Below are positions 1 through 64,000 of a stretch of DNA of 64,000 bases, piece by piece. Under the pieces are notes generated by a model that was given only the letters and a program-made list of their open reading frames with translations, was not told where the DNA came from and made no database searches. A program made the position numbers and the translations under genes. Every line of letters starts with the position of its first letter. Position 1 is the stretch's first letter. This DNA comes from an uncultured Bdellovibrionales bacterium (lineage in GTDB: Bacteria; Bdellovibrionota; UBA1018; CAIPTA01): positions 5,563-69,562 of the forward strand of contig CAZTCD010000007.1 of the NCBI GenBank assembly GCA_964612065.1, given 5' to 3'.

Positions 1-11
1 CTCTGGTAAGC

Positions 12-1403
12 TTGCTGGCCCCCGCCGTTTTCCAGCGTTACGGGCATTTCCTGCTGAAGCTCACCCAGGAGCTCTCCGAGGTGTTCGCCGAAGGTTTCGA
101 AGCCGATGTGGAGCTGGTGGTTACCGATTCCCTCTTCAAGCACTACCGCAACACTGGCTTGGCGGCTTCTGATCATGGCGACTTCTCTCTCCGCCATATG
201 CAGTTCGGTGCCGGCTATAAAAAAGAGGAGTGGACTCCCGCTCTCGCCGAACGAATTTTCCATTCCCGCGCCTTTGATTTCCTGGAAAGCCGTTTCCGGA
301 AATTCCCGCGCGTGAAGGTGGTTTCGCGGAATCTCTTCTCGCGCGACAGCTCTCACGGACGGCTGCTCGAAGAGCTTGCTGGCTCCGGGCCGAACCATGC
401 GGACCTTTTCAAGGACCTCGTGCGCGCGCGCGGATCCTGCTCGGTGGCCTGGCTGGACGATCTTTACCGCCTCAGGGACCGCGAAAGAAATTTCCTGGTG
501 AGCTCTTCTCTGGTGCTATTCGGGGAAGTTTGGCTGAACGAGCACGACTATTTCGCACTCTCCGAAGGCTTCCGCGCAAAAATGCGGAAGCTCTCCGCCG
601 GATTTTCCACGGGAGAAACCAATCTCGCCCGGCCGGCGATCGCGCTCGCCCAGAACCGTTTCGCCCCGGCACGCATCTCCACTCTGCTTCAGGATAAGCT
701 CGGCGTGGCCCTGAAGATCAAAACCTCTCTGGCGGAAATCGACGCCGAGGAGAGGAAAACCACCCGCCTGTTCGTGGTGGAGGAGGGCTACCCTCTGGAG
801 CTTCGGCAAACGCATGAGCTGCTCGGCCTGGCGAAAGAGCGTGACTGCACTCTGGTGCTTTTCCGTTCTTCTCTTTGCGAAAGCGGCCTCAATGAGCTGA
901 AAAAGCTGAAAACTTTTCGCCTGAACCACGGATGGCTGTTTGAAATCGGTATCTATCCAGGAGGCGGCCATGTGCTGCTGATCGAAGGGCAGGAAAATTC
1001 CAGCCTCACGATGAGCACCCTGGGCGATAGCCTCGTTTCCGTGGCGAGAATCGAGCCTTTCTGCTCCTTTGACCGGGGAGATTCCGGTGTGATCTCCGTG
1101 AGCGTGGACTGGAACCTGAAAGACGAAACTCCTGAGGAGAAAGCCAAGGGCCAGATGAAAACCCTTTTCCTCATGAATCCGGAGCCGGAAGCCAAAAAGC
1201 TGAATCTCGAATTTTCGGCCGGTGTGAGGATTCACGGCTCCGGCGAAGGTGCTGCCGCGGAAGCGGGACCCTTCGGCAAATGCTTCGAAACCGAGCTGCC
1301 CCCGCTTTCCGTGATTCCGATGAGCCTCTTCGTGGAGCGGCTGCCGCAGGCTTTTGATCAGATAAAGGTGGATGAAAATGGAACTCCGGCAGAACTGGCA
1401 TAA
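12..1403 (+). CDS. hypothetical cytoplasmic protein; 5' end uncertain (frame stays open to the window edge)
   Basis: 463-codon ORF in the track with balanced composition. No signal peptide, TM segment or motif I recognise. A 32-nt overlap with the next same-strand ORF suggests an operon. Confidence 0.55.
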   Translation: MLAPAVFQRYGHFLLKLTQELSEVFAEGFEADVELVVTDSLFKHYRNTGLAASDHGDFSLRHMQFGAGYKKEEWTPALAERIFHSRAFDFLESRFRKFPRVKVVSRNLFSRDSSHGRLLEELAGSGPNHADLFKDLVRARGSCSVAWLDDLYRLRDRERNFLVSSSLVLFGEVWLNEHDYFALSEGFRAKMRKLSAGFSTGETNLARPAIALAQNRFAPARISTLLQDKLGVALKIKTSLAEIDAEERKTTRLFVVEEGYPLELRQTHELLGLAKERDCTLVLFRSSLCESGLNELKKLKTFRLNHGWLFEIGIYPGGGHVLLIEGQENSSLTMSTLGDSLVSVARIEPFCSFDRGDSGVISVSVDWNLKDETPEEKAKGQMKTLFLMNPEPEAKKLNLEFSAGVRIHGSGEGAAAEAGPFGKCFETELPPLSVIPMSLFVERLPQAFDQIKVDENGTPAELA

Positions 1404-2238
1404 ATTCCAGAGAATTCTAGGGCCGCTCCCGGCTAAGAAGGCCGGGCTGGTGCTGCTGCTATCGCATAACCGCGTGGTGGCTGGCGCGCTCGGGCTTTCC
1501 ACTGGCGGAGGGGCGCGGGGAGGCTTCAAGGAAATCGGGCGGCAGGTCGATGATATCAACGGGGCCTGGGATGATCTTTCCTCTCGCTATGGTGCAGCCG
1601 GAGCCACTTTCGTGGACCAGGAAGAGCTGCTGAACGCCCTTTCCCAGGTGGCTGCGGTGAAGCCTTCGGCCCCGGCCACCGATCACTTTCATGCTCAGCT
1701 CGGCCGTTTGCGCGAGATGCTCGGCGTGGAAAAAGGCGAGAAGAGCAAGCTGGCCACTCATGTGGGAGAGAGGCCGGTGGAGCATTTCTGGCCCCGGAAG
1801 AACTTCCTCCTCTCCATATTCCGCTCCTTTTTCGGGGAGCTTTTCCCCGAACGCAAGCTCCTGCTCGTGGGCGTGGTGAATAGCCCCGATAATTTCGATG
1901 CAATCCTGCTCGAGTTTCAAGGCAGCGAGGTGAAAGGTTTTTCCGAGCCTGACTTCTCCGGTATCGATTGGAAGGGGCTGGATCTTTTTCTGCCGGAAAC
2001 CGCCGCCCGTTTCGTGGCCTGGTGTGAGAACCACTATGTGCTTCCTGCCTATTCGATCTTCCTCAGTCGCCGTGTGTGGGACGAAGCTCGAGGAGCCCAG
2101 ATGCAGGGTGGAGAGCGTGCTGCCTGGAAGGTTTTACAGAAGACCAAGGTGGCGCGCGACGTGGAAAAAGAAGTGCTCTTCGAGCCCGAACCTTGGCCGG
2201 TGAAGGCGCTACTTCGTTGGCATTCCATGCGGGGTTAG
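1372..2238 (+). CDS. hypothetical cytoplasmic protein
   Basis: 288-codon ORF overlapping the end of the previous gene. No recognisable motif. ATG 1378 is an alternative start. Confidence 0.55.
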   Translation: MKMELRQNWHKFQRILGPLPAKKAGLVLLLSHNRVVAGALGLSTGGGARGGFKEIGRQVDDINGAWDDLSSRYGAAGATFVDQEELLNALSQVAAVKPSAPATDHFHAQLGRLREMLGVEKGEKSKLATHVGERPVEHFWPRKNFLLSIFRSFFGELFPERKLLLVGVVNSPDNFDAILLEFQGSEVKGFSEPDFSGIDWKGLDLFLPETAARFVAWCENHYVLPAYSIFLSRRVWDEARGAQMQGGERAAWKVLQKTKVARDVEKEVLFEPEPWPVKALLRWHSMRG

Positions 2239-2323
2239 GCCGTCTGTAGCGATTTCAGGCCGGGCCCCAAGCGTCAAAATCCCGGCATTGAAAGTGCTGC
2301 TTACCCGGTAGTAGGATATTTCC

Positions 2324-3274
2324 ATGGCACGGACGCCGAAGCTCAGGCACGCATTTCTTTGGATCTCCTTCTTTTTGCTCTCCTCCTGCGGAAAGTATGA
2401 CCGCATTGATGACGGTGGTTTCACCACTGTGGAGATCGGGGGAGGGCAGTCGCATAACCTTCTCACCGCAAACGTGCTCACCTACGGCATCCTGATTTAC
2501 GCCTATAGTGATACCTACGTTACGAATCTGAAGCTTTCCGACGAAAGCCAGCTGGCGCATATCACCCTGCCGAACGGCACCTATCAGTTCTATGCTTTCG
2601 GCCATGCCTTCGACTTCGGCTCTTTCGCATCCAATCCCATTCGATGTGCTGTATCCGGCTCCATCGCTCTAACCGGTACGGCCCAAACCGTGGCGTTGGA
2701 TTTCCGGGAGTCGAATTGCGCGAACGGCGCTTTCACGTCTGGCGGCAACCATCTGGATACCAATACCGGGTCTACGATCGCCAACTCGGGAGCCATTTTC
2801 GCGCAGCTGGAATACATTCACTGTGGAACGGCGGCTGGAACCGCGCTTTCCACCGTGGCCGCCACGCAGGATTGTTCCACCGGCTCAGGCATCTCAGCCC
2901 CTTGGGCGGTGGGCTCCAACGCCCGCTTCCAGGCAGTGGTGCCGATTTTCAAGCGCTCCGGAAACGTAACTCAGGTGATCGGCGAAGCTTACCGAAGCGC
3001 CTGCAGTGGCAGCGCCTACGTGGATACCATGGGTTCCCAAGCAACCTCGCTGCCAGTACGGTTTCCCTCCGGTGTGTCTACGCAGCCAGGAGTGTTCCCG
3101 ATTGCTTTTGAAACCTTCACTGAAACGGACTGTAACTCGGTACCCGTGGCTCGCCACGAGTTTTACAATGGCTTGATCTTCGGCCCCACGAATGGGGCCT
3201 CGCTGGGCAGGGCGCTTTACTACACCAGCGGCTCGGGTGTGGGCCGCCTTCGCCTGTATCTCCGGGAGCCTTGA
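2324..3274 (+). CDS. putative lipoprotein
   Basis: N-terminus MARTPKLRHAFLWISFFLLSSCGKYD has a signal peptide with lipobox LLSSC. The mature part is Gly/Ser/Thr/Ala-rich. It ends 6 nt before the next gene. Confidence 0.7.
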   Translation: MARTPKLRHAFLWISFFLLSSCGKYDRIDDGGFTTVEIGGGQSHNLLTANVLTYGILIYAYSDTYVTNLKLSDESQLAHITLPNGTYQFYAFGHAFDFGSFASNPIRCAVSGSIALTGTAQTVALDFRESNCANGAFTSGGNHLDTNTGSTIANSGAIFAQLEYIHCGTAAGTALSTVAATQDCSTGSGISAPWAVGSNARFQAVVPIFKRSGNVTQVIGEAYRSACSGSAYVDTMGSQATSLPVRFPSGVSTQPGVFPIAFETFTETDCNSVPVARHEFYNGLIFGPTNGASLGRALYYTSGSGVGRLRLYLREP

Positions 3275-3280
3275 GGCATA

Positions 3281-5605
3281 ATGTTTCCTTGGATCAGCGG
3301 CTCCCGGCTGCTCTGGCTAGTGCTGGGAGCGTGCGCCCTTTTCCTGCCCTTTCACCAGCTGCTTTACTCCGATAGAGCTCTTTTTTTCCGGGATCTCTCC
3401 CGCGATCTGCTCGTGCAGAAAAGCATCTGGGCGGAAGCGGTGAGAGCGGGAGAGGGGATCCCTCTCTGGAACCGCTTCGCGCTGGGAGGCACGCCTTTCT
3501 ACACGATGATCGTGGGCTCTCCGCAGCATCCGCTGAACTTTCTTTTTTTGCTTTTTTCCCGGGACGAGGCGCCCCGTGCTTTGGCCTGGTACCTGTGGAT
3601 TCACTATCTGGCGTTCGGAGCGGGGGCCTGCCTGCTTCTCAGGTCCTTCCGTTTGCGGTGGCCTGTTGCGGTTATGATGGCGGTTAGTGCAGCCCTCTCG
3701 GGATTTTTACTGAGCGCTCACAGCCTTGGGCATCTGGTGGCTTCCGCGGTGGCGGTGCCTTGGTATTTCTATTTCACCCGCACCTACTTCCGGAGCGCGA
3801 GGCCGCTTTATCTTCTGGCCGCCAGCGCGATGATCGCCTGGCCGATCTATGCGGGCGATCCCCAGTTCACCTATGTGCTGGCGGTGATCTCGGGCTATCA
3901 GTTTTTAAGACTCCGCCTCTGGCTGCCGTGGCTTGGCCTTGGTGCTTTGGCATTTCTCGCATCGGCAGCGCAGTTGCTGCCTACTGCGGCCGAGATCATG
4001 GCCTCGGAACGCCTGCAGATCGAGACCACTGAGCTGCTCTATTTTTCATTTCATCCCTCCCGGCTGGCCGAGCTCTTCTTCCCTCTTTTCTTCGGCAACC
4101 GCTATGGGGTGGAGAGCTTCTGGGGGGCTGATCTCGTTAATTTCCATTATAAACATCCATTCATATTTTCTGTTTATCTAGGGATACTGAGTCTATTTTC
4201 CCTGTCGCTTTTGCCGCTCCTTTTTCGGCGCGGAAAGATTGTTCGGCGCGCGCTTCCCTTGGCGGCGCTGGTGCTTGCCGGCTTTTTCCTTGGCATGGGC
4301 AAGTTTTTTCCGCTTCCCCTTTACGAGGAGTTTTCCCGCTGGATTCCCCTCTTTGGCCTGTTCCGCTATCCGGAGAGGTTTCTGTTCTGGCCGCTTTTTG
4401 CACTTTGGCTTCTATGCTCGCTGGCTCTGGAGCGAGGTTTTCGTTTGCCAAAAATCTTTCTATCGCCGGTCTATGTTTTTTCTTTCGCGAGCGCCCTGGC
4501 CGTTAACGCCGCGGCCTGGTGGTTCCTGGAGGTGCCTGGCCCGGCCAAGGACGCTCTGTTTGCCACCCTTTGGAAGGCGGGGGCGTTTCTGATCGCTGCG
4601 CAGGTTCTGCCGCGAATGCAGCGATCCTCCTGGCTTCCGTTGGTATGCGCCGTACTGTTGGTTTATGAGCTGTGGGCGGTGCAGTCGCGCCTGATCTGGT
4701 TTCAGAGCAAGCATATGGCGGATGGAAACCGCTACCAGCTGGTGAGCTCCATTCGCGGGAGCTTGGCCTCGAGAAAAGCAGAAATAGAAAGTGGCGCCGC
4801 TTTTCGCCTGGGCACGGAGAAGCTCGGCAGATTCGAGTTCAACGCCGCAAGGATGGACCATACCGTGGCCACCACTTTCAATCTGTTCGATAGCCTGGCC
4901 GCCAATACCGCGGGATTTTTCGGCATTGAGGACGTTTCCGGCTACTTTTCTTTTTTACCTTCCAGCCGATTGAAGTTCTGGAAGGCCATGGTGCGGCCCG
5001 ATTCGGGCGGGGGCGATATCCGCTTTTATCATGATCTGCTGGGCGTATATTACACACCCGTTCGCAATCCCGACGACCAGAGAATCCGCCTGGAAGTGAA
5101 CGAAACTGCGCTTCCCTATCTCTACGTGCCGGAGCGGGTTTTATTCGACGATACTTTCGATTCCACTCTCCACACCTTGCGGGCCGGAGAGTTTCGCCCG
5201 AACAGAGATGCCGCGCTCACGGGATTGGCTCATGAGGCGGTGGAGCAAAGAGGCGAGCGAGGCAACTTTCGCATCCTCCGGCGGGATTCCAGGGCATTGG
5301 ATTTCGAGTTCACGCCAGGGCCGGGTCCTGCGAAGCGCTACCTCGTGGTGAGCGAGAGCTTCCACAGAGGCTGGAGGGCTTGGGCGAGTGGGGTCGAGCT
5401 ACCACTTTGGACGGCTAACGGATGGAGTATGATCACGGAACTGGACAAGCTCGAGCCGGGCAAGGCGGTGACGGTAGAGATGCGCTTTCAGCCTCCTTGG
5501 CTGTGGCCAGGCCTTTTGCTTACGGCCTCCTGGTGGCTGATCGTGATTCTGGCTTCTTTCGGGAGGCTTCGGTTTCTATCTACTTTGCGAGGTACTCGCA
5601 GCTGA
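3281..5605 (+). CDS. YfhO-like polytopic membrane protein (putative extracytoplasmic glycosyl/polymer transferase)
   Basis: 774 aa with many hydrophobic helices over the first ~470 aa. The soluble C-terminal part ends ...ESFHRGWRAWASGVELPLWTANGW...RFQPPWLWPGLLLT plus a terminal TM, a pattern I associate with the YfhO family. The family call is from memory only. Confidence 0.6.
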   Translation: MFPWISGSRLLWLVLGACALFLPFHQLLYSDRALFFRDLSRDLLVQKSIWAEAVRAGEGIPLWNRFALGGTPFYTMIVGSPQHPLNFLFLLFSRDEAPRALAWYLWIHYLAFGAGACLLLRSFRLRWPVAVMMAVSAALSGFLLSAHSLGHLVASAVAVPWYFYFTRTYFRSARPLYLLAASAMIAWPIYAGDPQFTYVLAVISGYQFLRLRLWLPWLGLGALAFLASAAQLLPTAAEIMASERLQIETTELLYFSFHPSRLAELFFPLFFGNRYGVESFWGADLVNFHYKHPFIFSVYLGILSLFSLSLLPLLFRRGKIVRRALPLAALVLAGFFLGMGKFFPLPLYEEFSRWIPLFGLFRYPERFLFWPLFALWLLCSLALERGFRLPKIFLSPVYVFSFASALAVNAAAWWFLEVPGPAKDALFATLWKAGAFLIAAQVLPRMQRSSWLPLVCAVLLVYELWAVQSRLIWFQSKHMADGNRYQLVSSIRGSLASRKAEIESGAAFRLGTEKLGRFEFNAARMDHTVATTFNLFDSLAANTAGFFGIEDVSGYFSFLPSSRLKFWKAMVRPDSGGGDIRFYHDLLGVYYTPVRNPDDQRIRLEVNETALPYLYVPERVLFDDTFDSTLHTLRAGEFRPNRDAALTGLAHEAVEQRGERGNFRILRRDSRALDFEFTPGPGPAKRYLVVSESFHRGWRAWASGVELPLWTANGWSMITELDKLEPGKAVTVEMRFQPPWLWPGLLLTASWWLIVILASFGRLRFLSTLRGTRS

Positions 5606-6086
5606 ATGTCACCTGGCGGGTGGACACCTTCTTTTCATCGTCCCCCGGTTTTTCACGATAGGTGCTCACCAGAGTGAGCACTGCTTCGGCCGGGTATACG
5701 CCGGGAGGGATCGGCCCCGCGGTGAAGGGGAGATCAACCTTCGTGAGCGTGAAAACCACGGCGTCGAAGCGGATGCTCGGCAGGCGGCCGGGAGCTGGAT
5801 TCAAGAGGTCGCTATGGTCCGCCACGGTGAAACGATCGGTTTCTGTCCTGATCATCCAAGAATCAGCGGAAGAATACTGCCACTCGATGTCCACGTAGGA
5901 TTCGCGGGAGGAGTCTCCGGTAAGTTGGCTTACGAGCTTCAGGCTTCTCACGCTCTGAAGGGAATCCCATCCTGAGCGCAGGGCTTTTCCGAAGGCTCCG
6001 TTTGGCTTGCACTCTATGTGCACAGAAGTGTGGGCATGGGCCGGCAGGGCAATAAGGACGAGGAGCGGAAGAAGAAGGGATTTCAC
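5580..6086 (-). CDS. secreted hypothetical protein
   Basis: Signal peptide MKSLLLPLLVLIALPAHAH. 168-codon ORF whose 3' end overlaps the convergent YfhO-like gene by 26 nt. Confidence 0.6.
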   Translation of the reverse strand: MKSLLLPLLVLIALPAHAHTSVHIECKPNGAFGKALRSGWDSLQSVRSLKLVSQLTGDSSRESYVDIEWQYSSADSWMIRTETDRFTVADHSDLLNPAPGRLPSIRFDAVVFTLTKVDLPFTAGPIPPGVYPAEAVLTLVSTYREKPGDDEKKVSTRQVTFSCEYLAK

Positions 6087-6352
6087 ATAAACCTCCGGAA
6101 TGGCTCACGGGAATTGCAGGGTGGCCCTGTATACCTGCAATGGCACGGGGAATCCACTTATCGCAAGCTGGCACACTTGCGTGTTGATGAATGGCCGAAT
6201 TCTCGTTCAGAAAAGAGAGGTTGAAGCGGCTGCCGAGAAATCTTCCCGCCAGAGGGAGAAAAGGCAAGACCTCCCGAGGCCTTAGTCTAGATCTATCAAC
6301 ACACAAGGGGGCCGGCTTAAACCACTCAATTGATGCAAAGCATTAAAAGGCC

Positions 6353-7615
6353 TTGCCTTTCGAGGGGATAACCCGCATATTGAGCCTCCCCATGAGCCAG
6401 ATCCGCACCGACATCATCAGCCTCAATCCAGAGGTGGCTGCCAAGCCGCTCGATGAGCGCGCCAAGATCTTCGATATGCCCGCTGTGGGCGCGAAAGAAA
6501 CCGAAACCCGCATTCCGATCACCGGCCTCACCTTCGAAAAGCTCGTGGCGGAGATCGCTTCCCTGGGGAAAGAGAAATACCGGGCGGAGCAGGTGTTTTT
6601 CTGGCTCTATAGGAAACGCGTGCGCTCCTTCGCGGAGATGAGCAACGTATCCAAAGAAGTGCGGGAGCTGCTCGAGCAGAAGTTCTTCATTCCCCATCCT
6701 CCGCAGATCCAGATGCAGATCTCGGCCGAAGACAACGCCCATAAATACCTCTATCGCTGCGCCGATCAGCGCACGATCGAAACCGTGCTCATGCCGATCA
6801 AAGATCGCCTTACCCAGTGCGTGAGCTCCCAGGTGGGCTGTGCCATGGCCTGCGCCTTCTGCAATACCGGCGACATGGGCCTGATGCGGAATCTCAAAAC
6901 CCACGAGATCGTGGACCAGGTGCTCGAAGTGGCCCGCAACTATCCCCAGCACATCGTGGATAAGTTCGGCGAGCGCATCACGAATATTGTTTATATGGGA
7001 ATGGGGGAGCCGCTCCACAATCTCGAAAACGTGCTCGATTCGATCGCCATTCTCACGCATCCGCGAGGCTTCAATATCTCCCACCGCAAGATCACGGTTA
7101 GCACCAGCGGTCTCGTGCCCCAGATGCTCGAGCTCGGACGTCGCTCGAAGGTGAATCTGGCCGTTTCCCTCAACGCCACCACCGACCAGCTCCGCGACGA
7201 GATCATGCCGGTGAACAAGCGTTACAACCTGAAAGCCCTGCTCGATGGCTGCCGGCAGTATGAGCTCGGCCCGGGCCGACGGATCACTTTCGAATACGTG
7301 ATGCTGAAGGGCCTCAACGATTCACGGCAAGACGCCCAGCGGATCCTGGCTCTGTTGCGCGGTATTCCCTCCAAGGTGAACTTGATTCCCTATAACCCTC
7401 ATCCGGCCTCGCCCTTCCTGCGGCCGGATCTGCCGAGCGTGATGGCCTTCCAGAAGTACCTGCTGGACCGCAACCTCACCACCACGATACGGATCTCGAA
7501 GGGCCCCGATATCCTGGCCGCCTGCGGGCAGCTGCGCTCGAAAGAGGCGCTGAGATCCAGGCATGCCGAGAGGCGGGAGCGCCGGCAGGGTATGGATACG
7601 TCTGTTCGCGCCTAA
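6353..7615 (+). CDS. rlmN: 23S rRNA/tRNA m2A methyltransferase RlmN (radical SAM)
   Basis: Carries the CAMACAFCNTG radical-SAM CxxxCxxC cluster, GMGEPLHN, the N-terminal KYRAEQVFFWLY block and the C-terminal AACGQL Cys. The true start may be ATG 6392 or 6476. Confidence 0.9.
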   Translation: MPFEGITRILSLPMSQIRTDIISLNPEVAAKPLDERAKIFDMPAVGAKETETRIPITGLTFEKLVAEIASLGKEKYRAEQVFFWLYRKRVRSFAEMSNVSKEVRELLEQKFFIPHPPQIQMQISAEDNAHKYLYRCADQRTIETVLMPIKDRLTQCVSSQVGCAMACAFCNTGDMGLMRNLKTHEIVDQVLEVARNYPQHIVDKFGERITNIVYMGMGEPLHNLENVLDSIAILTHPRGFNISHRKITVSTSGLVPQMLELGRRSKVNLAVSLNATTDQLRDEIMPVNKRYNLKALLDGCRQYELGPGRRITFEYVMLKGLNDSRQDAQRILALLRGIPSKVNLIPYNPHPASPFLRPDLPSVMAFQKYLLDRNLTTTIRISKGPDILAACGQLRSKEALRSRHAERRERRQGMDTSVRA

Positions 7616-7699
7616 AATGTTGAGAGTCCTCCCGCTTGTGGCGAGGAAGGCTTTCCAACGCATCATCGCTACTCAAAGCAGCCGGATGCTGATCGGACA

Positions 7700-8095
7700 C
7701 TAGTCGCAAGAACGCTGGCTTACCACTTCGGATTCCGAGTTGCAGCCCACGTAGCGGCAGCTCGTGGCGCCCATTCGGTAACAGCGGTCCAGAGCTTCGT
7801 TGCGGGTGTCGTACTCATCGGAACCATAGGCTTCGAAGGTTTCCGTGAATCCCTGAGAATTTACGCCTTCAGCTTTGCAGGAATAATTTTCCCTGGAGCA
7901 GGTTTCCGTGCAGCGGCCGTGCTTGGCTTTGCACTCCTCGCAGGAATTGTGGGCCCCCCAATGCTCTTCCCAGCCCCTATCGGTGGCAAGGCAGCTCACC
8001 TGCCCGCCGCGGCCCCAGTAGGCGTTGGCGTTGATGGCGTTCAGTGCGGTGAAGAGAGTGATGGCTAGAGCAAGTATCGATAAAATTGGTTTCAC
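7700..8095 (-). CDS. small secreted cysteine-rich protein
   Basis: GTG start with AGGAG 6 nt upstream. Signal peptide MKPILSILALAITLFTALNAINANA. 10 Cys in a ~105-aa mature chain. A sigma-54-type promoter lies just upstream. Confidence 0.7.
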   Translation of the reverse strand: MKPILSILALAITLFTALNAINANAYWGRGGQVSCLATDRGWEEHWGAHNSCEECKAKHGRCTETCSRENYSCKAEGVNSQGFTETFEAYGSDEYDTRNEALDRCYRMGATSCRYVGCNSESEVVSQRSCD

Positions 8096-8137
8096 AGAGG
8101 CTCCTGGCAGGGGGCGGGAATTCGCCTTGGCGGGAAC

Positions 8138-8153
8138 AGCAAGCGATGTGCCA
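8138..8153 (-). promoter_or_regulatory. sigma-54 (-24/-12) promoter candidate for 7700..8095
   Basis: The minus strand reads TGGCACATCGCTTGCT, against the consensus TGGCACG-N4-TTGCW. GG and GC are at the correct spacing, and the -12 element lies ~45 nt upstream of the GTG start. Confidence 0.5.
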
Positions 8154-8266
8154 TCAGGAAGCGCTGCGATTTCAGATAAATAGAATCTCTAGAGTGGAGC
8201 CAATATGCCCGGAGTGACTAAATGGCACCAAGCGAGTAAATCCTCGCCGCGGAAAACATGCGGATA

Positions 8267-8833
8267 CTAGTCAGAGGCCGGTGTGCGCCCCGATTTCCGC
8301 TCCAGGCAGCGCAGTCGCTCCTTCGATCCTTTACCCGGCAGATCGCAGGCCGAGGTTTCGAACGCGCTGAGATCCAGCCTCACGCACCGGATACGGAGGT
8401 CGTTGGAAACCAGGATTCTCGAGCAGGCATCCACAGCTTGCGCGCTTCGGCCGTTGCGAACGCACTTTACCTGATCGGCCTCGATAGGGCTGAGCCTCTT
8501 GCAGCTCTTCATCAGCTCAGGGGTGGGATAAGAGCGCAGGCAGATCAGTTGGTTGTCGGTGGACCAGCCGCTTTTTCCACAGATCTCGAAAGAATCTTTA
8601 TTGGCTCCGGTACGGAGGGCGGTGAGGCGTAGTTCCGGGTCTTTGTGAAAGGCAGCAGCGAGCTGGATCAGATCGGCCTTCAGTTCCATGAGCTCACTAT
8701 GGCCCACGCATCTGCGAATGCAGTCCTTCCCCGACTTGCAGAGCTCTTTACAGGCTTCGTTCACGGCATTGCCCGCGTGGCTATTGGTAGCCAGAAAAAA
8801 GAAGAAGAAAGTGATGCGAATCAGGGGTGCCAT
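8267..8833 (-). CDS. secreted cysteine-rich protein
   Basis: ATG 8833 gives MAPLIRITFFFFFLATNSHAGNA (signal peptide). Multiple Cys are spread through the mature chain (CKELCKSGKDCIRRC...). The track start 8854 is a TTG seven codons upstream. Confidence 0.6.
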   Translation of the reverse strand: MAPLIRITFFFFFLATNSHAGNAVNEACKELCKSGKDCIRRCVGHSELMELKADLIQLAAAFHKDPELRLTALRTGANKDSFEICGKSGWSTDNQLICLRSYPTPELMKSCKRLSPIEADQVKCVRNGRSAQAVDACSRILVSNDLRIRCVRLDLSAFETSACDLPGKGSKERLRCLERKSGRTPASD

Positions 8834-8980
8834 GCGTACCTTGCTGGAGCTCAATGCTTGGGTATTTTTCGGCCGGAAATAGCCGGGACTTAAGGAGAAT
8901 TCGGCCTAACTCCGATCGGAGACGGAGGATGGAGATCCTAGAGATTCCAGGGGTTTAGAAGAAACCGTGGGTGCGGCTAA

Positions 8981-9928
8981 CTAGATTTCATTAGCAGAAT
9001 TCTGGAGCCGGAACTTACCGCCGGGCCGTGAGATCTCCACGCTCACCTGTCCTTCGAGAGCTTCGATAAGTTCCCGGGAAATTTCTTCGTTCTGTACCAG
9101 AAGCGAAGGTGCCTCGGAAAGGGGCAGGGGGCGCCAGGAGGTGGGGAAGGCCCCCATGTATACCGTTTCCCTGTCCACGATGGCGCATTCCGAGCGGAGG
9201 CGGCGCCCGCAGATCTTGAGCACGGCTCCTGATACGGTAAGGCGCCGGAGGCGGCGGAGGGCGGGTGCGTCTTCGCGTTCCGCATTGAGAAAGACAGTAA
9301 CTCGTACTCCTCTGGAGAGAGCGGCATGAAGGTGGCCTTCCACGCGCTTGGAAATCCGGCTTTCAGGAAGGGAAAGCACGATTTCTTTCCTGGCGAGAAC
9401 GATGCAGGCATAAAATTCCTCCGCGCTCTGGCTGCCGCTATAGAGGGAGTAGTTCTTGTGCCGGACGGAGAAGGCCACGGGACCGCTGCTCGAGCTCCAT
9501 CGCTGGTCGAAGTAGGCGGCTGCACCGTGAGCTACGTCGGAGCCGAGCAGGCATTCCACGGAAAGAGAGAGCGACAAAGACGGACGCGCGCTGCGGGCGT
9601 TCACCGCCATTACTTCCGCGCGATCGAAGATCCAGAATTCACCGTTCAGCGGGCGTTGTCGAGGCAACCAGGCCAGGGCGCCACGGCACTGGCGGAACTC
9701 GGCGCCGGCGATTTCCAGAGAGGCAGCCCGTTCAGAGGCGGAAATGCTCTCGTTTTCCGCAAGCACTCTAACTCGGATCCCGCGTCTGGCGCAGGCCTCG
9801 AGCGCATGGGCGAGTTCGGCAGGCCAGGCTTCGATCTGAGGGCGGCTGGAAAGAATGAGAATTTCGGACTGGGATCCTTGCAGAAGCAGGATCTTGCGAG
9901 TCGTCCTGGACTCGAGGAGCAGCTTCAT
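8981..9928 (-). CDS. hypothetical protein with two degenerate PLD-like repeats
   Basis: Internal duplication: ...ARRGIRVRVLAENE...EFWIFDRAEVMAVNA in the N-half and ...LSRGVRVTVFLNAE...ECAIVDRETVYMGAF in the C-half. This resembles phospholipase-D/cardiolipin-synthase-like domains, but no HxK(x)4D catalytic motif is present. Confidence 0.5.
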   Translation of the reverse strand: MKLLLESRTTRKILLLQGSQSEILILSSRPQIEAWPAELAHALEACARRGIRVRVLAENESISASERAASLEIAGAEFRQCRGALAWLPRQRPLNGEFWIFDRAEVMAVNARSARPSLSLSLSVECLLGSDVAHGAAAYFDQRWSSSSGPVAFSVRHKNYSLYSGSQSAEEFYACIVLARKEIVLSLPESRISKRVEGHLHAALSRGVRVTVFLNAEREDAPALRRLRRLTVSGAVLKICGRRLRSECAIVDRETVYMGAFPTSWRPLPLSEAPSLLVQNEEISRELIEALEGQVSVEISRPGGKFRLQNSANEI

Positions 9929-10000
9929 CTTTAGATTGTTTCAGACGCAGGGAGGATTACAAAATCTTTTCTGGAAATATTTCTCTCTCCGAAAAACCAC

Positions 10001-10963
10001 TCAGGCCAGATCGCCTTGTTTCCAGCCGCGAGCGTTCATCCATTTTTTGAATTCGTCGACGGGATAAATCTTCTGAGCGCTCCAGTCGGGGCCCACCAAC
10101 TCCTCGCGATGTGGGGCGAGGCCATGCGTGCGGTGAATTACGATATGCGGATCGAGATGGCGGAGGAAATGGGCGGCTTTCTCGAAATACTCTTCCATTC
10201 CGAGGAGTTCAAAGTCTCCGGCTTTGAAGCGGCGCTCGAGTTTTGTCTTCTTGAGCACGTGGAGGTGGTGAAGTTTCACCCCGTGCACGCCCATGCGGCT
10301 GAGAGTGCGGGCGCTCTCCTCGAGGTGCCCGAGCGTTTCCATCGGAGCGCCCAGGATCAGGTGAGCGGAAACATCGAGCTCTTTGGCTCGGCCTTCCTGC
10401 TTGAGGCGGTGGCTGAAAGCCAGGGCTCGTTCCAGGGAGTTCAGGGCCGTGGCGGCATCGTGCCCGCGTTCGAAGAAGCTGAGAGCTTCGTCCTGGAGGC
10501 TCTGCACGCCGAGTTCGAGCTGCACGTCTACCCGGTCGGAATAGGAGGCGAGTACTTCGAGAACCTCATCGGGCAGGCAATCGGGGCGGGTGCCCACGGC
10601 GAGGCGAACCACGCCAGGGAAAGCCACGGCTTCATCATAACGGGTTTTGAACTCGTGGATCTCTTCGTGGGTGGTTGTATAGCTCTGGAAATAGGCCACA
10701 AAATGCTCCGCCCGGAACTTTTGCCGGATGCCGCTCGCGGCGGCCTCCAGCTGCAGGCGCACGGGAAGCTCTTTGCGGAGGTTGGCGAAGTAGGAGGCGG
10801 ACCCGTGCACATCGCAGAAGGAGCAGCCTCCCCAGCCTTTTCTCGGACCGAAGGTGCCGTCGCGGGTGGGGCAGGTTTGGCCGCCGCTCACGGTGAGCTT
10901 ATAGGTTTTGCCTCCGTAGCGCTCCACGAGGCTATCGGAATAGGTTCTGTAGGGAGCTTGCAC
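10001..10963 (-). CDS. TIGR01212-family radical SAM protein (YhcC-like)
   Basis: The N-terminal block KLTVSGGQTCPTRDGTFGPRKGWGGCSFCD is characteristic of this family. Length is 320 aa. Confidence 0.85.
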   Translation of the reverse strand: MQAPYRTYSDSLVERYGGKTYKLTVSGGQTCPTRDGTFGPRKGWGGCSFCDVHGSASYFANLRKELPVRLQLEAAASGIRQKFRAEHFVAYFQSYTTTHEEIHEFKTRYDEAVAFPGVVRLAVGTRPDCLPDEVLEVLASYSDRVDVQLELGVQSLQDEALSFFERGHDAATALNSLERALAFSHRLKQEGRAKELDVSAHLILGAPMETLGHLEESARTLSRMGVHGVKLHHLHVLKKTKLERRFKAGDFELLGMEEYFEKAAHFLRHLDPHIVIHRTHGLAPHREELVGPDWSAQKIYPVDEFKKWMNARGWKQGDLA

Positions 10964-11043
10964 GAGGTCTTGATAGCTTCCTGGAGGAAGGAATGCCAGG
11001 AAATTCAGGCCTTTCGCCTGCTAGGCTCACTGGCAATGCAATC

Positions 11044-11550
11044 TCAGCGGCGGATCAGCAGCTGGTGGCAGATCTCTTCGAGCTCTTCCCCTGAAGCGGA
11101 GGCCAGAGGGTGGTTCTTCGCTTCGAGATCGTGGGAAACGCCGTTCACATCGGCCATGCCGGAGGCTGGGGTGAGGCGGCAGTAGCCGCTGCCGGTGGGA
11201 TAGTCGAAGTGGAAGTCGAAGATCGTTAGCTCGGCCTTCTTATCAGAGAAAGAGATCACGTAGTCGAATGATTTGGCATGTGAGCTTTGGCCCTCAATCG
11301 AGTTCACGATCAAGCCAAAGGGCGAGCTGCTGAGGCTGGCTTCCCGCTGGCGGCGTACTAGCTGGCGGCTTTCGATGCGCTCACCGGAGCCGAGTTTTAC
11401 TTCGAGTTTCAGCCATTCACTATCGGGCTGGCGGGTGAGGGTGGCGGTGTCGGGGAGGGAATCGCCGTCGAAATCGCCCTGGTGAGTGGCCAGAGGCGCG
11501 GCTTGGGCGAAGGCGGGCAGAAGCAGGAGAGCGAAAAGGGTGGATTTCAT
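11044..11550 (-). CDS. secreted hypothetical protein
   Basis: Signal peptide MKSTLFALLLLPAFAQAAP. 168-codon ORF with no family recognised. Confidence 0.6.
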   Translation of the reverse strand: MKSTLFALLLLPAFAQAAPLATHQGDFDGDSLPDTATLTRQPDSEWLKLEVKLGSGERIESRQLVRRQREASLSSSPFGLIVNSIEGQSSHAKSFDYVISFSDKKAELTIFDFHFDYPTGSGYCRLTPASGMADVNGVSHDLEAKNHPLASASGEELEEICHQLLIRR

Positions 11551-11709
11551 ATTTCCTCCGGAACGGAATTTGGGGTGAGGGGAGTATACGACAGGAGGGC
11601 GCGCGAGGGCGTAGCTTGTTGCAAACGATGGGGCCGGTGAGTTTTCAGCACGCGAATTTCACGCCCGTGGCCGGGGTAAGTGCTTGAATGCACAGCCTTG
11701 CGAAAGGGC

Positions 11710-12822
11710 TCAGAACATCGATTTTTTATTGGCGATATTGGTGAGCAGGGTGACCGCCAGCATGCAAGAGAGCATGAAGGAGCCCCCATAGCTCATAAAG
11801 GGCAGGGGCACCCCTACGATCGGCATGATCCCGGTGGTCATCCCGATATTGATGAATACGTGCCAGAAAAAGAGCGCAGTGAGGCCCATGGAGAAGAGCA
11901 TCCCGAATTTATCATTGGATCCGTAGGCGATCTTGAGGGCGTTGGCCAGCAGGATCAGATAAAGCGTGAGCAATACCAGAAATCCCACGAACCCGTGCTC
12001 CTCGCTGAATACGGGAAAAATGAAGTCGGTATGGTGCTCAGGAAGGAAGTTGAGCTGGCTCTGGGATCCCTGCTTATAGCCTTTTCCAAGGAACTGGCCT
12101 GATCCCACGGCGATCATGCTTTGAATGGAGTTATAGCCTGCGCCCCTGGGATCGCTCTGCGGGTTGATGAAGGTGATGATGCGCTGGCGCTGGTAGTCTT
12201 TCAGCACGAAGAAATAAGCGATCGGAGCCAGAATGAGGGCTCCCGCGAACACCACTGCCAGCAGGCGAGGGCTCACCCTTACGAACAGGATCATGGAGGC
12301 GCTCACGGCCAGGATGATCATGGCGGTTCCCAGATCGGGCTGCGCCATCACCAGGAGCACGGGGATCAACACGAGAAGGATCGGGATCATCAAGCTCTTG
12401 AGGTCGTAGTATTCGCGGTACTGATCGTCGTGGAAATATTTGGCGAGGGTCCAGGCGATCGTGATCTTCATGAATTCCGATGGCTGGATCGAAAAGGCTC
12501 CGAAACCGATCCAGCGCTTGGCGCCGAGCACGCTCTTTCCTATCAGTAATACAGCCACGAGAAGGAGGATATTGCCGGCGTAGGCGAAATAAGCGAAACG
12601 CTCGAGCACGCGGTAGTGAATGAAATAAACGATGCCGCAGCCGATGGTGCCGATGCCGAACCACATCGCCTGCTGCTTCCAGAACTGCGCTTCATGGCCC
12701 TGGGAGGCGAAGGTGGCGCTGTACAGGTTCACGATCCCGATCGCGATCAGGCAAAGCATCACCCAGATGGCGTTGAGATCGTACTTGGAGCTTCCTACTT
12801 CTTCGTTGCCGAGTGTGGGCAT
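11710..12822 (-). CDS. rodA: peptidoglycan glycosyltransferase RodA (SEDS family)
   Basis: 370 aa and multi-TM, with FtsW/RodA/SpoVE blocks (QPSEFMKI, PDLGTA, LPEHHTDFIF, GVPLPFMSYGGS). It starts 3 nt after the mrdA stop. Confidence 0.95.
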   Translation of the reverse strand: MPTLGNEEVGSSKYDLNAIWVMLCLIAIGIVNLYSATFASQGHEAQFWKQQAMWFGIGTIGCGIVYFIHYRVLERFAYFAYAGNILLLVAVLLIGKSVLGAKRWIGFGAFSIQPSEFMKITIAWTLAKYFHDDQYREYYDLKSLMIPILLVLIPVLLVMAQPDLGTAMIILAVSASMILFVRVSPRLLAVVFAGALILAPIAYFFVLKDYQRQRIITFINPQSDPRGAGYNSIQSMIAVGSGQFLGKGYKQGSQSQLNFLPEHHTDFIFPVFSEEHGFVGFLVLLTLYLILLANALKIAYGSNDKFGMLFSMGLTALFFWHVFINIGMTTGIMPIVGVPLPFMSYGGSFMLSCMLAVTLLTNIANKKSMF

Positions 12823-12825
12823 GGC

Positions 12826-14814
12826 TTAGTCCTCATCGCTGCTCGTGGCTTGCTGCTGGGCTCTGTAGGCAGCGGCCTTTCGTTTCCAGTAGGCGGCCTT
12901 GGCTTCCGCCAGGGCCTCATCCGAGTATTTCACCGGATCCACTTTCTGAAGGTATTTTTTGATCACAGCGAGCGCAATCGGAGCCGCCGAGCTCCCGGAG
13001 CAGCCGTGCTCCACCACCACACTCACGGCGATCTTGGGGTTTTCCACGGGGGCGAAGGCCACGAATATCCCGTTGTTGCGGAAGCGCCTTTCCATGTGCT
13101 TGCAATCGAGATCGCGGGTTTCATTGGTGATCTTCACCACCTGGGCCGTGCCGGTTTTTCCGGCCGCGTCGATGCCGGGAATAAAAGATCCGTGAGCGGT
13201 GCCCTGATCGTGGCCGATCACATATTGCAGGCCTTTGCGCACGAGCCGGTTGGTGTCGGCGCTGAATTTGGTCTGGCTGATCACTTCGGGCTCGGTTTTG
13301 TCGAGAACGGAGCCATCCGGGCCTTCCACGTATTTCAGGAGGCGGGGGCGGTAAACGGTGCCACCGTTGGCGAAGGAGGCGATCATATTCGCCATCTGCA
13401 GAGGGGTTGCGGTGAGGGCGCCCTGGCCGATGATTACGGAGAGGGTTTCCCCAGGGTACCAGTCGGCGTTCTGCACTCTTCGCTTCCAGGCCACGTCAGG
13501 CACCAGGCCCGGGATTTCTCCCGGCAGCTGGATTCCGGTACGGGAGCCGAGGCCGAGGCTGCGCGCATAGCGGGCGAGCACGTCGATATCCATCTGGGTG
13601 CCGAGCTTGTAGTAGAAAACGTCCACGGAGCGATAGAGGCTCTTCACCACATCGGTGGGCCCGTGGCCGCCTTTTTTCCAGTCGTGGAAGGTGTGGGAGC
13701 CGAACTTGAAGGTGTAACCGGCGTTGATTACGAGATTCTCGGTGATCAATCCCTCTTCCAGGCCCGCGATGGCGGAAACCATTTTGAAGGTGGAGCCGGG
13801 CGAATAGTGGTCGAGGATGGTTTTGTCCCGGAGGGGCTTGTCGGGATTGGTGGAGAGCTGCCTCCAGTATTCAGGCTTGATCCCCACGGAGAACTCGGCG
13901 GGATCGAAGCTCGGCCAGGAGAGCATGGCCAGCACCTCTCCGTTGTTCGGGTCGATGGCCACTACGGAGCCTGTTTTATTGTCTTTGACGAAGGTTTCAG
14001 CAGCGGTCTGCTGGAGGTCCTCGTCGATCGTGAGCACGATATTCTTTCCGGGCTCCGCCGGTTTCGGCGGGATCTCAAAGATGCTTTCGCGGCCGGCTCT
14101 TTCGTTGATGCGTTTTTTGCGGCCGAAGGCGTCTACCTCCACGAACTCCACGCCGTCGGTGCCGCGAAGCACATTTTCCCACTGCATCTCGAGGCCGCTC
14201 TTTCCGATGCTGTCGCCCTGCTGGTAGAAGCGCTTGGCATTGCGGTTCACGCGGGGAAGCTCGTCGGCATCGATCTCGGAAATGTAGCCGAGAAGGTGGG
14301 AGCCGATGAGGCCGTTCACGTTGGTGCGTCGGATTCCGGTGGCCACTTCCACGCCGGGCAGGGAGTTCTCCTCCATTTCGATGAGGGAAACTTCGTCCAT
14401 GGTGAGGTTCTTCTTGATCACCACGGGCTGGAAGGAAGGCTGGTTGCGCGCCTTCTGGAGGGTATCGTTGATCGATTTCGGATTGGAGCGGACGATCTTG
14501 GCCAGCTTCTCGATCGTAGCCTCGCGCTGGGCGGGAGAGGCGGCCCGGAAATACTGGGGCGTGATCGTAACGTTGAAGGTGGGATGGTTGTCGAGAAGGA
14601 TGCGGCGGTCGCGGTCGAACACCATCCCGCGCGGTGCCTCGATCTTGATCTTCTTGAGGCGGTTCTCCTCGGCACTTTGCTTGAATTCCTCGCCCTTGAG
14701 GATCTGGAGGTACCAGAGGCGAAGGAAGAGGATGGAAGCCATCACGATCAGGATGCCGTAGAGGTAACGGAATCTGTCCTGGTATGCCTGGAGCTGTTCA
14801 TTTTGCCCAATCAT
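12826..14814 (-). CDS. mrdA: penicillin-binding protein 2 (elongasome transpeptidase)
   Basis: N-terminal TM, then the PBP dimerisation and transpeptidase modules with STFK, SVD/SxN-type and KTGTA motifs. It sits in the mreCD-mrdA-rodA context. Confidence 0.95.
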   Translation of the reverse strand: MIGQNEQLQAYQDRFRYLYGILIVMASILFLRLWYLQILKGEEFKQSAEENRLKKIKIEAPRGMVFDRDRRILLDNHPTFNVTITPQYFRAASPAQREATIEKLAKIVRSNPKSINDTLQKARNQPSFQPVVIKKNLTMDEVSLIEMEENSLPGVEVATGIRRTNVNGLIGSHLLGYISEIDADELPRVNRNAKRFYQQGDSIGKSGLEMQWENVLRGTDGVEFVEVDAFGRKKRINERAGRESIFEIPPKPAEPGKNIVLTIDEDLQQTAAETFVKDNKTGSVVAIDPNNGEVLAMLSWPSFDPAEFSVGIKPEYWRQLSTNPDKPLRDKTILDHYSPGSTFKMVSAIAGLEEGLITENLVINAGYTFKFGSHTFHDWKKGGHGPTDVVKSLYRSVDVFYYKLGTQMDIDVLARYARSLGLGSRTGIQLPGEIPGLVPDVAWKRRVQNADWYPGETLSVIIGQGALTATPLQMANMIASFANGGTVYRPRLLKYVEGPDGSVLDKTEPEVISQTKFSADTNRLVRKGLQYVIGHDQGTAHGSFIPGIDAAGKTGTAQVVKITNETRDLDCKHMERRFRNNGIFVAFAPVENPKIAVSVVVEHGCSGSSAAPIALAVIKKYLQKVDPVKYSDEALAEAKAAYWKRKAAAYRAQQQATSSDED

Positions 14815-14817
14815 CTG

Positions 14818-14995
14818 GCGCGCTCCACAATGCCCAATCTCATCGTTGCTCTCGGCCCGCCCCGTTCCGCCGTACCTTCAGTACGGCTCACGGCTGCGCG
14901 CCTTCGAGCGCCTCGATCTTGGGCATTCTGAAGCGCGCCGCAAGAATCAAAGGCGCAAAGTGCGCGCTCCATAATGCCCAATCTCATCGTTGCTC
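14818..14995. repeat. intergenic repeat element between mreD and mrdA: two 34-bp direct repeats plus an internal inverted partial copy
   Basis: 14818..14851 (gcgcgctccacaatgcccaatctcatcgttgctc) and 14962..14995 are identical at 33/34 positions. 14921..14938 (gggcattctgaagcgcgc) is the reverse complement of the first 18 nt of the repeat at 16/18 positions. A further 7-bp stem hairpin lies at 14869..14887. Confidence 0.85.
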
Positions 14996-15007
14996 CGGGC
15001 GAGCTCA

Positions 15008-15559
15008 TCAGAACTCCTCTCCGGTCAGCTCGCGTGCTTCCGATTCGCGCTCGATATGCGTCCACTGGTCGAGGGAGCGCACGAGGTGGAATACAGGGCG
15101 GGCGAAGATTCCGAGGGAAAGCAGGAAGGGCAGCGAATACTCGAGGGAGGAGCGCCAGGTGTTTCCGAGAATGCCGTATCGCTGGGCGAGGATCAGGAAC
15201 GCCACCTTCCAGATCAATCCTCCCGCTACGGCCAGCATGATGGAGGAAAAGGTGGTGGCCACGAGGAACATCTCTTTCGTGAAGAGGATCGCCATGAACA
15301 CGGCGAGGTAGCAGGCCGTGAGAATCCCGGCCGGCGCGCCCGAATGGATCTCCGCCACTCTGCCGATCACGATCATCAGAGCCGCGCCCTCGAAGAAGGA
15401 GCGATGCAGGCTCAGGTAAACGGAAACCAGCAGCAGCAGATCGAGCTCAAGCCAGGAAAGGGCCGAAAGCTTCAGCACCACGCTCTGCACTGCCGTGAGC
15501 AGAATACAGAGAATGATCACGAGCACGAAATTCAGGGCTCGGTACAACTCATGAATCAT
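15008..15559 (-). CDS. mreD: rod shape-determining protein MreD
   Basis: 183-aa polytopic membrane protein directly downstream of mreC, with a 4-nt ATGA overlap. Confidence 0.8.
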   Translation of the reverse strand: MIHELYRALNFVLVIILCILLTAVQSVVLKLSALSWLELDLLLLVSVYLSLHRSFFEGAALMIVIGRVAEIHSGAPAGILTACYLAVFMAILFTKEMFLVATTFSSIMLAVAGGLIWKVAFLILAQRYGILGNTWRSSLEYSLPFLLSLGIFARPVFHLVRSLDQWTHIERESEARELTGEEF

Positions 15560-16512
15560 TGCGCGCCGTGGGCAGGAGTCTTTTTAGGCTCCGCCTTCTC
15601 CTCGGTCTTGGTGGATTTCGCGCCTTTCTCGTCCTTGCGGGAAATTTTCGTTTCCTTCTCTTTCGGCTCTTCGAGGGTGGCGTGTTCGAGCGGCATTTTC
15701 GGAGGATCGATCACGGTAACTTCTTCGAGGCGGTTGAAATCGGCGGCGGGCGCGAGCTCCACGGTTTGGCTGATGCCGAAGTTCTTCTTCTTCACGCTCA
15801 CCACTTTGCCGATGGTGAGGCCCTTGGGAAAGAGGCCGCCGATTCCTGAGCTCACGATCAGATCGCCTTCCTGCACATCATCGGTGCGGCGGAGGTATTT
15901 CATCGCGAGATTCTGCCCGCCCAACCCTTCCACCACTCCGCGCACCCGGTTTCTCTGCACCAAGGCGTCGATGGCAGAGGAGGAATCAAGGAGGGCGAGC
16001 ACATCGGCAAAATCGTGCCCGGCGCGAATCACGCGCCCCACCACGCCCTCGAGGGAAACCACCGCCATGCCCACTTCCACGCCTTGGCGGGTTCCTTTAT
16101 TGATGCGGATGGTGCGGAATTCGGGGTTCACGTCCTGGGCGATCACCTGGGCCACCACCTTTTTTCCTTCCAGCGGGGCGTTGAACTCCACGAGGGCTTT
16201 CAGGCGATCGTTCTCTTTGGCCACCTCGTGAAAGCCCGCGATCTCATTGAGGAGCTTCCGGTTTTCCAGGGCGAGGGTGAGGTTGTTTTCCTTGGTGTTC
16301 AGCAGCAGCAAATAGGATTGCAGCGTGTCCCAGGTGGTTTCTATCGTCCATCGAATCCCGCTTTGCACGGGGGCGGAGATGGCAACGGCGGCGCGATCGA
16401 ACCAGTGAAAGTCTGCCGGGCTCTTTCCCCCCGCGTTAAGCGCGATCACAGGCACAATCACAAGCACGAGCGTGGCCAGATAGTGGCGGTACTCTTTGAT
16501 AATGTTCCACAT
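15556..16512 (-). CDS. mreC: rod shape-determining protein MreC
   Basis: Starting at ATG 16512 gives MWNIIKEYRHYLATLVLVIVPV (TM), then a coiled-coil segment, beta-barrel domains (GDLIVSSGIGGLFPKGLTIG) and a Lys/Glu-rich tail. The track start 16668 would overlap the divergent gene. Confidence 0.9.
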   Translation of the reverse strand: MWNIIKEYRHYLATLVLVIVPVIALNAGGKSPADFHWFDRAAVAISAPVQSGIRWTIETTWDTLQSYLLLLNTKENNLTLALENRKLLNEIAGFHEVAKENDRLKALVEFNAPLEGKKVVAQVIAQDVNPEFRTIRINKGTRQGVEVGMAVVSLEGVVGRVIRAGHDFADVLALLDSSSAIDALVQRNRVRGVVEGLGGQNLAMKYLRRTDDVQEGDLIVSSGIGGLFPKGLTIGKVVSVKKKNFGISQTVELAPAADFNRLEEVTVIDPPKMPLEHATLEEPKEKETKISRKDEKGAKSTKTEEKAEPKKTPAHGAQ

Positions 16513-16618
16513 TCGTGTTACGGATTTTAGCTCGGGTAAAGCACTGAATACAAAGGAAAAAGGGACAAAATAGGACAAGAGCCCCTCAGCGCTACGGCAC
16601 CCGAAAAGGAATGAAGCG

Positions 16619-18085
16619 ATGCTCAAGTACATGCGCGACCATTTAGGCAAGACTTTCCTCTTCACCATAGTGGGATTGATTGCGATCGTTTTCGTATTCG
16701 CCGGGGTTTATCCCGAGCTTGGCGGGGGATTCGGCAGCGCTGGCGCTGCGGCCAACGTGGGGGGCGAGAAGGTAACGGTGCAGGAGCTGCAGAACGCCAT
16801 CAACCGGGACATCGAGAACTATCGGGCCCTCGGCATGGATCTTCCGCCTGATATGATCGAGAACATCAAGCAGGGCACCCTGCAGAACCTCGTGCGCTCC
16901 AAGCTGATGCTGGTGGAAGCGCGTCGCCTGGGCATTCAAGCCAGCGATAACGAGGTGATGCAAGAAATCCGGAAGATGCCTTATTTCCTCGATAAGGCCA
17001 CTCAGAAATTCGATCTCCAGCTTTACCGGAAACTGCTGGCAGAGAACAATCTCACCACCGGCCAGTTTGAAGACAATGTGCGCGAAAGCCTGACCAATCA
17101 ACGCATGCAGGAGTTCCTGGCCAGCCGGATCCGCATCACGCCGGCCGAAGTGGAGCGTGAGTTCAAGCTGGCTAATGAAACCCGCAATCTTGAGTTCGTG
17201 CGCTTCTCCCGCGAAGACGCAATGAAGAAGTTAAGCGTGGAGCCCAAAGATATTGACGCCTACCTGGCCGATAAGAACAAAGAAGGTCAGGTGCTCAGCT
17301 ACTATGCCGGGAACAGCGCCCGCTATAACAAAGAAGAGCAGGTTTGCGCCCGCCACATCCTGAAGCGCACGGCCCCCGGCGCCGCGGCCACCGCTCCCAA
17401 GGAGTTTCTCGATCTCAAGCCTACGCCTTCGAACTTTGCGTCGCTCGCGAAGAAACATTCCGACGATCCTGGTTCCAAGGCCGAAGGAGGCGAGCTCAAC
17501 TGCTTTGGAAAAGGCGTGATGGACAAGGCCTTCGAGCAAACGGCCTTCTCCACCCCGGTGGGCAAGATCAGCGCGCCTGTGAAATCGGCCTTCGGCTGGC
17601 ACTATATCTATGTTTACAAGAAAGAGCCTGCGGTGAAGATTCCCCTCGAAAGCGTGCGTAAAGAGATCGCCACCGAGCTGATCAAGCGCGAGCGCATCGA
17701 GGAGATTCGCAAGATCAATTTCGCCGCCGCCGCCGATGCCCTCAAGAACTGGCCTCCGAAAGGCGTGCAGACCACCGGCCCCTTCAACTCTCTCGAAGGA
17801 GTGCTGCCGAAAATCGGTACGGCACCCGAGATCCTGAAAGCCGCTTTCGATCCGAGCGCCAAGATCCAAACCGGCCCGCAGCAGTTTGAAGCCCAGGGCG
17901 GCGTGATCGTGGCCAAGGTAAAAGATAAGAAGAGCGCGGATATGAGCAAGCTCGCTTCGGAAAGGGAAATGCAGATGCGCACCCTGAAAGAGCGCAAGTT
18001 GCGTGCTTTCCTCCCCGCTTGGCTGGAAGACGTGCAGAAGCGCACGAAGATCAGCTTCAACAACTCGATCGTAAGCCAGATGTAA
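16619..18085 (+). CDS. PpiD/SurA-like periplasmic chaperone with a parvulin PPIase domain
   Basis: N-terminal TM (FLFTIVGLIAIVFVFAG), a SurA_N-like helical region, and a parvulin block GGELNCFGKGVMDKAFEQTAFSTPVGKISAPVKSAFGWHYIYV. Confidence 0.85.
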   Translation: MLKYMRDHLGKTFLFTIVGLIAIVFVFAGVYPELGGGFGSAGAAANVGGEKVTVQELQNAINRDIENYRALGMDLPPDMIENIKQGTLQNLVRSKLMLVEARRLGIQASDNEVMQEIRKMPYFLDKATQKFDLQLYRKLLAENNLTTGQFEDNVRESLTNQRMQEFLASRIRITPAEVEREFKLANETRNLEFVRFSREDAMKKLSVEPKDIDAYLADKNKEGQVLSYYAGNSARYNKEEQVCARHILKRTAPGAAATAPKEFLDLKPTPSNFASLAKKHSDDPGSKAEGGELNCFGKGVMDKAFEQTAFSTPVGKISAPVKSAFGWHYIYVYKKEPAVKIPLESVRKEIATELIKRERIEEIRKINFAAAADALKNWPPKGVQTTGPFNSLEGVLPKIGTAPEILKAAFDPSAKIQTGPQQFEAQGGVIVAKVKDKKSADMSKLASEREMQMRTLKERKLRAFLPAWLEDVQKRTKISFNNSIVSQM

Positions 18086-18133
18086 TAGGCGTTTCGGAGG
18101 GCTGGGTTCACCTGCCTCCGGGTTCGCAGAACC

Positions 18134-18163
18134 AGAAAGCCTCGGCCTTGGCCGGGGCTTTCT
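18134..18163 (+). terminator. terminator-like hairpin after the ppiD-like gene
   Basis: agaaagcctcggcc/ggccggggctttct forms a ~12-bp GC-rich stem with one mismatch, followed by the U-rich gctttgg. Confidence 0.45.
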
Positions 18164-18204
18164 GCTTTGGAGGCTGGCGCCTCTGTTTGTGGTGGGAAAA
18201 TGAC

Positions 18205-18429
18205 CTAGTTTGCGGAGGCCTTTTCTTTCTTCGATTCGTTCTTACGAATAGCAGATTTTTTGATCACGACCTTGTCTGACGTAGAGTTGGTCTCCGCCAG
18301 TATCTTGGAATGGAACTTTGCTAGGTGTGTTTGGGATCGAGAAAAGAGGTCTGCTTCTTCTTTCGAGCTTTCGGTAGCAAGCGCCATGATTGGGAGCATA
18401 AGGAGGAGGAGGGGGGCAAGCATTCGCAT
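18205..18429 (-). CDS. small secreted protein
   Basis: ATG 18429 is preceded by AGGAG at 7 nt. Signal peptide MRMLAPLLLLMLPIMALA, with a Lys/Ser-rich mature part. Confidence 0.5.
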   Translation of the reverse strand: MRMLAPLLLLMLPIMALATESSKEEADLFSRSQTHLAKFHSKILAETNSTSDKVVIKKSAIRKNESKKEKASAN

Positions 18430-18605
18430 GAGGAACTCCTGAAATGGCACGGGGCGTTATTTATACACCACGATTTATTCTCTTTCAATGGTCCGGGATC
18501 GGGTTCGCGATTCTTTTGATATCTTTCGGACCTTCGGAAAGAATTCAGGGATCCACATAAATAAATAGCATTTTAAATTCCGCGACCTTGGTATTGGCCG
18601 ACAGA

Positions 18606-18622
18606 TGTCCAAAAGTTGGACA
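18606..18622. promoter_or_regulatory. perfect palindrome TGTCCAA-AAG-TTGGACA (enhancer/UAS candidate)
   Basis: 7-bp perfect inverted arms of the form TGT-N11-ACA, located ~60 bp upstream of the sigma-54-like element at 18679. Confidence 0.4.
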
Positions 18623-18678
18623 CCTGAAACGCTCCCCCAGAATTGCCTAACCCCCTGAAATCCCGCCATTTCGCCCTA

Positions 18679-18694
18679 TGGCACTTCCTGTGCA
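18679..18694 (+). promoter_or_regulatory. sigma-54 (-24/-12) promoter candidate for 18753..19220
   Basis: TGGCACTTCCTGTGCA against TGGCACG-N4-TTGCW. The -24 element is perfect, the -12 is GTGC at the correct spacing, and it lies ~60 nt upstream of the ATG, which has a TAAGGAG Shine-Dalgarno. Confidence 0.45.
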
Positions 18695-18752
18695 CATAGG
18701 GGGTGCCCCCGGCGCCGGGGCCAAGTGGTGGCGCCCTGGTAAGGAGTGACCG

Positions 18753-19220
18753 ATGTACGCCCGAATTCTGATGCTCGCAGCTGCTCTGCTTGGCTCTACC
18801 GCTGCCTATGCCTCCACTCACCGCCCTGATGCCTATCAGGATCTCACCGCCGTTCCCCTCAAGCCCGGGCAGTCACCCCGCCTTTCGAACGGAGTGGGCG
18901 ATCTTTCGGCCCGCGAAGGCCGCCACAAAGTGAAGCTTCCTCTGCAGCTCGAAGGGGTCATGGAGAAGGTGAAGAAGTCGAAATATAAGCCCAAGCGTGA
19001 AGCCAAGGCCAAGCCCTCTCAGCGCCGCAAAATCGTAAAGACGAAAAAGGCAAAGAGCCTGCCTCGTTTGGTTAAGGGAAAGAAACCCTCCCGCAAGAGC
19101 TCCTTCCGAGTGGAAGCTGTGGCTCCCGCCAAGCGCGCCAAGAGCAATACCCATCCCGTAGGCTTTGAGGAAGACCTTCCCATGCCTACCGCCCGTGATA
19201 GTTCCACTTCCGGTTTCTAG
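18753..19220 (+). CDS. secreted lysine-rich protein
   Basis: Strong SD (aaggag). Signal peptide MYARILMLAAALLGSTAAYA. The core is very basic (KKSKYKPKREAKAKPSQRRKIVKTKKAKS). Confidence 0.6.
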   Translation: MYARILMLAAALLGSTAAYASTHRPDAYQDLTAVPLKPGQSPRLSNGVGDLSAREGRHKVKLPLQLEGVMEKVKKSKYKPKREAKAKPSQRRKIVKTKKAKSLPRLVKGKKPSRKSSFRVEAVAPAKRAKSNTHPVGFEEDLPMPTARDSSTSGF

Positions 19221-19241
19221 GAGCCCTTTGCCGGTTTCGGT

Positions 19242-20507
19242 TTAGGAATCCGAGAGCCGCTTACGATCAGGTTTCCCGCTCGGAAGACGGGGAACCTTTT
19301 CGCATTCCTGCCACCAGTGTGGGCGCAGCTCGCGGCTGAGATTTTCCTTCGCGAACTGTTCCACGCGCGCCGATAGCTCGGCCTCGCTCAAGCGGCAGCC
19401 TGGTTTTCGCACATAAACCAGCCCCACCCTTTGCACGGAGGCAATCTCTTTGCCGAAGGCCAGGCATTCGGCGATCTCGGGCATTCGTTCAAAGGCCGCC
19501 TCGATCAGCTGAGGAGCCACCTTGCGGCCGCCGATATCGATCAGCTCCCGCGTGCGGGCCCGGTGCTGCAGCCGCCCTTCCCGAAGCTCGAAAAGATCTC
19601 CCGTGGCGAACCAGGCATCTCGAGCCTGAAACGCGCCTTCCGATCCCGAGCCGAGAAAAAGCTGGTCGCCCGAAAGCTCGAGCTCGCCCTCCGCGGAAAG
19701 CCGCGTTTCCGTGCCCAGGCTCTTTCCTTCCAGAAGCACGGGGCCGGCGGCTTCTGTCATCCCGAAGATCTCGAGAAGGACGGCGCGGCTCGAAGCCTTG
19801 AACTCGGCGGCCAGATTGGCTCGCAGGGGCGAGGTGAGAGAAACCACCTGGCCGGCATAGGCGCCCGTGCCTCCGAAGCGAAGCCATTGCTCGAGCAGGA
19901 AAGGATTGAGCGTAAGAAATTCCACCTTCTCTTCCTCGAAAATGCGGGCGGCCCCGGGGGCCCATTCGCTGAAAGGCAGAGGGGAGTACAAAACATCACT
20001 TCCGCGGGCGGCCGGAAGCAGGCAATGAAAGATCACGCCGGCCATGCTCCAGGGGCGGAGGAGGGAGCAGGTGGGGCCGGAGCCGGGGAAAGCGCCAAGC
20101 AGTTGCTCGGTGGAGGCCAGAAGCGAGGCCTCGGAATGCAGGATCGCCTTCGGGTTCCCGGTGGTGCCGGAGGTGAATAGAACCAGCACTGCTTCCCGGG
20201 GAGGGTTTGCCGGCAGCTGGGCGAGAAGCAGCTCCCGCTCCAGGGGAGAGGAGGGAGGGAGGAGCACCAGGGGGGCGCGCTGGGTTACGGCAGAATAGAT
20301 CGATCCCCAAAGCGCAGGTACCGTTGCGTTTTCCAGCAGGAGGTAGGGGCCGTGGGCCTCGAGGCCGCTATGAGAGGCAGGAGGGGAGAGGGCGCGGACT
20401 TCGGTTCTTGCGCCGTTCTTTTCGCCTGCCTCCAGCAGCTCGCGCAGGCGCAGGTTCCGGCAGCGGGATCCCAGAAGGGAGTAGATGCCTCGGGGGGCCT
20501 GGCCCAT
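19242..20507 (-). CDS. AMP-dependent synthetase/ligase (ANL adenylating enzyme), short form
   Basis: Carries LFTSGTTGNPKAILHSE (AMP-binding core), FGMTEA, the GDLF...GR hinge (DIGGRKV) and the C-terminal LPSGKPDRKRL Lys motif. 421 aa. Confidence 0.85.
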   Translation of the reverse strand: MGQAPRGIYSLLGSRCRNLRLRELLEAGEKNGARTEVRALSPPASHSGLEAHGPYLLLENATVPALWGSIYSAVTQRAPLVLLPPSSPLERELLLAQLPANPPREAVLVLFTSGTTGNPKAILHSEASLLASTEQLLGAFPGSGPTCSLLRPWSMAGVIFHCLLPAARGSDVLYSPLPFSEWAPGAARIFEEEKVEFLTLNPFLLEQWLRFGGTGAYAGQVVSLTSPLRANLAAEFKASSRAVLLEIFGMTEAAGPVLLEGKSLGTETRLSAEGELELSGDQLFLGSGSEGAFQARDAWFATGDLFELREGRLQHRARTRELIDIGGRKVAPQLIEAAFERMPEIAECLAFGKEIASVQRVGLVYVRKPGCRLSEAELSARVEQFAKENLSRELRPHWWQECEKVPRLPSGKPDRKRLSDS

Positions 20508-20509
20508 GC

Positions 20510-20770
20510 TCAGCCTTTCGTTACCAGTTCGGCGATGCTTTGCACGGTGAGGAAGTTTTTCCGGCCCGCACCGAATGCCGGGATCTTGCAGCTGAACTCT
20601 TTCTCCAGCCAGGTAAGAAGCTTCACCTGAAGAAGGGAGTCGATCCAGCCGTCCTGAAAAAGATCCCGGCTCTTCCGGATGGAGGAGAGATCCTCCGAAG
20701 AGGAAGGTTTGGCATCTTTCAGGAACTGAGCGATTTTTTCTTCCTGGGTTTCCCTGTTGGCAGTGCTCAT
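20510..20770 (-). CDS. acyl/peptidyl carrier protein
   Basis: 86 aa with GWIDSLLQVKLLTWLE (DSL phosphopantetheine-attachment motif). Its stop is 2 nt before the ligase start. Confidence 0.7.
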   Translation of the reverse strand: MSTANRETQEEKIAQFLKDAKPSSSEDLSSIRKSRDLFQDGWIDSLLQVKLLTWLEKEFSCKIPAFGAGRKNFLTVQSIAELVTKG

Positions 20771-20802
20771 TCTTTTATCCTTCCCTGGGTTTCGAGGGGG
20801 GT

Positions 20803-22182
20803 TCAGATCTTCGCGTTTTCCGGAACGTAGATGCGATAGATGCTTTTCTCTTCGGCGTATTTGCGGAAGAGATCCGTAAACTGCTCCAGCGGGCGGAAGC
20901 TGGCCTCACCGCTCAGGCGGTCGAAGGTTTCCACGAAAATGGTGGTTTCCTCATCGGAGAAATTCCCGAGGTTGGGCTTTACGTAGTTAGACAGGCCTTT
21001 GCCGCTGGCGGCTTCGAAGAAGTCGATGCCTTTTTCCTTGAGCTGGGATTTGAACTCCACGGCCTTGCGGCTGCGGGCGGGATCGCCGGCGCCTTCGTGC
21101 CATTCCACGGCCACTTTGTAGTGCTTGCGGTCGAGCACGCGCTTGGCCCATTCGTTTTTGGAGGCGTCTTTGCGGAGGTGCTCGTAGAGCACGGAATCAT
21201 CGCAGCGGAGGTAGGCTTCCACGTCGGCTGGTACTTTGAAGGAGCAGTTCTCGCTGCGGATATAGCGCTCCATCATCTTCTCGTAGCACACGCTCTTGTG
21301 GTGGAGATACACCATCAGGAACATGTGGTAGCGGGAGAGGAGAAAATCCTCGAACGAATAAATCGCGCGCTCCGACAGAGCGAGATGGGCGGTTTTGGCT
21401 TTGCCACCGCCTTTGCCTCCGGGGCTTTCGAGGTAAACGCCGAGGTTGGTGAGCAGCCAGTTGGCGTCGAATTTTCCGTAGCTCACTCCGGTATAATAGG
21501 AATCGCGCTGCAGGTAATCCATGCGGTCGGCGTCGATCTCGGAGGAGATGATCTGGTGGAGCACCTTGCGGAAGCTTACGCCCCGGTCGCGGAAGAAGTC
21601 GTCTTTGTCCTTGAGTGAAAGGTTCATCACGCAGGCGATATGCCAGGGCGTGAGGCCGAATTTTGCGAAGGCCTTCTCGAGCACCGGGGTGAGGGGCGAA
21701 TCGAGGATGATCTTGAGGGTGTAGTCTTCGTGGGAGGCCTGGCGCTTCTGGTCTTTGCCGGAAACCTCGGGTGGGAGGCCGAGCTCGGCCACCGGAGGCA
21801 TGGCGTGCTCGATGGCGTGGGAGAAGGGGCCGTGCCCGATATCGTGCAGGAGGGCGGTGATGCGGGCGAGGTAATAGTAGTTGTGGAAAACGTCCTGGCC
21901 CGAGAAAAAGTGGTTTTTGAAAATGCTCTGAAAAGCAGTGCCGGCGAGATGGCAGGCGCCGATCGAGTGGATATAGCGGTTGTGAACGGCGCAGGGGTAG
22001 GCGAATTCGGAGAAGCCGAGCTGCTTGATATTGCGCAGGCGCTGGAAGGCCAGGGAATCGATCACGGCGATTTCCCACGGATAGAGCTCGATCGGGCCGT
22101 GGATCACGTCGCGCACTTCAGTGATCTTCACTTTGCCCTTGCGCGGGATGCTGGAGAGGTGTCGCGGGTTGTTCTCGGTCAT
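20803..22182 (-). CDS. HD-domain phosphohydrolase (dNTP triphosphohydrolase/SAMHD1-like)
   Basis: Carries FQRLRNIKQLG, NRYIHSIGACHLA, LLHDIGHGPFSH and DADRMDYLQRDSYYTG. ATG 22182 removes the overlap with the upstream gene that track start 22263 creates. Confidence 0.85.
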   Translation of the reverse strand: MTENNPRHLSSIPRKGKVKITEVRDVIHGPIELYPWEIAVIDSLAFQRLRNIKQLGFSEFAYPCAVHNRYIHSIGACHLAGTAFQSIFKNHFFSGQDVFHNYYYLARITALLHDIGHGPFSHAIEHAMPPVAELGLPPEVSGKDQKRQASHEDYTLKIILDSPLTPVLEKAFAKFGLTPWHIACVMNLSLKDKDDFFRDRGVSFRKVLHQIISSEIDADRMDYLQRDSYYTGVSYGKFDANWLLTNLGVYLESPGGKGGGKAKTAHLALSERAIYSFEDFLLSRYHMFLMVYLHHKSVCYEKMMERYIRSENCSFKVPADVEAYLRCDDSVLYEHLRKDASKNEWAKRVLDRKHYKVAVEWHEGAGDPARSRKAVEFKSQLKEKGIDFFEAASGKGLSNYVKPNLGNFSDEETTIFVETFDRLSGEASFRPLEQFTDLFRKYAEEKSIYRIYVPENAKI

Positions 22183-22234
22183 AAATGCGGGCTTCTTTCT
22201 TTTCTGCGCAGGCCAATGGGTGCGGCGGTGGCGA

Positions 22235-22822
22235 TCACGTCCAGGGGTCCTCGTGCACACCACCCCGGTGGTTGAGATAACGGGCCAGCACGAAGAGAGC
22301 GTCGGCCAGGCGATTGAGGTATTGCACGGCGAGCTCGGGCACGATCTCTCCGCTCTCCTTCAGCGCGATCACATCGCGCTCGGCTCTCCGGCAAATGGTG
22401 CGGGAGAGGTGAAGATGGCTTCCCAGGAGCGTGCCTCCCGGCAGGATGAAGCTGGTCATGGGCTGCAGGTAGGTTTCCCAGCCGTCGATCCTGCCTTCCA
22501 TTGCGGAAATCGTGGCCAGATCTACATGGGTGCGATCCTGACGAGATCCTGAAAAAGCCTCCTGGCCTTGCGCCACCCGTTCGGAGGCTTCCTTGGAAGC
22601 GAGCCAGGATCCGAGCGCGAAAATATCTTTCTGGATTTGCAGCAACCAGAGGGTTTCTTCGTTATGCTTTTCCTTCCTGCAGAGGGAAACGCAAATGCCC
22701 AGGCAGGAGTTGAGTTCGTCGAGAGTTCCGTAGGCTTGCACGCGTCCGTGGGCTTTGCTTACACGCTCTCCGCCGAACAGCGCCGTTTGCCCTTTGTCAC
22801 CGGTGCGAGTATAGATTTTCAT
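22235..22822 (-). CDS. ATP:cob(I)alamin adenosyltransferase, PduO type
   Basis: MKIYTRTGDKGQTALFGGERVSKAHGRVQAYGTLDELNS is the canonical PduO/MMAB N-terminus. 195 aa. Confidence 0.9.
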   Translation of the reverse strand: MKIYTRTGDKGQTALFGGERVSKAHGRVQAYGTLDELNSCLGICVSLCRKEKHNEETLWLLQIQKDIFALGSWLASKEASERVAQGQEAFSGSRQDRTHVDLATISAMEGRIDGWETYLQPMTSFILPGGTLLGSHLHLSRTICRRAERDVIALKESGEIVPELAVQYLNRLADALFVLARYLNHRGGVHEDPWT

Positions 22823-22867
22823 AAAACCTTTTTAACCCGACTCACGGCTTAAAGGAAAAAAATCGCA

Positions 22868-24724
22868 ATGCGTCAATCGCTGACCTTCCTTCGCTTTCTG
22901 GCTATTTTTCAGGTTCTCTTTCTGCTCGCGTCTTGTGCGAGCCTGCGTGGAAGCGCCCCTCACGAGCACGTTCCGCCTCCTCCTCCCCGCCCGGAAGTGG
23001 ATCTCAGCCGCTATGACCAGCTCGTGGTGATCGGCACAAACGATTTTCACGGCTATCTGCGCCCCGTGGAAAGCAAGCTGGGCCAGGAAACGGTAGTGAT
23101 CGGCGGAGCGGAATGGTTTGCCGGTTTCGTGAACATCCTGGAGCGCAAATATGGCGATAGCCTCATTCTCCTAGATGGGGGAGATATGTGGCAGGGAACC
23201 ATCGATTCCAACACCTTCCGGGGACGCTCCGTGGTGGATTTCTACAATCTCCTTCCTTACCGGGCCGTGGCGGTGGGGAATCACGAGTTCGATTACGGGC
23301 CGCAGAGCAAGGGGGGGAAGGATCCGCTGGGCGCGGCCAAGGCGAATATGGCGGCGTCGCACTTTCCCTACGTGCAGGCGAACATCTATTGGAAGGGCAC
23401 GAATAAGATCTGGTCGGAAAAGAATCTCGTGCCTTCGGTGCTGGTGGAAGCGGGAGGTTATAAAGTGGGCATCATCGGCCTCACCACCACCTCCACCCCC
23501 GGAAAAACCCTGCCCAAGCATGTGGAGAAGCTCGAGTTTCGCGATTTCGTGGAGCCCACGCTTTCGGAGGCGAAAAAACTGCGGGCCCGCGGCGCCGATA
23601 TCGTGCTGATCACAATGCACGAGGGCGAGGGCAAGCCTGGAGATCCGGTGTATAAGCTCCTGCACGCGATTCCGAAAGGCACGGTGGATGGAGTGGTGGC
23701 CGGCCATTCCCATACCGAGGTGCATGAGTTCGTGAACGGGATCCCTGTGATCGAGAGCCGTACCCGCGGCCTCTACTTCGGCCGTTTCGATCTTTTCATC
23801 GATAAGGAAACGAGGAAGCTCAACCCTTCGCTGACCCACATCTATGATATGCACATGATCTGCGGCACCTGGATGAAAAGCTCCGATACCTGCGATCAGA
23901 AAGCCGCCAAAGCCGCCATCGAAGACGGCAAAGCCAAGATGGAAGATTTCCTTCCTCTTCGCACGGTGGAGTATGAAGGGCAGGAGGTGTATCCGGATCC
24001 CTCCGTGAGAGGAACTCTTGATCCTTATTTCTCCAAGGTGGACAAGCGGAAGAGCGAGGTGGTGGGCCAGGCTCTCGCCGATTTCGACTGGTATGAAACA
24101 GGAGAGAACCAGATGGGCACTCTGGTGCTCGATGCGTTCCGCTGGAAATTTCCGCAGGCGAAAGTGATCGTGATGAACGGAGGGGGAATCCGCCGCCGCC
24201 TATTCAAAGGCCCGATCACCTTCGGTGATCTTTACGAGATGACCCCTTTCGACAACGTGGCCGTGCTCGTGAAGGTGAACGGCAGCCAGCTGAAGGAGAT
24301 GCTGCGGGTGCTGCTCTCGGGCTCGCACAAAGTGCCGATGGTTTCCGGCATCAAGGTGCGCTACTTCAACCGCGAGGATTCCGCTTTCGACCGTGACGTG
24401 AACGGCGACGGAAAAAAAGAGGATTGGGAAAAAGACCGCCTCGATCCGATGGGGGGAGTGGTTTGGGAGGACACCGGAAAGCCTGTGGGCGATCACGAAG
24501 AGTTCCTTCTCGCCACCCTGGATTACCTGGTAGCGGGAGGAGATCACCTTACCCATGTATTCGATCCCATCCCGCTTTCAAAGCGCCGTTATTTCGATCT
24601 GGCGCCCCGGGATCTCATGGCTGAATACCTGAGAAAACACCCTGGGATCGAGCTGCCCCGAAAAGACCATCTGAGGCTGGTACCTGTGGTGGGCAAGGGA
24701 GCTTCGAGCTCCATTGAGCATTGA
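22868..24724 (+). CDS. bifunctional metallophosphatase/5'-nucleotidase lipoprotein
   Basis: Lipobox LLASC, metallophosphoesterase motifs GTNDFHG, DGGDMWQG, GNHEFDYG and GHSH, and a C-terminal 5'-nucleotidase domain. Confidence 0.9.
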   Translation: MRQSLTFLRFLAIFQVLFLLASCASLRGSAPHEHVPPPPPRPEVDLSRYDQLVVIGTNDFHGYLRPVESKLGQETVVIGGAEWFAGFVNILERKYGDSLILLDGGDMWQGTIDSNTFRGRSVVDFYNLLPYRAVAVGNHEFDYGPQSKGGKDPLGAAKANMAASHFPYVQANIYWKGTNKIWSEKNLVPSVLVEAGGYKVGIIGLTTTSTPGKTLPKHVEKLEFRDFVEPTLSEAKKLRARGADIVLITMHEGEGKPGDPVYKLLHAIPKGTVDGVVAGHSHTEVHEFVNGIPVIESRTRGLYFGRFDLFIDKETRKLNPSLTHIYDMHMICGTWMKSSDTCDQKAAKAAIEDGKAKMEDFLPLRTVEYEGQEVYPDPSVRGTLDPYFSKVDKRKSEVVGQALADFDWYETGENQMGTLVLDAFRWKFPQAKVIVMNGGGIRRRLFKGPITFGDLYEMTPFDNVAVLVKVNGSQLKEMLRVLLSGSHKVPMVSGIKVRYFNREDSAFDRDVNGDGKKEDWEKDRLDPMGGVVWEDTGKPVGDHEEFLLATLDYLVAGGDHLTHVFDPIPLSKRRYFDLAPRDLMAEYLRKHPGIELPRKDHLRLVPVVGKGASSSIEH

Positions 24725-24841
24725 GGAGCGCTGAAATCCCTGGGAGCGAGGGGCTGCGGAGCTCCCCTTGAATAGCCAACTTTCTTCGCTGCTTTCCCGG
24801 GTTGGATGGCCCTAGCCGCTCCCGCAGGCTAAAATAGAGGA

Positions 24842-27085
24842 ATGAAGGCTTCCGACATCCTCCACAAGCAGATCAAAGACGAATACGAGAAGCAGAACCG
24901 CATCCTTTCCTTCGACGAGTATCTCGAGCTCGTGAAAGGGGATCCGCAGCGGCAAACCCGCTCCTCGGCCCAGTACATCGTAGACATGATGGACCACTTC
25001 GGCCGCGAGGGGCCGCCTTCCGGCGCCGCCGGGCCACGACGCTTCAAGCTCTTCGACCAGGAGTTCGCCGATCCCCGCTTCCGCCTCATCGGGCAAGAGG
25101 CCGTGCAGGAAAGCATCTACCACATCCTGAAAAGCTTCATTCGCGAAGGGGTGAACAATAAACTCGTGCTGCTTCACGGCCCGAACGGCTCGGCGAAGAG
25201 CTCGATCATCAACTGCATGATGCGCGGCCTGGAGGAATACTCCGCCCGCAATGAGGGCGCCGTTTACCGTTTCCACTGGGTTTTTCCCGCGGATCGCTTC
25301 GGCAAGCCCGGCCTCGGCCTCGGCCGCGATGGCGCCGTGAAAGACGACGACACCCAGAGCTACGCCAAGCTGGCCGATACCGAGATCGCCGCCCGCATCT
25401 CCTGCGAGCTCCGCGATCATCCGCTCTTCCTGATTCCGCAGGCCCAGCGCACTGCTTTTCTCAAAGAGCTCGGCCTGCCTTCCTCCTTCATCCTCTCGGA
25501 ATACATCCAGAAGGGCGATCTCTCGCAGAAGAGCAAAAAAATCTTCGAGGCCCTGCTTCGCTCGCATAAGGGCGATTACAAAAAGGTGCTCCGCTATGTG
25601 CAGGTGGAGCGCTTCTATATCTCCAAGCGCTACCGCGATGCCGCCGTAACGATCGAGCCGCAGATGCACGTGGACGCCACCGCCCAGCAGATCACGATGG
25701 ACCGCTCGGCCTCGATGCTGCCGAGCTCGCTTCAGTTTCTTTCCCTCTTTGATCTGCACGGCGATCTGGTGGACGGAAACCGCGGCATCGTGGAATACAA
25801 CGATCTGCTCAAGCGCCCGATCGACGCCTTCAAATACCTCCTCACCACCACCGAAACGGGAACGGTGAGCATAGGCGGTACCACGGCCTTCATCGACACC
25901 CTCCTCATCGGCACCTGCAACGAGGCCCAGCTCGATGCCTTCAAGGAGTATCCGGATTTCCCGAGCTTCCGGGCGCGGATCGAGCTGGTGCGCGTGCCTT
26001 ACCTCCTCGACTACAAAAAAGAGGCCGACATCTACCGCACCCAGGTGCGCCGCCTCGCCGGCGATCGCCACGTGGCGCCTCACACCCTGGAGAGCGCTGC
26101 GCTCTGGGCCGTGCTCTGCCGCCTGAAGAAACCTAATGCCTCCCACTATCCCGGCAACTTTGCCTATCTCGTGAATTCGATCACGCCGATCGAAAAGGCC
26201 CGCCTCTTCGCGGAAACGGCGATGCCGGCTCGCCTGAGCTCCGAGGAGCGCAAGCTGCTCAAGAGCTATCTCGACGAGATCCGCGCCGAATACGGAGCCG
26301 TGCCCTATTACGAAGGCCGGGTGGGCCCGAGCCCACGCGAGATGAAGATCATCCTGTTCAACGCTCTCGAGAGAAACGAGAAGGGCATCCTTTCGCCTCT
26401 CGGCCTGTTCGCGGAGCTTGAGGAGTTCGTGAAGCGCACCTCGGAATACGACTACCTTCGCGAGGATGTGGTGGAGGGCTTCCACGATTGCCGCGCCTTC
26501 ATCCAAACTTCGCGCGATACCTATCTCGACGGCCTCGACGCCGAGATCCGCTCCTGCCTCGGCGTGCACGATGAGCGGCAGTACGAATCCTTCCTGAAGC
26601 GTTATATCGTGAACGTGACGGCTTACCTCAAGAAAGAGAAGATCCGCAACCCGGTTACGGATCGCCTGGAGAACGCCGACAACTCGCTCATGGACGAGTT
26701 CGAAAAGGTGGTGGGCGTGCTCGAAGATCGCGAGCATTTCCGCCAGAACATCATGACCCAGCTGGGCGTTTACGCGCTTGAGAACCCCAGCACCCAACGC
26801 GAGGGGATGGATTACGCGCGCGTATTCCCGGATCTGATGAAAAAAATCCGCGACTTCTATATCGACGAGCATTCCCAGCTGATGAAGCGGGTGCACGACG
26901 CGATCACGCTGTTCGAGCAGAGAGCCGGAGGGCATGTGCCTTCCGATACCCGCACCCGCACCGTGGAGCAGATCGAGGCCGAGAAGATGGCGCTCTCGAT
27001 GGTGGATAATATGAAGCAGAAGTTCGGATATAACGAGGTGAGCGCACGCGAGGCGTTCGTGTATCTGTTTCAGAAGCGGTATTAA
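24842..27085 (+). CDS. prkA: PrkA-family AAA+/serine protein kinase
   Basis: The N-terminal block LSFDEYLELVKGDPQRQTRSSAQYIVDMM, the Walker A-like LLHGPNGSAKSS and the length (747 aa) fit PrkA/YeaG. Confidence 0.9.
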   Translation: MKASDILHKQIKDEYEKQNRILSFDEYLELVKGDPQRQTRSSAQYIVDMMDHFGREGPPSGAAGPRRFKLFDQEFADPRFRLIGQEAVQESIYHILKSFIREGVNNKLVLLHGPNGSAKSSIINCMMRGLEEYSARNEGAVYRFHWVFPADRFGKPGLGLGRDGAVKDDDTQSYAKLADTEIAARISCELRDHPLFLIPQAQRTAFLKELGLPSSFILSEYIQKGDLSQKSKKIFEALLRSHKGDYKKVLRYVQVERFYISKRYRDAAVTIEPQMHVDATAQQITMDRSASMLPSSLQFLSLFDLHGDLVDGNRGIVEYNDLLKRPIDAFKYLLTTTETGTVSIGGTTAFIDTLLIGTCNEAQLDAFKEYPDFPSFRARIELVRVPYLLDYKKEADIYRTQVRRLAGDRHVAPHTLESAALWAVLCRLKKPNASHYPGNFAYLVNSITPIEKARLFAETAMPARLSSEERKLLKSYLDEIRAEYGAVPYYEGRVGPSPREMKIILFNALERNEKGILSPLGLFAELEEFVKRTSEYDYLREDVVEGFHDCRAFIQTSRDTYLDGLDAEIRSCLGVHDERQYESFLKRYIVNVTAYLKKEKIRNPVTDRLENADNSLMDEFEKVVGVLEDREHFRQNIMTQLGVYALENPSTQREGMDYARVFPDLMKKIRDFYIDEHSQLMKRVHDAITLFEQRAGGHVPSDTRTRTVEQIEAEKMALSMVDNMKQKFGYNEVSAREAFVYLFQKRY

Positions 27086-27144
27086 GGGTTAGGCGCGGAG
27101 CGGGCGGCGGATGGAGGCAGCGGCTTTCCCCGTAGGCGGCCGGA

Positions 27145-27181
27145 GCTTGCGTGGCTTGCGTGGCTTGCGTGGCTTGCGTGG
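27145..27181. repeat. 9-bp tandem repeat (gcttgcgtg) x4 plus one extra base
   Basis: Read directly: gcttgcgtggcttgcgtggcttgcgtggcttgcgtgg, in the convergent spacer after prkA. A second 12-bp x2 repeat (tatgcccagctc/catgcccagctc) lies at 27259..27282. Confidence 0.9.
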
Positions 27182-27344
27182 TTTTCCCCGCTCGCGATAA
27201 CGCAACTAGTCCTCCGCGCAGAGGTCGCTATGCGTTACGCCCGGCTCTACCCCAACTCTATGCCCAGCTCCATGCCCAGCTCGCCGTTCATAGGGATTTA
27301 CCTTTTTGCCAGGCCATTCGCCAAACAGCTAGCGGAAAAACTAC

Positions 27345-29258
27345 TTAGTTAATTTGATCCCTCGTCTCCATGCGACGCACGTCGGTGGGCGTAACGTCGA
27401 AGGTATTCGGCGTGGTCACGGTGGGCACACCGGGCGCGCTGAACTGCAGCCGCACTCCCTGGTGGGCCATATTGAACAGCAGGCTGTCGAAGGTAACGGC
27501 TCCGTCGATCGTGGTAACCGATTTGCCGCCCGTGAGTGAACAAGGCTGGGGCACGTAGCAGCCCGCTTCGATCGCCACGTTGTTCACCTTCAGGGGCACG
27601 CCGTTCGCGTCCACGAGGAACACCCGGATCGGCGACATCGTGTCTCCCTGAGGCACGTTGCCGATCACGGTTTCGATGATCAACTTGGCGCCGGCCGGCA
27701 CTACGCCGGATCCGGGAACCAGGCCCTCGGATCCGCCGCCGCCTACATAGGGAGCGGGCCCTTCGCGGTTTTTGGAAGCGGCGAGATAGGCCGCTACGTC
27801 GCTGTCGAGCGCCTTCTGGCTTTTCTTATCCTGGTGCCGCTTGTAGAGGTAAGCGCCTCCACCCACCACGGCCGCGCCGCCGGCGAGCCACATCCAGTTG
27901 TCTTTGAGGAAGCCGCTCATGCCGCTCTTTTCCTTGGGGGGAGGGGCGGATCCGCCGCTGCCGTCGTAGCCCTCGCCGCCTGTGGGCGGGGTGCTGGGCG
28001 GAGGAGGAGGATTGCTGCCGCCGGTCCAATCCGAGCCCGTGCCGTCGCCACCGGTTCCGCGACCGCTTCCGGCGCTGGTGTCTTCGGAGATCGGGGGCGG
28101 AACCTTGCCCGTAACCTGGCTGTCTTTGCCGCCTGGCTTGTGAATCGCGTCGGAAGCGATTCCGCAACGTTCCTTCAGCTCTTCATGCTTGGAAAGATTA
28201 TCGGAAAACCACTTTCTCTTTTCCTCTGCGAGTTTACGCTCCTGGCGCAGCTGCAGCAGCAGCTCTCCATAGGGCGAGTTGGGGTCCGGTTTGTCTTTGG
28301 TGCTTTTGCCCCATAGAGCTTCGAATTCTTTGTTGATCTTTTCCGCATCAGGTTTGGCCGCTGCCTCAATCTTCTTAATGTGGTTGGTTTTCACTTTATC
28401 GTGGATTTCCAGATATCGCATAAAGGCCCGCTCGAGGCCTTCCACCCGTTTGCCGGATTCTTTTTCTAGAAAACCAGTTTCCTGCCGCTTTTGAATAATC
28501 GATAGCAGGTGATTGTAGGAGAACTCTGCGCCCCTATAAGTATCAATCATCCTGGTATAAGCGCCTTCGCAGGAATTGGTGTCTTTGCCGGTAATGGCGG
28601 CGGCTTGCTTTTTCGCCTCGTCGAAAGCTTCGAAGCGTTTTGCCAGCTGGCGTTTTGCCTCGCAAACCATCACGGTGGTGGCGAATCTACCAAAGCCGAT
28701 TTCGAAGTAAGCAGTAGCTGCAGCCACGGCGTTTTTCAGGTCTGGTTGTTGCGGATTGCTCGCCTCGGAGTACTTCTTGTGCACCAAAAGATTGGCATGA
28801 AGAAGGTTTTTACGGCGCTCGGCAATATAGGCGTTTGTTTTTCTGTCGTAATTAGAGTTCTGTAGCTTCTCCTTGGCGGAAAGTTCTTTCTTCAAAACGG
28901 GTTCAGGCCATGATTCCACCATGCCGCCGAAGCCGCCCTTGCTCTTTCCCTTCGGAGGATCGCAAAGCGCGGTGGCCGAAGCGGCCACTGGCTCCTTAGT
29001 ATCAGTATCTTTAGTATCAGCATCTTTCTCTGCGGGCACCCGGCGAGACGCATCTTCCGCCGGCACCTTGGGAGTGGCCGGGCGTATGCCCAAAGCTTCG
29101 TCCACATCTTCAGAAAGCTTTTTCTTCTCGGCACCTGTGAGAGGAGCGGAACTGCCTCCGGCCAGAGCGGGCAGCGGCAGGCTGGCGAGCAGGAATGCCA
29201 GAAGGGTGGCGTGCGCGGAGAGGCGGGTGAAGGAAGAGGGGGGTTGCTTGTAGTTCAT
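27345..29258 (-). CDS. large exported/anchored protein (coiled-coil, Gly/Pro-rich linker, TM, Ig-like C-terminus)
   Basis: Signal peptide ...LLAFLLASLPLPALAGG, a long Lys/Glu-rich helical middle, a GGSNPPPPPSTPPTGGEGYDGSGGSAPPP linker, a hydrophobic WMWLAGGAAVVGGGAYLY segment and a beta-rich ~130-aa C-terminal domain. Confidence 0.7.
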   Translation of the reverse strand: MNYKQPPSSFTRLSAHATLLAFLLASLPLPALAGGSSAPLTGAEKKKLSEDVDEALGIRPATPKVPAEDASRRVPAEKDADTKDTDTKEPVAASATALCDPPKGKSKGGFGGMVESWPEPVLKKELSAKEKLQNSNYDRKTNAYIAERRKNLLHANLLVHKKYSEASNPQQPDLKNAVAAATAYFEIGFGRFATTVMVCEAKRQLAKRFEAFDEAKKQAAAITGKDTNSCEGAYTRMIDTYRGAEFSYNHLLSIIQKRQETGFLEKESGKRVEGLERAFMRYLEIHDKVKTNHIKKIEAAAKPDAEKINKEFEALWGKSTKDKPDPNSPYGELLLQLRQERKLAEEKRKWFSDNLSKHEELKERCGIASDAIHKPGGKDSQVTGKVPPPISEDTSAGSGRGTGGDGTGSDWTGGSNPPPPPSTPPTGGEGYDGSGGSAPPPKEKSGMSGFLKDNWMWLAGGAAVVGGGAYLYKRHQDKKSQKALDSDVAAYLAASKNREGPAPYVGGGGSEGLVPGSGVVPAGAKLIIETVIGNVPQGDTMSPIRVFLVDANGVPLKVNNVAIEAGCYVPQPCSLTGGKSVTTIDGAVTFDSLLFNMAHQGVRLQFSAPGVPTVTTPNTFDVTPTDVRRMETRDQIN

Positions 29259-29444
29259 AGGGGTGGACCTTCCTGCTTACTCTATCGGCGCCTTTTGGGA
29301 AAAATGTGATGAAAAACCACCTTTGATTTCAATGGCTTGAAAATTTCTCTGCCTGCCCTTCTAACACCCGTGTTGTAACGGATACGGGATTGGCCAAGTG
29401 CCCGTGCTTCATAGTAAAAGCTCTCTCCGTACACTTTTCCGCTT

Positions 29445-30470
29445 ATGGCACGCGAACACGAAACTACAGCAGACACCTATCTCGTTACCTGGACCGTGGA
29501 ACCCGGTGAGGCTGGGCTGAGGCTCGACCATTTTCTGAAGGAAAAATACCGCAAGCTATCCCGCGAGTATCTGCAGAAGGCCATACGCGAAGGCCGTGTA
29601 ACGCTCAACAATCTGGGTTCGAAGCCAAGCCGCCTCCTGAAGGTGGGCGAGAAAGTGCACGTGCTCAGCACCCGGGGAAAAGAGCCGAAGGTGGACTTCA
29701 GGTACGAGGTGCTCTTCGAAGACGAGCACATCCTCGTAGTGAACAAGCCCGGCAATCTGCCCGTGCATCCCACTGGCCGTTATTTTTTCCACACCCTCCT
29801 CACTCAGCTGCGCGTGGAGAACGGCAACGAGGTGAACCAGAAGAAAGAATTCTATCTCGTGCACCGGATCGACCGCGAAACGAGCGGCGTGATGGTGCTC
29901 GCAAAAACGGCCACCGCCGCAGCGGATCTGGTGCGGCAGTGGGAGAAGCGGGAAACCTCCAAAGAATATCTGGCGATCGTAGCAGGAAAGATCGAGCGGG
30001 ATTCTTTCGTGGTGGATGCTCCGCTCGGCCGCCACCACAACTCCCAGATCCGGCTGAAGATGAATGTGGTGGACATGGGCCCCGACGGCGAGCCGCTTTA
30101 TCTGCCGAAGAGCGAAGTGCTTCCGGCGAGCACGGCCTTCGAGGTGGTGGAGAGGGCGGGCGACTACACTGTGGTGAAGTGCAAGCCGCATACGGGCCGC
30201 CAGCACCAGATCCGCGTGCACCTCTGGCATGTAGGGCATCCGATTTGCGGCGATAAGCTCTACGGCCCCGACGATGAATTCTTTCTCGCTTCCACGGCGG
30301 GCTATGAGTTTTCCGATATGGAAGTGGAGCCCGGCATCTGCCTCAGCCGCCACGCGCTCCACGCCCATAAATTGGGGTTCCGCCACCCGGCCACGGGCGA
30401 AAAGCTCGAATTCCAATCTCCTTTGCCTCCCGAGCTGGCTGATTTCCTCCAAAAAGTAAAAAAAGAGTGA
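29445..30470 (+). CDS. RluA-family pseudouridine synthase with an N-terminal S4 domain (RluD/RluC-like)
   Basis: S4-like RLDHFLKEKY...GRVTLN, NKPGNLPVHP, the catalytic HRIDRETSGVMVLAK and KPHTGRQHQIRVH. Confidence 0.9.
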   Translation: MAREHETTADTYLVTWTVEPGEAGLRLDHFLKEKYRKLSREYLQKAIREGRVTLNNLGSKPSRLLKVGEKVHVLSTRGKEPKVDFRYEVLFEDEHILVVNKPGNLPVHPTGRYFFHTLLTQLRVENGNEVNQKKEFYLVHRIDRETSGVMVLAKTATAAADLVRQWEKRETSKEYLAIVAGKIERDSFVVDAPLGRHHNSQIRLKMNVVDMGPDGEPLYLPKSEVLPASTAFEVVERAGDYTVVKCKPHTGRQHQIRVHLWHVGHPICGDKLYGPDDEFFLASTAGYEFSDMEVEPGICLSRHALHAHKLGFRHPATGEKLEFQSPLPPELADFLQKVKKE

Positions 30471-30483
30471 GAGAGTAGAGGCC

Positions 30484-31506
30484 ATGCAAGCCTCTTTGCG
30501 GCATCGTCTTCTTACGCGGCGCTATCCTTGGATCGCCTTCATTCTCACGCAGCTCTGCCCGGGCTGGGGCCAGATCTATAACCGCGATTGGAAGTGGCTC
30601 GGCATCTCGTTCGTTTCGGTGGTGGTGCTCACCACGATCACCACGGTCTATCTCTTCGACTCCCTCAAGGAGATCGGAATCGCGATCTGCCTCGGGCTTG
30701 TGCTCGATCTTTTCCTTTCGATCCAGGCCTATAAGCGCGCCAAGAAGATGCAGGAGATCCAGCGTCCCGCCCATCATTACAACGGGTCGCACGTGCTCTT
30801 CCGGCTGATCTGTGTGTACGGCGGATTCACGGCTCTCCTGTTCGCGATCCCCGACGGCTACGGGCTTTTCATGCCCACCCGCCTTCGTTCCTTTCAGATT
30901 CCTTCGGAATCGATGGTGCCCAACCTGCTCGTGGGCGATCGCCTGGTGGCCGACGGCTGGGCCTATTGGGGCAAGGAGCCCAAGCGGGGCGATGTGGTGG
31001 TGTTCGATTACCCCAAGGATCCGAGCACCAAATTCGTGAAACGCCTGATCGGATTGCCGGGCGACGTGATCGAGTTCAAGGCCGGTGAGCTCTGGGTGAA
31101 CGGCGAGATCGTGCCTCAAAGGAAGGCCGAGGTGTTTCCGGTGGAGGCCATGCATCGCAATGCCACGGAGTTTGTGGAAACGATGAGGCAAGGGAAGGGC
31201 AGTGCCGCTGCCGATGGCCAAGCGGCTGGCCAAGTGGCTGGTCAAGTGTCTGGCCAGATGGCCGGCCAGAAGGATTACGTGATCTTCCGCATCCAGCCGG
31301 GCTGGGTAGACGATCTCGGCCCGATCACTGTGCCCGAGGGAAAGTACTTCATGCTTGGCGACAATCGCGACCGTTCGCACGACAGCCGCTTCTGGGGCTT
31401 CGTGAGCCGCGACCAGCTGATCGGGCGCATGGCCTTCATCTACTTTTCCTGGGACTCCGACGAAGGCCGCCCGCGCATGAACCGCATGGGGATGCAGGTG
31501 AACTAA
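30484..31506 (+). CDS. lepB: signal peptidase I with an extended N-terminal membrane domain
   Basis: IPSESMVPNLLVGDRL (catalytic Ser box), VVFDYP, VKRLIGLPGD (Lys box) and GDNRDRSHDSRFWGFV. Extra N-terminal TM region with PGWGQIYN. In-frame (GQxA)n insert. Confidence 0.9.
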   Translation: MQASLRHRLLTRRYPWIAFILTQLCPGWGQIYNRDWKWLGISFVSVVVLTTITTVYLFDSLKEIGIAICLGLVLDLFLSIQAYKRAKKMQEIQRPAHHYNGSHVLFRLICVYGGFTALLFAIPDGYGLFMPTRLRSFQIPSESMVPNLLVGDRLVADGWAYWGKEPKRGDVVVFDYPKDPSTKFVKRLIGLPGDVIEFKAGELWVNGEIVPQRKAEVFPVEAMHRNATEFVETMRQGKGSAAADGQAAGQVAGQVSGQMAGQKDYVIFRIQPGWVDDLGPITVPEGKYFMLGDNRDRSHDSRFWGFVSRDQLIGRMAFIYFSWDSDEGRPRMNRMGMQVN

Positions 31507-31523
31507 GCTCCGCGGCTTTCCTG

Positions 31524-31548
31524 GCGGCGCGCGCTTTCCGCGCGCTGC
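31524..31548. terminator. GC-rich hairpin between convergent lepB and the HAD gene
   Basis: gcggcgcgcg-ctttc-cgcgcgctgc forms a 10-bp stem with one G-U pair. There is no clear U-tract on either side. Confidence 0.35.
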
Positions 31549-31561
31549 TCCCCCTCGCGCG

Positions 31562-32422
31562 CTATTCGCCTCTTTGCCGCAGGATCCAGCGCACGGCTTC
31601 GGCGAAACCGTGCCCGCCCTCTTTGCGCGTGATGAACGAAGGATGGTGCTTCATGCGCGGCAGGAAATCGCGCACATTGGCCACGCCCACCGTATAGGGA
31701 AATTCGCGGAAGAGGGGCTCATCATTGGGCGAATCGCCGAAGTAGAGGTAGCGCTCCTTCTCCTTGGCGAAATCTTCCTGGTAGAGCTCGCGCAGCAGGA
31801 GCTTGCAGCAGGAGTATTTGTCGTGATCGCCGAACCAGGCGTTCACGTGGATGGAGCTCACCTTGGCCTGGGCTCCGGCGGCCTCGAAGGCGTGCACGAT
31901 GCGGTCGATATCGGATTCGGGGAGCCGGGGCACGTCTTCGCAGAAATCCACGGCCAGATCGATTTCGCGGTAGCCCTGGTCGGAGGCCACGCGCAGGCCC
32001 GGCATCTCTTCGCGCAGCTTGCCGAACACTTCCCAGAGTTTTTTGCGGTTGGCTTCGCGCAGCTCGGCGGGCTGCACGAAGCGCTGGAGGAGCTTGCCGT
32101 CGCGGCCTTGGCTCGGATCGAGGTGGTAGTAGAAGGCGCCGTTCTCGCCGATCACGGCGTCCACGGGCCACATGCGCGCGAGATGGTCCACCCAGCCGGC
32201 GGGGCGGCCGGTGATCGGGATCACGCGGAGGCCGGCGCGGCGGGCTTTCCAGAGGGCGGAGTAGGCGTCTTCGGTGAGCTTGCCCTGGTGGGTGAGGGTA
32301 TCGTCGATATCGGAGAAAATGCCGCGCAGGGAACGGCAAATTTTCTTATTCAGCTTCTCGAGCGGGAGGGGTGCGCTGGTGCTTCTTGCGGCACCCTTGG
32401 CGCTTTTACTCGAAGTCTTCAT
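31562..32422 (-). CDS. HAD-IIB family phosphatase
   Basis: IFSDIDDTLT (DxDxT), ITGRP and the GDSPNDEPLF motif. ATG 32422 is preferred over track start 32518 and overlaps the upstream stop by 17 nt. Confidence 0.8.
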   Translation of the reverse strand: MKTSSKSAKGAARSTSAPLPLEKLNKKICRSLRGIFSDIDDTLTHQGKLTEDAYSALWKARRAGLRVIPITGRPAGWVDHLARMWPVDAVIGENGAFYYHLDPSQGRDGKLLQRFVQPAELREANRKKLWEVFGKLREEMPGLRVASDQGYREIDLAVDFCEDVPRLPESDIDRIVHAFEAAGAQAKVSSIHVNAWFGDHDKYSCCKLLLRELYQEDFAKEKERYLYFGDSPNDEPLFREFPYTVGVANVRDFLPRMKHHPSFITRKEGGHGFAEAVRWILRQRGE

Positions 32423-33128
32423 CGGTATATTCGTCCTTGGTGCCGCCGGTATTGCTGCCACTCTTCGAGGCACGGTTGCCGGCACGGGCGGGCACATTGC
32501 CTTTCTTCGACTCCTCACCGCGGTTGAACTTCAGATCACCGAGGCGCGCGCCGAGGCCGAGCAGGATATAGGAATCGGTTTTGGCGAGCTTGATGCCCAC
32601 TTCGGCGCCGGCGTAGTAGCGGCTGGCCTGGGCGATATCGAATACCGTGCCGAGCACGAGCTGGGTGCCGGAAGAAAAGGTGGAGCCGCGGATCTCCTGA
32701 TACCAGGGAATGGCGAGGTAGATATTGGCGGGGTAGCCGTTCCAGGCGGTTACGCGCTTGTGCACCATAGGGCCGATGCGCGTCTGCAGGCCGCCGGTAT
32801 CATAGCGGCGGAGGTATACGGCGTTCGCGAGGATGGAAACGCCCACCTGGCCTTCCCAGTCGGGGAGGAGGTTGAACACGGCTTCGCCGCCGATGCGGAA
32901 TTTTTTGTTCTTCGAGCCGGCGCCGAGGTTGAGGCCGAGGTTCCAGTCGTCGGAGAGACCATAACGGCCACGCGCTTCGAGGCCCTCGGAGGTGGGATCG
33001 GAGAGGATGATCTCGGTGAATCCGCTCACGGCGCCTGAGTTTTGGGGAAGGATGTCGGCGGCGTCGAATACGGCGGCCTGCGCGGGCAGAGCGAAAAGGA
33101 GGGACAGGAGGGGGAGGGCTTTGGTCAT
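32406..33128 (-). CDS. exported beta-rich protein (possible outer-membrane beta-barrel) with a disordered acidic tail
   Basis: ATG 33128 gives MTKALPLLSLLFALPAQAA (signal peptide). Alternating hydrophobic pattern (GLNLGAG, VGVSILANAVYLRRY, YYAGAEVGIKL), then a Ser/Gly/Lys-rich tail. Confidence 0.55.
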   Translation of the reverse strand: MTKALPLLSLLFALPAQAAVFDAADILPQNSGAVSGFTEIILSDPTSEGLEARGRYGLSDDWNLGLNLGAGSKNKKFRIGGEAVFNLLPDWEGQVGVSILANAVYLRRYDTGGLQTRIGPMVHKRVTAWNGYPANIYLAIPWYQEIRGSTFSSGTQLVLGTVFDIAQASRYYAGAEVGIKLAKTDSYILLGLGARLGDLKFNRGEESKKGNVPARAGNRASKSGSNTGGTKDEYTDEDFE

Positions 33129-33301
33129 GGGATTCCACTGCGGCAGGCAGTTCCTTTTGGGCAAGAAGATAACAGAGAGCGGGTGTACGGAAAGCCAAAT
33201 CTTTCGGGGGGTTGGAGTGCGGGAGCACGCGCGGGCTTTGGCGGGAGGGCCGGCTCCCCGCCGGGGCCGGAGGATAAGGTTTTGAAATCCCTAGGCTCCA
33301 A

Positions 33302-33330
33302 TTGACAGCGCAACGCGCCATGCTTTATCT
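33302..33330 (+). promoter_or_regulatory. sigma-70-like promoter candidate for tRNA-His
   Basis: TTGACA-N17-TTATCT, ending ~50 nt upstream of the tRNA 5' end. Confidence 0.4.
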
Positions 33331-33379
33331 CTTGAGGCTCATCTATTTCGAGAGCGCGGCGAAAGCGGCGCCTCACTGT

Positions 33380-33457
<78 letters not shown>

Positions 33458-33673
33458 TTTTTAGAACTAGTCAAAGCCCCGATAGGGCGTAACCACTGAA
33501 AACTAAATCGCAGGATTTCGTTGGGCTGGCGGGGTCGGCGCGTTCTTGAACATCACAGAAAATCACAAGCGATCACACTTTTTGCCGGACTTTGTACGGA
33601 CGGCTTACAGACATGTGACGACTGGGTATGTGCGCGTCTTTCATTGGCGCAGTAGTTGCGATAGCATTTTCTT

Positions 33674-33895
33674 ATGGGCAATTCTGTGAAGCGCGGAAAA
33701 ATTAAGTGGTTTGATGCAAAGAAGGGGTATGGCTTCGCTGAGGATGACCAGAAGACCCTTATCTTTTTTCATTTCACCGCGATTGATAAAGACAAACAGT
33801 CAAAAGACTTCAATTCGGGTGACGATGTTGAGTTTGAAACTGAACGGGATGGCGATGTATTGAGGGCGAAGTCAATTCGTCCGATTGAAATCTAA
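33674..33895 (+). CDS. cold-shock-domain protein (CspA family)
   Basis: GKIKWFDAKKGYGFAEDD...IFFHFTAI matches the RNP1/RNP2-type CSD core (KWFn..KGyGFI ... FvHfs). 73 aa. Confidence 0.8.
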   Translation: MGNSVKRGKIKWFDAKKGYGFAEDDQKTLIFFHFTAIDKDKQSKDFNSGDDVEFETERDGDVLRAKSIRPIEI

Positions 33896-36800
33896 CCCGT
33901 AATTGCCTTCGCCGGTTTTTGAAAAGGAAGCTTTACCCCGTAGAGTTCTTCCACCAAAGAGTCTAGTTCCTGCTGGTTTTCCAGTTTCTCATCTTCCGAA
34001 ATCTCTTTACCTTGGTCCAATTTCTTTTGAACCGATGCCATTAGAATTTCGATCTTCTTGGCTGCTGCTTTGTGTTCCTTGGATTCAGGGATGAGAATCG
34101 GAAGGTTTTCAAGATACTGCTTAGAGCAGGGAAAGTATCCCCCGCGGAAGTTACTGCTAACTTTCCTAATGAAGAAATCCATGAGGCTCGAGCAGAGGAT
34201 GCCACTCAGATAGTCGTAGCTGATGCCAGCGGCTGGATCTATTTCGATTCCATAGCCACCAGTGGTGACATTGACAAAGTATCTGCCTCCGGCGCGGTCA
34301 TAGAAGTTTGTCAGACGGTCAAGCATGTAGGGAACCATGAGCTTTGGATTCTGAAAGCGAACCAAGTTTTGATTCCGCGAGTAACAGTGCCAGTCTTTAC
34401 CCGTCCACTTACCCTTCTCGCGCTTTTCGAGTACTGCCTTATTGAGCTTCAGATAGGCATGTGCCTTTGGAAACTTATCTTGCAACTCATCCTCGGGAAT
34501 CAGTTTGGCTGACCCATCGGCTTGGGCAGCATAGGGAAATATAATGTGATGAGTCGGGCTCTCCAGTTGGTACGGCTTAATATCTGAAGACCCTCGAAGA
34601 ACCGGCTTCAAAATCTCGGCCTCGACCTCAACCAGTTTATCCATCTCTCGTGAGTAAAGTTTCTGGATTCGCTTGCCCTCAGAAACCGCGCCTTCCAGCA
34701 TAAAGACGGTATCGGCACCAGATATTACGCCCTGGTAAATCTTCGGGCAGATACTACCCAGCGTTTTCCCTTTTTTTAGAAGTGCATTGAAGATCTCTTG
34801 CTCGGGACCGACGACGAGGTTCCAGACAGCAGACTCTCGCAATTTCTTTTGCTCGATAAAGTCAATAATCAGCGCGTCTGAAACAAATGGTTGGTCTGTT
34901 TCTAAGCTGATTTGAAGTGAGTTTACTAATTTTTCTTCCAGTTTAATGTCAGAAAATTTCACCTTCGGTGCATTGTCCTTCGAGCAATAAATTAGACAAG
35001 TGTATGTACTCGCTCCTTGAAAAATCTGGATGTCGTTGAAGTACACAATTTCTCGGAGGAAGCCCTCCTTGGAGAGGATATCTCTCGTTTCTTTTCCATA
35101 CTTAGCTTGAAAGAACTTATGCGGGCAAATTAGTCCTAGTTGCCCCTTGGGGTGCAGCAAGGAAAGCGCCTTTTCAATGAACGCCACATAGATGTCCGAT
35201 GAGCCCTCTTTAGCCGACTTGTATTTCTCCTGAAGAAATCTGACGTCGTTAACGTCGTCGCCCATTAAATTTTGAATCTTTACATAGGGCGGATTCATGA
35301 TTACTACGTCAAACCCATTATTTCGTAATTGCTTGGGGAAATTCCGTTCCCAACTGAAAGGGCGGCGTACCGCATAGTCTGGCCCGATCAGTCGTTCGAG
35401 TTCTGGCGTCGAGCCCGACACCAGGCTGTTTCCACACTTAACGTTGCTTTCAAGGCTCGGAAGTAGAGATTTCCGATTTGGTAGACGCTGTTCTCCCTCT
35501 AGAGCCTTAAGATACAAACTCATGATGCAAATGCTTACGGCTTGAGGGTCAATGTCGACGCCGAAGATGTGATTCTGAAGAATGCTCCGCTTCTTTTCAA
35601 TCGAGAGCTTTACTTCACCCGCATCGTCTTTAACTAGGTCAGGAAAAAACTTTCCTTGGGCCACATCTTTTGGATTCTTCAGCAAATAATCGAGGTGATA
35701 CTCCATTAGCTTTCCAAAGGCCGTTATTAAAAATGAACCTGATCCACACGCGGGATCTAAGATGGATAGCCGAGAAACTTCAGAATACTTTTTTCCGTAG
35801 ATGGTCTTACTTAGCGTGTTCTCAACGATATGCGAGACGATGTGGTGTGGGGTGTAGTAGACACCACCAGCCTTTCTCACAAAGGGCTTGTCCTCAAGAA
35901 CCACCTTACCGCTCTTAATGGCAAATTCTTTCCCCAGGTATTGTTCGTAGATTGTGCCCAAGAGTTCGATTGGAATCTGATCGAATCTGTATGGAGCGTT
36001 TGGAAAGTAGAAGTTGGTGATCAATTCGTGAATAAGTTCTTCATCAACGTCGATCTTGCTGAAAAGCTCGCTGGTATGAAACATCATTCCATTGAGATCC
36101 TCGTTGATTTTGTCGAAATGGTCGCGGAGTTTGTCCCAAAGATTGAATCCTTTTGTTTCTTTCCAGTAGGCTGCCATTGAAATAAGCGTCGGCCTAGTAA
36201 GGATCTCTCGATCCTCTGCCACTCTAAGGAAAACCACTCTGTTGAGAAGAAGTTCAACACAGTGCTCGATTTCCGAAACATTCAGACGCTTGTTTCGGTT
36301 CTTTATCTGATTTGCAAGCGTGACCTTCCAATTCATAAGGAACTTTAAGAAGTCCTTATCCACGGCGATCCGATTGTCTCGAGAGGTTTCATTTACCTTC
36401 AGCAATGCTTCAAGCGAGCCCTGCTCAACAGACTTCCTAGAGAACTCCCAAAGGAAGTCAGCATGTTTTTCATACTCATGGTAGTGAATTTCTTTAATCA
36501 AGCCTTTTTGAGGCTTCTTGATTTCGGGCAAAGCGCGGCAATCAAAAATTTTCATCCCCTCGAAATCAGTCAGAATCGCAATCGAAGCATCAGGGGAACT
36601 CCACGCATAGGTCTTGGCCTGGTGCACGTGATAGATGCTGTCGAGCGGTTGGTTGGGGGCCTTTGCCTCTACGAAAAACTTTGTCCGTCCATTGAAACGG
36701 AAGGCGTAATCGGGGCGATCTCGTCCGGGGATGTCTCCGCGTTCGACAATTACTTCCCGGCGGTGGTACGGGAGTTCTCGTTTATTAATAATGTCCCATC

Positions 36801-36948
36801 CGAGTGCCTCGAATAGGGGATCCAGGAAGTCGATCCTGACTTGTGATTCATTGTATTCATTGGAGAGATGGAAGTCCTTATGCTTATCAAATTTGATCGC
36901 CAAGGACTTCAGCTTCTTGCTGAATGATTCAGGTGACTTTCGTGTCAT
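33892..36948 (-). CDS. type IIG restriction-modification enzyme (fused PD-(D/E)xK nuclease + N6-adenine methyltransferase + target-recognition domain; Eco57I-like)
   Basis: N-terminal HsdR_N-like nuclease core RPDYAFRFNGRTKFFVEAKAP, SAM motif I ILDPACGSGSFLITAF, catalytic VVIMNPPYVKIQ (NPPY), and a long C-terminal region consistent with a TaqI-like specificity domain. 1018 aa. Confidence 0.9.
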   Translation of the reverse strand: MTRKSPESFSKKLKSLAIKFDKHKDFHLSNEYNESQVRIDFLDPLFEALGWDIINKRELPYHRREVIVERGDIPGRDRPDYAFRFNGRTKFFVEAKAPNQPLDSIYHVHQAKTYAWSSPDASIAILTDFEGMKIFDCRALPEIKKPQKGLIKEIHYHEYEKHADFLWEFSRKSVEQGSLEALLKVNETSRDNRIAVDKDFLKFLMNWKVTLANQIKNRNKRLNVSEIEHCVELLLNRVVFLRVAEDREILTRPTLISMAAYWKETKGFNLWDKLRDHFDKINEDLNGMMFHTSELFSKIDVDEELIHELITNFYFPNAPYRFDQIPIELLGTIYEQYLGKEFAIKSGKVVLEDKPFVRKAGGVYYTPHHIVSHIVENTLSKTIYGKKYSEVSRLSILDPACGSGSFLITAFGKLMEYHLDYLLKNPKDVAQGKFFPDLVKDDAGEVKLSIEKKRSILQNHIFGVDIDPQAVSICIMSLYLKALEGEQRLPNRKSLLPSLESNVKCGNSLVSGSTPELERLIGPDYAVRRPFSWERNFPKQLRNNGFDVVIMNPPYVKIQNLMGDDVNDVRFLQEKYKSAKEGSSDIYVAFIEKALSLLHPKGQLGLICPHKFFQAKYGKETRDILSKEGFLREIVYFNDIQIFQGASTYTCLIYCSKDNAPKVKFSDIKLEEKLVNSLQISLETDQPFVSDALIIDFIEQKKLRESAVWNLVVGPEQEIFNALLKKGKTLGSICPKIYQGVISGADTVFMLEGAVSEGKRIQKLYSREMDKLVEVEAEILKPVLRGSSDIKPYQLESPTHHIIFPYAAQADGSAKLIPEDELQDKFPKAHAYLKLNKAVLEKREKGKWTGKDWHCYSRNQNLVRFQNPKLMVPYMLDRLTNFYDRAGGRYFVNVTTGGYGIEIDPAAGISYDYLSGILCSSLMDFFIRKVSSNFRGGYFPCSKQYLENLPILIPESKEHKAAAKKIEILMASVQKKLDQGKEISEDEKLENQQELDSLVEELYGVKLPFQKPAKAITG

Positions 36949-37225
36949 AGTTCTTCGCTTCCTGCAAAGATTGAGGGCCAGTATCTATTCTGATGTGCTT
37001 GGGGCGGTATGTCTACTCGGTCGGAAAAACGAGCGGAATAGCAGAAGAAGAGAAACCAAGAGGCGTGTGATTCTGAGCCGGAACCGTGAACCAGTTCCGT
37101 GTACCAAAACCCCCTCAAACTCATTCGTCTCAAAGCTCGAAACTTGGCGTCGTCGTCTCTTCAAATAGGGCGTACTAAAACCAAATCAATTTCGGACGCT
37201 TCGTGGGGCATCTGCGTGTTCGCTG

Positions 37226-37534
37226 CTAACGTCCAGAATTGATCTCTGGCTTAACCGTCTCTTTCCAGGCGGGGCCCTTCACTAGTGCGAAAGGCATTGG
37301 CACGAACTTCGTGGCTTCTTCTGTAACTGACCCAATCGCAGCCGCGGCACTGGATCTGATCTGACTTAAAAGGGCGGCCCTTTCCAATTCTGAGAGCGCA
37401 GCACACTGAGTGAGTTTTGTGTCGCCACATTTTTTATCCGTTAAAGTGGCAGCTATTTTATGAGTGGCAGTCAATACGGCCCGGGCCTCCTGAAGCACCC
37501 ATAATCTCACCCATAGATACCCATAAAATGCCAT
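37226..37534 (-). CDS. questionable small ORF upstream of the R-M gene
   Basis: 102-codon ORF. Its first ~12 codons are built from the TATGGGT repeat array, so the annotated start is doubtful. No motif recognised. Confidence 0.25.
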   Translation of the reverse strand: MAFYGYLWVRLWVLQEARAVLTATHKIAATLTDKKCGDTKLTQCAALSELERAALLSQIRSSAAAAIGSVTEEATKFVPMPFALVKGPAWKETVKPEINSGR

Positions 37535-37575
37535 TTTAAGTGGCTTTATGGGTAATTGCGGGTATATTTATGGGT
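37497..37575. promoter_or_regulatory. array of five (T)ACCCATA(A) 7-9-mers in convergent orientation at the 5' end of fic
   Basis: acccata occurs at 37497, 37509 and 37519. Its complement tatgggt occurs at 37547 and 37569, with extended matches ttatgggta. The array lies between fic and the opposite-strand ORF. Confidence 0.6.
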
Positions 37576-38634
37576 ATGAAGCCTCTTAAACCCAAACAGG
37601 TATCTACCGAGGTTTTGAACCTCATTGCCGAGCTGGAGGGCTTCAATAGCCGCTGGGTTACCACGCAGGCCCTGGCACCCGATCGCCTCGCGGCCCTTCG
37701 CCAAGTGGCTACCATCGAGTCTGTGGGTTCCAGCACGCGCATCGAAGGCGTGAAGCTCACGAACGCCCAGATAGAGGCCCTGCTTCGTGGCGTGAAGACC
37801 TACTCGTTCCGCTCTCGCGACGAGCAGGAAGTGGGCGGCTATGCCGAAGTGATGGAGACGATCTTCGCCTCCTACAAAGAGATTCCTATCACCGAGAACT
37901 TCGTCAAGCAGCTGCACGGGATGCTGCTCAAGTACAGCACGAAGGATGAGCGCCACCGTGGCGACTACAAAAAGTTCCCGAACCATGTCGAGGCATTCGG
38001 CGCTGATGGCAAGAGCCAGGGTGTGATTTTCCATACAGCCGCGCCTGTCGATACTCCCAAGTTCATGACTGACCTTGTGGAGTGGACAAATTCCGAGCTT
38101 GCAAAGAAAGAGCTGCACCCGCTCCTCGTGATTGGAATCTTCGTGGTTATCTTTCTGCAGATACACCCGTTCCAAGACGGAAATGGCCGCCTCGCGCGCG
38201 CGCTCACCACATTGCTTTTACTCAAGCAGGGCTACGCCTACGTACCTTACAGCTCATTGGAGCGTGTCATCGAAGAGAGCAAAGACGCTTACTACCTGGC
38301 TCTTCGTCGTGGACAAGCAGAGCTCGAAGGCGAAAAGCCTGGTGGAATGGAAGACTGGCTCCTCTTTTTCCTACGTTCCATGCAGAAGCAGAAGGCAGCA
38401 ATGGAGAAGAAGCTTGCCGACGAATTGGCTGCCGCGAAGTTGCCACCACTTTCATTACAGATCATTGAACTCATTCGCAGCCGCGGGCCTACGTCCATCT
38501 CGGAAGTGGTTTCCGCTACGGGTGCCAACCGCAACACAGTGAAGGTGCACTTTCGCCGTCTCGTAGATGATGGCCGCCTCGTGGCCGAAGGCGTGGGCCG
38601 GGGCGTGCGCTATAGGATGAAAGTAGGGGCGTAG
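37570..38634 (+). CDS. Fic-family protein (class II, N-terminal inhibitory helix; C-terminal winged-helix)
   Basis: Active site HPFQDGNGRLARAL (HxFx(D/E)GNGRxxR) and inhibitory motif STRIEG ((S/T)xxxE(G/N)) about 60 aa from the N-terminus. C-terminal LQIIELIRSRGPTSISEVVSATGANRNTVKVHFRRLVDDGRL is wHTH-like. The start is ATG 37570 or 37576; track start 37540 is a GTG inside the repeat array. Confidence 0.9.
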   Translation: MGMKPLKPKQVSTEVLNLIAELEGFNSRWVTTQALAPDRLAALRQVATIESVGSSTRIEGVKLTNAQIEALLRGVKTYSFRSRDEQEVGGYAEVMETIFASYKEIPITENFVKQLHGMLLKYSTKDERHRGDYKKFPNHVEAFGADGKSQGVIFHTAAPVDTPKFMTDLVEWTNSELAKKELHPLLVIGIFVVIFLQIHPFQDGNGRLARALTTLLLLKQGYAYVPYSSLERVIEESKDAYYLALRRGQAELEGEKPGGMEDWLLFFLRSMQKQKAAMEKKLADELAAAKLPPLSLQIIELIRSRGPTSISEVVSATGANRNTVKVHFRRLVDDGRLVAEGVGRGVRYRMKVGA

Positions 38635-38818
38635 TTATGCTTTACGAAGTCGGCCTTACCGGAGCGATCCTGCTGTTTGCCGGATTCACGGGCGCAACCG
38701 GCCTCTCGGAGTGAATGCGCTTCCACAGGGCCTTCGCACGGATCGCGGGTGCGGCTTCTGGTTTTCTAGGCGGCCTCGTGGGCAATTAAGGCGGCTTTTA
38801 TTGCTTACGCCGCGGCTT

Positions 38819-39478
38819 TTATTTTCCGTTTGATTCGATTTTCATATCCAGTGCTTGCCTGATGGACTCGTATGTTTTCCAGTGCAGCTTTGATTTATTG
38901 TGTTCGATTTCCCAAATTGCAACCTCGGGAAAGTTCACGTAGATGCGCAGCCGCCTCAGTGCTTCGCTGGCTTTGGGATTCCCGGCCTCTATCTTTTGAA
39001 GCGTAACGGTGGAAACGCCGAAAGCGGCTGAGAATTCTCTTATGGTTAGATGGAGTTCCCGGCGATAACTCGCAATTTCTGCCGCAAATCCTCCGCTATC
39101 AGGTTCTGGTTTTTCGAACACAAACGAGGATGCCCCACGCTTTCCGATGCTAGGCAGAAGAACAATGGGGTCGGTTTCTTTGGGATCAACGCCGCTTTCC
39201 TGGCAGTACTCCACATAGGCCGGATTTTTCCTCGATGGAATGCGATCCTCAAATGTTTGAAATAGCTTTTCAGCCTTGAATTTCTGCTTCGTGAGGGGAA
39301 ATTCAGGCCCGAGGGGAATGGAATTTTTTTTCAGGAGATAGGGCATATTGTATTCGAATTCGTAGCTTGCCTTCTTTCCGTCTACGAGCTTGGTCAGGCG
39401 CCCAACAAATTCTTTGGTTTTTCTTCTTTCCAGGAAGACAAGAACTGAGCTCTCCTTTCCATTGTTGTTTTTAGCCAT
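38819..39478 (-). CDS. HipS-like (HipA N-subdomain) :: XRE-type HTH fusion, putative antitoxin/regulator
   Basis: Residues ~10-125 parallel the E. coli HipA N-terminus as I recall it: VGRLTKLVDG..YEFEY, PLGPEFPLT, TFEDRIPS, LLPSIGKRGASSFVF. The C-terminus LTIREFSAAFGVSTVTLQKIEAGNP is an XRE HTH. The start overlaps the kinase stop by 8 nt. Confidence 0.75.
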   Translation of the reverse strand: MAKNNNGKESSVLVFLERRKTKEFVGRLTKLVDGKKASYEFEYNMPYLLKKNSIPLGPEFPLTKQKFKAEKLFQTFEDRIPSRKNPAYVEYCQESGVDPKETDPIVLLPSIGKRGASSFVFEKPEPDSGGFAAEIASYRRELHLTIREFSAAFGVSTVTLQKIEAGNPKASEALRRLRIYVNFPEVAIWEIEHNKSKLHWKTYESIRQALDMKIESNGK

Positions 39479-40391
39479 TCTCGAGCTCCTCCAGGCGGCT
39501 TTCGACGAGTTGAGCTAGAGCGCGTCTTCTTTTCTCGGAGAGAAACTGAAATCCGTTTATCGTTTGGAAGATAGATGCGCTTTTGGAAATGAATTTTGTC
39601 TTTGTGCTCTCAATCGCGGCTTCAAGGCCGAGTCGCCTGAATTCTTCGATATAGTGCTTTGTTGTAGGCTCTTCACTATCCTTCGTAAGGATCGTTCCTT
39701 TGGGTTGGATGTCCGATCCCAGCATTAATTCTTCGGCGATTCCCAGGTAGGAAGGGTTGTCGTAAAACGGCGAAAGGGTCCGGATTCCGCCTGACTTTGT
39801 AAGATACGCCAGGTTTCTTCCGTGCCTATCATGGTTTCCGATCAGAGAATCAAACAGGCAGATCTCCACGAACCGATGCACCTCTCCCAGCCGGCCAGTT
39901 GAATCGAGAAGGTTTTTTGTGATTGTTTCGCAGTCGAAGCGTGAAACTTCTGGTAGGAATTTGTAGATATGATCGAGTGTGGCGGGCGCGTGTTCGTCTA
40001 GTAAGTTTCTCGTTACAAAGGTGAGCGCCTGGTTTTGAAATCTTATCAGGTGAAATGGTGCAACGGAGATTCCCAATCCCTTCGCTATCTGGTTGGACAA
40101 GAACTCCACGGCTGGAAGCTCGGGATACTCCTGCTGCTGAACTTTTAGAATATAGTTTTGGTTTTCCAGGGAAGCTGAGTACTTGCGAAATGCTCCATGA
40201 AAGAAACTGGAGTTGATTCTGCCGAAGCTGGTTTGGGCATCGCCTTTGGGCTTTTGGGAAACGGCTTTTTCGCTCAAATTCCTGAATTCAGTTTGGGTTG
40301 CCAGATTGAATTCTGCGCAAAAGCAGTTCGGATGCATTCCGTGAAATGCGTCATTTGCGGCAATAGGGGCGAGGCACCTGGTGCAGATCAT
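39471..40391 (-). CDS. HipA-family Ser/Thr kinase, core-only (HipT-like) with an N-terminal Cys/His cluster
   Basis: Catalytic loop LFDSLIGNHDRHGRNLAYL, downstream SPFYDNPS, and GAFRK in the position of the Gly-rich loop. At 306 aa it lacks the HipA N-subdomain. The N-terminus is MICTRCLAPIAANDAFHGMHPNCFC. Confidence 0.85.
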   Translation of the reverse strand: MICTRCLAPIAANDAFHGMHPNCFCAEFNLATQTEFRNLSEKAVSQKPKGDAQTSFGRINSSFFHGAFRKYSASLENQNYILKVQQQEYPELPAVEFLSNQIAKGLGISVAPFHLIRFQNQALTFVTRNLLDEHAPATLDHIYKFLPEVSRFDCETITKNLLDSTGRLGEVHRFVEICLFDSLIGNHDRHGRNLAYLTKSGGIRTLSPFYDNPSYLGIAEELMLGSDIQPKGTILTKDSEEPTTKHYIEEFRRLGLEAAIESTKTKFISKSASIFQTINGFQFLSEKRRRALAQLVESRLEELENG

Positions 40392-40465
40392 GTATTAATA
40401 GTAATACAAATTATTACAGTGTCAATATTAATACATTTATATTTTGTATCAATAGTAATACAAAT
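40391..40465. promoter_or_regulatory. AT-rich promoter/operator region of the hip module with direct and inverted repeats
   Basis: aatagtaatacaaat occurs at 40397..40411 and again at 40451..40465 (15/15 identical). The inverted pair tgtattaata (40391..40400) / tattaataca (40426..40435) is also present. Confidence 0.55.
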
Positions 40466-40931
40466 AATAAATCAATGAAATTAACTACATATGATGCTTT
40501 GGGTTGGGGGTGCTTGGATCGCCTCCATGTAAGGCGAACAAGAAGCTGATGCACCTGCTTTTGGTGCTCCATATACCTCGTCGAGTCTCAGTGGGTACTT
40601 TTCATGCATTTAGAGTGGCGGCGACTTCTCGATAACTAAGGCCCTGACTTCGAAGCTTCTTCATCCGGGAAATATTTGCTTGTTCACCTGTATGGTCTTC
40701 TGTCTGCCATTTCCGCCATTTTTGTCCGTAGCCAAGTTGGGATTTGCTTCTGTAACTCAGATTAGAGCTGCGGAGCGGGGTGCCGCATTTTCAGATACTT
40801 TTCTAGCGTACTACGGGAGGACGGTTTTCTGATTTAATCAAATGATCGCCATCCCATTTAAAAAACGGCGTATTCATGCGGGGCTCGCGCGAAGGATCGA
40901 AGAGGTTCGCGAGCGCTGCTACAATCCCTTT

Positions 40932-41477
40932 TTACTGGCTGATCGGAGTGCTTGTGACTTCCGATGCAAAAACAGAGCATGGAAATGCGGAACTCTCAGA
41001 GTGCTCGTTAAGTTCGACGGATTTGACAGAAATATTGATTTGAAGGGCGGGGGAGGTCTTAGGTCTAAGCTTTTCAGGCAAAGACGACACGTCTTTCCAC
41101 GAACTGGAATTAAGATCGAAAGGAGCAATTTCAACTACGGGTCCGTAGTTAAGATTTGTTTGATTTTTTTCTTCGTCATTGCTCTTTAGCTCCCATCGAT
41201 ACCTATCGGAGCTCTTTATGGAAGGGGTGGCGTAAAACGCACCTTCGCCTGCGTAACTGAAAAATGTTATGGCTTCAGCCTGAATCATTCCATCGCTGCC
41301 AAAATGAAGCCTAGTTAGTTTTTCGTCTTTTCCGGCCTTACACCAAGCTTGCGCTGCTACTGCGGACTGGGGCGATGGAGAAATCGATGCGGCAGGCGTT
41401 TTGTTTTGAGCCGTATCTTTGGCACAAGCCACAAGCAAGGCAGAGGCTACTAAAAGAGAAGGTGTGTATCTGTTCAT
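40932..41477 (-). CDS. putative lipoprotein
   Basis: ATG 41477 gives MNRYTPSLLVASALLVACAKD (lipobox LVAC). The composition is AT-richer, like the island. Confidence 0.55.
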   Translation of the reverse strand: MNRYTPSLLVASALLVACAKDTAQNKTPAASISPSPQSAVAAQAWCKAGKDEKLTRLHFGSDGMIQAEAITFFSYAGEGAFYATPSIKSSDRYRWELKSNDEEKNQTNLNYGPVVEIAPFDLNSSSWKDVSSLPEKLRPKTSPALQINISVKSVELNEHSESSAFPCSVFASEVTSTPISQ

Positions 41478-41527
41478 ATGTATATGCCCGGCGAATTCTT
41501 CTTGAAGGTGCCGGGGGACTTTATCAA

Positions 41528-41548
41528 AATTGACTATATATGTCAATT
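41528..41548. promoter_or_regulatory. palindrome AATTGAC-tatatat-GTCAATT upstream of the lipoprotein gene
   Basis: Perfect 7-bp inverted arms around a TA-rich 7-nt core, ~50 bp upstream of ATG 41477. Confidence 0.4.
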
Positions 41549-41614
41549 ATGTAAGTTCTTATTTTTAGGCAGTTTTTGGCAAATCCTCCATGGGGCTCGG
41601 CCCCCGTTCTCTCC

Positions 41615-42034
41615 CTACCTCTTCACTTCCACGGCCGGATACTCTTCCTCATAGCTCTCGCCCTTCACGCCGTAGTAGGTAACTTTCCTGCCTTCGAAGT
41701 CGGCTTCGTAGGCCGCCACTCCCGCCTTCCATGTGGCCTGCAGAAACTCAGGGAAAGTGCTCTTGCCCGCCTGATCCGCCCGGATCGCCTGGATCAGGGC
41801 CTCGCGATCGAAGGTGGGCACCTCCTGGGTGCCGGTCAAGAGGGGCGTGCCTTGCTGAACCACCGCGCCCTCTTTCATCAGATAAATGGACTGGCACGAG
41901 GGCAGCGCCCAGCGATTGCTTTGCACTCCGGCCTGCCGGAGAACTTCCGCCAGCACCGGAAAACCTCCCACGCTCGGGCGGATCGACATCGCATACTTCT
42001 GCGCTTCCGCCAGTTTCTCGATTGTTTTGCTCAT
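41615..42034 (-). CDS. DUF1398-family protein
   Basis: 139 aa. The pattern ...FPVLAEVLRQAGVQSNRW...STFPEFLQATWKAGVAAYEADFEGRKVTYYG matches my memory of DUF1398 (YbcV/YdfO-like). It lies 18 nt downstream of aspS. Confidence 0.65.
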   Translation of the reverse strand: MSKTIEKLAEAQKYAMSIRPSVGGFPVLAEVLRQAGVQSNRWALPSCQSIYLMKEGAVVQQGTPLLTGTQEVPTFDREALIQAIRADQAGKSTFPEFLQATWKAGVAAYEADFEGRKVTYYGVKGESYEEEYPAVEVKR

Positions 42035-42052
42035 ATCGCGCTCCTTCTTTGG

Positions 42053-43342
42053 TTAAGGCTCCACGCGGTTTCTGTCGCGCGGATACATCGTAACTTCTCT
42101 TACATTGCTGATCCCGAGCACCTGAGCAGTGAGGCGTTCCAGCCCGATAGCCAGCCCTCCGTGCGGTGGCATTCCGAGCTCGAACATCCGAAGGTGCCCG
42201 GCGAAGTCTTCGGGCCGCAATCCCCGGCCACGGATCGCCGCTTCGAGTGAGGCGCGCGTGTGCAGTCGCTGGCCACCCGTAGTGATCTCGAGGCCGCGGA
42301 AGAGAAGATCGAAGCTCTGTGCCGCGCCCGCTGCGCCGCGGGCATGGGTGTAGAACGGCCGGGCCGCGAGAGGAAATCCCAGCACGAACACCGCCGGCAC
42401 GCCGCACTCTTTCTGCGCGAGCGCGCAGAGCTGGCGTTCGGCCTCTCCGTCGAGGTCGTCTACTAGATCGGTTCTCCCATGCTCTTTTTTCAGGCGGGCC
42501 AGGCATTCCGAAAATTCCCAGGTGGGAGCTTTCGTCATATCCGGCAGCCGTGAGCCTGATCTTCTCTCGATCGACTCGCCAAACCGCCCGTTCAATCCTT
42601 CGAAAATCTCGGAAAGCAGATCCTGCTCCAGCTTGATCACTTCCTCCGGTCCTTCGATGAATCCCATCTCGAGATCGAGGGAATAGTACTCGGTGAGGTG
42701 CCGGCTCGTGGCGTGAGGTTCGGCCCGGTACACATGCCCGGTTTCGAACACGCGCTCGAATGCCGCCACTCCGTGCTCTTTGTAGAACTGCGGGCTCTGG
42801 GCCAGATAGGCGGTGCGCTCGAAGTATTTCAGCGCAAAGAGGTTTGTTCCGCCTTCTGTGCCGCTCGCCACAAGTTTGGAGGTGATGATCTCCGTAAAGC
42901 GGTTTCGCGTGAGGAAGGAGCGGAATCCCGAAAGGATCGCCGCCTGCACGCGAAAGCTCTCCTCCACCAGCGAGGTGCGGAGGCTCAACGGCCGGTGATC
43001 GAGCACCACGTCTATCCCCACGTCTCCCACTTCCGAAGAGGAGTGAAAGGGGAGATCGTGTGCGGATTCATTCAGCACCCTCGCTTCGAGCAGATCCACC
43101 TCAAAGCCTGTTTTGGAGCGTGGCTCGGCTCTTACCTTGCCGCGCAGGGAGATTACATCGTCGAGCTTGAGGTTGAGGTGAGCCACCCGATCGGGCGAGG
43201 CCACCACCTGCACGGTGCCGCTGCAATCTTTCAGCACGATGAATGCTGTTTTCGCCAGGGCGCGATAACGGTAAACCCAGCCTTCCAGGCGCACTTCACT
43301 GCCAACCATGGATCCCACGCGCTCGATGAACGTGCGTTCCAT
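42053..43342 (-). CDS. aspS: aspartate--tRNA ligase, archaeal/eukaryal type (class IIb)
   Basis: OB-fold N-terminus VRLEGWVYRYRALAKTAFIVLKDCSGTVQVV, motif 2 YRAEPHATSRHLTEYYSLDLEMGFIEG, motif 3 GGLAIGLERL...REVTMYPRDRNRVEP. ATG 43342 is preferred over the GTG at 43438. Confidence 0.9.
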   Translation of the reverse strand: MERTFIERVGSMVGSEVRLEGWVYRYRALAKTAFIVLKDCSGTVQVVASPDRVAHLNLKLDDVISLRGKVRAEPRSKTGFEVDLLEARVLNESAHDLPFHSSSEVGDVGIDVVLDHRPLSLRTSLVEESFRVQAAILSGFRSFLTRNRFTEIITSKLVASGTEGGTNLFALKYFERTAYLAQSPQFYKEHGVAAFERVFETGHVYRAEPHATSRHLTEYYSLDLEMGFIEGPEEVIKLEQDLLSEIFEGLNGRFGESIERRSGSRLPDMTKAPTWEFSECLARLKKEHGRTDLVDDLDGEAERQLCALAQKECGVPAVFVLGFPLAARPFYTHARGAAGAAQSFDLLFRGLEITTGGQRLHTRASLEAAIRGRGLRPEDFAGHLRMFELGMPPHGGLAIGLERLTAQVLGISNVREVTMYPRDRNRVEP

Positions 43343-43873
43343 ACTCCATCCTATTCTGTCTTTGCTTAGCTGGAACCTGAGAGACGGCAGGCGGTGCCAT
43401 CCAGCTTCAAGGGGAATCCCCTGCTCTTGATCTCCCACTTTCGGGTGGTATCCGTTCTCAGCTACTGGGGCCTGCTACAGGAAAGCCTGGAGCTTCCGGT
43501 TCACGTCAACCTCTCAGAGGGGTCTGTCCTCATCGGCGAGTTAAAGCCGATGTTAACAGTACTCCGCTCAAAAGAGAAGCGACCCGCTTGATGGCTGAAA
43601 TCATTGAGATCCTTTGAGCGCGGGCGTGACGGGGGCGGGGTGGCACTTGAGCAAATGGAGGCGAATTTTCCCGCCCTGCTCTGTGGGGGAAATGCATGCA
43701 AGATCGAAGCTAGAAATCCGCGATACGTAGCTGCGGGTCGCATTTTATCGACGGAAAATTGTGGAATGCGTGTGGAAGAATTGTGCATATATTGAAATTG
43801 TTTATAAATATTTGATATGGTGAACAGGATTTTCGGGATTCTTTCCCGAAATCCTGCGGAAAAACGCGGGCCG

Positions 43874-43906
43874 TATGTGGGCAATATGTGGACGATAAGT
43901 GGAAAA
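43874..43906. repeat. three tandem 11-bp repeats (tatgtgggcaa / tatgtggacga / taagtggaaaa)
   Basis: Read directly. The helical-period spacing and the TGTGGA core resemble the complement of the DnaA box (TGTGGATAA) at 7/9 positions each. Confidence 0.8.
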
Positions 43907-43957
43907 AGAGAGCTGGCCCTGCCGCGCTCTCGCCAAACAGGAAGGAAAGGAGCATTG

Positions 43958-44134
43958 ATGGAAGAAAAGAGAAACAAAGCGAAAATCGGTTCGGCTCAAG
44001 GCACCCGAATCGCGCCAGCGAGGCTTCCCATGAGCGCTTTTGCCGCTCGCCCCGCAGTATTCAGCAGCGTAATGGGTAAATCTTCCGTGCCGGCCTCGTT
44101 GAGAAAGAACCTGGCGGGAAAGGGAAAAGGCTGA
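43958..44134 (+). CDS. possible small basic protein (58 aa)
   Basis: ATG is preceded by GGAAAGGAG at optimal spacing. Product is MEEKRNKAKIGSAQGTRIAPARLP...KNLAGKGKG. No homology recognised, and it is too short for compositional support. Confidence 0.3.
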   Translation: MEEKRNKAKIGSAQGTRIAPARLPMSAFAARPAVFSSVMGKSSVPASLRKNLAGKGKG

Positions 44135-44200
44135 TTCTGCCCCTTGGGTAGCCGTTATTGCTGAATTCGTGCTAAAAAAGTAAAGACAAACTCTTTACTC

Positions 44201-44977
44201 ATGAATTCAACTCTTCGCACCCGCATCGCCCCCACGCCGAGTGGCTATCTCCACCTGGGAAACATCGCGAACTTCCTCTTCGTGGAGAAGCTGGCTTTGG
44301 CCGCCGGGGGCCGCCTCATTCTTCGCATTGATGATTGCGATAGCACCCGCACCCGCCCCGAATTCGTGGAGCATATCTTCACCGTTCTCCGCTGGCTGGG
44401 CATCCAATGGCAGGAGGGGCCTTGCGACGCCGCCGATTTCCGGAAAAACTTCTCCCAGATCGCCCGCAAGGAACATTACTTCCTCCAGCTGAAAAACATC
44501 GGCCATCTCACATACGCCTGTGAGTGCAGCAGGAAGTCTCTGGAAAGCGCTCCTTGCCGCTGCCGTGAGAAGAATCTTACCATGCAGAGGGGAGTGCACA
44601 CCATGCGGCTCCGGATTCAGAATCAGGTGCTCGCCGCTGAATTCGGTGATGTGGTTCTATGGCGCAAGGACGATGGGCCCGCCTACCAGTGGGCCAGCGT
44701 GGTGGATGACCTCGAACAGCAGGTGAATCTTATCGTGAGAGGGGAGGATCTGCTCAGCTCCAGCGAGCTCCAGAAGCATATTGCCGCTCTGCTTGCTCCA
44801 GAGGGATTCCGCGCCGTGCGTTTTGTTCACCATCCGTTGCTTCCGGGGGAGGGTGGGCAGAAGCTTTCCAAGAGCCAGCAGGCGCCTTCCGTTACGGAGT
44901 GGATAAAAGGGGGCCGTACGGGTGACGACATCCGAAGGCACCTTGCTCCCGTGCTGGAGGGCTGGGAGATTCCGTGA
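44201..44977 (+). CDS. gluQ: glutamyl-Q tRNA(Asp) synthetase-like protein (truncated GluRS paralogue)
   Basis: RIAPTPSGYLHLGN (HIGH-type), RIDDCDSTR, the Cys cluster CECSRKSLESAPCRC, and KLSKSQ (KMSKS-type). At 258 aa it has no anticodon-binding domain. Confidence 0.8.
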   Translation: MNSTLRTRIAPTPSGYLHLGNIANFLFVEKLALAAGGRLILRIDDCDSTRTRPEFVEHIFTVLRWLGIQWQEGPCDAADFRKNFSQIARKEHYFLQLKNIGHLTYACECSRKSLESAPCRCREKNLTMQRGVHTMRLRIQNQVLAAEFGDVVLWRKDDGPAYQWASVVDDLEQQVNLIVRGEDLLSSSELQKHIAALLAPEGFRAVRFVHHPLLPGEGGQKLSKSQQAPSVTEWIKGGRTGDDIRRHLAPVLEGWEIP

Positions 44978-45114
44978 ACCTGGAGCAGGCTTTCGCTGCA
45001 TTTTCTGCCACGATGAGTGGGTATCCCGCGTTCTGGTGCGTTCGCTAAGCTGCCGGTATCCCGGGGTTTCCCGATCCGGGTTGACATTGGCCGGATCGGT
45101 ACCAAAATTAAGTT

Positions 45115-45435
45115 ATGGGCGCGAAGTTAGTCACCGCATCCTTATCCTTTCTCTGCCTCTATTTCCTCGCATGCCCGGGGAACAGAGCCGGCGCCGCTCC
45201 TTCTCATCGTCAGCAGAAGAGCCAGAAGGCCGTTCAGAGCGGAAGCCATGTTTCTGCGGCCGTATCGCAGGCTTCGGACTCTTCCGCCGACGGAGCGCTC
45301 CAGGCACGGCTCCCTTGCGTTTCCAGGGTGGCTCCTCCCTATCTGGAGCTTTTGCATGCCCACGCCTATCTGAGTGCGGCTGCACGCAGCTATCTGATCC
45401 GCACAGGGCTCAGCCCTCCTTCTCCTCGCGTATAA
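45115..45435 (+). CDS. possible small lipoprotein
   Basis: MGAKLVTASLSFLCLYFLACPGN has a lipobox-like FLAC. There is no obvious SD, and a TTGACA-N16-CAAAAT promoter-like element lies just upstream. Confidence 0.3.
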   Translation: MGAKLVTASLSFLCLYFLACPGNRAGAAPSHRQQKSQKAVQSGSHVSAAVSQASDSSADGALQARLPCVSRVAPPYLELLHAHAYLSAAARSYLIRTGLSPPSPRV

Positions 45436-45476
45436 AATCAGAACATAAATCCCCAATTTAAATCTGCGAGGTTCCT

Positions 45477-45686
45477 ATGAATCTTAGAATGTTTTCTATT
45501 GCCTTGATGGCATCTGCCATTCCTTTTTCCGCTTTGGCTGAGGCGGGCATCAAGCTCGACAAGGGCGACTTCATCTCCGCCAAGCGTTCCCGCCACAATG
45601 GTGAGGAAGTGGTGAGCGTGAAGCTCAGCAAGAGCGGGAAGGCCAAGCTACGGAAGCTGAACCTTCCGCGCGAAGACGAAGAGTGA
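45477..45686 (+). CDS. small secreted protein (69 aa)
   Basis: GAGG-type SD and signal peptide MNLRMFSIALMASAIPFSALA, with a basic mature part. Confidence 0.45.
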   Translation: MNLRMFSIALMASAIPFSALAEAGIKLDKGDFISAKRSRHNGEEVVSVKLSKSGKAKLRKLNLPREDEE

Positions 45687-45735
45687 GCTATTCAGGAAAG
45701 AGTAAGAACGGGGCGGCGGGTGCCGCCCCTTCACT

Positions 45736-46059
45736 TCAGGCTGATACGTCGGCTAGCTCTCTGGCATTCCCGTTCAACAGGCAGTAGCGAAGGCTCTTCC
45801 AGCGCTCCAGCCGGCGTAGCGCGGCGTTCTCCACCCTTGTGATGGCCACGCAGGGATCCCAGTGCGTGATGCTCAAAGAGATCGGCCAGGCGAGAGATCT
45901 GATTTCGAGAGTGCATCTGTATCTCCCACTCGCTTTTTCCAGCTGAGCGAAGATTCTGGCGTCGCTAGGAGCCGCGTCCAGCAGCCTCTCGTAAGACTGC
46001 CTGGCCTTTGACCGAACGGCTTCAACCGGATCGAAGCCTTTAAAATGAAACAGTTCCAT
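45736..46059 (-). CDS. hypothetical protein, possibly an HPF/RaiA (YfiA)-fold ribosome-associated factor
   Basis: 107 aa. The spacing of elements (FHFKGFDPVEAVRSKARQSYERL ... CTLEIRS ... DPCVAITRVENAALRRLERWK) resembles the beta-alpha-beta3-alpha HPF pattern. The functional call is weak. Confidence 0.45.
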   Translation of the reverse strand: MELFHFKGFDPVEAVRSKARQSYERLLDAAPSDARIFAQLEKASGRYRCTLEIRSLAWPISLSITHWDPCVAITRVENAALRRLERWKSLRYCLLNGNARELADVSA

Positions 46060-46233
46060 TTCTTACCTCCGTTCTTGGGTTGTGAAGGGTTTCCTGTCTA
46101 ATTATAAATGAAATCCGGGCGGGGGATGTCAAGACCCGGGCGGATCAATCCGCAGAAAAAAAAGAGCTGAAATCCGGATCCGGATAGTCTGAGTAGCGTG
46201 GCCTAAGCTGGAGTTCTCGTCGATTTTCTCCTG

Positions 46234-46977
46234 CTAAAAGGAGAGCGTATATCCAACATATAGGAAGTGGAACAGGGCGAAAGTGTAGACTTCGGTATCG
46301 GCTCCGCCTTCCAGGAGGCGATACCCCGCGCTCAATCCACTGTCGGCGGGCCCGGTCTTGTAAAAGATTTCGGCGGAGGCGTCGATGGCTCTTCCGTTCT
46401 TGGCCGCCAGCCCGTCCATATCAAACCGGAATTCCAGCTCCCGGCTGATGGTCCAGTATGCCCCCAGGTTCAGCAACGGAACGAACCCTACGTTGGTGTA
46501 TTCCGAAGCCGCGGAGGGGCTCTTGAGCGCGATCTTCGCGATGCGCATTTTGGCCACGCCACCCACCTGCCCCTGAATCTTTTCGGAAATGGGGAAGCGG
46601 TAAAGGTAAGACGCACGGTAGGAGCCGAACTTATAATACACCTCTGTTTTTTCCCCGGCCGCGAAAGTGCGGTTGTTGAAGTTCAAAGGGGCATTCGGTG
46701 TGATGTAAAAGGTCTGGTTCAGCGGAAACGCCAGGAGGCGGATGAAGCTGTTTTCGGAAATCTGGAATTTGGCGGTAACCCGGAAGTAGCTTTCATGATC
46801 GCGCTCATTGAAGGTTACCTTCGTGCCTCCCAGGTTCGGGATCCGGAACATATTGTATCCGGCGGAATAAACCCCGCCTTCAACGCTGGCTTCGTGAGCG
46901 ATGGCAGGGGGAGCGGTGAGCAATGCCCCTGTGAACCAATGTGCCAGAGCCAAAAGTCTAAGATTTCGAAAACCCAC
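46234..46977 (-). CDS. outer-membrane beta-barrel protein
   Basis: GTG start, signal peptide ...LLTAPPAIAHE, alternating beta-strand pattern and a C-terminal ...YVGYTLSF (terminal Phe). Confidence 0.7.
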   Translation of the reverse strand: MGFRNLRLLALAHWFTGALLTAPPAIAHEASVEGGVYSAGYNMFRIPNLGGTKVTFNERDHESYFRVTAKFQISENSFIRLLAFPLNQTFYITPNAPLNFNNRTFAAGEKTEVYYKFGSYRASYLYRFPISEKIQGQVGGVAKMRIAKIALKSPSAASEYTNVGFVPLLNLGAYWTISRELEFRFDMDGLAAKNGRAIDASAEIFYKTGPADSGLSAGYRLLEGGADTEVYTFALFHFLYVGYTLSF

Positions 46978-47167
46978 GCGTCCCCCGTTTCCTCTTCAGT
47001 GTTTCAATCTTCCGGGAAAAAATCCACGAGAGTTCGAGGCAACAAGGGGCGGAATCCAAAAATAGTTGGCTCCCTTGGCCCTCCCTTCCCTTCTCAAGGT
47101 GGCTCGCGCATTGCACCCACGCTTCGGATGTGTCCCGAAAACGCCCACGCTTGATGGAGGAAATGAG

Positions 47168-47791
47168 ATGACCTGGAAGTTCCCTTTCGTTCTTGGTTTA
47201 GCGTTTGCCTTTACCGCACATGCGGAACCACCCGACCAAACCGGAAACCCCTCGCTGGCAGTGGATGAGGAAAGCGGCATCGAGGAGCTGAATCCCTTTG
47301 CTTCCAACATCAACGAGTATCTCGAAGGCCTCGAGGGCAGAGAGATCGGGAGGGAAAATGATTTCGTCTTCGGCCACCTTCCCTCAACGGGTTGTTATCA
47401 GCAGTCCTGTGCCTTGTACGTGGACATCGACAAAGCCAGCCAGACCCTTCGCTTCTACTACAACGGCCGCTTTGAAGACCAATGGCTGGTAAGCACGGGA
47501 GCCGAGGGCTTCCGTACCCCGAATTTCAACAAGCGCTTCGACGGGCGCATCTACGACCGCTACACCTCATCGAAGTACCCTGGCGGAAACTACAACGGAC
47601 TCGGCAATATGCCTTATGCGATGTTCATCAGCGGGGGGATCGCTCTCCACGGCACGCCCCGGGGCAACTGGAGGCGCTTGGGCCGCGCGGCTTCTCACGG
47701 ATGCATCCGGCTCCATCCCGACAACGCCTACCGGCTGAACCGCCTTCTGCGGCAGTATGGCGTGGGCAACAGCTGGGTTACCGTGCGTTAG
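47168..47791 (+). CDS. L,D-transpeptidase (YkuD domain)
   Basis: ATG 47168 follows GGAGG. Signal peptide MTWKFPFVLGLAFAFTAHA. Catalytic block IALHGTPRGNWRRLGRAASHGCIRLHPDNA. Confidence 0.85.
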   Translation: MTWKFPFVLGLAFAFTAHAEPPDQTGNPSLAVDEESGIEELNPFASNINEYLEGLEGREIGRENDFVFGHLPSTGCYQQSCALYVDIDKASQTLRFYYNGRFEDQWLVSTGAEGFRTPNFNKRFDGRIYDRYTSSKYPGGNYNGLGNMPYAMFISGGIALHGTPRGNWRRLGRAASHGCIRLHPDNAYRLNRLLRQYGVGNSWVTVR

Positions 47792-47807
47792 GTAAGACGC
47801 GTATGGG

Positions 47808-48599
47808 TCAGTGAATGGTGCGCTCGCCGTAGAGATCCATCACCGAAGTCTGATACTTCGAAAACCGGTGGTGCACGAGCTCGAAGCGCTGGATCAGGTC
47901 CACCATCCAAAGGGGAATCTTCCGTTCGCACTTGAGCTCAAGCACTACGTTCTTGCCGGTATTGTAGTCTTCGAAGCTGTCGGGATGGTCGTAATGGCTC
48001 ATCAGATCCTCGCGGGGAATCACGTTATAGTCGTGCTCCTCCATGAGGCGAAGGTCGCGGTCGAAGGTTACGCGGGCGTAGTGATCGTGCACGGAGAGGA
48101 AGGCCATGCGGCGGTACTGGGTGAGAACCACGGGCTCCAGCCGGAAGGTTTCGCATTTCTCGAGAAAATCGGTGGCGTTCCGGTCGGAATAGGGATCGTA
48201 GCCTGAGATTCCGCCGGGGTTCAGGAAGAGCTCCCGGAGGTTGTTGTTTTCGAGCTGTACCTTCGCGCGTCTCTTTTTGCAGAAGTCGCGGAACTTCTGC
48301 TTGCTCTCGAGATAGAAGGGCGGTTTGGGATCGGCTCCATAAGAGCGGATGCGGAAGCAGGAATAGCCTAGCTCCCCACGGCCGTTGCACTTGAAAAGGC
48401 CCAGCTGAGGAGTGTCGAAGTAGAGGCTGTTGATCACGTAGAAGCCGTCGGGCGAAATCCGGGAGTGGTAATCCATCTCGCAGTATTGCGAAACATAGTC
48501 GGCGATCGGCTGCACCATGGAAAGGGGCACGCGGTATTTGAACTCGTACCTTTCGAGATTGAGGGGTGATACGGCTTTAAGAAGTTCAGGTGCCGCCAT
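47808..48599 (-). CDS. VTC-domain (polyphosphate-polymerase/CYTH-like) protein
   Basis: The N-terminal ERYEFKYRVP, INSLYFDTP and a run of basic strands fit the bacterial VTC domain. Its start overlaps the upstream stop (TAATG). Confidence 0.8.
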   Translation of the reverse strand: MAAPELLKAVSPLNLERYEFKYRVPLSMVQPIADYVSQYCEMDYHSRISPDGFYVINSLYFDTPQLGLFKCNGRGELGYSCFRIRSYGADPKPPFYLESKQKFRDFCKKRRAKVQLENNNLRELFLNPGGISGYDPYSDRNATDFLEKCETFRLEPVVLTQYRRMAFLSVHDHYARVTFDRDLRLMEEHDYNVIPREDLMSHYDHPDSFEDYNTGKNVVLELKCERKIPLWMVDLIQRFELVHHRFSKYQTSVMDLYGERTIH

Positions 48600-50200
48600 T
48601 ATTTCGGTTCCCTCGCACGCGGGCCGGCCACGAACTGGTAATGGCTTGTGTCTTCCCCGCCATCAAAGGCCACGAGAAACACGTTCTTCTCTTTGTTGTA
48701 CGCCAGCCCTTCAGGGCGCAGCTCACGGTAGGCGCGCTCGAGTTGCGGAGCGGTGTCGGAGCCCCTGAGGCTCCAGAGAGCGCCACCATCCATTTTTTTG
48801 CGGGTAGTGGTCATATAAAGCACCCCGTCCAGCATCATCAGATCGCTCACCCGGTGGCCTTCCTCGGCGAAGCGGAGTTTTTTCCAGGGCTCGATCTGGC
48901 TTTGGGCGCCTTGGTGAGTGAAGCGGCGGTTTATGTCGCGGATGCGAAGGATCACGGAATCGTCGTTGTCGAGAAGGGGGGCCTTGAGAGCCAGGTAGAG
49001 ATCACCCTGCAATACGAAATGAGCTTCCACTTCCACTGGCCTACCTCTGTGCCGCATGAGCTCGCGAATAGTGGGATCAGTGGAGTTGAGGAGAAGCTGG
49101 CGAAGAACGGGAGCGAAATTAAACGCCTGGCCTTCCGAGAGCTCGAAGCCCTTGCGCTTGAAGCGGATGAACTGTGATCCGGCTTCTTTTCTTTGCTTGC
49201 CCTTGGCCCAGAGCGAGCTCATCACGTAGGTGTATTCCCCATCGGTGCTGATGCTTTCGGCATCCTTCATCTTGGCCACGCCGGGAATCAAAAGCACGCG
49301 GTCTTCCACTTCTCCCTCTTCATTTAGAAGGAAGAGGCGAGGAGGGTTCTTCTTGCCCGGATCGTCGGAGATCACGAGGTATTTTTTGAGGTCTTCGAGA
49401 TAGATCGCCCCCGATAACTCCAGGTGGGCCAGCTTTTCGATGGAGGAGGGCACCTTGATCGGCTGGGGCTTGCTCATTTCCACTGCAGAAGTATTCATCG
49501 CCGGTACTGTTGGGGTGGCTTTGGCCACGAAGCTCTGCAGCCAGTAGGCATCGGGCTTGATCACCACTTTTTCCCCCAGCAGAAGCGCATTATTGCCTTC
49601 GATTTCCACCAGTACTTCGCGGCCATAGTGGAGGCGTCCCAAACCGTTGGACAAGCGCTCCGGCATGGGCACGATCCGCCCGCCCACTCCGGCTACCCGG
49701 CCATTTACCGAGCCGCGGCGGCCCGTGAGGGAGCTCACTGAAACGGGAGCTCCTACTTGCAGGTCGGAGTTCAGGGCTTCATGCACCCAGCCCTGCACGT
49801 AGGTGGGGCCTTCGGGAGAAATGGTGGCGAGCGAGGCAAAAGCGGGAGCGCGCTCTCCTTTTCCGTAGTTCACGCTGCCCACGATGCCGCCAGTCTCAGC
49901 GAACACATACTCCTTGGATTTTCCTTCAGCCGTGATTTCCAGGATGAGATCGCCCTTCTGCACTTTCTGCCCCGGCTTCACCAGCACCCGGTGAATTTCC
50001 ACGGGATAGTCGAAGTTCACGTTCGTTTCGCGGGATCCGGCGATTCCGTGAAAGCTAACCTTGGGCGAACTCACCACGAATCCCATAGCGAGGATACCGA
50101 GCACGGCGAACACCACCGCCCATGCGTAGAAGGTATTTTCCGAGCCGATCACATCTTCTTTAATGAATTTCAACAGGTGAAACTCTTCGGTCTTTTTCAT
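48599..50200 (-). CDS. membrane-anchored fusion: HlyD/MFP-like barrel-sandwich N-half + DUF3616/beta-propeller-like C-half
   Basis: TM AWAVVFAVLGILAMGFVV. Lipoyl-like VLVKPGQKVQKGDLILEI and barrel-like GAPVSVSS...GRVAGVGGRIVP. The C-half (LELSGAIYLEDLKKYLVISDD ... LRPEGLAYNKEKNVFLVAFDGGED) is only tentatively DUF3616-like. Confidence 0.7.
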   Translation of the reverse strand: MKKTEEFHLLKFIKEDVIGSENTFYAWAVVFAVLGILAMGFVVSSPKVSFHGIAGSRETNVNFDYPVEIHRVLVKPGQKVQKGDLILEITAEGKSKEYVFAETGGIVGSVNYGKGERAPAFASLATISPEGPTYVQGWVHEALNSDLQVGAPVSVSSLTGRRGSVNGRVAGVGGRIVPMPERLSNGLGRLHYGREVLVEIEGNNALLLGEKVVIKPDAYWLQSFVAKATPTVPAMNTSAVEMSKPQPIKVPSSIEKLAHLELSGAIYLEDLKKYLVISDDPGKKNPPRLFLLNEEGEVEDRVLLIPGVAKMKDAESISTDGEYTYVMSSLWAKGKQRKEAGSQFIRFKRKGFELSEGQAFNFAPVLRQLLLNSTDPTIRELMRHRGRPVEVEAHFVLQGDLYLALKAPLLDNDDSVILRIRDINRRFTHQGAQSQIEPWKKLRFAEEGHRVSDLMMLDGVLYMTTTRKKMDGGALWSLRGSDTAPQLERAYRELRPEGLAYNKEKNVFLVAFDGGEDTSHYQFVAGPRAREPK

Positions 50201-50201
50201 C

Positions 50202-50885
50202 TTAAACCTCGACGATCGCGTCCTGCATAAGCAGATTCACCGCTTTGGCCCCGGAAATGGCTTTCACATCCTGTACCAAGGCTTCCTTGCTTTCACCCTT
50301 CTTGAATTTCACGTGATAGGAGAAGTCGAGAACGGTGCCCTGGCCCATCTCTCTCATGCTGATGAGGTTGTAATTCTTGCAGTGGAGGGCGAGCACGTTC
50401 TCCAGCTCTTTGTGCTGGAATTCATTGGCTCCCAGATTGAGCTTCAGCATGGCATCGTACTGAGCGCCATGGGCGAAGGGGGTGCGGGCCAGCACGTAAA
50501 CCGCAAGCAGGAAGCAGAAGGTGCCCAGCACGGCCACGCCATGCGCATGCACGCCGGCGGCGAGGCCCACGGCCAAACTGGCGAAGATGAAAAGCATGTC
50601 TCTGGGGTCTTTGATCTCGGTGCGGAAGCGCAGAAGGGCCACGGTGCCCACCATGCCGATACCGCGGGCGATATTGTCGCCGATGGCTTGCATGGCGATC
50701 GCCATCAGAATGGGGAAAAGTACCAGGCAGTGCAGAAAGTTGCGGGAGTAGGATAAGCCCCGGAAGCTCTTGATGTAGCCGATCGCGATCGTGGAGCCCA
50801 AAACGAAGGAAAGCAGGAACGAATAGAAAATCGAAAAGGCAGTGGGATTTTCCAATGCAGTCGATAGAGCTGAAAAGTCGATCAC
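50202..50885 (-). CDS. DUF4956-domain membrane protein
   Basis: GTG start after GGAGG. Four to five TM helices and the signature ARGIGMVGTVALLRFRTEIKDPRDMLFIFASLAVGLAAG. Its stop lies 1 nt before the next start. Confidence 0.8.
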   Translation of the reverse strand: MIDFSALSTALENPTAFSIFYSFLLSFVLGSTIAIGYIKSFRGLSYSRNFLHCLVLFPILMAIAMQAIGDNIARGIGMVGTVALLRFRTEIKDPRDMLFIFASLAVGLAAGVHAHGVAVLGTFCFLLAVYVLARTPFAHGAQYDAMLKLNLGANEFQHKELENVLALHCKNYNLISMREMGQGTVLDFSYHVKFKKGESKEALVQDVKAISGAKAVNLLMQDAIVEV

Positions 50886-50986
50886 GTAGCCTCCCTGGAG
50901 GGTCCGGGTATGGGCAATTGTGCGTTGCGTTCTATTTATTAGGAAACTGTCAGGATGTAAAGTAATTAACTCAAGAACTGAGCGAT

Positions 50987-50999
50987 ATTTGCGGCAAAT
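50987..50999. promoter_or_regulatory. palindrome ATTTGC-G-GCAAAT upstream of the DUF4956 gene
   Basis: Perfect 6-bp arms, ~100 bp upstream of the GTG at 50885. The same TTTGCGGCAAA core recurs at 52659. Confidence 0.5.
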
Positions 51000-51041
51000 C
51001 TCTCTAAAAAAATCAATGATTTATCGCGCAATCCGTTGGGG

Positions 51042-52514
51042 CTAGGGGAGCTGGCTGTTTGCCAGATCGGGCCGAAGCACCAGGTTGTCTGCCGTGGTTT
51101 CGGGGGCTTCGTCGCCCCCGAATTCATAAACGTGGTCGTCCATCCATTCCAGGCGCTCGAGCAGCCACTTCTTCAGCCAGGCAACGTGGCTGGGGTAATG
51201 GAAGCTCTTAAAACGGGGGGTAAGGCGCATCACGAGCCCGTCTCCATCGGTTCCGTTCACGCCCCAAACCGTGAAGTTCCTCTCCCAGGGGCCGCCCTTG
51301 TATTCCGCGGCCATGCGATCGATTTGCCGCATGATCGCTCCGGTAGACAAAGGTCCGCCGGCCTTGCGAAGCGTGAGGTAGCGGGCCGCCAGACCACGCT
51401 GAAATTTGGGGTCTCTCAGCATGGTGCGGAACCAGAAGAGCTCATGGTTGAAGTCGATATAAAAGCTATGCCCTACCTGCCAGCCTTTGGAGCGCATCTG
51501 CGTGAAGGCGCGAAGATTGGCCCAAGCCAGATCAAAATCCCAAACAGGGCCGAGGTGCAGTTTCCCGTTTTTGTAGTGCACATAGATCGAGCGGCGGAAG
51601 CCATCGATGTTGCGGAAGATCTCGTGCATCAAAATGAAGTTCTGCACGCTCGTGATATCCACGAGCTTCCTGTAGGTTTGGAGATCCCCTTTTTTGATCG
51701 CTTTCACGGCACTCTCGAATCGGTGCATCGTGCGCGCAATATGCCGCTTCAGCTGGCGTGCCTCTTCCGGATTTTTCCTCGCCTTTTTCGCGAAATCACC
51801 GGCCTTGGGTTCTTTGAAGTTCACTTTGGTGCCATAGGCGGTTTCCACGAACGAATCCGGATCTGCCTTGCGCACTCTTTCCACCTTCACCAGGAAAGGG
51901 CTGGAACCAGGGGCCGCCCAGTTGGTTTTGCCGAGATCGAGCCTCTCGCTGTCGGAACCTATTTTCTCGGTGAGCACATAAACACCGTAATACTCTCCAT
52001 TCAGGAAGAGCTCGAAAGCGCGGGTGCGCGGTGCCCACCAGCTTTCACCCCGCGAATCGGCAAGGCTTCGGGAAAGAGCAAACGCAAAGCTGTTCCGGAT
52101 GAGAGAGCGATCGGAATAAGGGGCCGCGATCACCCACTTGTGATGGGCAGGCAGTCCGAGAAAGGGCACTTTCAACCCCTTGCTGGAATCTCCTGCAGCA
52201 TGAAATTCGAGATCGTACTGCTTTTTGGCCCATTTTGCGGAGGAGTTACCCCGCACTTCGATTTCGGCTTGGAAAGCAGCGGGAAGGCGAAGGAGATCGG
52301 TGCTGCGGTTCTCGCCCTGGTCGAGGAAGCTCACCTTGGCAGGGATCTTTCCTTCCTGGGGAATGGCGCGGCCGTTCGTATTGATATGCACCAGGGGGAG
52401 ATGGCTGCTGAAAGCGCGCACCTCGGCATTGAAATATCCGTCCTTGTTCATCGTGCCGGCAAGCGAAGGGCTGGCCAGAAGCGCGAAAAACAAACTCACC
52501 ACAGCAAGATGCAT
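51042..52514 (-). CDS. CotH-family atypical kinase, secreted
   Basis: ATG 52514 follows AGGAGG. Signal peptide MHLAVVSLFFALLASPSLAG. CotH blocks: EVRGNSSAKWAKKQYDLEF, HKWVIAAPYSDRSLIRNSFAF, LFLNGEYYGVYVLTEKI and GPVWDFDLAW. Confidence 0.85.
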   Translation of the reverse strand: MHLAVVSLFFALLASPSLAGTMNKDGYFNAEVRAFSSHLPLVHINTNGRAIPQEGKIPAKVSFLDQGENRSTDLLRLPAAFQAEIEVRGNSSAKWAKKQYDLEFHAAGDSSKGLKVPFLGLPAHHKWVIAAPYSDRSLIRNSFAFALSRSLADSRGESWWAPRTRAFELFLNGEYYGVYVLTEKIGSDSERLDLGKTNWAAPGSSPFLVKVERVRKADPDSFVETAYGTKVNFKEPKAGDFAKKARKNPEEARQLKRHIARTMHRFESAVKAIKKGDLQTYRKLVDITSVQNFILMHEIFRNIDGFRRSIYVHYKNGKLHLGPVWDFDLAWANLRAFTQMRSKGWQVGHSFYIDFNHELFWFRTMLRDPKFQRGLAARYLTLRKAGGPLSTGAIMRQIDRMAAEYKGGPWERNFTVWGVNGTDGDGLVMRLTPRFKSFHYPSHVAWLKKWLLERLEWMDDHVYEFGGDEAPETTADNLVLRPDLANSQLP

Positions 52515-52643
52515 GTAGCCTCCTGATTCGGGTCCGGAGCTAGAGAGCAAGGGCAGGGGAGGTCTTCATACCCCTCATGGAAAGGCACGTCTACCAAGTA
52601 AGAAAATTTGAGGAAAATCCAATAAGTTTAGAGTCTTTATGTT

Positions 52644-52687
52644 GGGGCAAATCTGATTTTTGCGGCAAATTTCCACGGCAAAACTGC
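52644..52687. promoter_or_regulatory. three GGCAAA(T/A) half-sites including the palindrome TTTGC-G-GCAAA, upstream of cotH / 52745
   Basis: ggggcaaatctg (52644), tttgcggcaaattt (52659, 5-bp palindromic arms) and acggcaaaactg (52676). The 12-nt tttgcggcaaat is identical to 50988..50999. Confidence 0.5.
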
Positions 52688-52744
52688 CTTCTCGTTTTCT
52701 TTCTTCAGGCCCGTGGTGCTATAGCTCTCCTTCCGGAGGGAAGT

Positions 52745-53167
52745 ATGAATTCGGTTCTTTTCAAGAAGTGCGGGCTGTTTTTCCTGCTGAGCCTTCTTCC
52801 CTTCTCTGCCTTGAGCGAGGCACGAATCCTGCGCCCCGATCCCTCGATGTTTCACCAGATCTCCGGATTTGAACCTGATTGGTGCGGAGAGAAGCTTTGT
52901 TACGGCACCGCGAGATTCCGCGCTTCGGTTTCCGTGCGTGCCATTCTGGTAAAGGGAAAGGCTCCTGCGCTCTTTCTCGAAGACGAATGGCAGTCTATTG
53001 AACTTCTGAAGCCGGTGTTCGGGCTGATCGGCCCGGTGAATCCTCATCCGACCTTGCGCGTGGGCACGGGGCGAGCCTCGGTTACGATCGATCCCAAAGG
53101 GAACGTGGATTCCGTGCGTATCTTTACGCCGGCCCTGGGGACGATTCAGGATTTCCGCGGGCGCTAG
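52745..53167 (+). CDS. secreted hypothetical protein
   Basis: ATG 52745 follows GGAGGG. Signal peptide MNSVLFKKCGLFFLLSLLPFSALSEA. Its 3' end overlaps the convergent EamA gene by 44 nt. Confidence 0.5.
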   Translation: MNSVLFKKCGLFFLLSLLPFSALSEARILRPDPSMFHQISGFEPDWCGEKLCYGTARFRASVSVRAILVKGKAPALFLEDEWQSIELLKPVFGLIGPVNPHPTLRVGTGRASVTIDPKGNVDSVRIFTPALGTIQDFRGR

Positions 53168-54047
53168 AATCTCCCGGTCGTTTGGTGAGCTGAGGGAAAA
53201 AGGCTGCGATCAGGATGAAGCCGCACCCCAGGATCTGCAGGTGGCCCAGGCGTTCCGAAAGCAGCGCCCACGCACAGCCCGCGGCGAATACGGATTCCAG
53301 CGAGAAGATAAGTACGGCATCCGTGGGCGAGGTGAATTTCTGCACCCATACCTGCATGGTGTAACCGATGCCGATGGAGAGCAGCCCCCGATAAAGAATG
53401 CCGGCAACCACGTCGAGTTGAGCGATCGATCGAGCATCTTCCAGCGCCAAGCCCAGGCTGAGATTCAGCAAGCCGCAAACCAGAAACTGCCCGCAAGCAA
53501 ACGATAGAGAAGGAAAGCGCCCGCCTACCTTTCCGATCAGCACCACGTGCCCGGCCCAAAAAACCGCCCCGGCGATCTCCAGGAGATCCCCCAGCTGCCA
53601 CTTCAGCCCGGAACCGTTCGTGCTGAGCAGATAGGCGCCGCTCACAGCCAGCGCCACGGCCACCCAGTCCAGGAGGCGAGGCTTCTCGCGAAAAATGAAA
53701 AGAAGGAGCAGCGGCACAAAGATCACGTTCAATACGGTGAGAAAACCCGCGTTCGCCACCTGGGTGAAATACAGGCCGTATTGCTGAAGAGCCGAGCCGC
53801 CGAAGAGCAAAATGCCAGCGGCCAGCATCCAGCGCTTCTGCCCGGGCGCCGGCTTCCAGGGGCGGCGAACCAGCGGCAGCAAAGCCACAGCCCCCAGAAG
53901 AAACGTGATGCCATTGAAGAGAAAGGCCACGCCGGCCCGCATGGCCGCCGACTGGGCGATGAAAGCCGAGCCCCAGATGAAGGCTACGAGCAATAAAAGA
54001 AGATCTGCTCTGATGCGCGAGATAGGGGCACGGGAAATAGGGGCCAT
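53124..54047 (-). CDS. EamA/DMT-family transporter
   Basis: Ten hydrophobic helices in two EamA repeats (LLLLVAFIWGSAFIAQ ...; ...VFWAGHVVLIGK...). 307 aa. Confidence 0.85.
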   Translation of the reverse strand: MAPISRAPISRIRADLLLLLVAFIWGSAFIAQSAAMRAGVAFLFNGITFLLGAVALLPLVRRPWKPAPGQKRWMLAAGILLFGGSALQQYGLYFTQVANAGFLTVLNVIFVPLLLLFIFREKPRLLDWVAVALAVSGAYLLSTNGSGLKWQLGDLLEIAGAVFWAGHVVLIGKVGGRFPSLSFACGQFLVCGLLNLSLGLALEDARSIAQLDVVAGILYRGLLSIGIGYTMQVWVQKFTSPTDAVLIFSLESVFAAGCAWALLSERLGHLQILGCGFILIAAFFPQLTKRPGDSSARGNPESSPGPA

Positions 54048-54122
54048 GGATGGGGGATTCCTACCAAAAGTTCTACAGGGATGCCGCTATTTTACAGATT
54101 CCCTTGGCGAATTTGGTGGTGA

Positions 54123-54150
54123 TTGCGCCTGGATCAGGCCGGAGTATAAT
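54123..54150 (+). promoter_or_regulatory. sigma-70-like promoter for the riboswitch-kimA transcript
   Basis: TTGCGC-N16-TATAAT, ending ~5-8 nt before the start of the riboswitch aptamer. Confidence 0.55.
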
Positions 54151-54154
54151 GGAA

Positions 54155-54285
54155 CCTAGTCGCTGAATTCCGCTAAGGAAGCGGGGGACCCATTTTTTGG
54201 GGCGAATCGCTCGAAAGAGCGTAGGGCTAAACTCTTCGGCCCGAGTCCGACAGCTAACCTCGTAAGCGTCGAAGAGGAGATCTTT
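54155..54285 (+). promoter_or_regulatory. c-di-AMP riboswitch (ydaO/kimA class)
   Basis: The conserved blocks appear in order: GTCGCTGAATTC..., GCGGGGGACCCA, GGGGCGAATC, GGCCCGAGTCCGACAGCTAACCTCGTAAGCGTCGAAGAGGAG. This is near-identical to the conserved core of the B. subtilis ydaO leader as I remember it. It lies directly upstream of a KimA homologue. Confidence 0.85.
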
Positions 54286-54355
54286 TGGGCCTGGGCCCAC
54301 GTACCTCCTCCCGAGAAATACCGAATATTGCATTTTTGCGCTGCGGAGGTTTGGC

Positions 54356-56200
54356 GTGGGTACTCTATTGTCTTCTTTCAAACGGGCGTTCGTGGGTGCA
54401 CCGATGGCTACATCGGAAGCCCAGCACCAGAGGCTTTCCAAAAGAAAGGCGCTAGCCACTTTTTCCTCGGATCCATTGAGTTCCGTGGCCTATGCCACCG
54501 AAGAGATTTTACTGGTGCTGGTGCTGGCGGGAAGCTCTGCCCTTCACCTGGCGCTCCCGATTTCCCTTTCCATCGTAACCCTCCTAATCGTGGTGGTGCT
54601 CTCTTACCGGCAGACCATCTTCGAGTACCCGGGGGGTGGCGGGGCCTATACGGTAGCCCATGACAATCTCGGCCGAGGAGCTGGCCTCACCGCAGCGGCA
54701 GCCCTGCTGACGGACTACGTGCTCACCGTGGCGGTAAGCGTGGCGGCCGGCATGGCCGCGCTGACCTCTGCATTTCCCGTTCTGCAGGAGCATCGAACGG
54801 CGCTTTGCCTGGGGGCGATCGCCTTTCTCTCCTTGATGAACCTGAGGGGGATCCGGGAATCTTCCACGGTATTCGCGATACCCACCTACGCCTTTATCTT
54901 GTCGGTTTTGACAATGCTCGGCCTGGGAGCCTGGCGGCTCTTCACAGGGGAATTCACCCACGAAAACCTGCCCACGATCCCTATGCAGCAGGAGCTTGGG
55001 ATCTTCCTTGTGCTTAGGGCGTTCTCTTCCGGCTGCACGGCGCTCACCGGAGTGGAGGCCGTAAGCAACGGCGTGCCTTTGTTCCACAAGCCAGAAGCCA
55101 GGAATGCCTCTCGAACGCTCATTGGTATGGTTTGCATTCTGGCCATGATGTTCACCGGAATCACTTATCTGGCGCACTACCACGGCATCGTGCCTTCCCC
55201 CTCGGAAACGGTGATCTCCCAGCTGGCCCGCTCGATTTTCCACCAGGGCTTCGCTTATTATTTCCTGCAGCTCTCCACCATGGGAATCCTCGTGCTGGCG
55301 GCCAACACAGCCTACGCGGATTTTCCCCGTCTCGCCTCCATCCTCGCCAGAGACCGTTACCTTCCGCGCCAGCTGAACTCCCTGGGTGACCGGCTTGTGT
55401 TTTCGAACGGAATCGTGCTCCTTAGCCTGGCCTCCGCCTTCCTGATCCTGGCTTTTCAAGCCAATACGCACGCTCTTATTCCTCTCTATGCCGTGGGGGT
55501 GTTTCTCTCCTTTACCCTCTCCCAGGCCGGGATGGTGAGGCATTGGTTCAAGGGGCGGCAGCAAGGCTGGGAGCTCAAGGCGGCGCTGAACCTGTTCGGC
55601 GGGCTTCTTACCGGAATCGTAACCATCGTGATCACGATCACGAAGTTCACCCATGGGGCCTGGATCATCACGCTGGTGATTCCCGCCTTCATTTATATGT
55701 TCACGAGAATACAGGCGCACTACCTTAGCGTGGGCCGGCAGCTCTCGCTTGCGGGTGAGGTCCCTTCTCTTTCGGGAGAGAAGATTCCCACGCACGAGTT
55801 GCTGATCCCCGTTTCCGGCCTTCACCGGGGCGTGCTAGCTGCATTGAAATACGCGCGAAGCATTTCTTCCGCGCAGGGGAGCCATGTGAGGGCTGTGTAC
55901 GTGAACCTCGAGGCCGAGGCCACGGGGCGGATGCAGGCGGAATGGGGAAGGTGGGGAGACGGGATCCCGCTCCTCGTGCTCGATTCGCACTATCGTTCGG
56001 TGATCACGCCTTTGCTGGAATATGTGGACGAACTGCAGGCCAGCCAGCCGGGAATATGGATCACCGTGCTGATTCCGGAATTTGTCACTGCCCGGTGGTG
56101 GGAGGGGATCTTCCACAACCAGACGGCTCTTCTGATTCGCACGGCTTTGCTGTTCAGAAAAAACGTGGTGGTAACCAGCGTGCGTTACCACCTTGGATGA
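54356..56200 (+). CDS. kimA: KimA (YdaO)-type K+/H+ symporter, APC superfamily
   Basis: GTG start after GGAGG. N-terminus FKRAFVGAPMATSEAQHQRLSKRKALATFSSDPLSSVAYATEEIL and YRQTIFEYPGGGGAYTVAHDNLG parallel KimA. About 12 TM helices plus a ~150-aa cytoplasmic C-domain. 614 aa. Confidence 0.85.
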   Translation: MGTLLSSFKRAFVGAPMATSEAQHQRLSKRKALATFSSDPLSSVAYATEEILLVLVLAGSSALHLALPISLSIVTLLIVVVLSYRQTIFEYPGGGGAYTVAHDNLGRGAGLTAAAALLTDYVLTVAVSVAAGMAALTSAFPVLQEHRTALCLGAIAFLSLMNLRGIRESSTVFAIPTYAFILSVLTMLGLGAWRLFTGEFTHENLPTIPMQQELGIFLVLRAFSSGCTALTGVEAVSNGVPLFHKPEARNASRTLIGMVCILAMMFTGITYLAHYHGIVPSPSETVISQLARSIFHQGFAYYFLQLSTMGILVLAANTAYADFPRLASILARDRYLPRQLNSLGDRLVFSNGIVLLSLASAFLILAFQANTHALIPLYAVGVFLSFTLSQAGMVRHWFKGRQQGWELKAALNLFGGLLTGIVTIVITITKFTHGAWIITLVIPAFIYMFTRIQAHYLSVGRQLSLAGEVPSLSGEKIPTHELLIPVSGLHRGVLAALKYARSISSAQGSHVRAVYVNLEAEATGRMQAEWGRWGDGIPLLVLDSHYRSVITPLLEYVDELQASQPGIWITVLIPEFVTARWWEGIFHNQTALLIRTALLFRKNVVVTSVRYHLG

Positions 56201-56221
56201 ATAGCTATGTAGCGATCGATC

Positions 56222-57004
56222 TTAGTTTTGGCCGTTCACGAATCTGCCGGCGAACGCATCGATCTGCGAGAAGAGCATCTGGATTTCTGCCATCTGCTTG
56301 GGATCGCGGGAGAGGAGCTGCTCAAGGGTTTCCTTGAGGCCCTTCTGGTCGCGCTGGAAGCCTTGGTAGCGGGGGTTGCTCACCAAGGTGGCGTTGAGGC
56401 CGATGCCCTGCTTGAGGTTCACGCTGAGCACGGCTTCACCGCTCTGGAAGAGCACTTGTTCCGCAGGCTTGGTTTCCGGTAGCTTGCCGAGATCCATGGT
56501 AACTTTGAGGAAGGCTTTGATGGCCACGTAGTTGCCGGCTTCGTCCTGGGTTTTTTCCAGTACACGGGCTTCCACGGTGGCGGCGTCGCCATATTCCTTC
56601 AAGGCTCCTTTGGAGAGATCCTGAACCAGCTCTTCCACGCCAGGGATGAGCTGGTTGATGGTTTCCTGGGAGAGCACCTTGGTGAGATCGATGCCGATGC
56701 TGCCGTTGATTCGGGTGGTGGGGGCGGAGCCGTTGCCGTATTCGTAGGAAACTTCATCGGCGCGGATCTCGAACTGATTGGCGGAGCCGGCCTTGCGGTA
56801 CAGGCCGTTCACTGCGAGCGAAAGGGCGCGCTCTGCGTTCACTTCGATATTCTGGAAGTTGAGGCTGGCTACGGTGCTTTCGTTCTGGAAGGGGGCCAGG
56901 ATACGGGCCACTTCTTCGTTGAGGGCCTGGATGTTCGAAACCGAGGCGAAAGCCGCGGAGGCAAGGGTGAGGCCGGCGGCCAGGGCGAGAGTGATCTTTT
57001 TCAT
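56222..57004 (-). CDS. secreted hypothetical protein
   Basis: ATG 57004 with AGGAG upstream. Signal peptide MKKITLALAAGLTLASAAFA. No family recognised. Confidence 0.6.
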   Translation of the reverse strand: MKKITLALAAGLTLASAAFASVSNIQALNEEVARILAPFQNESTVASLNFQNIEVNAERALSLAVNGLYRKAGSANQFEIRADEVSYEYGNGSAPTTRINGSIGIDLTKVLSQETINQLIPGVEELVQDLSKGALKEYGDAATVEARVLEKTQDEAGNYVAIKAFLKVTMDLGKLPETKPAEQVLFQSGEAVLSVNLKQGIGLNATLVSNPRYQGFQRDQKGLKETLEQLLSRDPKQMAEIQMLFSQIDAFAGRFVNGQN

Positions 57005-57161
57005 TTTTGGGGGGCTCCTAAATAGATATTTTGCCATCGTTAACGGGTGTGAGGCTTGTAGCCTGCCTGAGCAGGGATCACAATCCCCATCGGGCCCGAT
57101 TAGATGACGAAGCCTGGCCTTTTCTGCCAAACGAAACGCAAGAAGTGCATGGTAGCCAATA

Positions 57162-57944
57162 TCAGCGGGGTAAAAGGGGAAGAAGCACTCCGTGGCGGCG
57201 GGCCAGTGCTTCGGCGTGAAAGTCTATTTTCCGCAGGGCTCCTGCTTTCTGCGCTTTGGACAGGTCTTGGTAAAACGAGGCATCTTCCCAGGCCCGGGCT
57301 CTCAATTGCGCGATCCAGTTCATCATCACCGATTGTTCTATCGGGGCGAAAACCGAAGCGTGGCCACGGAAACGGAGATAGTAGCGGTAGATCGCTGGCA
57401 TCGTGGAGCGAAGGCTTTCGGTGATCTTCAGAAAATCGGCCTTTATGGACGGAGTGGTGAATCTCGTGGGGGTGATCCAAAGCGCTTCCACTAGATCCCG
57501 CGCGATATGCACGTGGATGCCGTAAACGGCGTCGAGATCGGCGCTCCATACTTCTTTGCCCTGCCCGGGCCGAGCCGAAGTGCTCGCAATATAACCGAAC
57601 GCGAGCCTCCATCCTCTGGGCAGCTCGCTTCTATGGCCGCTCAGTTCGAGCTGCAGGGTGCGGCGGTAGAGATTCGCATAATTCACGATGAGGGCCTGCA
57701 CCCAACGGGTGTTTTTGAATTCCCCCCGTGCCAGCTTGCGATGCGTGGCCTCTATGGTGAGCGCATAAATCCCCGCGAAGAGGGCCCGGCGATCGCCTTT
57801 CTGGCGGAGTTCAAAGGCGATTCTTCCCACGCCTTTATAGGCCTCTTCGGTGGATTTGAATTCCATGGAGGCGAGTTCCGCCCGGGAAAGGCCGGGGAGG
57901 GCGAAAAGACCGAAAAACAGTGAGACCATCAGGAAGGAGCGCAT
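57162..57944 (-). CDS. secreted protein, possibly DUF5995-like
   Basis: Signal peptide MRSFLMVSLFFGLFALPGLSRA. The block ALFAGIYALTIEATHRKLARGEFKNTRWVQALIVNYANLY resembles DUF5995 proteins (low-confidence family call). It lies 8 nt downstream of the NUDIX gene. Confidence 0.6.
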   Translation of the reverse strand: MRSFLMVSLFFGLFALPGLSRAELASMEFKSTEEAYKGVGRIAFELRQKGDRRALFAGIYALTIEATHRKLARGEFKNTRWVQALIVNYANLYRRTLQLELSGHRSELPRGWRLAFGYIASTSARPGQGKEVWSADLDAVYGIHVHIARDLVEALWITPTRFTTPSIKADFLKITESLRSTMPAIYRYYLRFRGHASVFAPIEQSVMMNWIAQLRARAWEDASFYQDLSKAQKAGALRKIDFHAEALARRHGVLLPLLPR

Positions 57945-57952
57945 ACGGCCTC

Positions 57953-58513
57953 CTAACGAACTTCAGGGCTGAACTCAAGCTTCACCAGTCCGGATTGGAG
58001 CAGGCCTGCCCAGGCCACCTCGCAGTCGGTGGCGGCCCCGGTTCGCAGCTGGGCTATGAGCTCGGGAATGCTTTTCAGCACCACTTCAATGAATTCGGTG
58101 GGATCGAGCTTTTGCTGGGCCTTTCGCTCGCAGCCCATGGCCAGAAATCCGATTTGGCGGATGGTCGAGTAAGCACCTTCAAAAAAGCGGCCCAGAGGAA
58201 CAATGGTTTCAGCCACATAGCCCGTCTCCTCCGCCAGCTCCCGGATCGCCGCCTGCTCGTCGGATTCGCCTTCGTCCACCCGGCCTCCGGGAAGTTCGTC
58301 CATCACGCAATCGGGGCCAGGGCGGAATTGTCGGGCCAGTACCACTTGAAAATCTTTGGTGATCGCGAGCACCGATACTACGCGTCCCACGTGAGTGAGG
58401 GCGTAGGTTCGTTGGCTGCCGTCGGGAAGCTCGTAGGTGATGTCTGCGATCTCTTTATAGTCGGAATGTTTATAGAGCTTGCGGCCCAGCTCTTTCCAGG
58501 GGGTTACCGGCAT
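57953..58513 (-). CDS. NUDIX hydrolase
   Basis: Complete Nudix box GRVDEGESDEQAAIRELAEETGY (Gx5Ex7REUxEExGU). Confidence 0.85.
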   Translation of the reverse strand: MPVTPWKELGRKLYKHSDYKEIADITYELPDGSQRTYALTHVGRVVSVLAITKDFQVVLARQFRPGPDCVMDELPGGRVDEGESDEQAAIRELAEETGYVAETIVPLGRFFEGAYSTIRQIGFLAMGCERKAQQKLDPTEFIEVVLKSIPELIAQLRTGAATDCEVAWAGLLQSGLVKLEFSPEVR

Positions 58514-58673
58514 AGCGAATTCGAGTGGGTAGAAGGGGGCAGAAATTCCGCAGCTTCCATTGGTTTCATAGAAAGGAATCTTTGCATGTGGGCCCGGCTT
58601 TGGCTATGCATGCCCCCGCGCTGAAATCCCACCTAACTCATTAATAAAATTTCAAAAATACCTAATCACACAT

Positions 58674-58695
58674 AAAAGTACTGAAAAGTACTTTT
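58674..58695. promoter_or_regulatory. operator-like repeats AAAAGTACT x2, the second forming the 12-bp palindrome AAAAGTACTTTT
   Basis: Read directly in the AT-rich spacer, 33 nt upstream of ATG 58728. Confidence 0.45.
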
Positions 58696-58727
58696 TAATA
58701 CGTCATTGCTATGCTAAAACCTCGGTT

Positions 58728-59231
58728 ATGGAAAAGAACCGTCCGGAATCCAAAGCTGCGGAAAGCTCTGCCTTGAAAGGCACGGGGCCGGACCTTCGCT
58801 TTTTCACCTCGCTCGAAGTGGCTGAGATCCTCAAGATGCACCCCCAGGTGATTACCCGGAAGCTGCAGGCGGGAGAGATCGCCGGCTACAAGCTCGGCAA
58901 AGACTGGCGCGTGAGCGAAAGTCAGCTCCATGAGTTTCTTGCCCGCCACTCCAATCAGCGCTCCGCGGATCCCGGGGAGAAAATCGTGGGCAACTTTATC
59001 GTGAACGGTAAGCTGAAGAGCATTCCGGTTCAGCGCTCGAAGCGCCTCGCCGTGCTACGGCACCTGGTGGATCAGCTCGATTCCGCCCGTGTTTACGACG
59101 AGTCCGAAATCAATGATTTCCTTTCCGCTTTCCATTCCGACGTTTGCACCCTGAGACGCGAGTTCATCATCAACAAACTCATGGTGCGGAAAAACGGAAA
59201 GTACAAAGTTTCCCCATCCCTTCACAACTGA
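58728..59231 (+). CDS. DNA-binding protein: excisionase/MerR-type HTH + DUF2087 domain
   Basis: FFTSLEVAEILKMHPQVITRKLQAGEIAGYKLGKDWRVSESQL is an excisionase-family HTH. The C-terminal RLAVLRHLVDQL...YDESEINDFLSAFHSDVCTLRREFIINKLMVR is DUF2087-like. Confidence 0.7.
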   Translation: MEKNRPESKAAESSALKGTGPDLRFFTSLEVAEILKMHPQVITRKLQAGEIAGYKLGKDWRVSESQLHEFLARHSNQRSADPGEKIVGNFIVNGKLKSIPVQRSKRLAVLRHLVDQLDSARVYDESEINDFLSAFHSDVCTLRREFIINKLMVRKNGKYKVSPSLHN

Positions 59232-59256
59232 CCTTGAGAGACTATCCAGAGGCTAT

Positions 59257-60750
59257 ATGAAATCCGTAATACAGAAACATACGATCACCCTTACCCTGGC
59301 CGCCGCGCTCTTCGCGCCGAGTGCCTTCGCCAGTAGAAATGCCGGCTCACTGATGCAGGAAGTGTTCAAAGAAGTGCAGCCTGATGCCAACATGAGCTTG
59401 CTCGAAGACGCTCAGGCCCGTGGTATCAACTGGGCCCAGCCGCCCGTGGGCTGCGTGGAAGAGATGGTGCCTCACCGCTCGGAGCGCCCCTGCCCGGATT
59501 TCTCTCGGGTGCGTAACCCCAATTCCGACTGGCCTTCCAATATGTCCTCCCAGGAGAAGGCTTACTGGTGGCGGGAACGCCGCGGAATCTCCGTTTGCCG
59601 TGCGGAAGAAGTGCTTCGCCGCGAACGCCGGCGCCCGGGCAGCCAGTCCAAGATTCAGGTGGAGCTCGCCTGGATGACCGTGGACTCCCTCCGCGATAAC
59701 GAAACCAAAGTAAATGCCGTTTACGAAGGCGCCCGCGCCCACGGCATTCCGCTCCAGGTGCTCACCGGCGCGCTTTACCAGGAGTCCATGTTCGCGCAGC
59801 TCGGCATCGCCGACGACGGCGGCAACTTCTCCTGCGGCATGCAGCAGGGCAACCTCATCGGCTGGTGCTCCTATATGAACAAGCAGAGCCCTGAGATGAA
59901 AACCGCCATGGGCTGGCCGCAGGAGGAAGTGAAGTGCTTCTATACTGCGGAAGAGCTCGAGCAGAATCCCAACCCCACCAAGGTGGTGGAGCTGGAGTTC
60001 ATTCGCCCGCTTTATAATATTGCGAAAACCCGTCTCCGCGGCCTTCCGCTCTACCGTTTGAACAAGACCCATTTCCAGGGCATCACGCTTTCACAGGTGG
60101 AAAGAGCCTGGCCTGCGGCCGATCGGGCCACCAACGAAAAGCGCCTCCAGCTGATCCAGAGTTTCATCAACAACTGTGATGATCCTCGCATCGGGATTCT
60201 GCAGAAGGCCAATGAGCTCAAGCTCGTTTACGACATCCACGTTTCCGATACCGGATTTGCTCCCAAAGACCGTTACGCCGCTGGCGAGAAGTTCGAGCGG
60301 CAGTGCCGTGAGCCTCAGGTGGGCGATGCCTATCCCCTCCACACCGGCTGGCTGATGGTGATCGCTTCCTATAACGGCGGCCCGCGCGCTATCGATGCGG
60401 CTGCCGCCTATGAAGGCTGGGGCCTCGATGATCTCCGCAATCCCGAGAAGATGAAGAACTATACGCCGATCGATCTCGTGCGTGGCCTCTACTGGGGCGG
60501 CAAGTACAACTCCTCCAACGATCTGATCGAGTTCCCCTGGCTGAAGCGCCCCGGCGTTACCCGCCAGTGGCCTTTTTTCAAGGCATGCGTGGCTCAGCGG
60601 CATATCGCGCGGGTTATGCAACACGTAACCCTCACCCCCGACTACTTCGTGGATACTCTCGAAGGAAGCTGGGGCTGCAAGCGCGGCTCTTTCCCGAGCG
60701 GGCCGAGCGGCACGCCTCCGCAGCGGCAGAGAAGCAGCGGGCGCAGATAA
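59257..60750 (+). CDS. secreted protein with an SLT-like lytic transglycosylase core
   Basis: Signal peptide MKSVIQKHTITLTLAAALFAPSAFA. LTGALYQESMFAQLG...FSCGMQQ resembles the catalytic ES...GLMQ block, followed by VIASYNGGPRA (AYNxG). Confidence 0.65.
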   Translation: MKSVIQKHTITLTLAAALFAPSAFASRNAGSLMQEVFKEVQPDANMSLLEDAQARGINWAQPPVGCVEEMVPHRSERPCPDFSRVRNPNSDWPSNMSSQEKAYWWRERRGISVCRAEEVLRRERRRPGSQSKIQVELAWMTVDSLRDNETKVNAVYEGARAHGIPLQVLTGALYQESMFAQLGIADDGGNFSCGMQQGNLIGWCSYMNKQSPEMKTAMGWPQEEVKCFYTAEELEQNPNPTKVVELEFIRPLYNIAKTRLRGLPLYRLNKTHFQGITLSQVERAWPAADRATNEKRLQLIQSFINNCDDPRIGILQKANELKLVYDIHVSDTGFAPKDRYAAGEKFERQCREPQVGDAYPLHTGWLMVIASYNGGPRAIDAAAAYEGWGLDDLRNPEKMKNYTPIDLVRGLYWGGKYNSSNDLIEFPWLKRPGVTRQWPFFKACVAQRHIARVMQHVTLTPDYFVDTLEGSWGCKRGSFPSGPSGTPPQRQRSSGRR

Positions 60751-60762
60751 TGTCTGTGTGAA

Positions 60763-60804
60763 CAAAGGCAAGGCCTCGCTCGAAGGAGCGGGGCCTTTGT
60801 TTTT
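60763..60804 (+). terminator. rho-independent terminator (possibly bidirectional)
   Basis: caaaggc...gcctttg are the outer arms of a long imperfect hairpin (inner cctcgctc/gagcgggg), followed by ttttt. It sits between convergent genes. Confidence 0.6.
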
Positions 60805-60827
60805 GGAACAGATGTGGAATGTAGGAG

Positions 60828-63128
60828 TTAGTCTCTAGGCAGCTTACGCACTCTCATCCCGCGGTAGACGGGCCATACCACCATGCAAATCACATACATG
60901 GCCACTTGGCCCAGCACGGAGATCCAGGCGATGCCTTTGAGCATGCCAGCCTGAGCGAAGAAAAGGGATCCGAAGCCGATGATGGTGGTGAGCATGGAGA
61001 GCTGCACGGCCTGGGCCACGAATCTCGCGCTAGGGAAGCCGCCATAGCCTTCCCGCTCCCGGTGCCTCACGTGCACGCCCATATCGATACCGGCGCCGAG
61101 CACTGCGGGCACCATGGCGATATTGAGGATGGAGAAGCGCTCTCCCACCAGGCCCATGAAAGCCACGAGGAGGAAGATGCCGGAGATGAGCTGGAGCTCG
61201 AGATCGATGGCGTCCCAGAGATTGCCGAAATCGAGGCCCATTACGAAGAAAGCGCCCACCAGGAACACAATCAGAATGATGAGCCCATCGTGGGTGATGT
61301 GGTCGAGGATCTCAGTGAAAATGCGCACATCGGATCCGATACGGGCGCCTGGGAACTTGTTTCGAAGCTCCACCAGCAGGCGGGAGAAAGAGCGCATATT
61401 CTCCGCCTGGTCCAGATCCTTGGCGGGATAGGTGAGAACGATGTTGCCGCTTTTGCCGAAGGCCTCGTTCAGCTGCGGTGGAAGATCGCTGCGCTTGTGA
61501 GGCTTGGTGGCGAGGAGGCGGCGCACGTCTCCCGCGTTCATACCCGTTTTCGCCTGCAGCTCGCTATCACTCAGCCGATCGAGGCGTTTGTGGAGGCGTT
61601 CGATATCCTCGTAGCGATCTTCCATGTCTCTCGGAAGAAGGCGGTGCAGGGATACAGCGTTGTCCACCTCTTCCTTTTGCCCCGCTTCCCGCAACCAAAG
61701 CTCGATCTCGCGGGCCTGGTTGATGTCTTTGGCCAGCACCGCGGCTGGGGTGAAGGAGCGGCCGAAGATCGAATCCACGAACTCGTGGCGCTCCACGGTT
61801 TCCTTGGTGAGATTGTGCATGCGCTTGAAGTTGTATTCGAACTCGGCCTGGCTCACGCCCCAGCAGCAGAGAAGAATGAAGGGCGGGATCAGCCACCGGA
61901 ACACCTTGCGGTTGATCGGATAGATCCCGAAAAGCTCGCGCACTTTGCCGAAGCGGATCTGTTTTCCGAGGCCTGCGGCCATGGCCGGGAACACCAGCAT
62001 ATAGACGCAGTAAATGGAGAGGATGCCCACGCCTGCGATTTTTCCAAGCTCGGAGAATCCGCGGAAATCGGAAAAGGAAAGAATCAGGAAGGCCGCGGAA
62101 GACGTAACCGCGGCGGAGCCGAGGGCGCGGCCCGTTTGCAGGTAAGAATTGGCGGTGGCTTCGGCCCGGCTTTTTCCCGAGAGAAGCTCCTGGGTGAAAC
62201 GCCGGATGAGGTGCACGCCATACTCCACGCCCAGGCCGCCGAGGATGGCGAGCAGGAAGCCGGTGAGGATATTGATCTGGCCCACGAACGCGTGCGCGGC
62301 GCCTATGGTCCACGCCATGGCCACCGTTACCGCAAGCACGGTAAAAATCGAACCGCGGAAAGTGCCCATGCCCACGATCAGCACCAGCGCGATGCCGATC
62401 GTAGAGATAAGAGAGGTCTTGGAGATATCGCTCTCGATCTGGAGGGTGTCGTTTACCTTGTCCACATAGCGGCCCACCAGCTCGAAGGGGAGGGCGGGGA
62501 AGTCCTGCTTGAGAGCATTGCGCACGTCTTCCACGAGAGCGCGTGACCGGCCCAGGTCTTCCGAGTCGAACCCGGGCTTGGCGAGGAGCATGGCATAGCG
62601 TTTGTCTTTGGAGAGGAAATAGCGGTCGCGGTTCTGCTGGCCAAAGCGGGAAAGACGGTTCTTGGCTTTGCGGAGGTTGGCTTTGCGCTCGCCCTCGGTT
62701 TCCAGGCCGAGATCGATCATGCCTTTTTTGCCGTCGTTGAGGATGATGCGGCCGGCATCGAGAAGATCATTGAACTCGCGTTCGGGGAGAAGATAAAGCG
62801 CGCGGTCGCGGAGCAGGTATTCTTCCCGTTCGTGGAAGGTGTATTTGATCTCAGGGTTTTTCCTGAGTTTCCCGGCGATCGGAGCAAGCACCTTTTCCGG
62901 GCTTTCCATCGGGCCCACCAGCACGATGAGATACCCTACGCCGCCCACTTCCTGGCTCACGGCTTCGAGATCTTTTACGCTCTCTCTGTCTTCCGGAAGA
63001 AGATCCGCCAAGGAAAGGCGAATGGGCAGATCGGTGCCTTGGCTCAATCCGAGCGCGCCGATCAGAATAGCCACAATGAGACCCACCCAGCGGTGACGCA
63101 GGTTCCAGCGAAGCACTTTTTCAAACAT
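60828..63128 (-). CDS. MMPL/RND-superfamily exporter
   Basis: 766 aa with two 6-TM bundles, each preceded by a large periplasmic loop. The sterol-sensing-like TM blocks are typical of the MMPL/HpnN-type. Confidence 0.8.
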   Translation of the reverse strand: MFEKVLRWNLRHRWVGLIVAILIGALGLSQGTDLPIRLSLADLLPEDRESVKDLEAVSQEVGGVGYLIVLVGPMESPEKVLAPIAGKLRKNPEIKYTFHEREEYLLRDRALYLLPEREFNDLLDAGRIILNDGKKGMIDLGLETEGERKANLRKAKNRLSRFGQQNRDRYFLSKDKRYAMLLAKPGFDSEDLGRSRALVEDVRNALKQDFPALPFELVGRYVDKVNDTLQIESDISKTSLISTIGIALVLIVGMGTFRGSIFTVLAVTVAMAWTIGAAHAFVGQINILTGFLLAILGGLGVEYGVHLIRRFTQELLSGKSRAEATANSYLQTGRALGSAAVTSSAAFLILSFSDFRGFSELGKIAGVGILSIYCVYMLVFPAMAAGLGKQIRFGKVRELFGIYPINRKVFRWLIPPFILLCCWGVSQAEFEYNFKRMHNLTKETVERHEFVDSIFGRSFTPAAVLAKDINQAREIELWLREAGQKEEVDNAVSLHRLLPRDMEDRYEDIERLHKRLDRLSDSELQAKTGMNAGDVRRLLATKPHKRSDLPPQLNEAFGKSGNIVLTYPAKDLDQAENMRSFSRLLVELRNKFPGARIGSDVRIFTEILDHITHDGLIILIVFLVGAFFVMGLDFGNLWDAIDLELQLISGIFLLVAFMGLVGERFSILNIAMVPAVLGAGIDMGVHVRHREREGYGGFPSARFVAQAVQLSMLTTIIGFGSLFFAQAGMLKGIAWISVLGQVAMYVICMVVWPVYRGMRVRKLPRD

Positions 63129-63277
63129 AGGCAGGAACCTACCACCGCCCTATCGCCTCGGGCAAACGGTCGAAAATATTTATGTTTGTGAGTGCCGCAC
63201 TTTCGCTTGGTGCGGCACGGAAAAGCTCGCCTTGACGAGCTTTGCGCTTTGGAGGACAAAAACCAGGGGGTTTCCAA

Positions 63278-63646
63278 ATGAGCAGACGGGATACCATCGA
63301 TATCACGATCGAAAAAACCTACCGCCGCCATTCCGGTTGGAGCTTCGGCCTGGTGATGATCGGCCTCGGCTGCCTGTTTTTGCTGAAAAACTACGGCTAT
63401 CCCATGCCCGAAAACTGGTGGGCCTTTTTCCTTTTGATCCCCGCGATCCCGAGCCTTACCCGAGCTCTGCTTTTGGCCCGCCGCGGAGAGGGAAAGGAAG
63501 CGCTTCGCCCCCTGGCCCGGGCTTTCATCTTTTCTTTTCTGGCGGCCGGCTTCCTTTTGGACTGGGACTGGGCGCAGATCTGGCCCGTATTCCTGATCGT
63601 GGGCGGCGTGGGGATCATCGCCACCGCCAGAGACAAAGCCTTCTAG
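63278..63646 (+). CDS. small membrane protein (LiaF/DUF5668-like TM domain)
   Basis: ATG 63278. Three to four hydrophobic helices (GLVMIGLGCLFLLKNYGY, WWAFFLLIPAIPSL, FIFSFLAAGFLL, WPVFLIVGGVGII). The family call is weak. Confidence 0.5.
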   Translation: MSRRDTIDITIEKTYRRHSGWSFGLVMIGLGCLFLLKNYGYPMPENWWAFFLLIPAIPSLTRALLLARRGEGKEALRPLARAFIFSFLAAGFLLDWDWAQIWPVFLIVGGVGIIATARDKAF

Positions 63647-63786
63647 GGCTCGGGGCATTTCGCACTGTCTTTTTCGGTGAGCGGGCCGATTCGTTCCGCT
63701 TTCGCCCCAAATCCGCCTGAAATTCATCGGTACGTGAATTGCTCTCTCGCTGGCGGGAAATCCGCAAAACCCAAGAAGGAGAAGCA

Positions 63787-64000
63787 ATGAAGCAACAATC
63801 TGTAACCGGACGTATCGTGAGAAATGTGAACCGTGTGCTCGAGGTGATTCCTCGCACGATGAACAAAGACGCCGAGGTAATCAGCCTCGATTTCAAGAAG
63901 CCGCGCAAGCGCAAGAAAGCTGCGGCGAAATCCCGGGGCGGGCGAAAAACGATGAAGGGCACCGAGCGCAACAGGCGCGTAACCACTACCAGCACCAGAA
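63787..64000 (+). CDS. hypothetical basic protein, 3'-truncated by the window end
   Basis: ATG follows AAGGAG at good spacing, and the frame is open to the window end (MKQQSVTGRIVRNVNRVLEVIPRTMNKDAEVISLDFKKPRKRKKAAAKSRGG...). It is not in the track because no stop is reached. Confidence 0.4.
   Translation, partial: MKQQSVTGRIVRNVNRVLEVIPRTMNKDAEVISLDFKKPRKRKKAAAKSRGGRKTMKGTERNRRVTTTSTR

Follow-up and report, generated by a model that had tools for sequence, protein, structure and literature searches.

The 193-nt spacer between mreD and mrdA in this Bdellovibrionales genome, read on the minus strand of the window (the whole 64,000-nucleotide stretch analyzed), is very probably an insertion of a MITE-like hairpin repeat and not a native leader. 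The insertion comprises a 39-nt stump, a 22-nt linker and a full 123-nt copy that masks the mrdA SD, and any regulatory effect is best regarded as a by-product (Table 1). Alongside mrdA, the identities of rodA and mreC were confirmed; the 183-aa ORF had no NCBIfam match, and its designation as MreD follows from where it lies and from the name that a source gives to a homologue. The mrdA start codon could be fixed because the N-terminus MIGQNEQLQ is conserved in relatives, and GGAG at 14826..14823 is the sole SD-like motif ahead of it.

Table 1. Features of the mreD–mrdA junction, in order of transcription (window coordinates)
Feature	Position	Strand	Remarks
mreD, 183 aa	15008..15559	-	3′ of mreC, 4-nt overlap with mreC
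Stump of second element, right-hand 39 nt	14962..15000	-	Repeat D2; SD GGAG 14996..14993, ATG 14987
Open frame, 58 codons	14811..14987	-	Stump ATG to TGA overlapping the mrdA ATG (ATGA); translation of sequence
Linker, stump to full element, 22 nt	14940..14961	-	Sequence read
Complete hairpin repeat element, 123 nt	14817..14939	-	Left arm, conserved core, apical hairpin, right arm
Left arm (middle segment of the preliminary description, extended)	14919..14939	-	Pairs with 14817-14837 (I1) or 14962-14981 (I2)
Conserved block 1, CAAGATCGAGGCGC	14908..14921	-	14 nt; CAAGATC and GGCGC positions invariant between window and AT-rich copies
Apical hairpin, GCCGTAC-TGAAG-GTACGGC	14869..14887	-	Sequence read and MFE fold
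Conserved block 2, GCAACGATGAGATTGGGCA	14831..14849	-	19 nt; invariant in 12/12 aligned copies; holds the ATG of a short uORF
Right arm with mrdA SD (GGAG 14826..14823)	14817..14837	-	Pairs with left arm, 21 nt, 90%
mrdA (PBP2, 662 aa)	12826..14814	-	TIGR03423, E 1.7e-195

The preliminary description of this spacer, which gave its length, two 34-mers, a middle segment (14938..14921) and a small hairpin in the loop, agrees at every coordinate with the minus-strand read, and the small hairpin is part of the MFE fold. The 34-mers (14995..14962 and 14851..14818) differ by a single A/G, and the downstream one does end 3 nt ahead of the mrdA ATG at 14814, carrying the only GGAG. Their repetition is far beyond chance: the pattern, allowing up to 3 mismatches, matched twice, as against 0 matches in 100 shuffles. 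A repeat search returned a direct repeat (D2) of 39 nt with 92% identity and a spacing of 144, together with two inverted pairs at 90%, one of 21 nt joining the left arm to the downstream copy (I1) and one of 20 nt joining it to the upstream copy (I2), which bears out the reported complementarity of the middle segment to either copy. Since the spacer consists of a stump followed by a full copy, the three complementary segments correspond to a right arm, a left arm and another right arm, contributed by two neighboring elements. The opening codons of mrdA (14788..14812, minus strand) also resemble the right arm of the element, with 18 of 25 positions identical (direct-repeat family D1), and TTGGGCAAAATGA, from these codons, occurs in the right arm of the AT-rich family described below.

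In size and ends the element is like a MITE, measuring 123 nt with 21-nt arms that are 90% complementary, and its relatives measure about 143 nt with a 17-nt TIR. Covariance model R1 matches 14823-14933 at 79.8 bits, a score that is partly circular, the window copy being within the model's alignment; independently of this, homology is supported by the window element aligning over its full extent with the AT-rich family. Rfam 15 has no family for the window region (E up to 10), returning miRNA noise only, and the same was true of six loci with AT-rich copies. No target-site duplication around 14817-14939 is visible in the window sequence; this, a low copy number and an unusually conserved interior are among the points that speak against the MITE reading.

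In eight related Bdellovibrionota lineages (L026-L031, L069-L072; MreD 84-90% identical) the mreD–mrdA gap is 2-4 nt, and the structured spacer is absent from this junction in all eight. Stump, linker and full copy would thus sit where relatives have 2-4 nt. Within the species, close strains differ by presence or absence of the full copy: two contigs (L022, L023) have the 193-nt spacer and two (L024, L025) a 49-nt spacer with one 34-mer, and MreD is 100% identical in all four. The difference is exactly 144 nt, which equals the repeat spacing, and the only copy kept in the 49-nt allele is the stump; as the short allele retains these 39 nt, there is no fully empty site within the species. The 34-nt direct repeats flanking a strong hairpin would permit slippage deletion, giving the 49-nt allele. 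Assembly artefact as the source of this allele was rejected by reasoning: identity between the copies runs to no more than 23 bases, fewer than the 31-mers assumed for Logan's assembler, and the junction words can therefore not come from a filled genome. There is also a reciprocal A/G swap between strains, which fits neither deletion nor gain simply.

This genome seems to contain two more partial copies at other sites. In four metagenomes, 14831-14925 and 14837-14871 have counterparts of about 90% identity, differently flanked, on two other contigs, and the depths of these contigs track that of the main contig (9.0/10.7/8.1, 10.0/9.7/9.5 and 4.3/4.4/2.7). In the second locus, from the same metagenomes, 59 nt replace 14876-14889. 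These loci are known from partial pieces and 30-nt flanks alone; short-query BLAST of the flanks gave only noise, and scanning metagenomes for the second locus by its flank gave 0 matches. Neither blastn nor the covariance model found further copies in the window or in the relatives' loci (about 110 kb; best other matches E 0.085 and E 0.21), and as the 64-kb window has a single copy and the relatives' loci have none, copy number in this genome is low. A scan of genome contigs for TTGGGCATTNTGNAGCGCGC (18 specified bases, about 17 matches expected by hand estimate) gave 21 scattered single matches, none from this organism, and the species representative therefore either does not have TTGGGCATTNTGNAGCGCGC or is absent from the contigs scanned. 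The one metatranscriptome with this region contributed just a 225-nt contig, which lies inside mrdA.

The element is homologous to a repeat that is dispersed over numerous unrelated loci of other bacteria. A metagenome scan with the block 2 19-mer gave 36 loci, of which about 22 are copies of an AT-rich repeat of about 143 nt. These copies also carry CAAGATCGAGGCGC, which was outside the search pattern, at nearly the same distance (56 versus 58 nt), and they adopt the same rod-like fold, in which 9 pairs have double changes compared with 1.8 in shuffles. Their ends form a terminal inverted repeat of 17 nt, and they are flanked by direct repeats of 6-7 nt; among 15 copies scored, the flanking repeats are exact in 4 and have a single difference in another 7. 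The AT-rich repeat is abundant in some Desulfobulbales-type genomes, with dozens of copies: tandem arrays occur at two loci (L038, L042), and in one organism (L064) the element is found, with differing flanks, on 54-87 contigs per run. The fetched loci showed no transposase bounded by such ends, and the ORF between two L064 copies is lipoprotein-like, with no Pfam match. A scan of viral contigs with the two-block pattern gave 0 matches, blastn of one AT-rich copy against plasmids gave nothing, a full-text literature search for the core sequences returned one unrelated primer only, and the core is not contained in the supplements of the Thiomargarita MITE paper (PMC4853749). The repeat family is not in Rfam, was not found in the literature searched and is undescribed.

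The distribution of conservation within the family raises the question of whether the core, CAAGAUCGAGGCGC ... GCAACGAUGAGAUUGGGCA, common to the Bdellovibrionota and Desulfobulbales-type repeats, is a candidate single-stranded module (an RNA motif or ribozyme, or an ssDNA site) riding on a mobile hairpin, such that selection keeps the core and not the termini. Its 14- and 19-nt blocks are the same in the Bdellovibrionota copy (60% GC) as in copies of about 40% GC, although the stems co-vary, its arms are conserved yet not complementary and face each other in a tandem GA/GA loop, in 12 of 12 copies the fold of the forward strand is more stable than that of its complement, by about 10 kcal/mol, and has more G-U pairs, and the termini differ between subfamilies although the interior is conserved. 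We nevertheless think a functional core of this kind rather unlikely, given that the orientation of the element relative to neighboring ORFs is mixed, that the covariation is thin, coming from three or four independent lineages only, and that the flanking duplications point to ordinary double-strand transposition. Variant copies (L064a, L064b) moreover fit plain UCG/UGA pairing better than a kink-turn, and the kink-turn register was dropped. The core sequence is compatible with a kink-turn, a resemblance that is a reading only. Resemblances to hammerhead, twister and hairpin ribozymes were also dropped, their key residues being missing and Rfam giving no match. A conserved interior with divergent ends is unusual for transposase-driven MITEs.

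It is improbable that the element is of REP/RAYT type or an IS200/IS605-derived element (PATE) moved as ssDNA by a tyrosine HUH transposase. The strand asymmetry of the hairpin, its intergenic location and the window copy that has no target duplication would all suit such an origin. PATEs have neither TIR nor target duplication, however, whereas the AT-rich relatives have TIRs and lie between direct repeats of 6-7 nt, a feature that HUH transposition does not produce. The element also measures 123-143 nt and not the 20-40 nt of a REP, its sequence differs and has no GTAG head, and its copy number in this genome is low. The suggestion in the preliminary description of a REP/MITE-like insertion is supported, the element being absent in relatives, polymorphic, homologous to a dispersed repeat and present as partial copies on other contigs of the same metagenomes.

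The folding calculations bear on how the insertion would affect mrdA. A 211-nt RNA spanning the spacer folds at -106.2 kcal/mol (z = -6.4), and 0 of 200 shuffles were equally stable. The mrdA GGAG has a predicted unpaired probability of at most 0.002 in the 193-nt allele versus 0.27-0.88 in the 49-nt allele, which bears out the earlier proposal that downstream pairing occludes the mrdA SD. The two alternatives are unequal in stability: constrained ensembles gave -130.9 kcal/mol for the SD-masking fold and -119.4 kcal/mol for the alternative, favoring the former by about 11.5 kcal/mol at equilibrium. The proposal of an evolved RNA switch or attenuator, in which the middle segment toggles between the copies and sets mrdA translation relative to mreCD, is very improbable. 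In its favor, the three-segment complementarity is real, the only SD is hidden by the downstream pairing, transcription would let the upstream hairpin form first, and the linker and stump end hold a small terminator-like hairpin (stem 14967..14953, 5 pairs) followed by the U-rich CTTTGATTCT (a weak match). Against it, the structure is absent in eight related lineages and polymorphic among contigs with identical MreD, the folds are unbalanced and identical copies permit easy strand displacement, Rfam has no match, and other genomes have the element at unrelated loci, where it may face either way relative to neighboring ORFs. The upstream alternative hairpin would then be the junction of neighboring copies.

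Under the insertion reading, the hairpin of the full element would form in the long allele and bury the mrdA SD, which raises the question of how PBP2 continues to be made. The stump offers an SD and ATG of its own, both predicted to be 0.2-0.9 unpaired, and the ATG begins a frame 20 nt 3′ of the mreD stop. From this ATG the frame is 10 codons long in the 49-nt allele (MRLGIVERAR), and the 48-codon in-frame insert of the long allele is open throughout, for which the chance expectation is about 7%. PBP2 synthesis would then probably be sustained by ribosomes that start at this element-borne site just 3′ of mreD. Translating 58 codons, these ribosomes would pass through the hairpin and stop on the mrdA ATGA, in a relay of translational coupling. 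Judged from the reading frame and the predicted fold, the uORF may thus relay translation to mrdA. Another lineage (L032) has an unrelated 262-nt insert at the mreD–mrdA junction, and this insert also has an SD and ATG with a frame that ends on the mrdA ATGA.

Several known systems share parts of this arrangement. The Correia elements (CREE/NEMIS) found in Neisseria duplicate TA, have promoter and IHF sites and number hundreds per genome. The present element is like them in being a hairpin-forming, non-autonomous repeat of about 100-150 nt with TIRs, situated next to genes, co-transcribed, variable between strains and able to alter downstream gene expression, but there is no sequence relation, the host has about 3 copies, no duplication is visible at the mrdA site, and it is the interior rather than the ends that is conserved. 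REPs are 20-40 nt long and linked to RAYT transposases, and the 127-nt ERIC family is confined to enterobacteria and vibrios. Like ERIC/IRU and REP/BIME, the element is a transcribed intergenic imperfect palindrome within an operon that alters mRNA structure and varies between strains; unlike it, neither ERIC nor REP has both conserved blocks, and searches of Rfam and by sequence were negative. With translational riboswitches and attenuators it shares a middle segment of three that pairs with either neighbor, one pairing sequestering the SD, but it differs in having no locus conservation, no aptamer and unbalanced energetics, with a geometry that stems from two adjacent repeat copies. The mreD and mrdA genes of relatives lie 2-4 nt apart, and the window uORF ends in the mrdA ATGA, as in ATGA translational coupling, except that here the coupling would be relayed via an ORF supplied by an inserted repeat.

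What appeared to be a novel leader of an mre-mrd operon thus becomes an explained feature, a strain-variable mobile repeat, and the case illustrates that a palindromic repeat need only have neighboring copies to give, trivially, a three-segment "switch" geometry. The conserved interior and variable ends of the family set it apart from the usual MITEs, and if the core did prove to be a functional module, which we regard as doubtful, then as a protein-binding motif, processing site or ribozyme it would define a new class of mobile hairpin and not a mere transposase-binding relic. That two unrelated inserts at the mreD–mrdA junction both carry SD/ATG frames ending on the mrdA ATGA is a hint of selection on coupling. 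The locus also constitutes a natural experiment, in which an essential and normally coupled mreD–mrdA pair is split by a very stable SD hairpin and the long and short alleles coexist.

The 193 nt that separate the stop codon of a 183-aa ORF (15008) from the mrdA ATG (14814, reading the minus strand) hold a MITE-like intergenic hairpin repeat. NCBIfam profiles confirm mrdA, rodA, and mreC; mreD is identified from its position and from a source's name for a homologue. Sequence, repeat search, and folding place the repeats, the inverted segment, and the small hairpin exactly as in the preliminary description. The 34-mer occurs twice in the window with at most three mismatches and in none of 100 shuffles, the direct repeat extends to 39 nt (92% identity, spacing 144), and the inverted segment pairs over 21 nt with the downstream copy and 20 nt with the upstream copy, each 90% complementary. 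RNA of the spacer region folds at -106.2 kcal/mol (z -6.4), far above shuffles in stability. The middle segment and downstream copy form the paired arms of a single long imperfect hairpin (14939..14817). The upstream copy belongs to a stump comprising the element's right-hand 39 nt, and a 22-nt linker separates this stump from the complete element. The segment order of right arm, left arm, right arm is thus explained by two adjacent element copies, as in tandem arrays of AT-rich relatives, and the alternative hairpin between upstream copy and middle segment is a junction hairpin between neighboring elements. The linker contains a small GC hairpin (14953-14967, minus strand) of five pairs, then CTTTGATTCT, a weak terminator-like match on which our explanation does not lean.

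Coordinates of the repeat, its further copies, and the junction insert of a relative
Feature	Position	Strand	Basis or remark
34-mer GAGCAACGATGAGATTGGGCATT(A/G)TGGAGCGCGC	14995..14962 and 14851..14818	-	sequence read
Inverted (middle) segment	14939..14919	-	sequence read
Small hairpin	14869..14887	-	sequence read
Inferred second locus in the window's genome	matches 14831-14875 and 14890-14925		apex of 59 nt in place of 14
Inferred third locus in the window's genome	matches 14837-14871 only		
Junction insert of L032, a relative's locus	L032 10553-10814		multi-hairpin, 262 nt
Second insert copy in L032	L032 13945-14052		inverted, 80% over 108 nt, between rodA and a DDE transposase gene
Two repeat copies in L064, a metagenome locus	L064 3008-3115 and 3829-3936	-	flank a 181-aa lipoprotein-like ORF

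One of the two preliminary readings took the mutually exclusive hairpins for an RNA switch controlling mrdA, a claim that finds no support in the folding energies, the relatives, or the alleles. Constrained folding of a 261-nt mRNA segment gave an ensemble energy of -130.9 kcal/mol with the middle segment paired to the downstream copy versus -119.4 kcal/mol with the upstream copy, and -131.0 kcal/mol unconstrained; the fold that masks the Shine-Dalgarno (SD) sequence is predicted to be essentially the sole state at equilibrium. MreD homologues form a graded series among Bdellovibrionota metagenome bins, and in all eight lineages examined, with 84-90% identical MreD, mrdA begins only 2-4 nt past the mreD stop (e.g., TTCTGA GCCG ATGATCGGGCAAAATG), with the SD inside the mreD 3′ end, indicating that the ancestral state had no spacer. 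A ninth lineage (L032, MreD 80% identical) carries at the same point a hairpin-rich, GC-rich insert of 262 nt and unrelated sequence, with a second copy ~3 kb away adjoining the DDE transposase gene. Judged from these sequences, the mreD-mrdA junction has been struck independently by intergenic repeats and looks like a recurrent landing site.

Contigs that encode the window's exact MreD fall into two spacer classes, 193 nt (L022, L023) and 49 nt (L024, L025), the latter with a single 34-mer (TGA TGAGCTCGCCCG-34mer-CAG ATG). The difference of 144 nt equals the repeat spacing exactly. Slippage deletion classically acts on direct repeats that surround a strong palindrome, and such an event between the repeats flanking the hairpin would generate the 49-nt allele; the reverse direction, in which a full element was gained beside a pre-existing stump, is the alternative. 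At the A/G site (14972 upstream, 14828 downstream) the window has A...G, contigs of another study have G...A, L024 has A, and L025 has G, a swap between strains that fits no simple history. Assembly collapse of the longer form was rejected by reasoning on the contigs, since identity between the two repeat copies spans no more than 23 bases, short of the 31-mer words assumed for the Logan assembler.

The MITE or REP alternative raised in the preliminary description is supported by mobile AT-rich homologues as well as by the spacer polymorphism. Scanning metagenomes for the 19-mer GCAACGATGAGATTGGGCA gave 36 loci, about 22 of which are copies of one AT-rich repeat (~143 nt) on many different contigs. 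About a dozen are coding matches (including L039 and L046), several translating to N-D-E-I-G, which we take to be a putative HAMP-type motif; the non-repeat matches thus arise because the 19-mer occurs inside coding sequence. The AT-rich copies also hold CAAGATCGAGGCGC, absent from the search pattern, 56 nt upstream of the 19-mer versus 58 nt in the window, and they align with the window element over its entire length and adopt the same rod fold: outer stem, GA/GA internal loop, UCG/UGA, GC clamp, stem, second purine loop, stem, and variable apex. In a 12-copy alignment, 93.8% of cells were paired and double-sided changes occurred at nine pairs versus 1.8 in shuffles. The covariance model scored the window element at 79.8 bits, a partly circular value because the seed alignment includes the window copy, and its search of the window and the relatives' loci returned nothing beyond that element; a weak match at 58935-59015 on the minus strand (15.6 bits, E 0.21), a short GGCGC...hairpin resemblance, is probably chance. 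No Rfam family matches the window element or the AT-rich copies. Elsewhere, the window carries a full-length c-di-AMP riboswitch of the ydaO/yuaA type (54151-54283, plus strand, 106 bits) and a tRNA gene (33381-33454, plus strand, 70.6 bits).

AT-rich copies lie between ORFs in either orientation, with a 17-nt terminal inverted repeat (GTTTCCATCCGAAAACG) and flanking direct repeats of 6-7 nt that differ in sequence (TAGTTA, TATTTA, TACACTA), exact in 4 of 15 scored copies and differing at one position in 7 more. Tandem neighbors stand 6 nt apart in L038 (~2270-2310) and L042 (1165-1421), head to tail with only TAGTTA between them, which suggests insertion beside existing copies. The L064 organism carries the element on 54-87 contigs per run with differing flanks; its RNase G shares 78-81% identity with proteins that carry the name Desulfocapsaceae or Desulfobulbaceae, and the main AT-rich family's host is probably also Desulfobacterota, from a weak signal. 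Both L064 copies, the ORF between them (without a Pfam match), and the neighboring genes share one orientation. Two additional contigs in four sludge metagenomes share ~90% identity with parts of the window element and have unrelated flanks, and their depths track that of the main contig (9.0/10.7/8.1, 10.0/9.7/9.5, 4.3/4.4/2.7); from these partial matches and depths we infer at least three element loci in the window's genome.

Two blocks of the core are identical in hosts of 60% and ~40% GC while the stems co-vary, and they stay constant while the termini differ between subfamilies. The core arms are conserved but not complementary, and in each of the 12 copies the fold of the forward strand is ~10 kcal/mol more stable than that of its complement. 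Together, the identical blocks, non-complementary arms, and strand asymmetry point to a single strand as the target of selection, either as RNA or as single-stranded DNA. An internal protein-binding site could also underlie this conservation. Mixed orientation to genes and flanking duplications favor a derivative of an ordinary DNA transposon, and we consider it improbable that the core is a functional module. The core can be drawn in a kink-turn register, but variant copies fit plain pairing better.

The first 25 nt of mrdA (14788-14812) resemble the element's right arm (14815-14839) at 72%, mrdA shares TTGGGCAAAATGA with the AT-rich family's right arm, and codon 2 is ATT in the window and ATC in relatives; the likeness may reflect target similarity or conversion. 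The mrdA GGAG is predicted to be unpaired with a probability no higher than 0.002 in the 193-nt allele, and its four positions reach 0.88, 0.88, 0.82, and 0.27 in the 49-nt allele. During transcription the upstream hairpin would form first, and because the pairing parts are identical, the downstream copy could displace the upstream one. Rod growth depends on PBP2, so mrdA must still be translated. The stump provides a GGAG (14996..14993) and an ATG (14987), 20 nt past the mreD stop, with a start predicted by folding to be accessible and a frame open for 58 codons that stops at the TGA within the mrdA ATGA (~7% chance expectation for 144 nt in frame and stop-free). The stump frame is 10 codons long in the 49-nt allele, and in the unrelated L032 insert GGAG-5nt-ATG opens a 19-codon frame. 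All three frames end on the mrdA ATGA. From these observations together we propose a relay of translational coupling, in which ribosomes would pass via the stump frame to mrdA. The finding is of moderate interest in that natural long and short alleles precede an essential, normally coupled gene, and in that the element represents a repeat family not previously described, whose interior is conserved and asymmetric.
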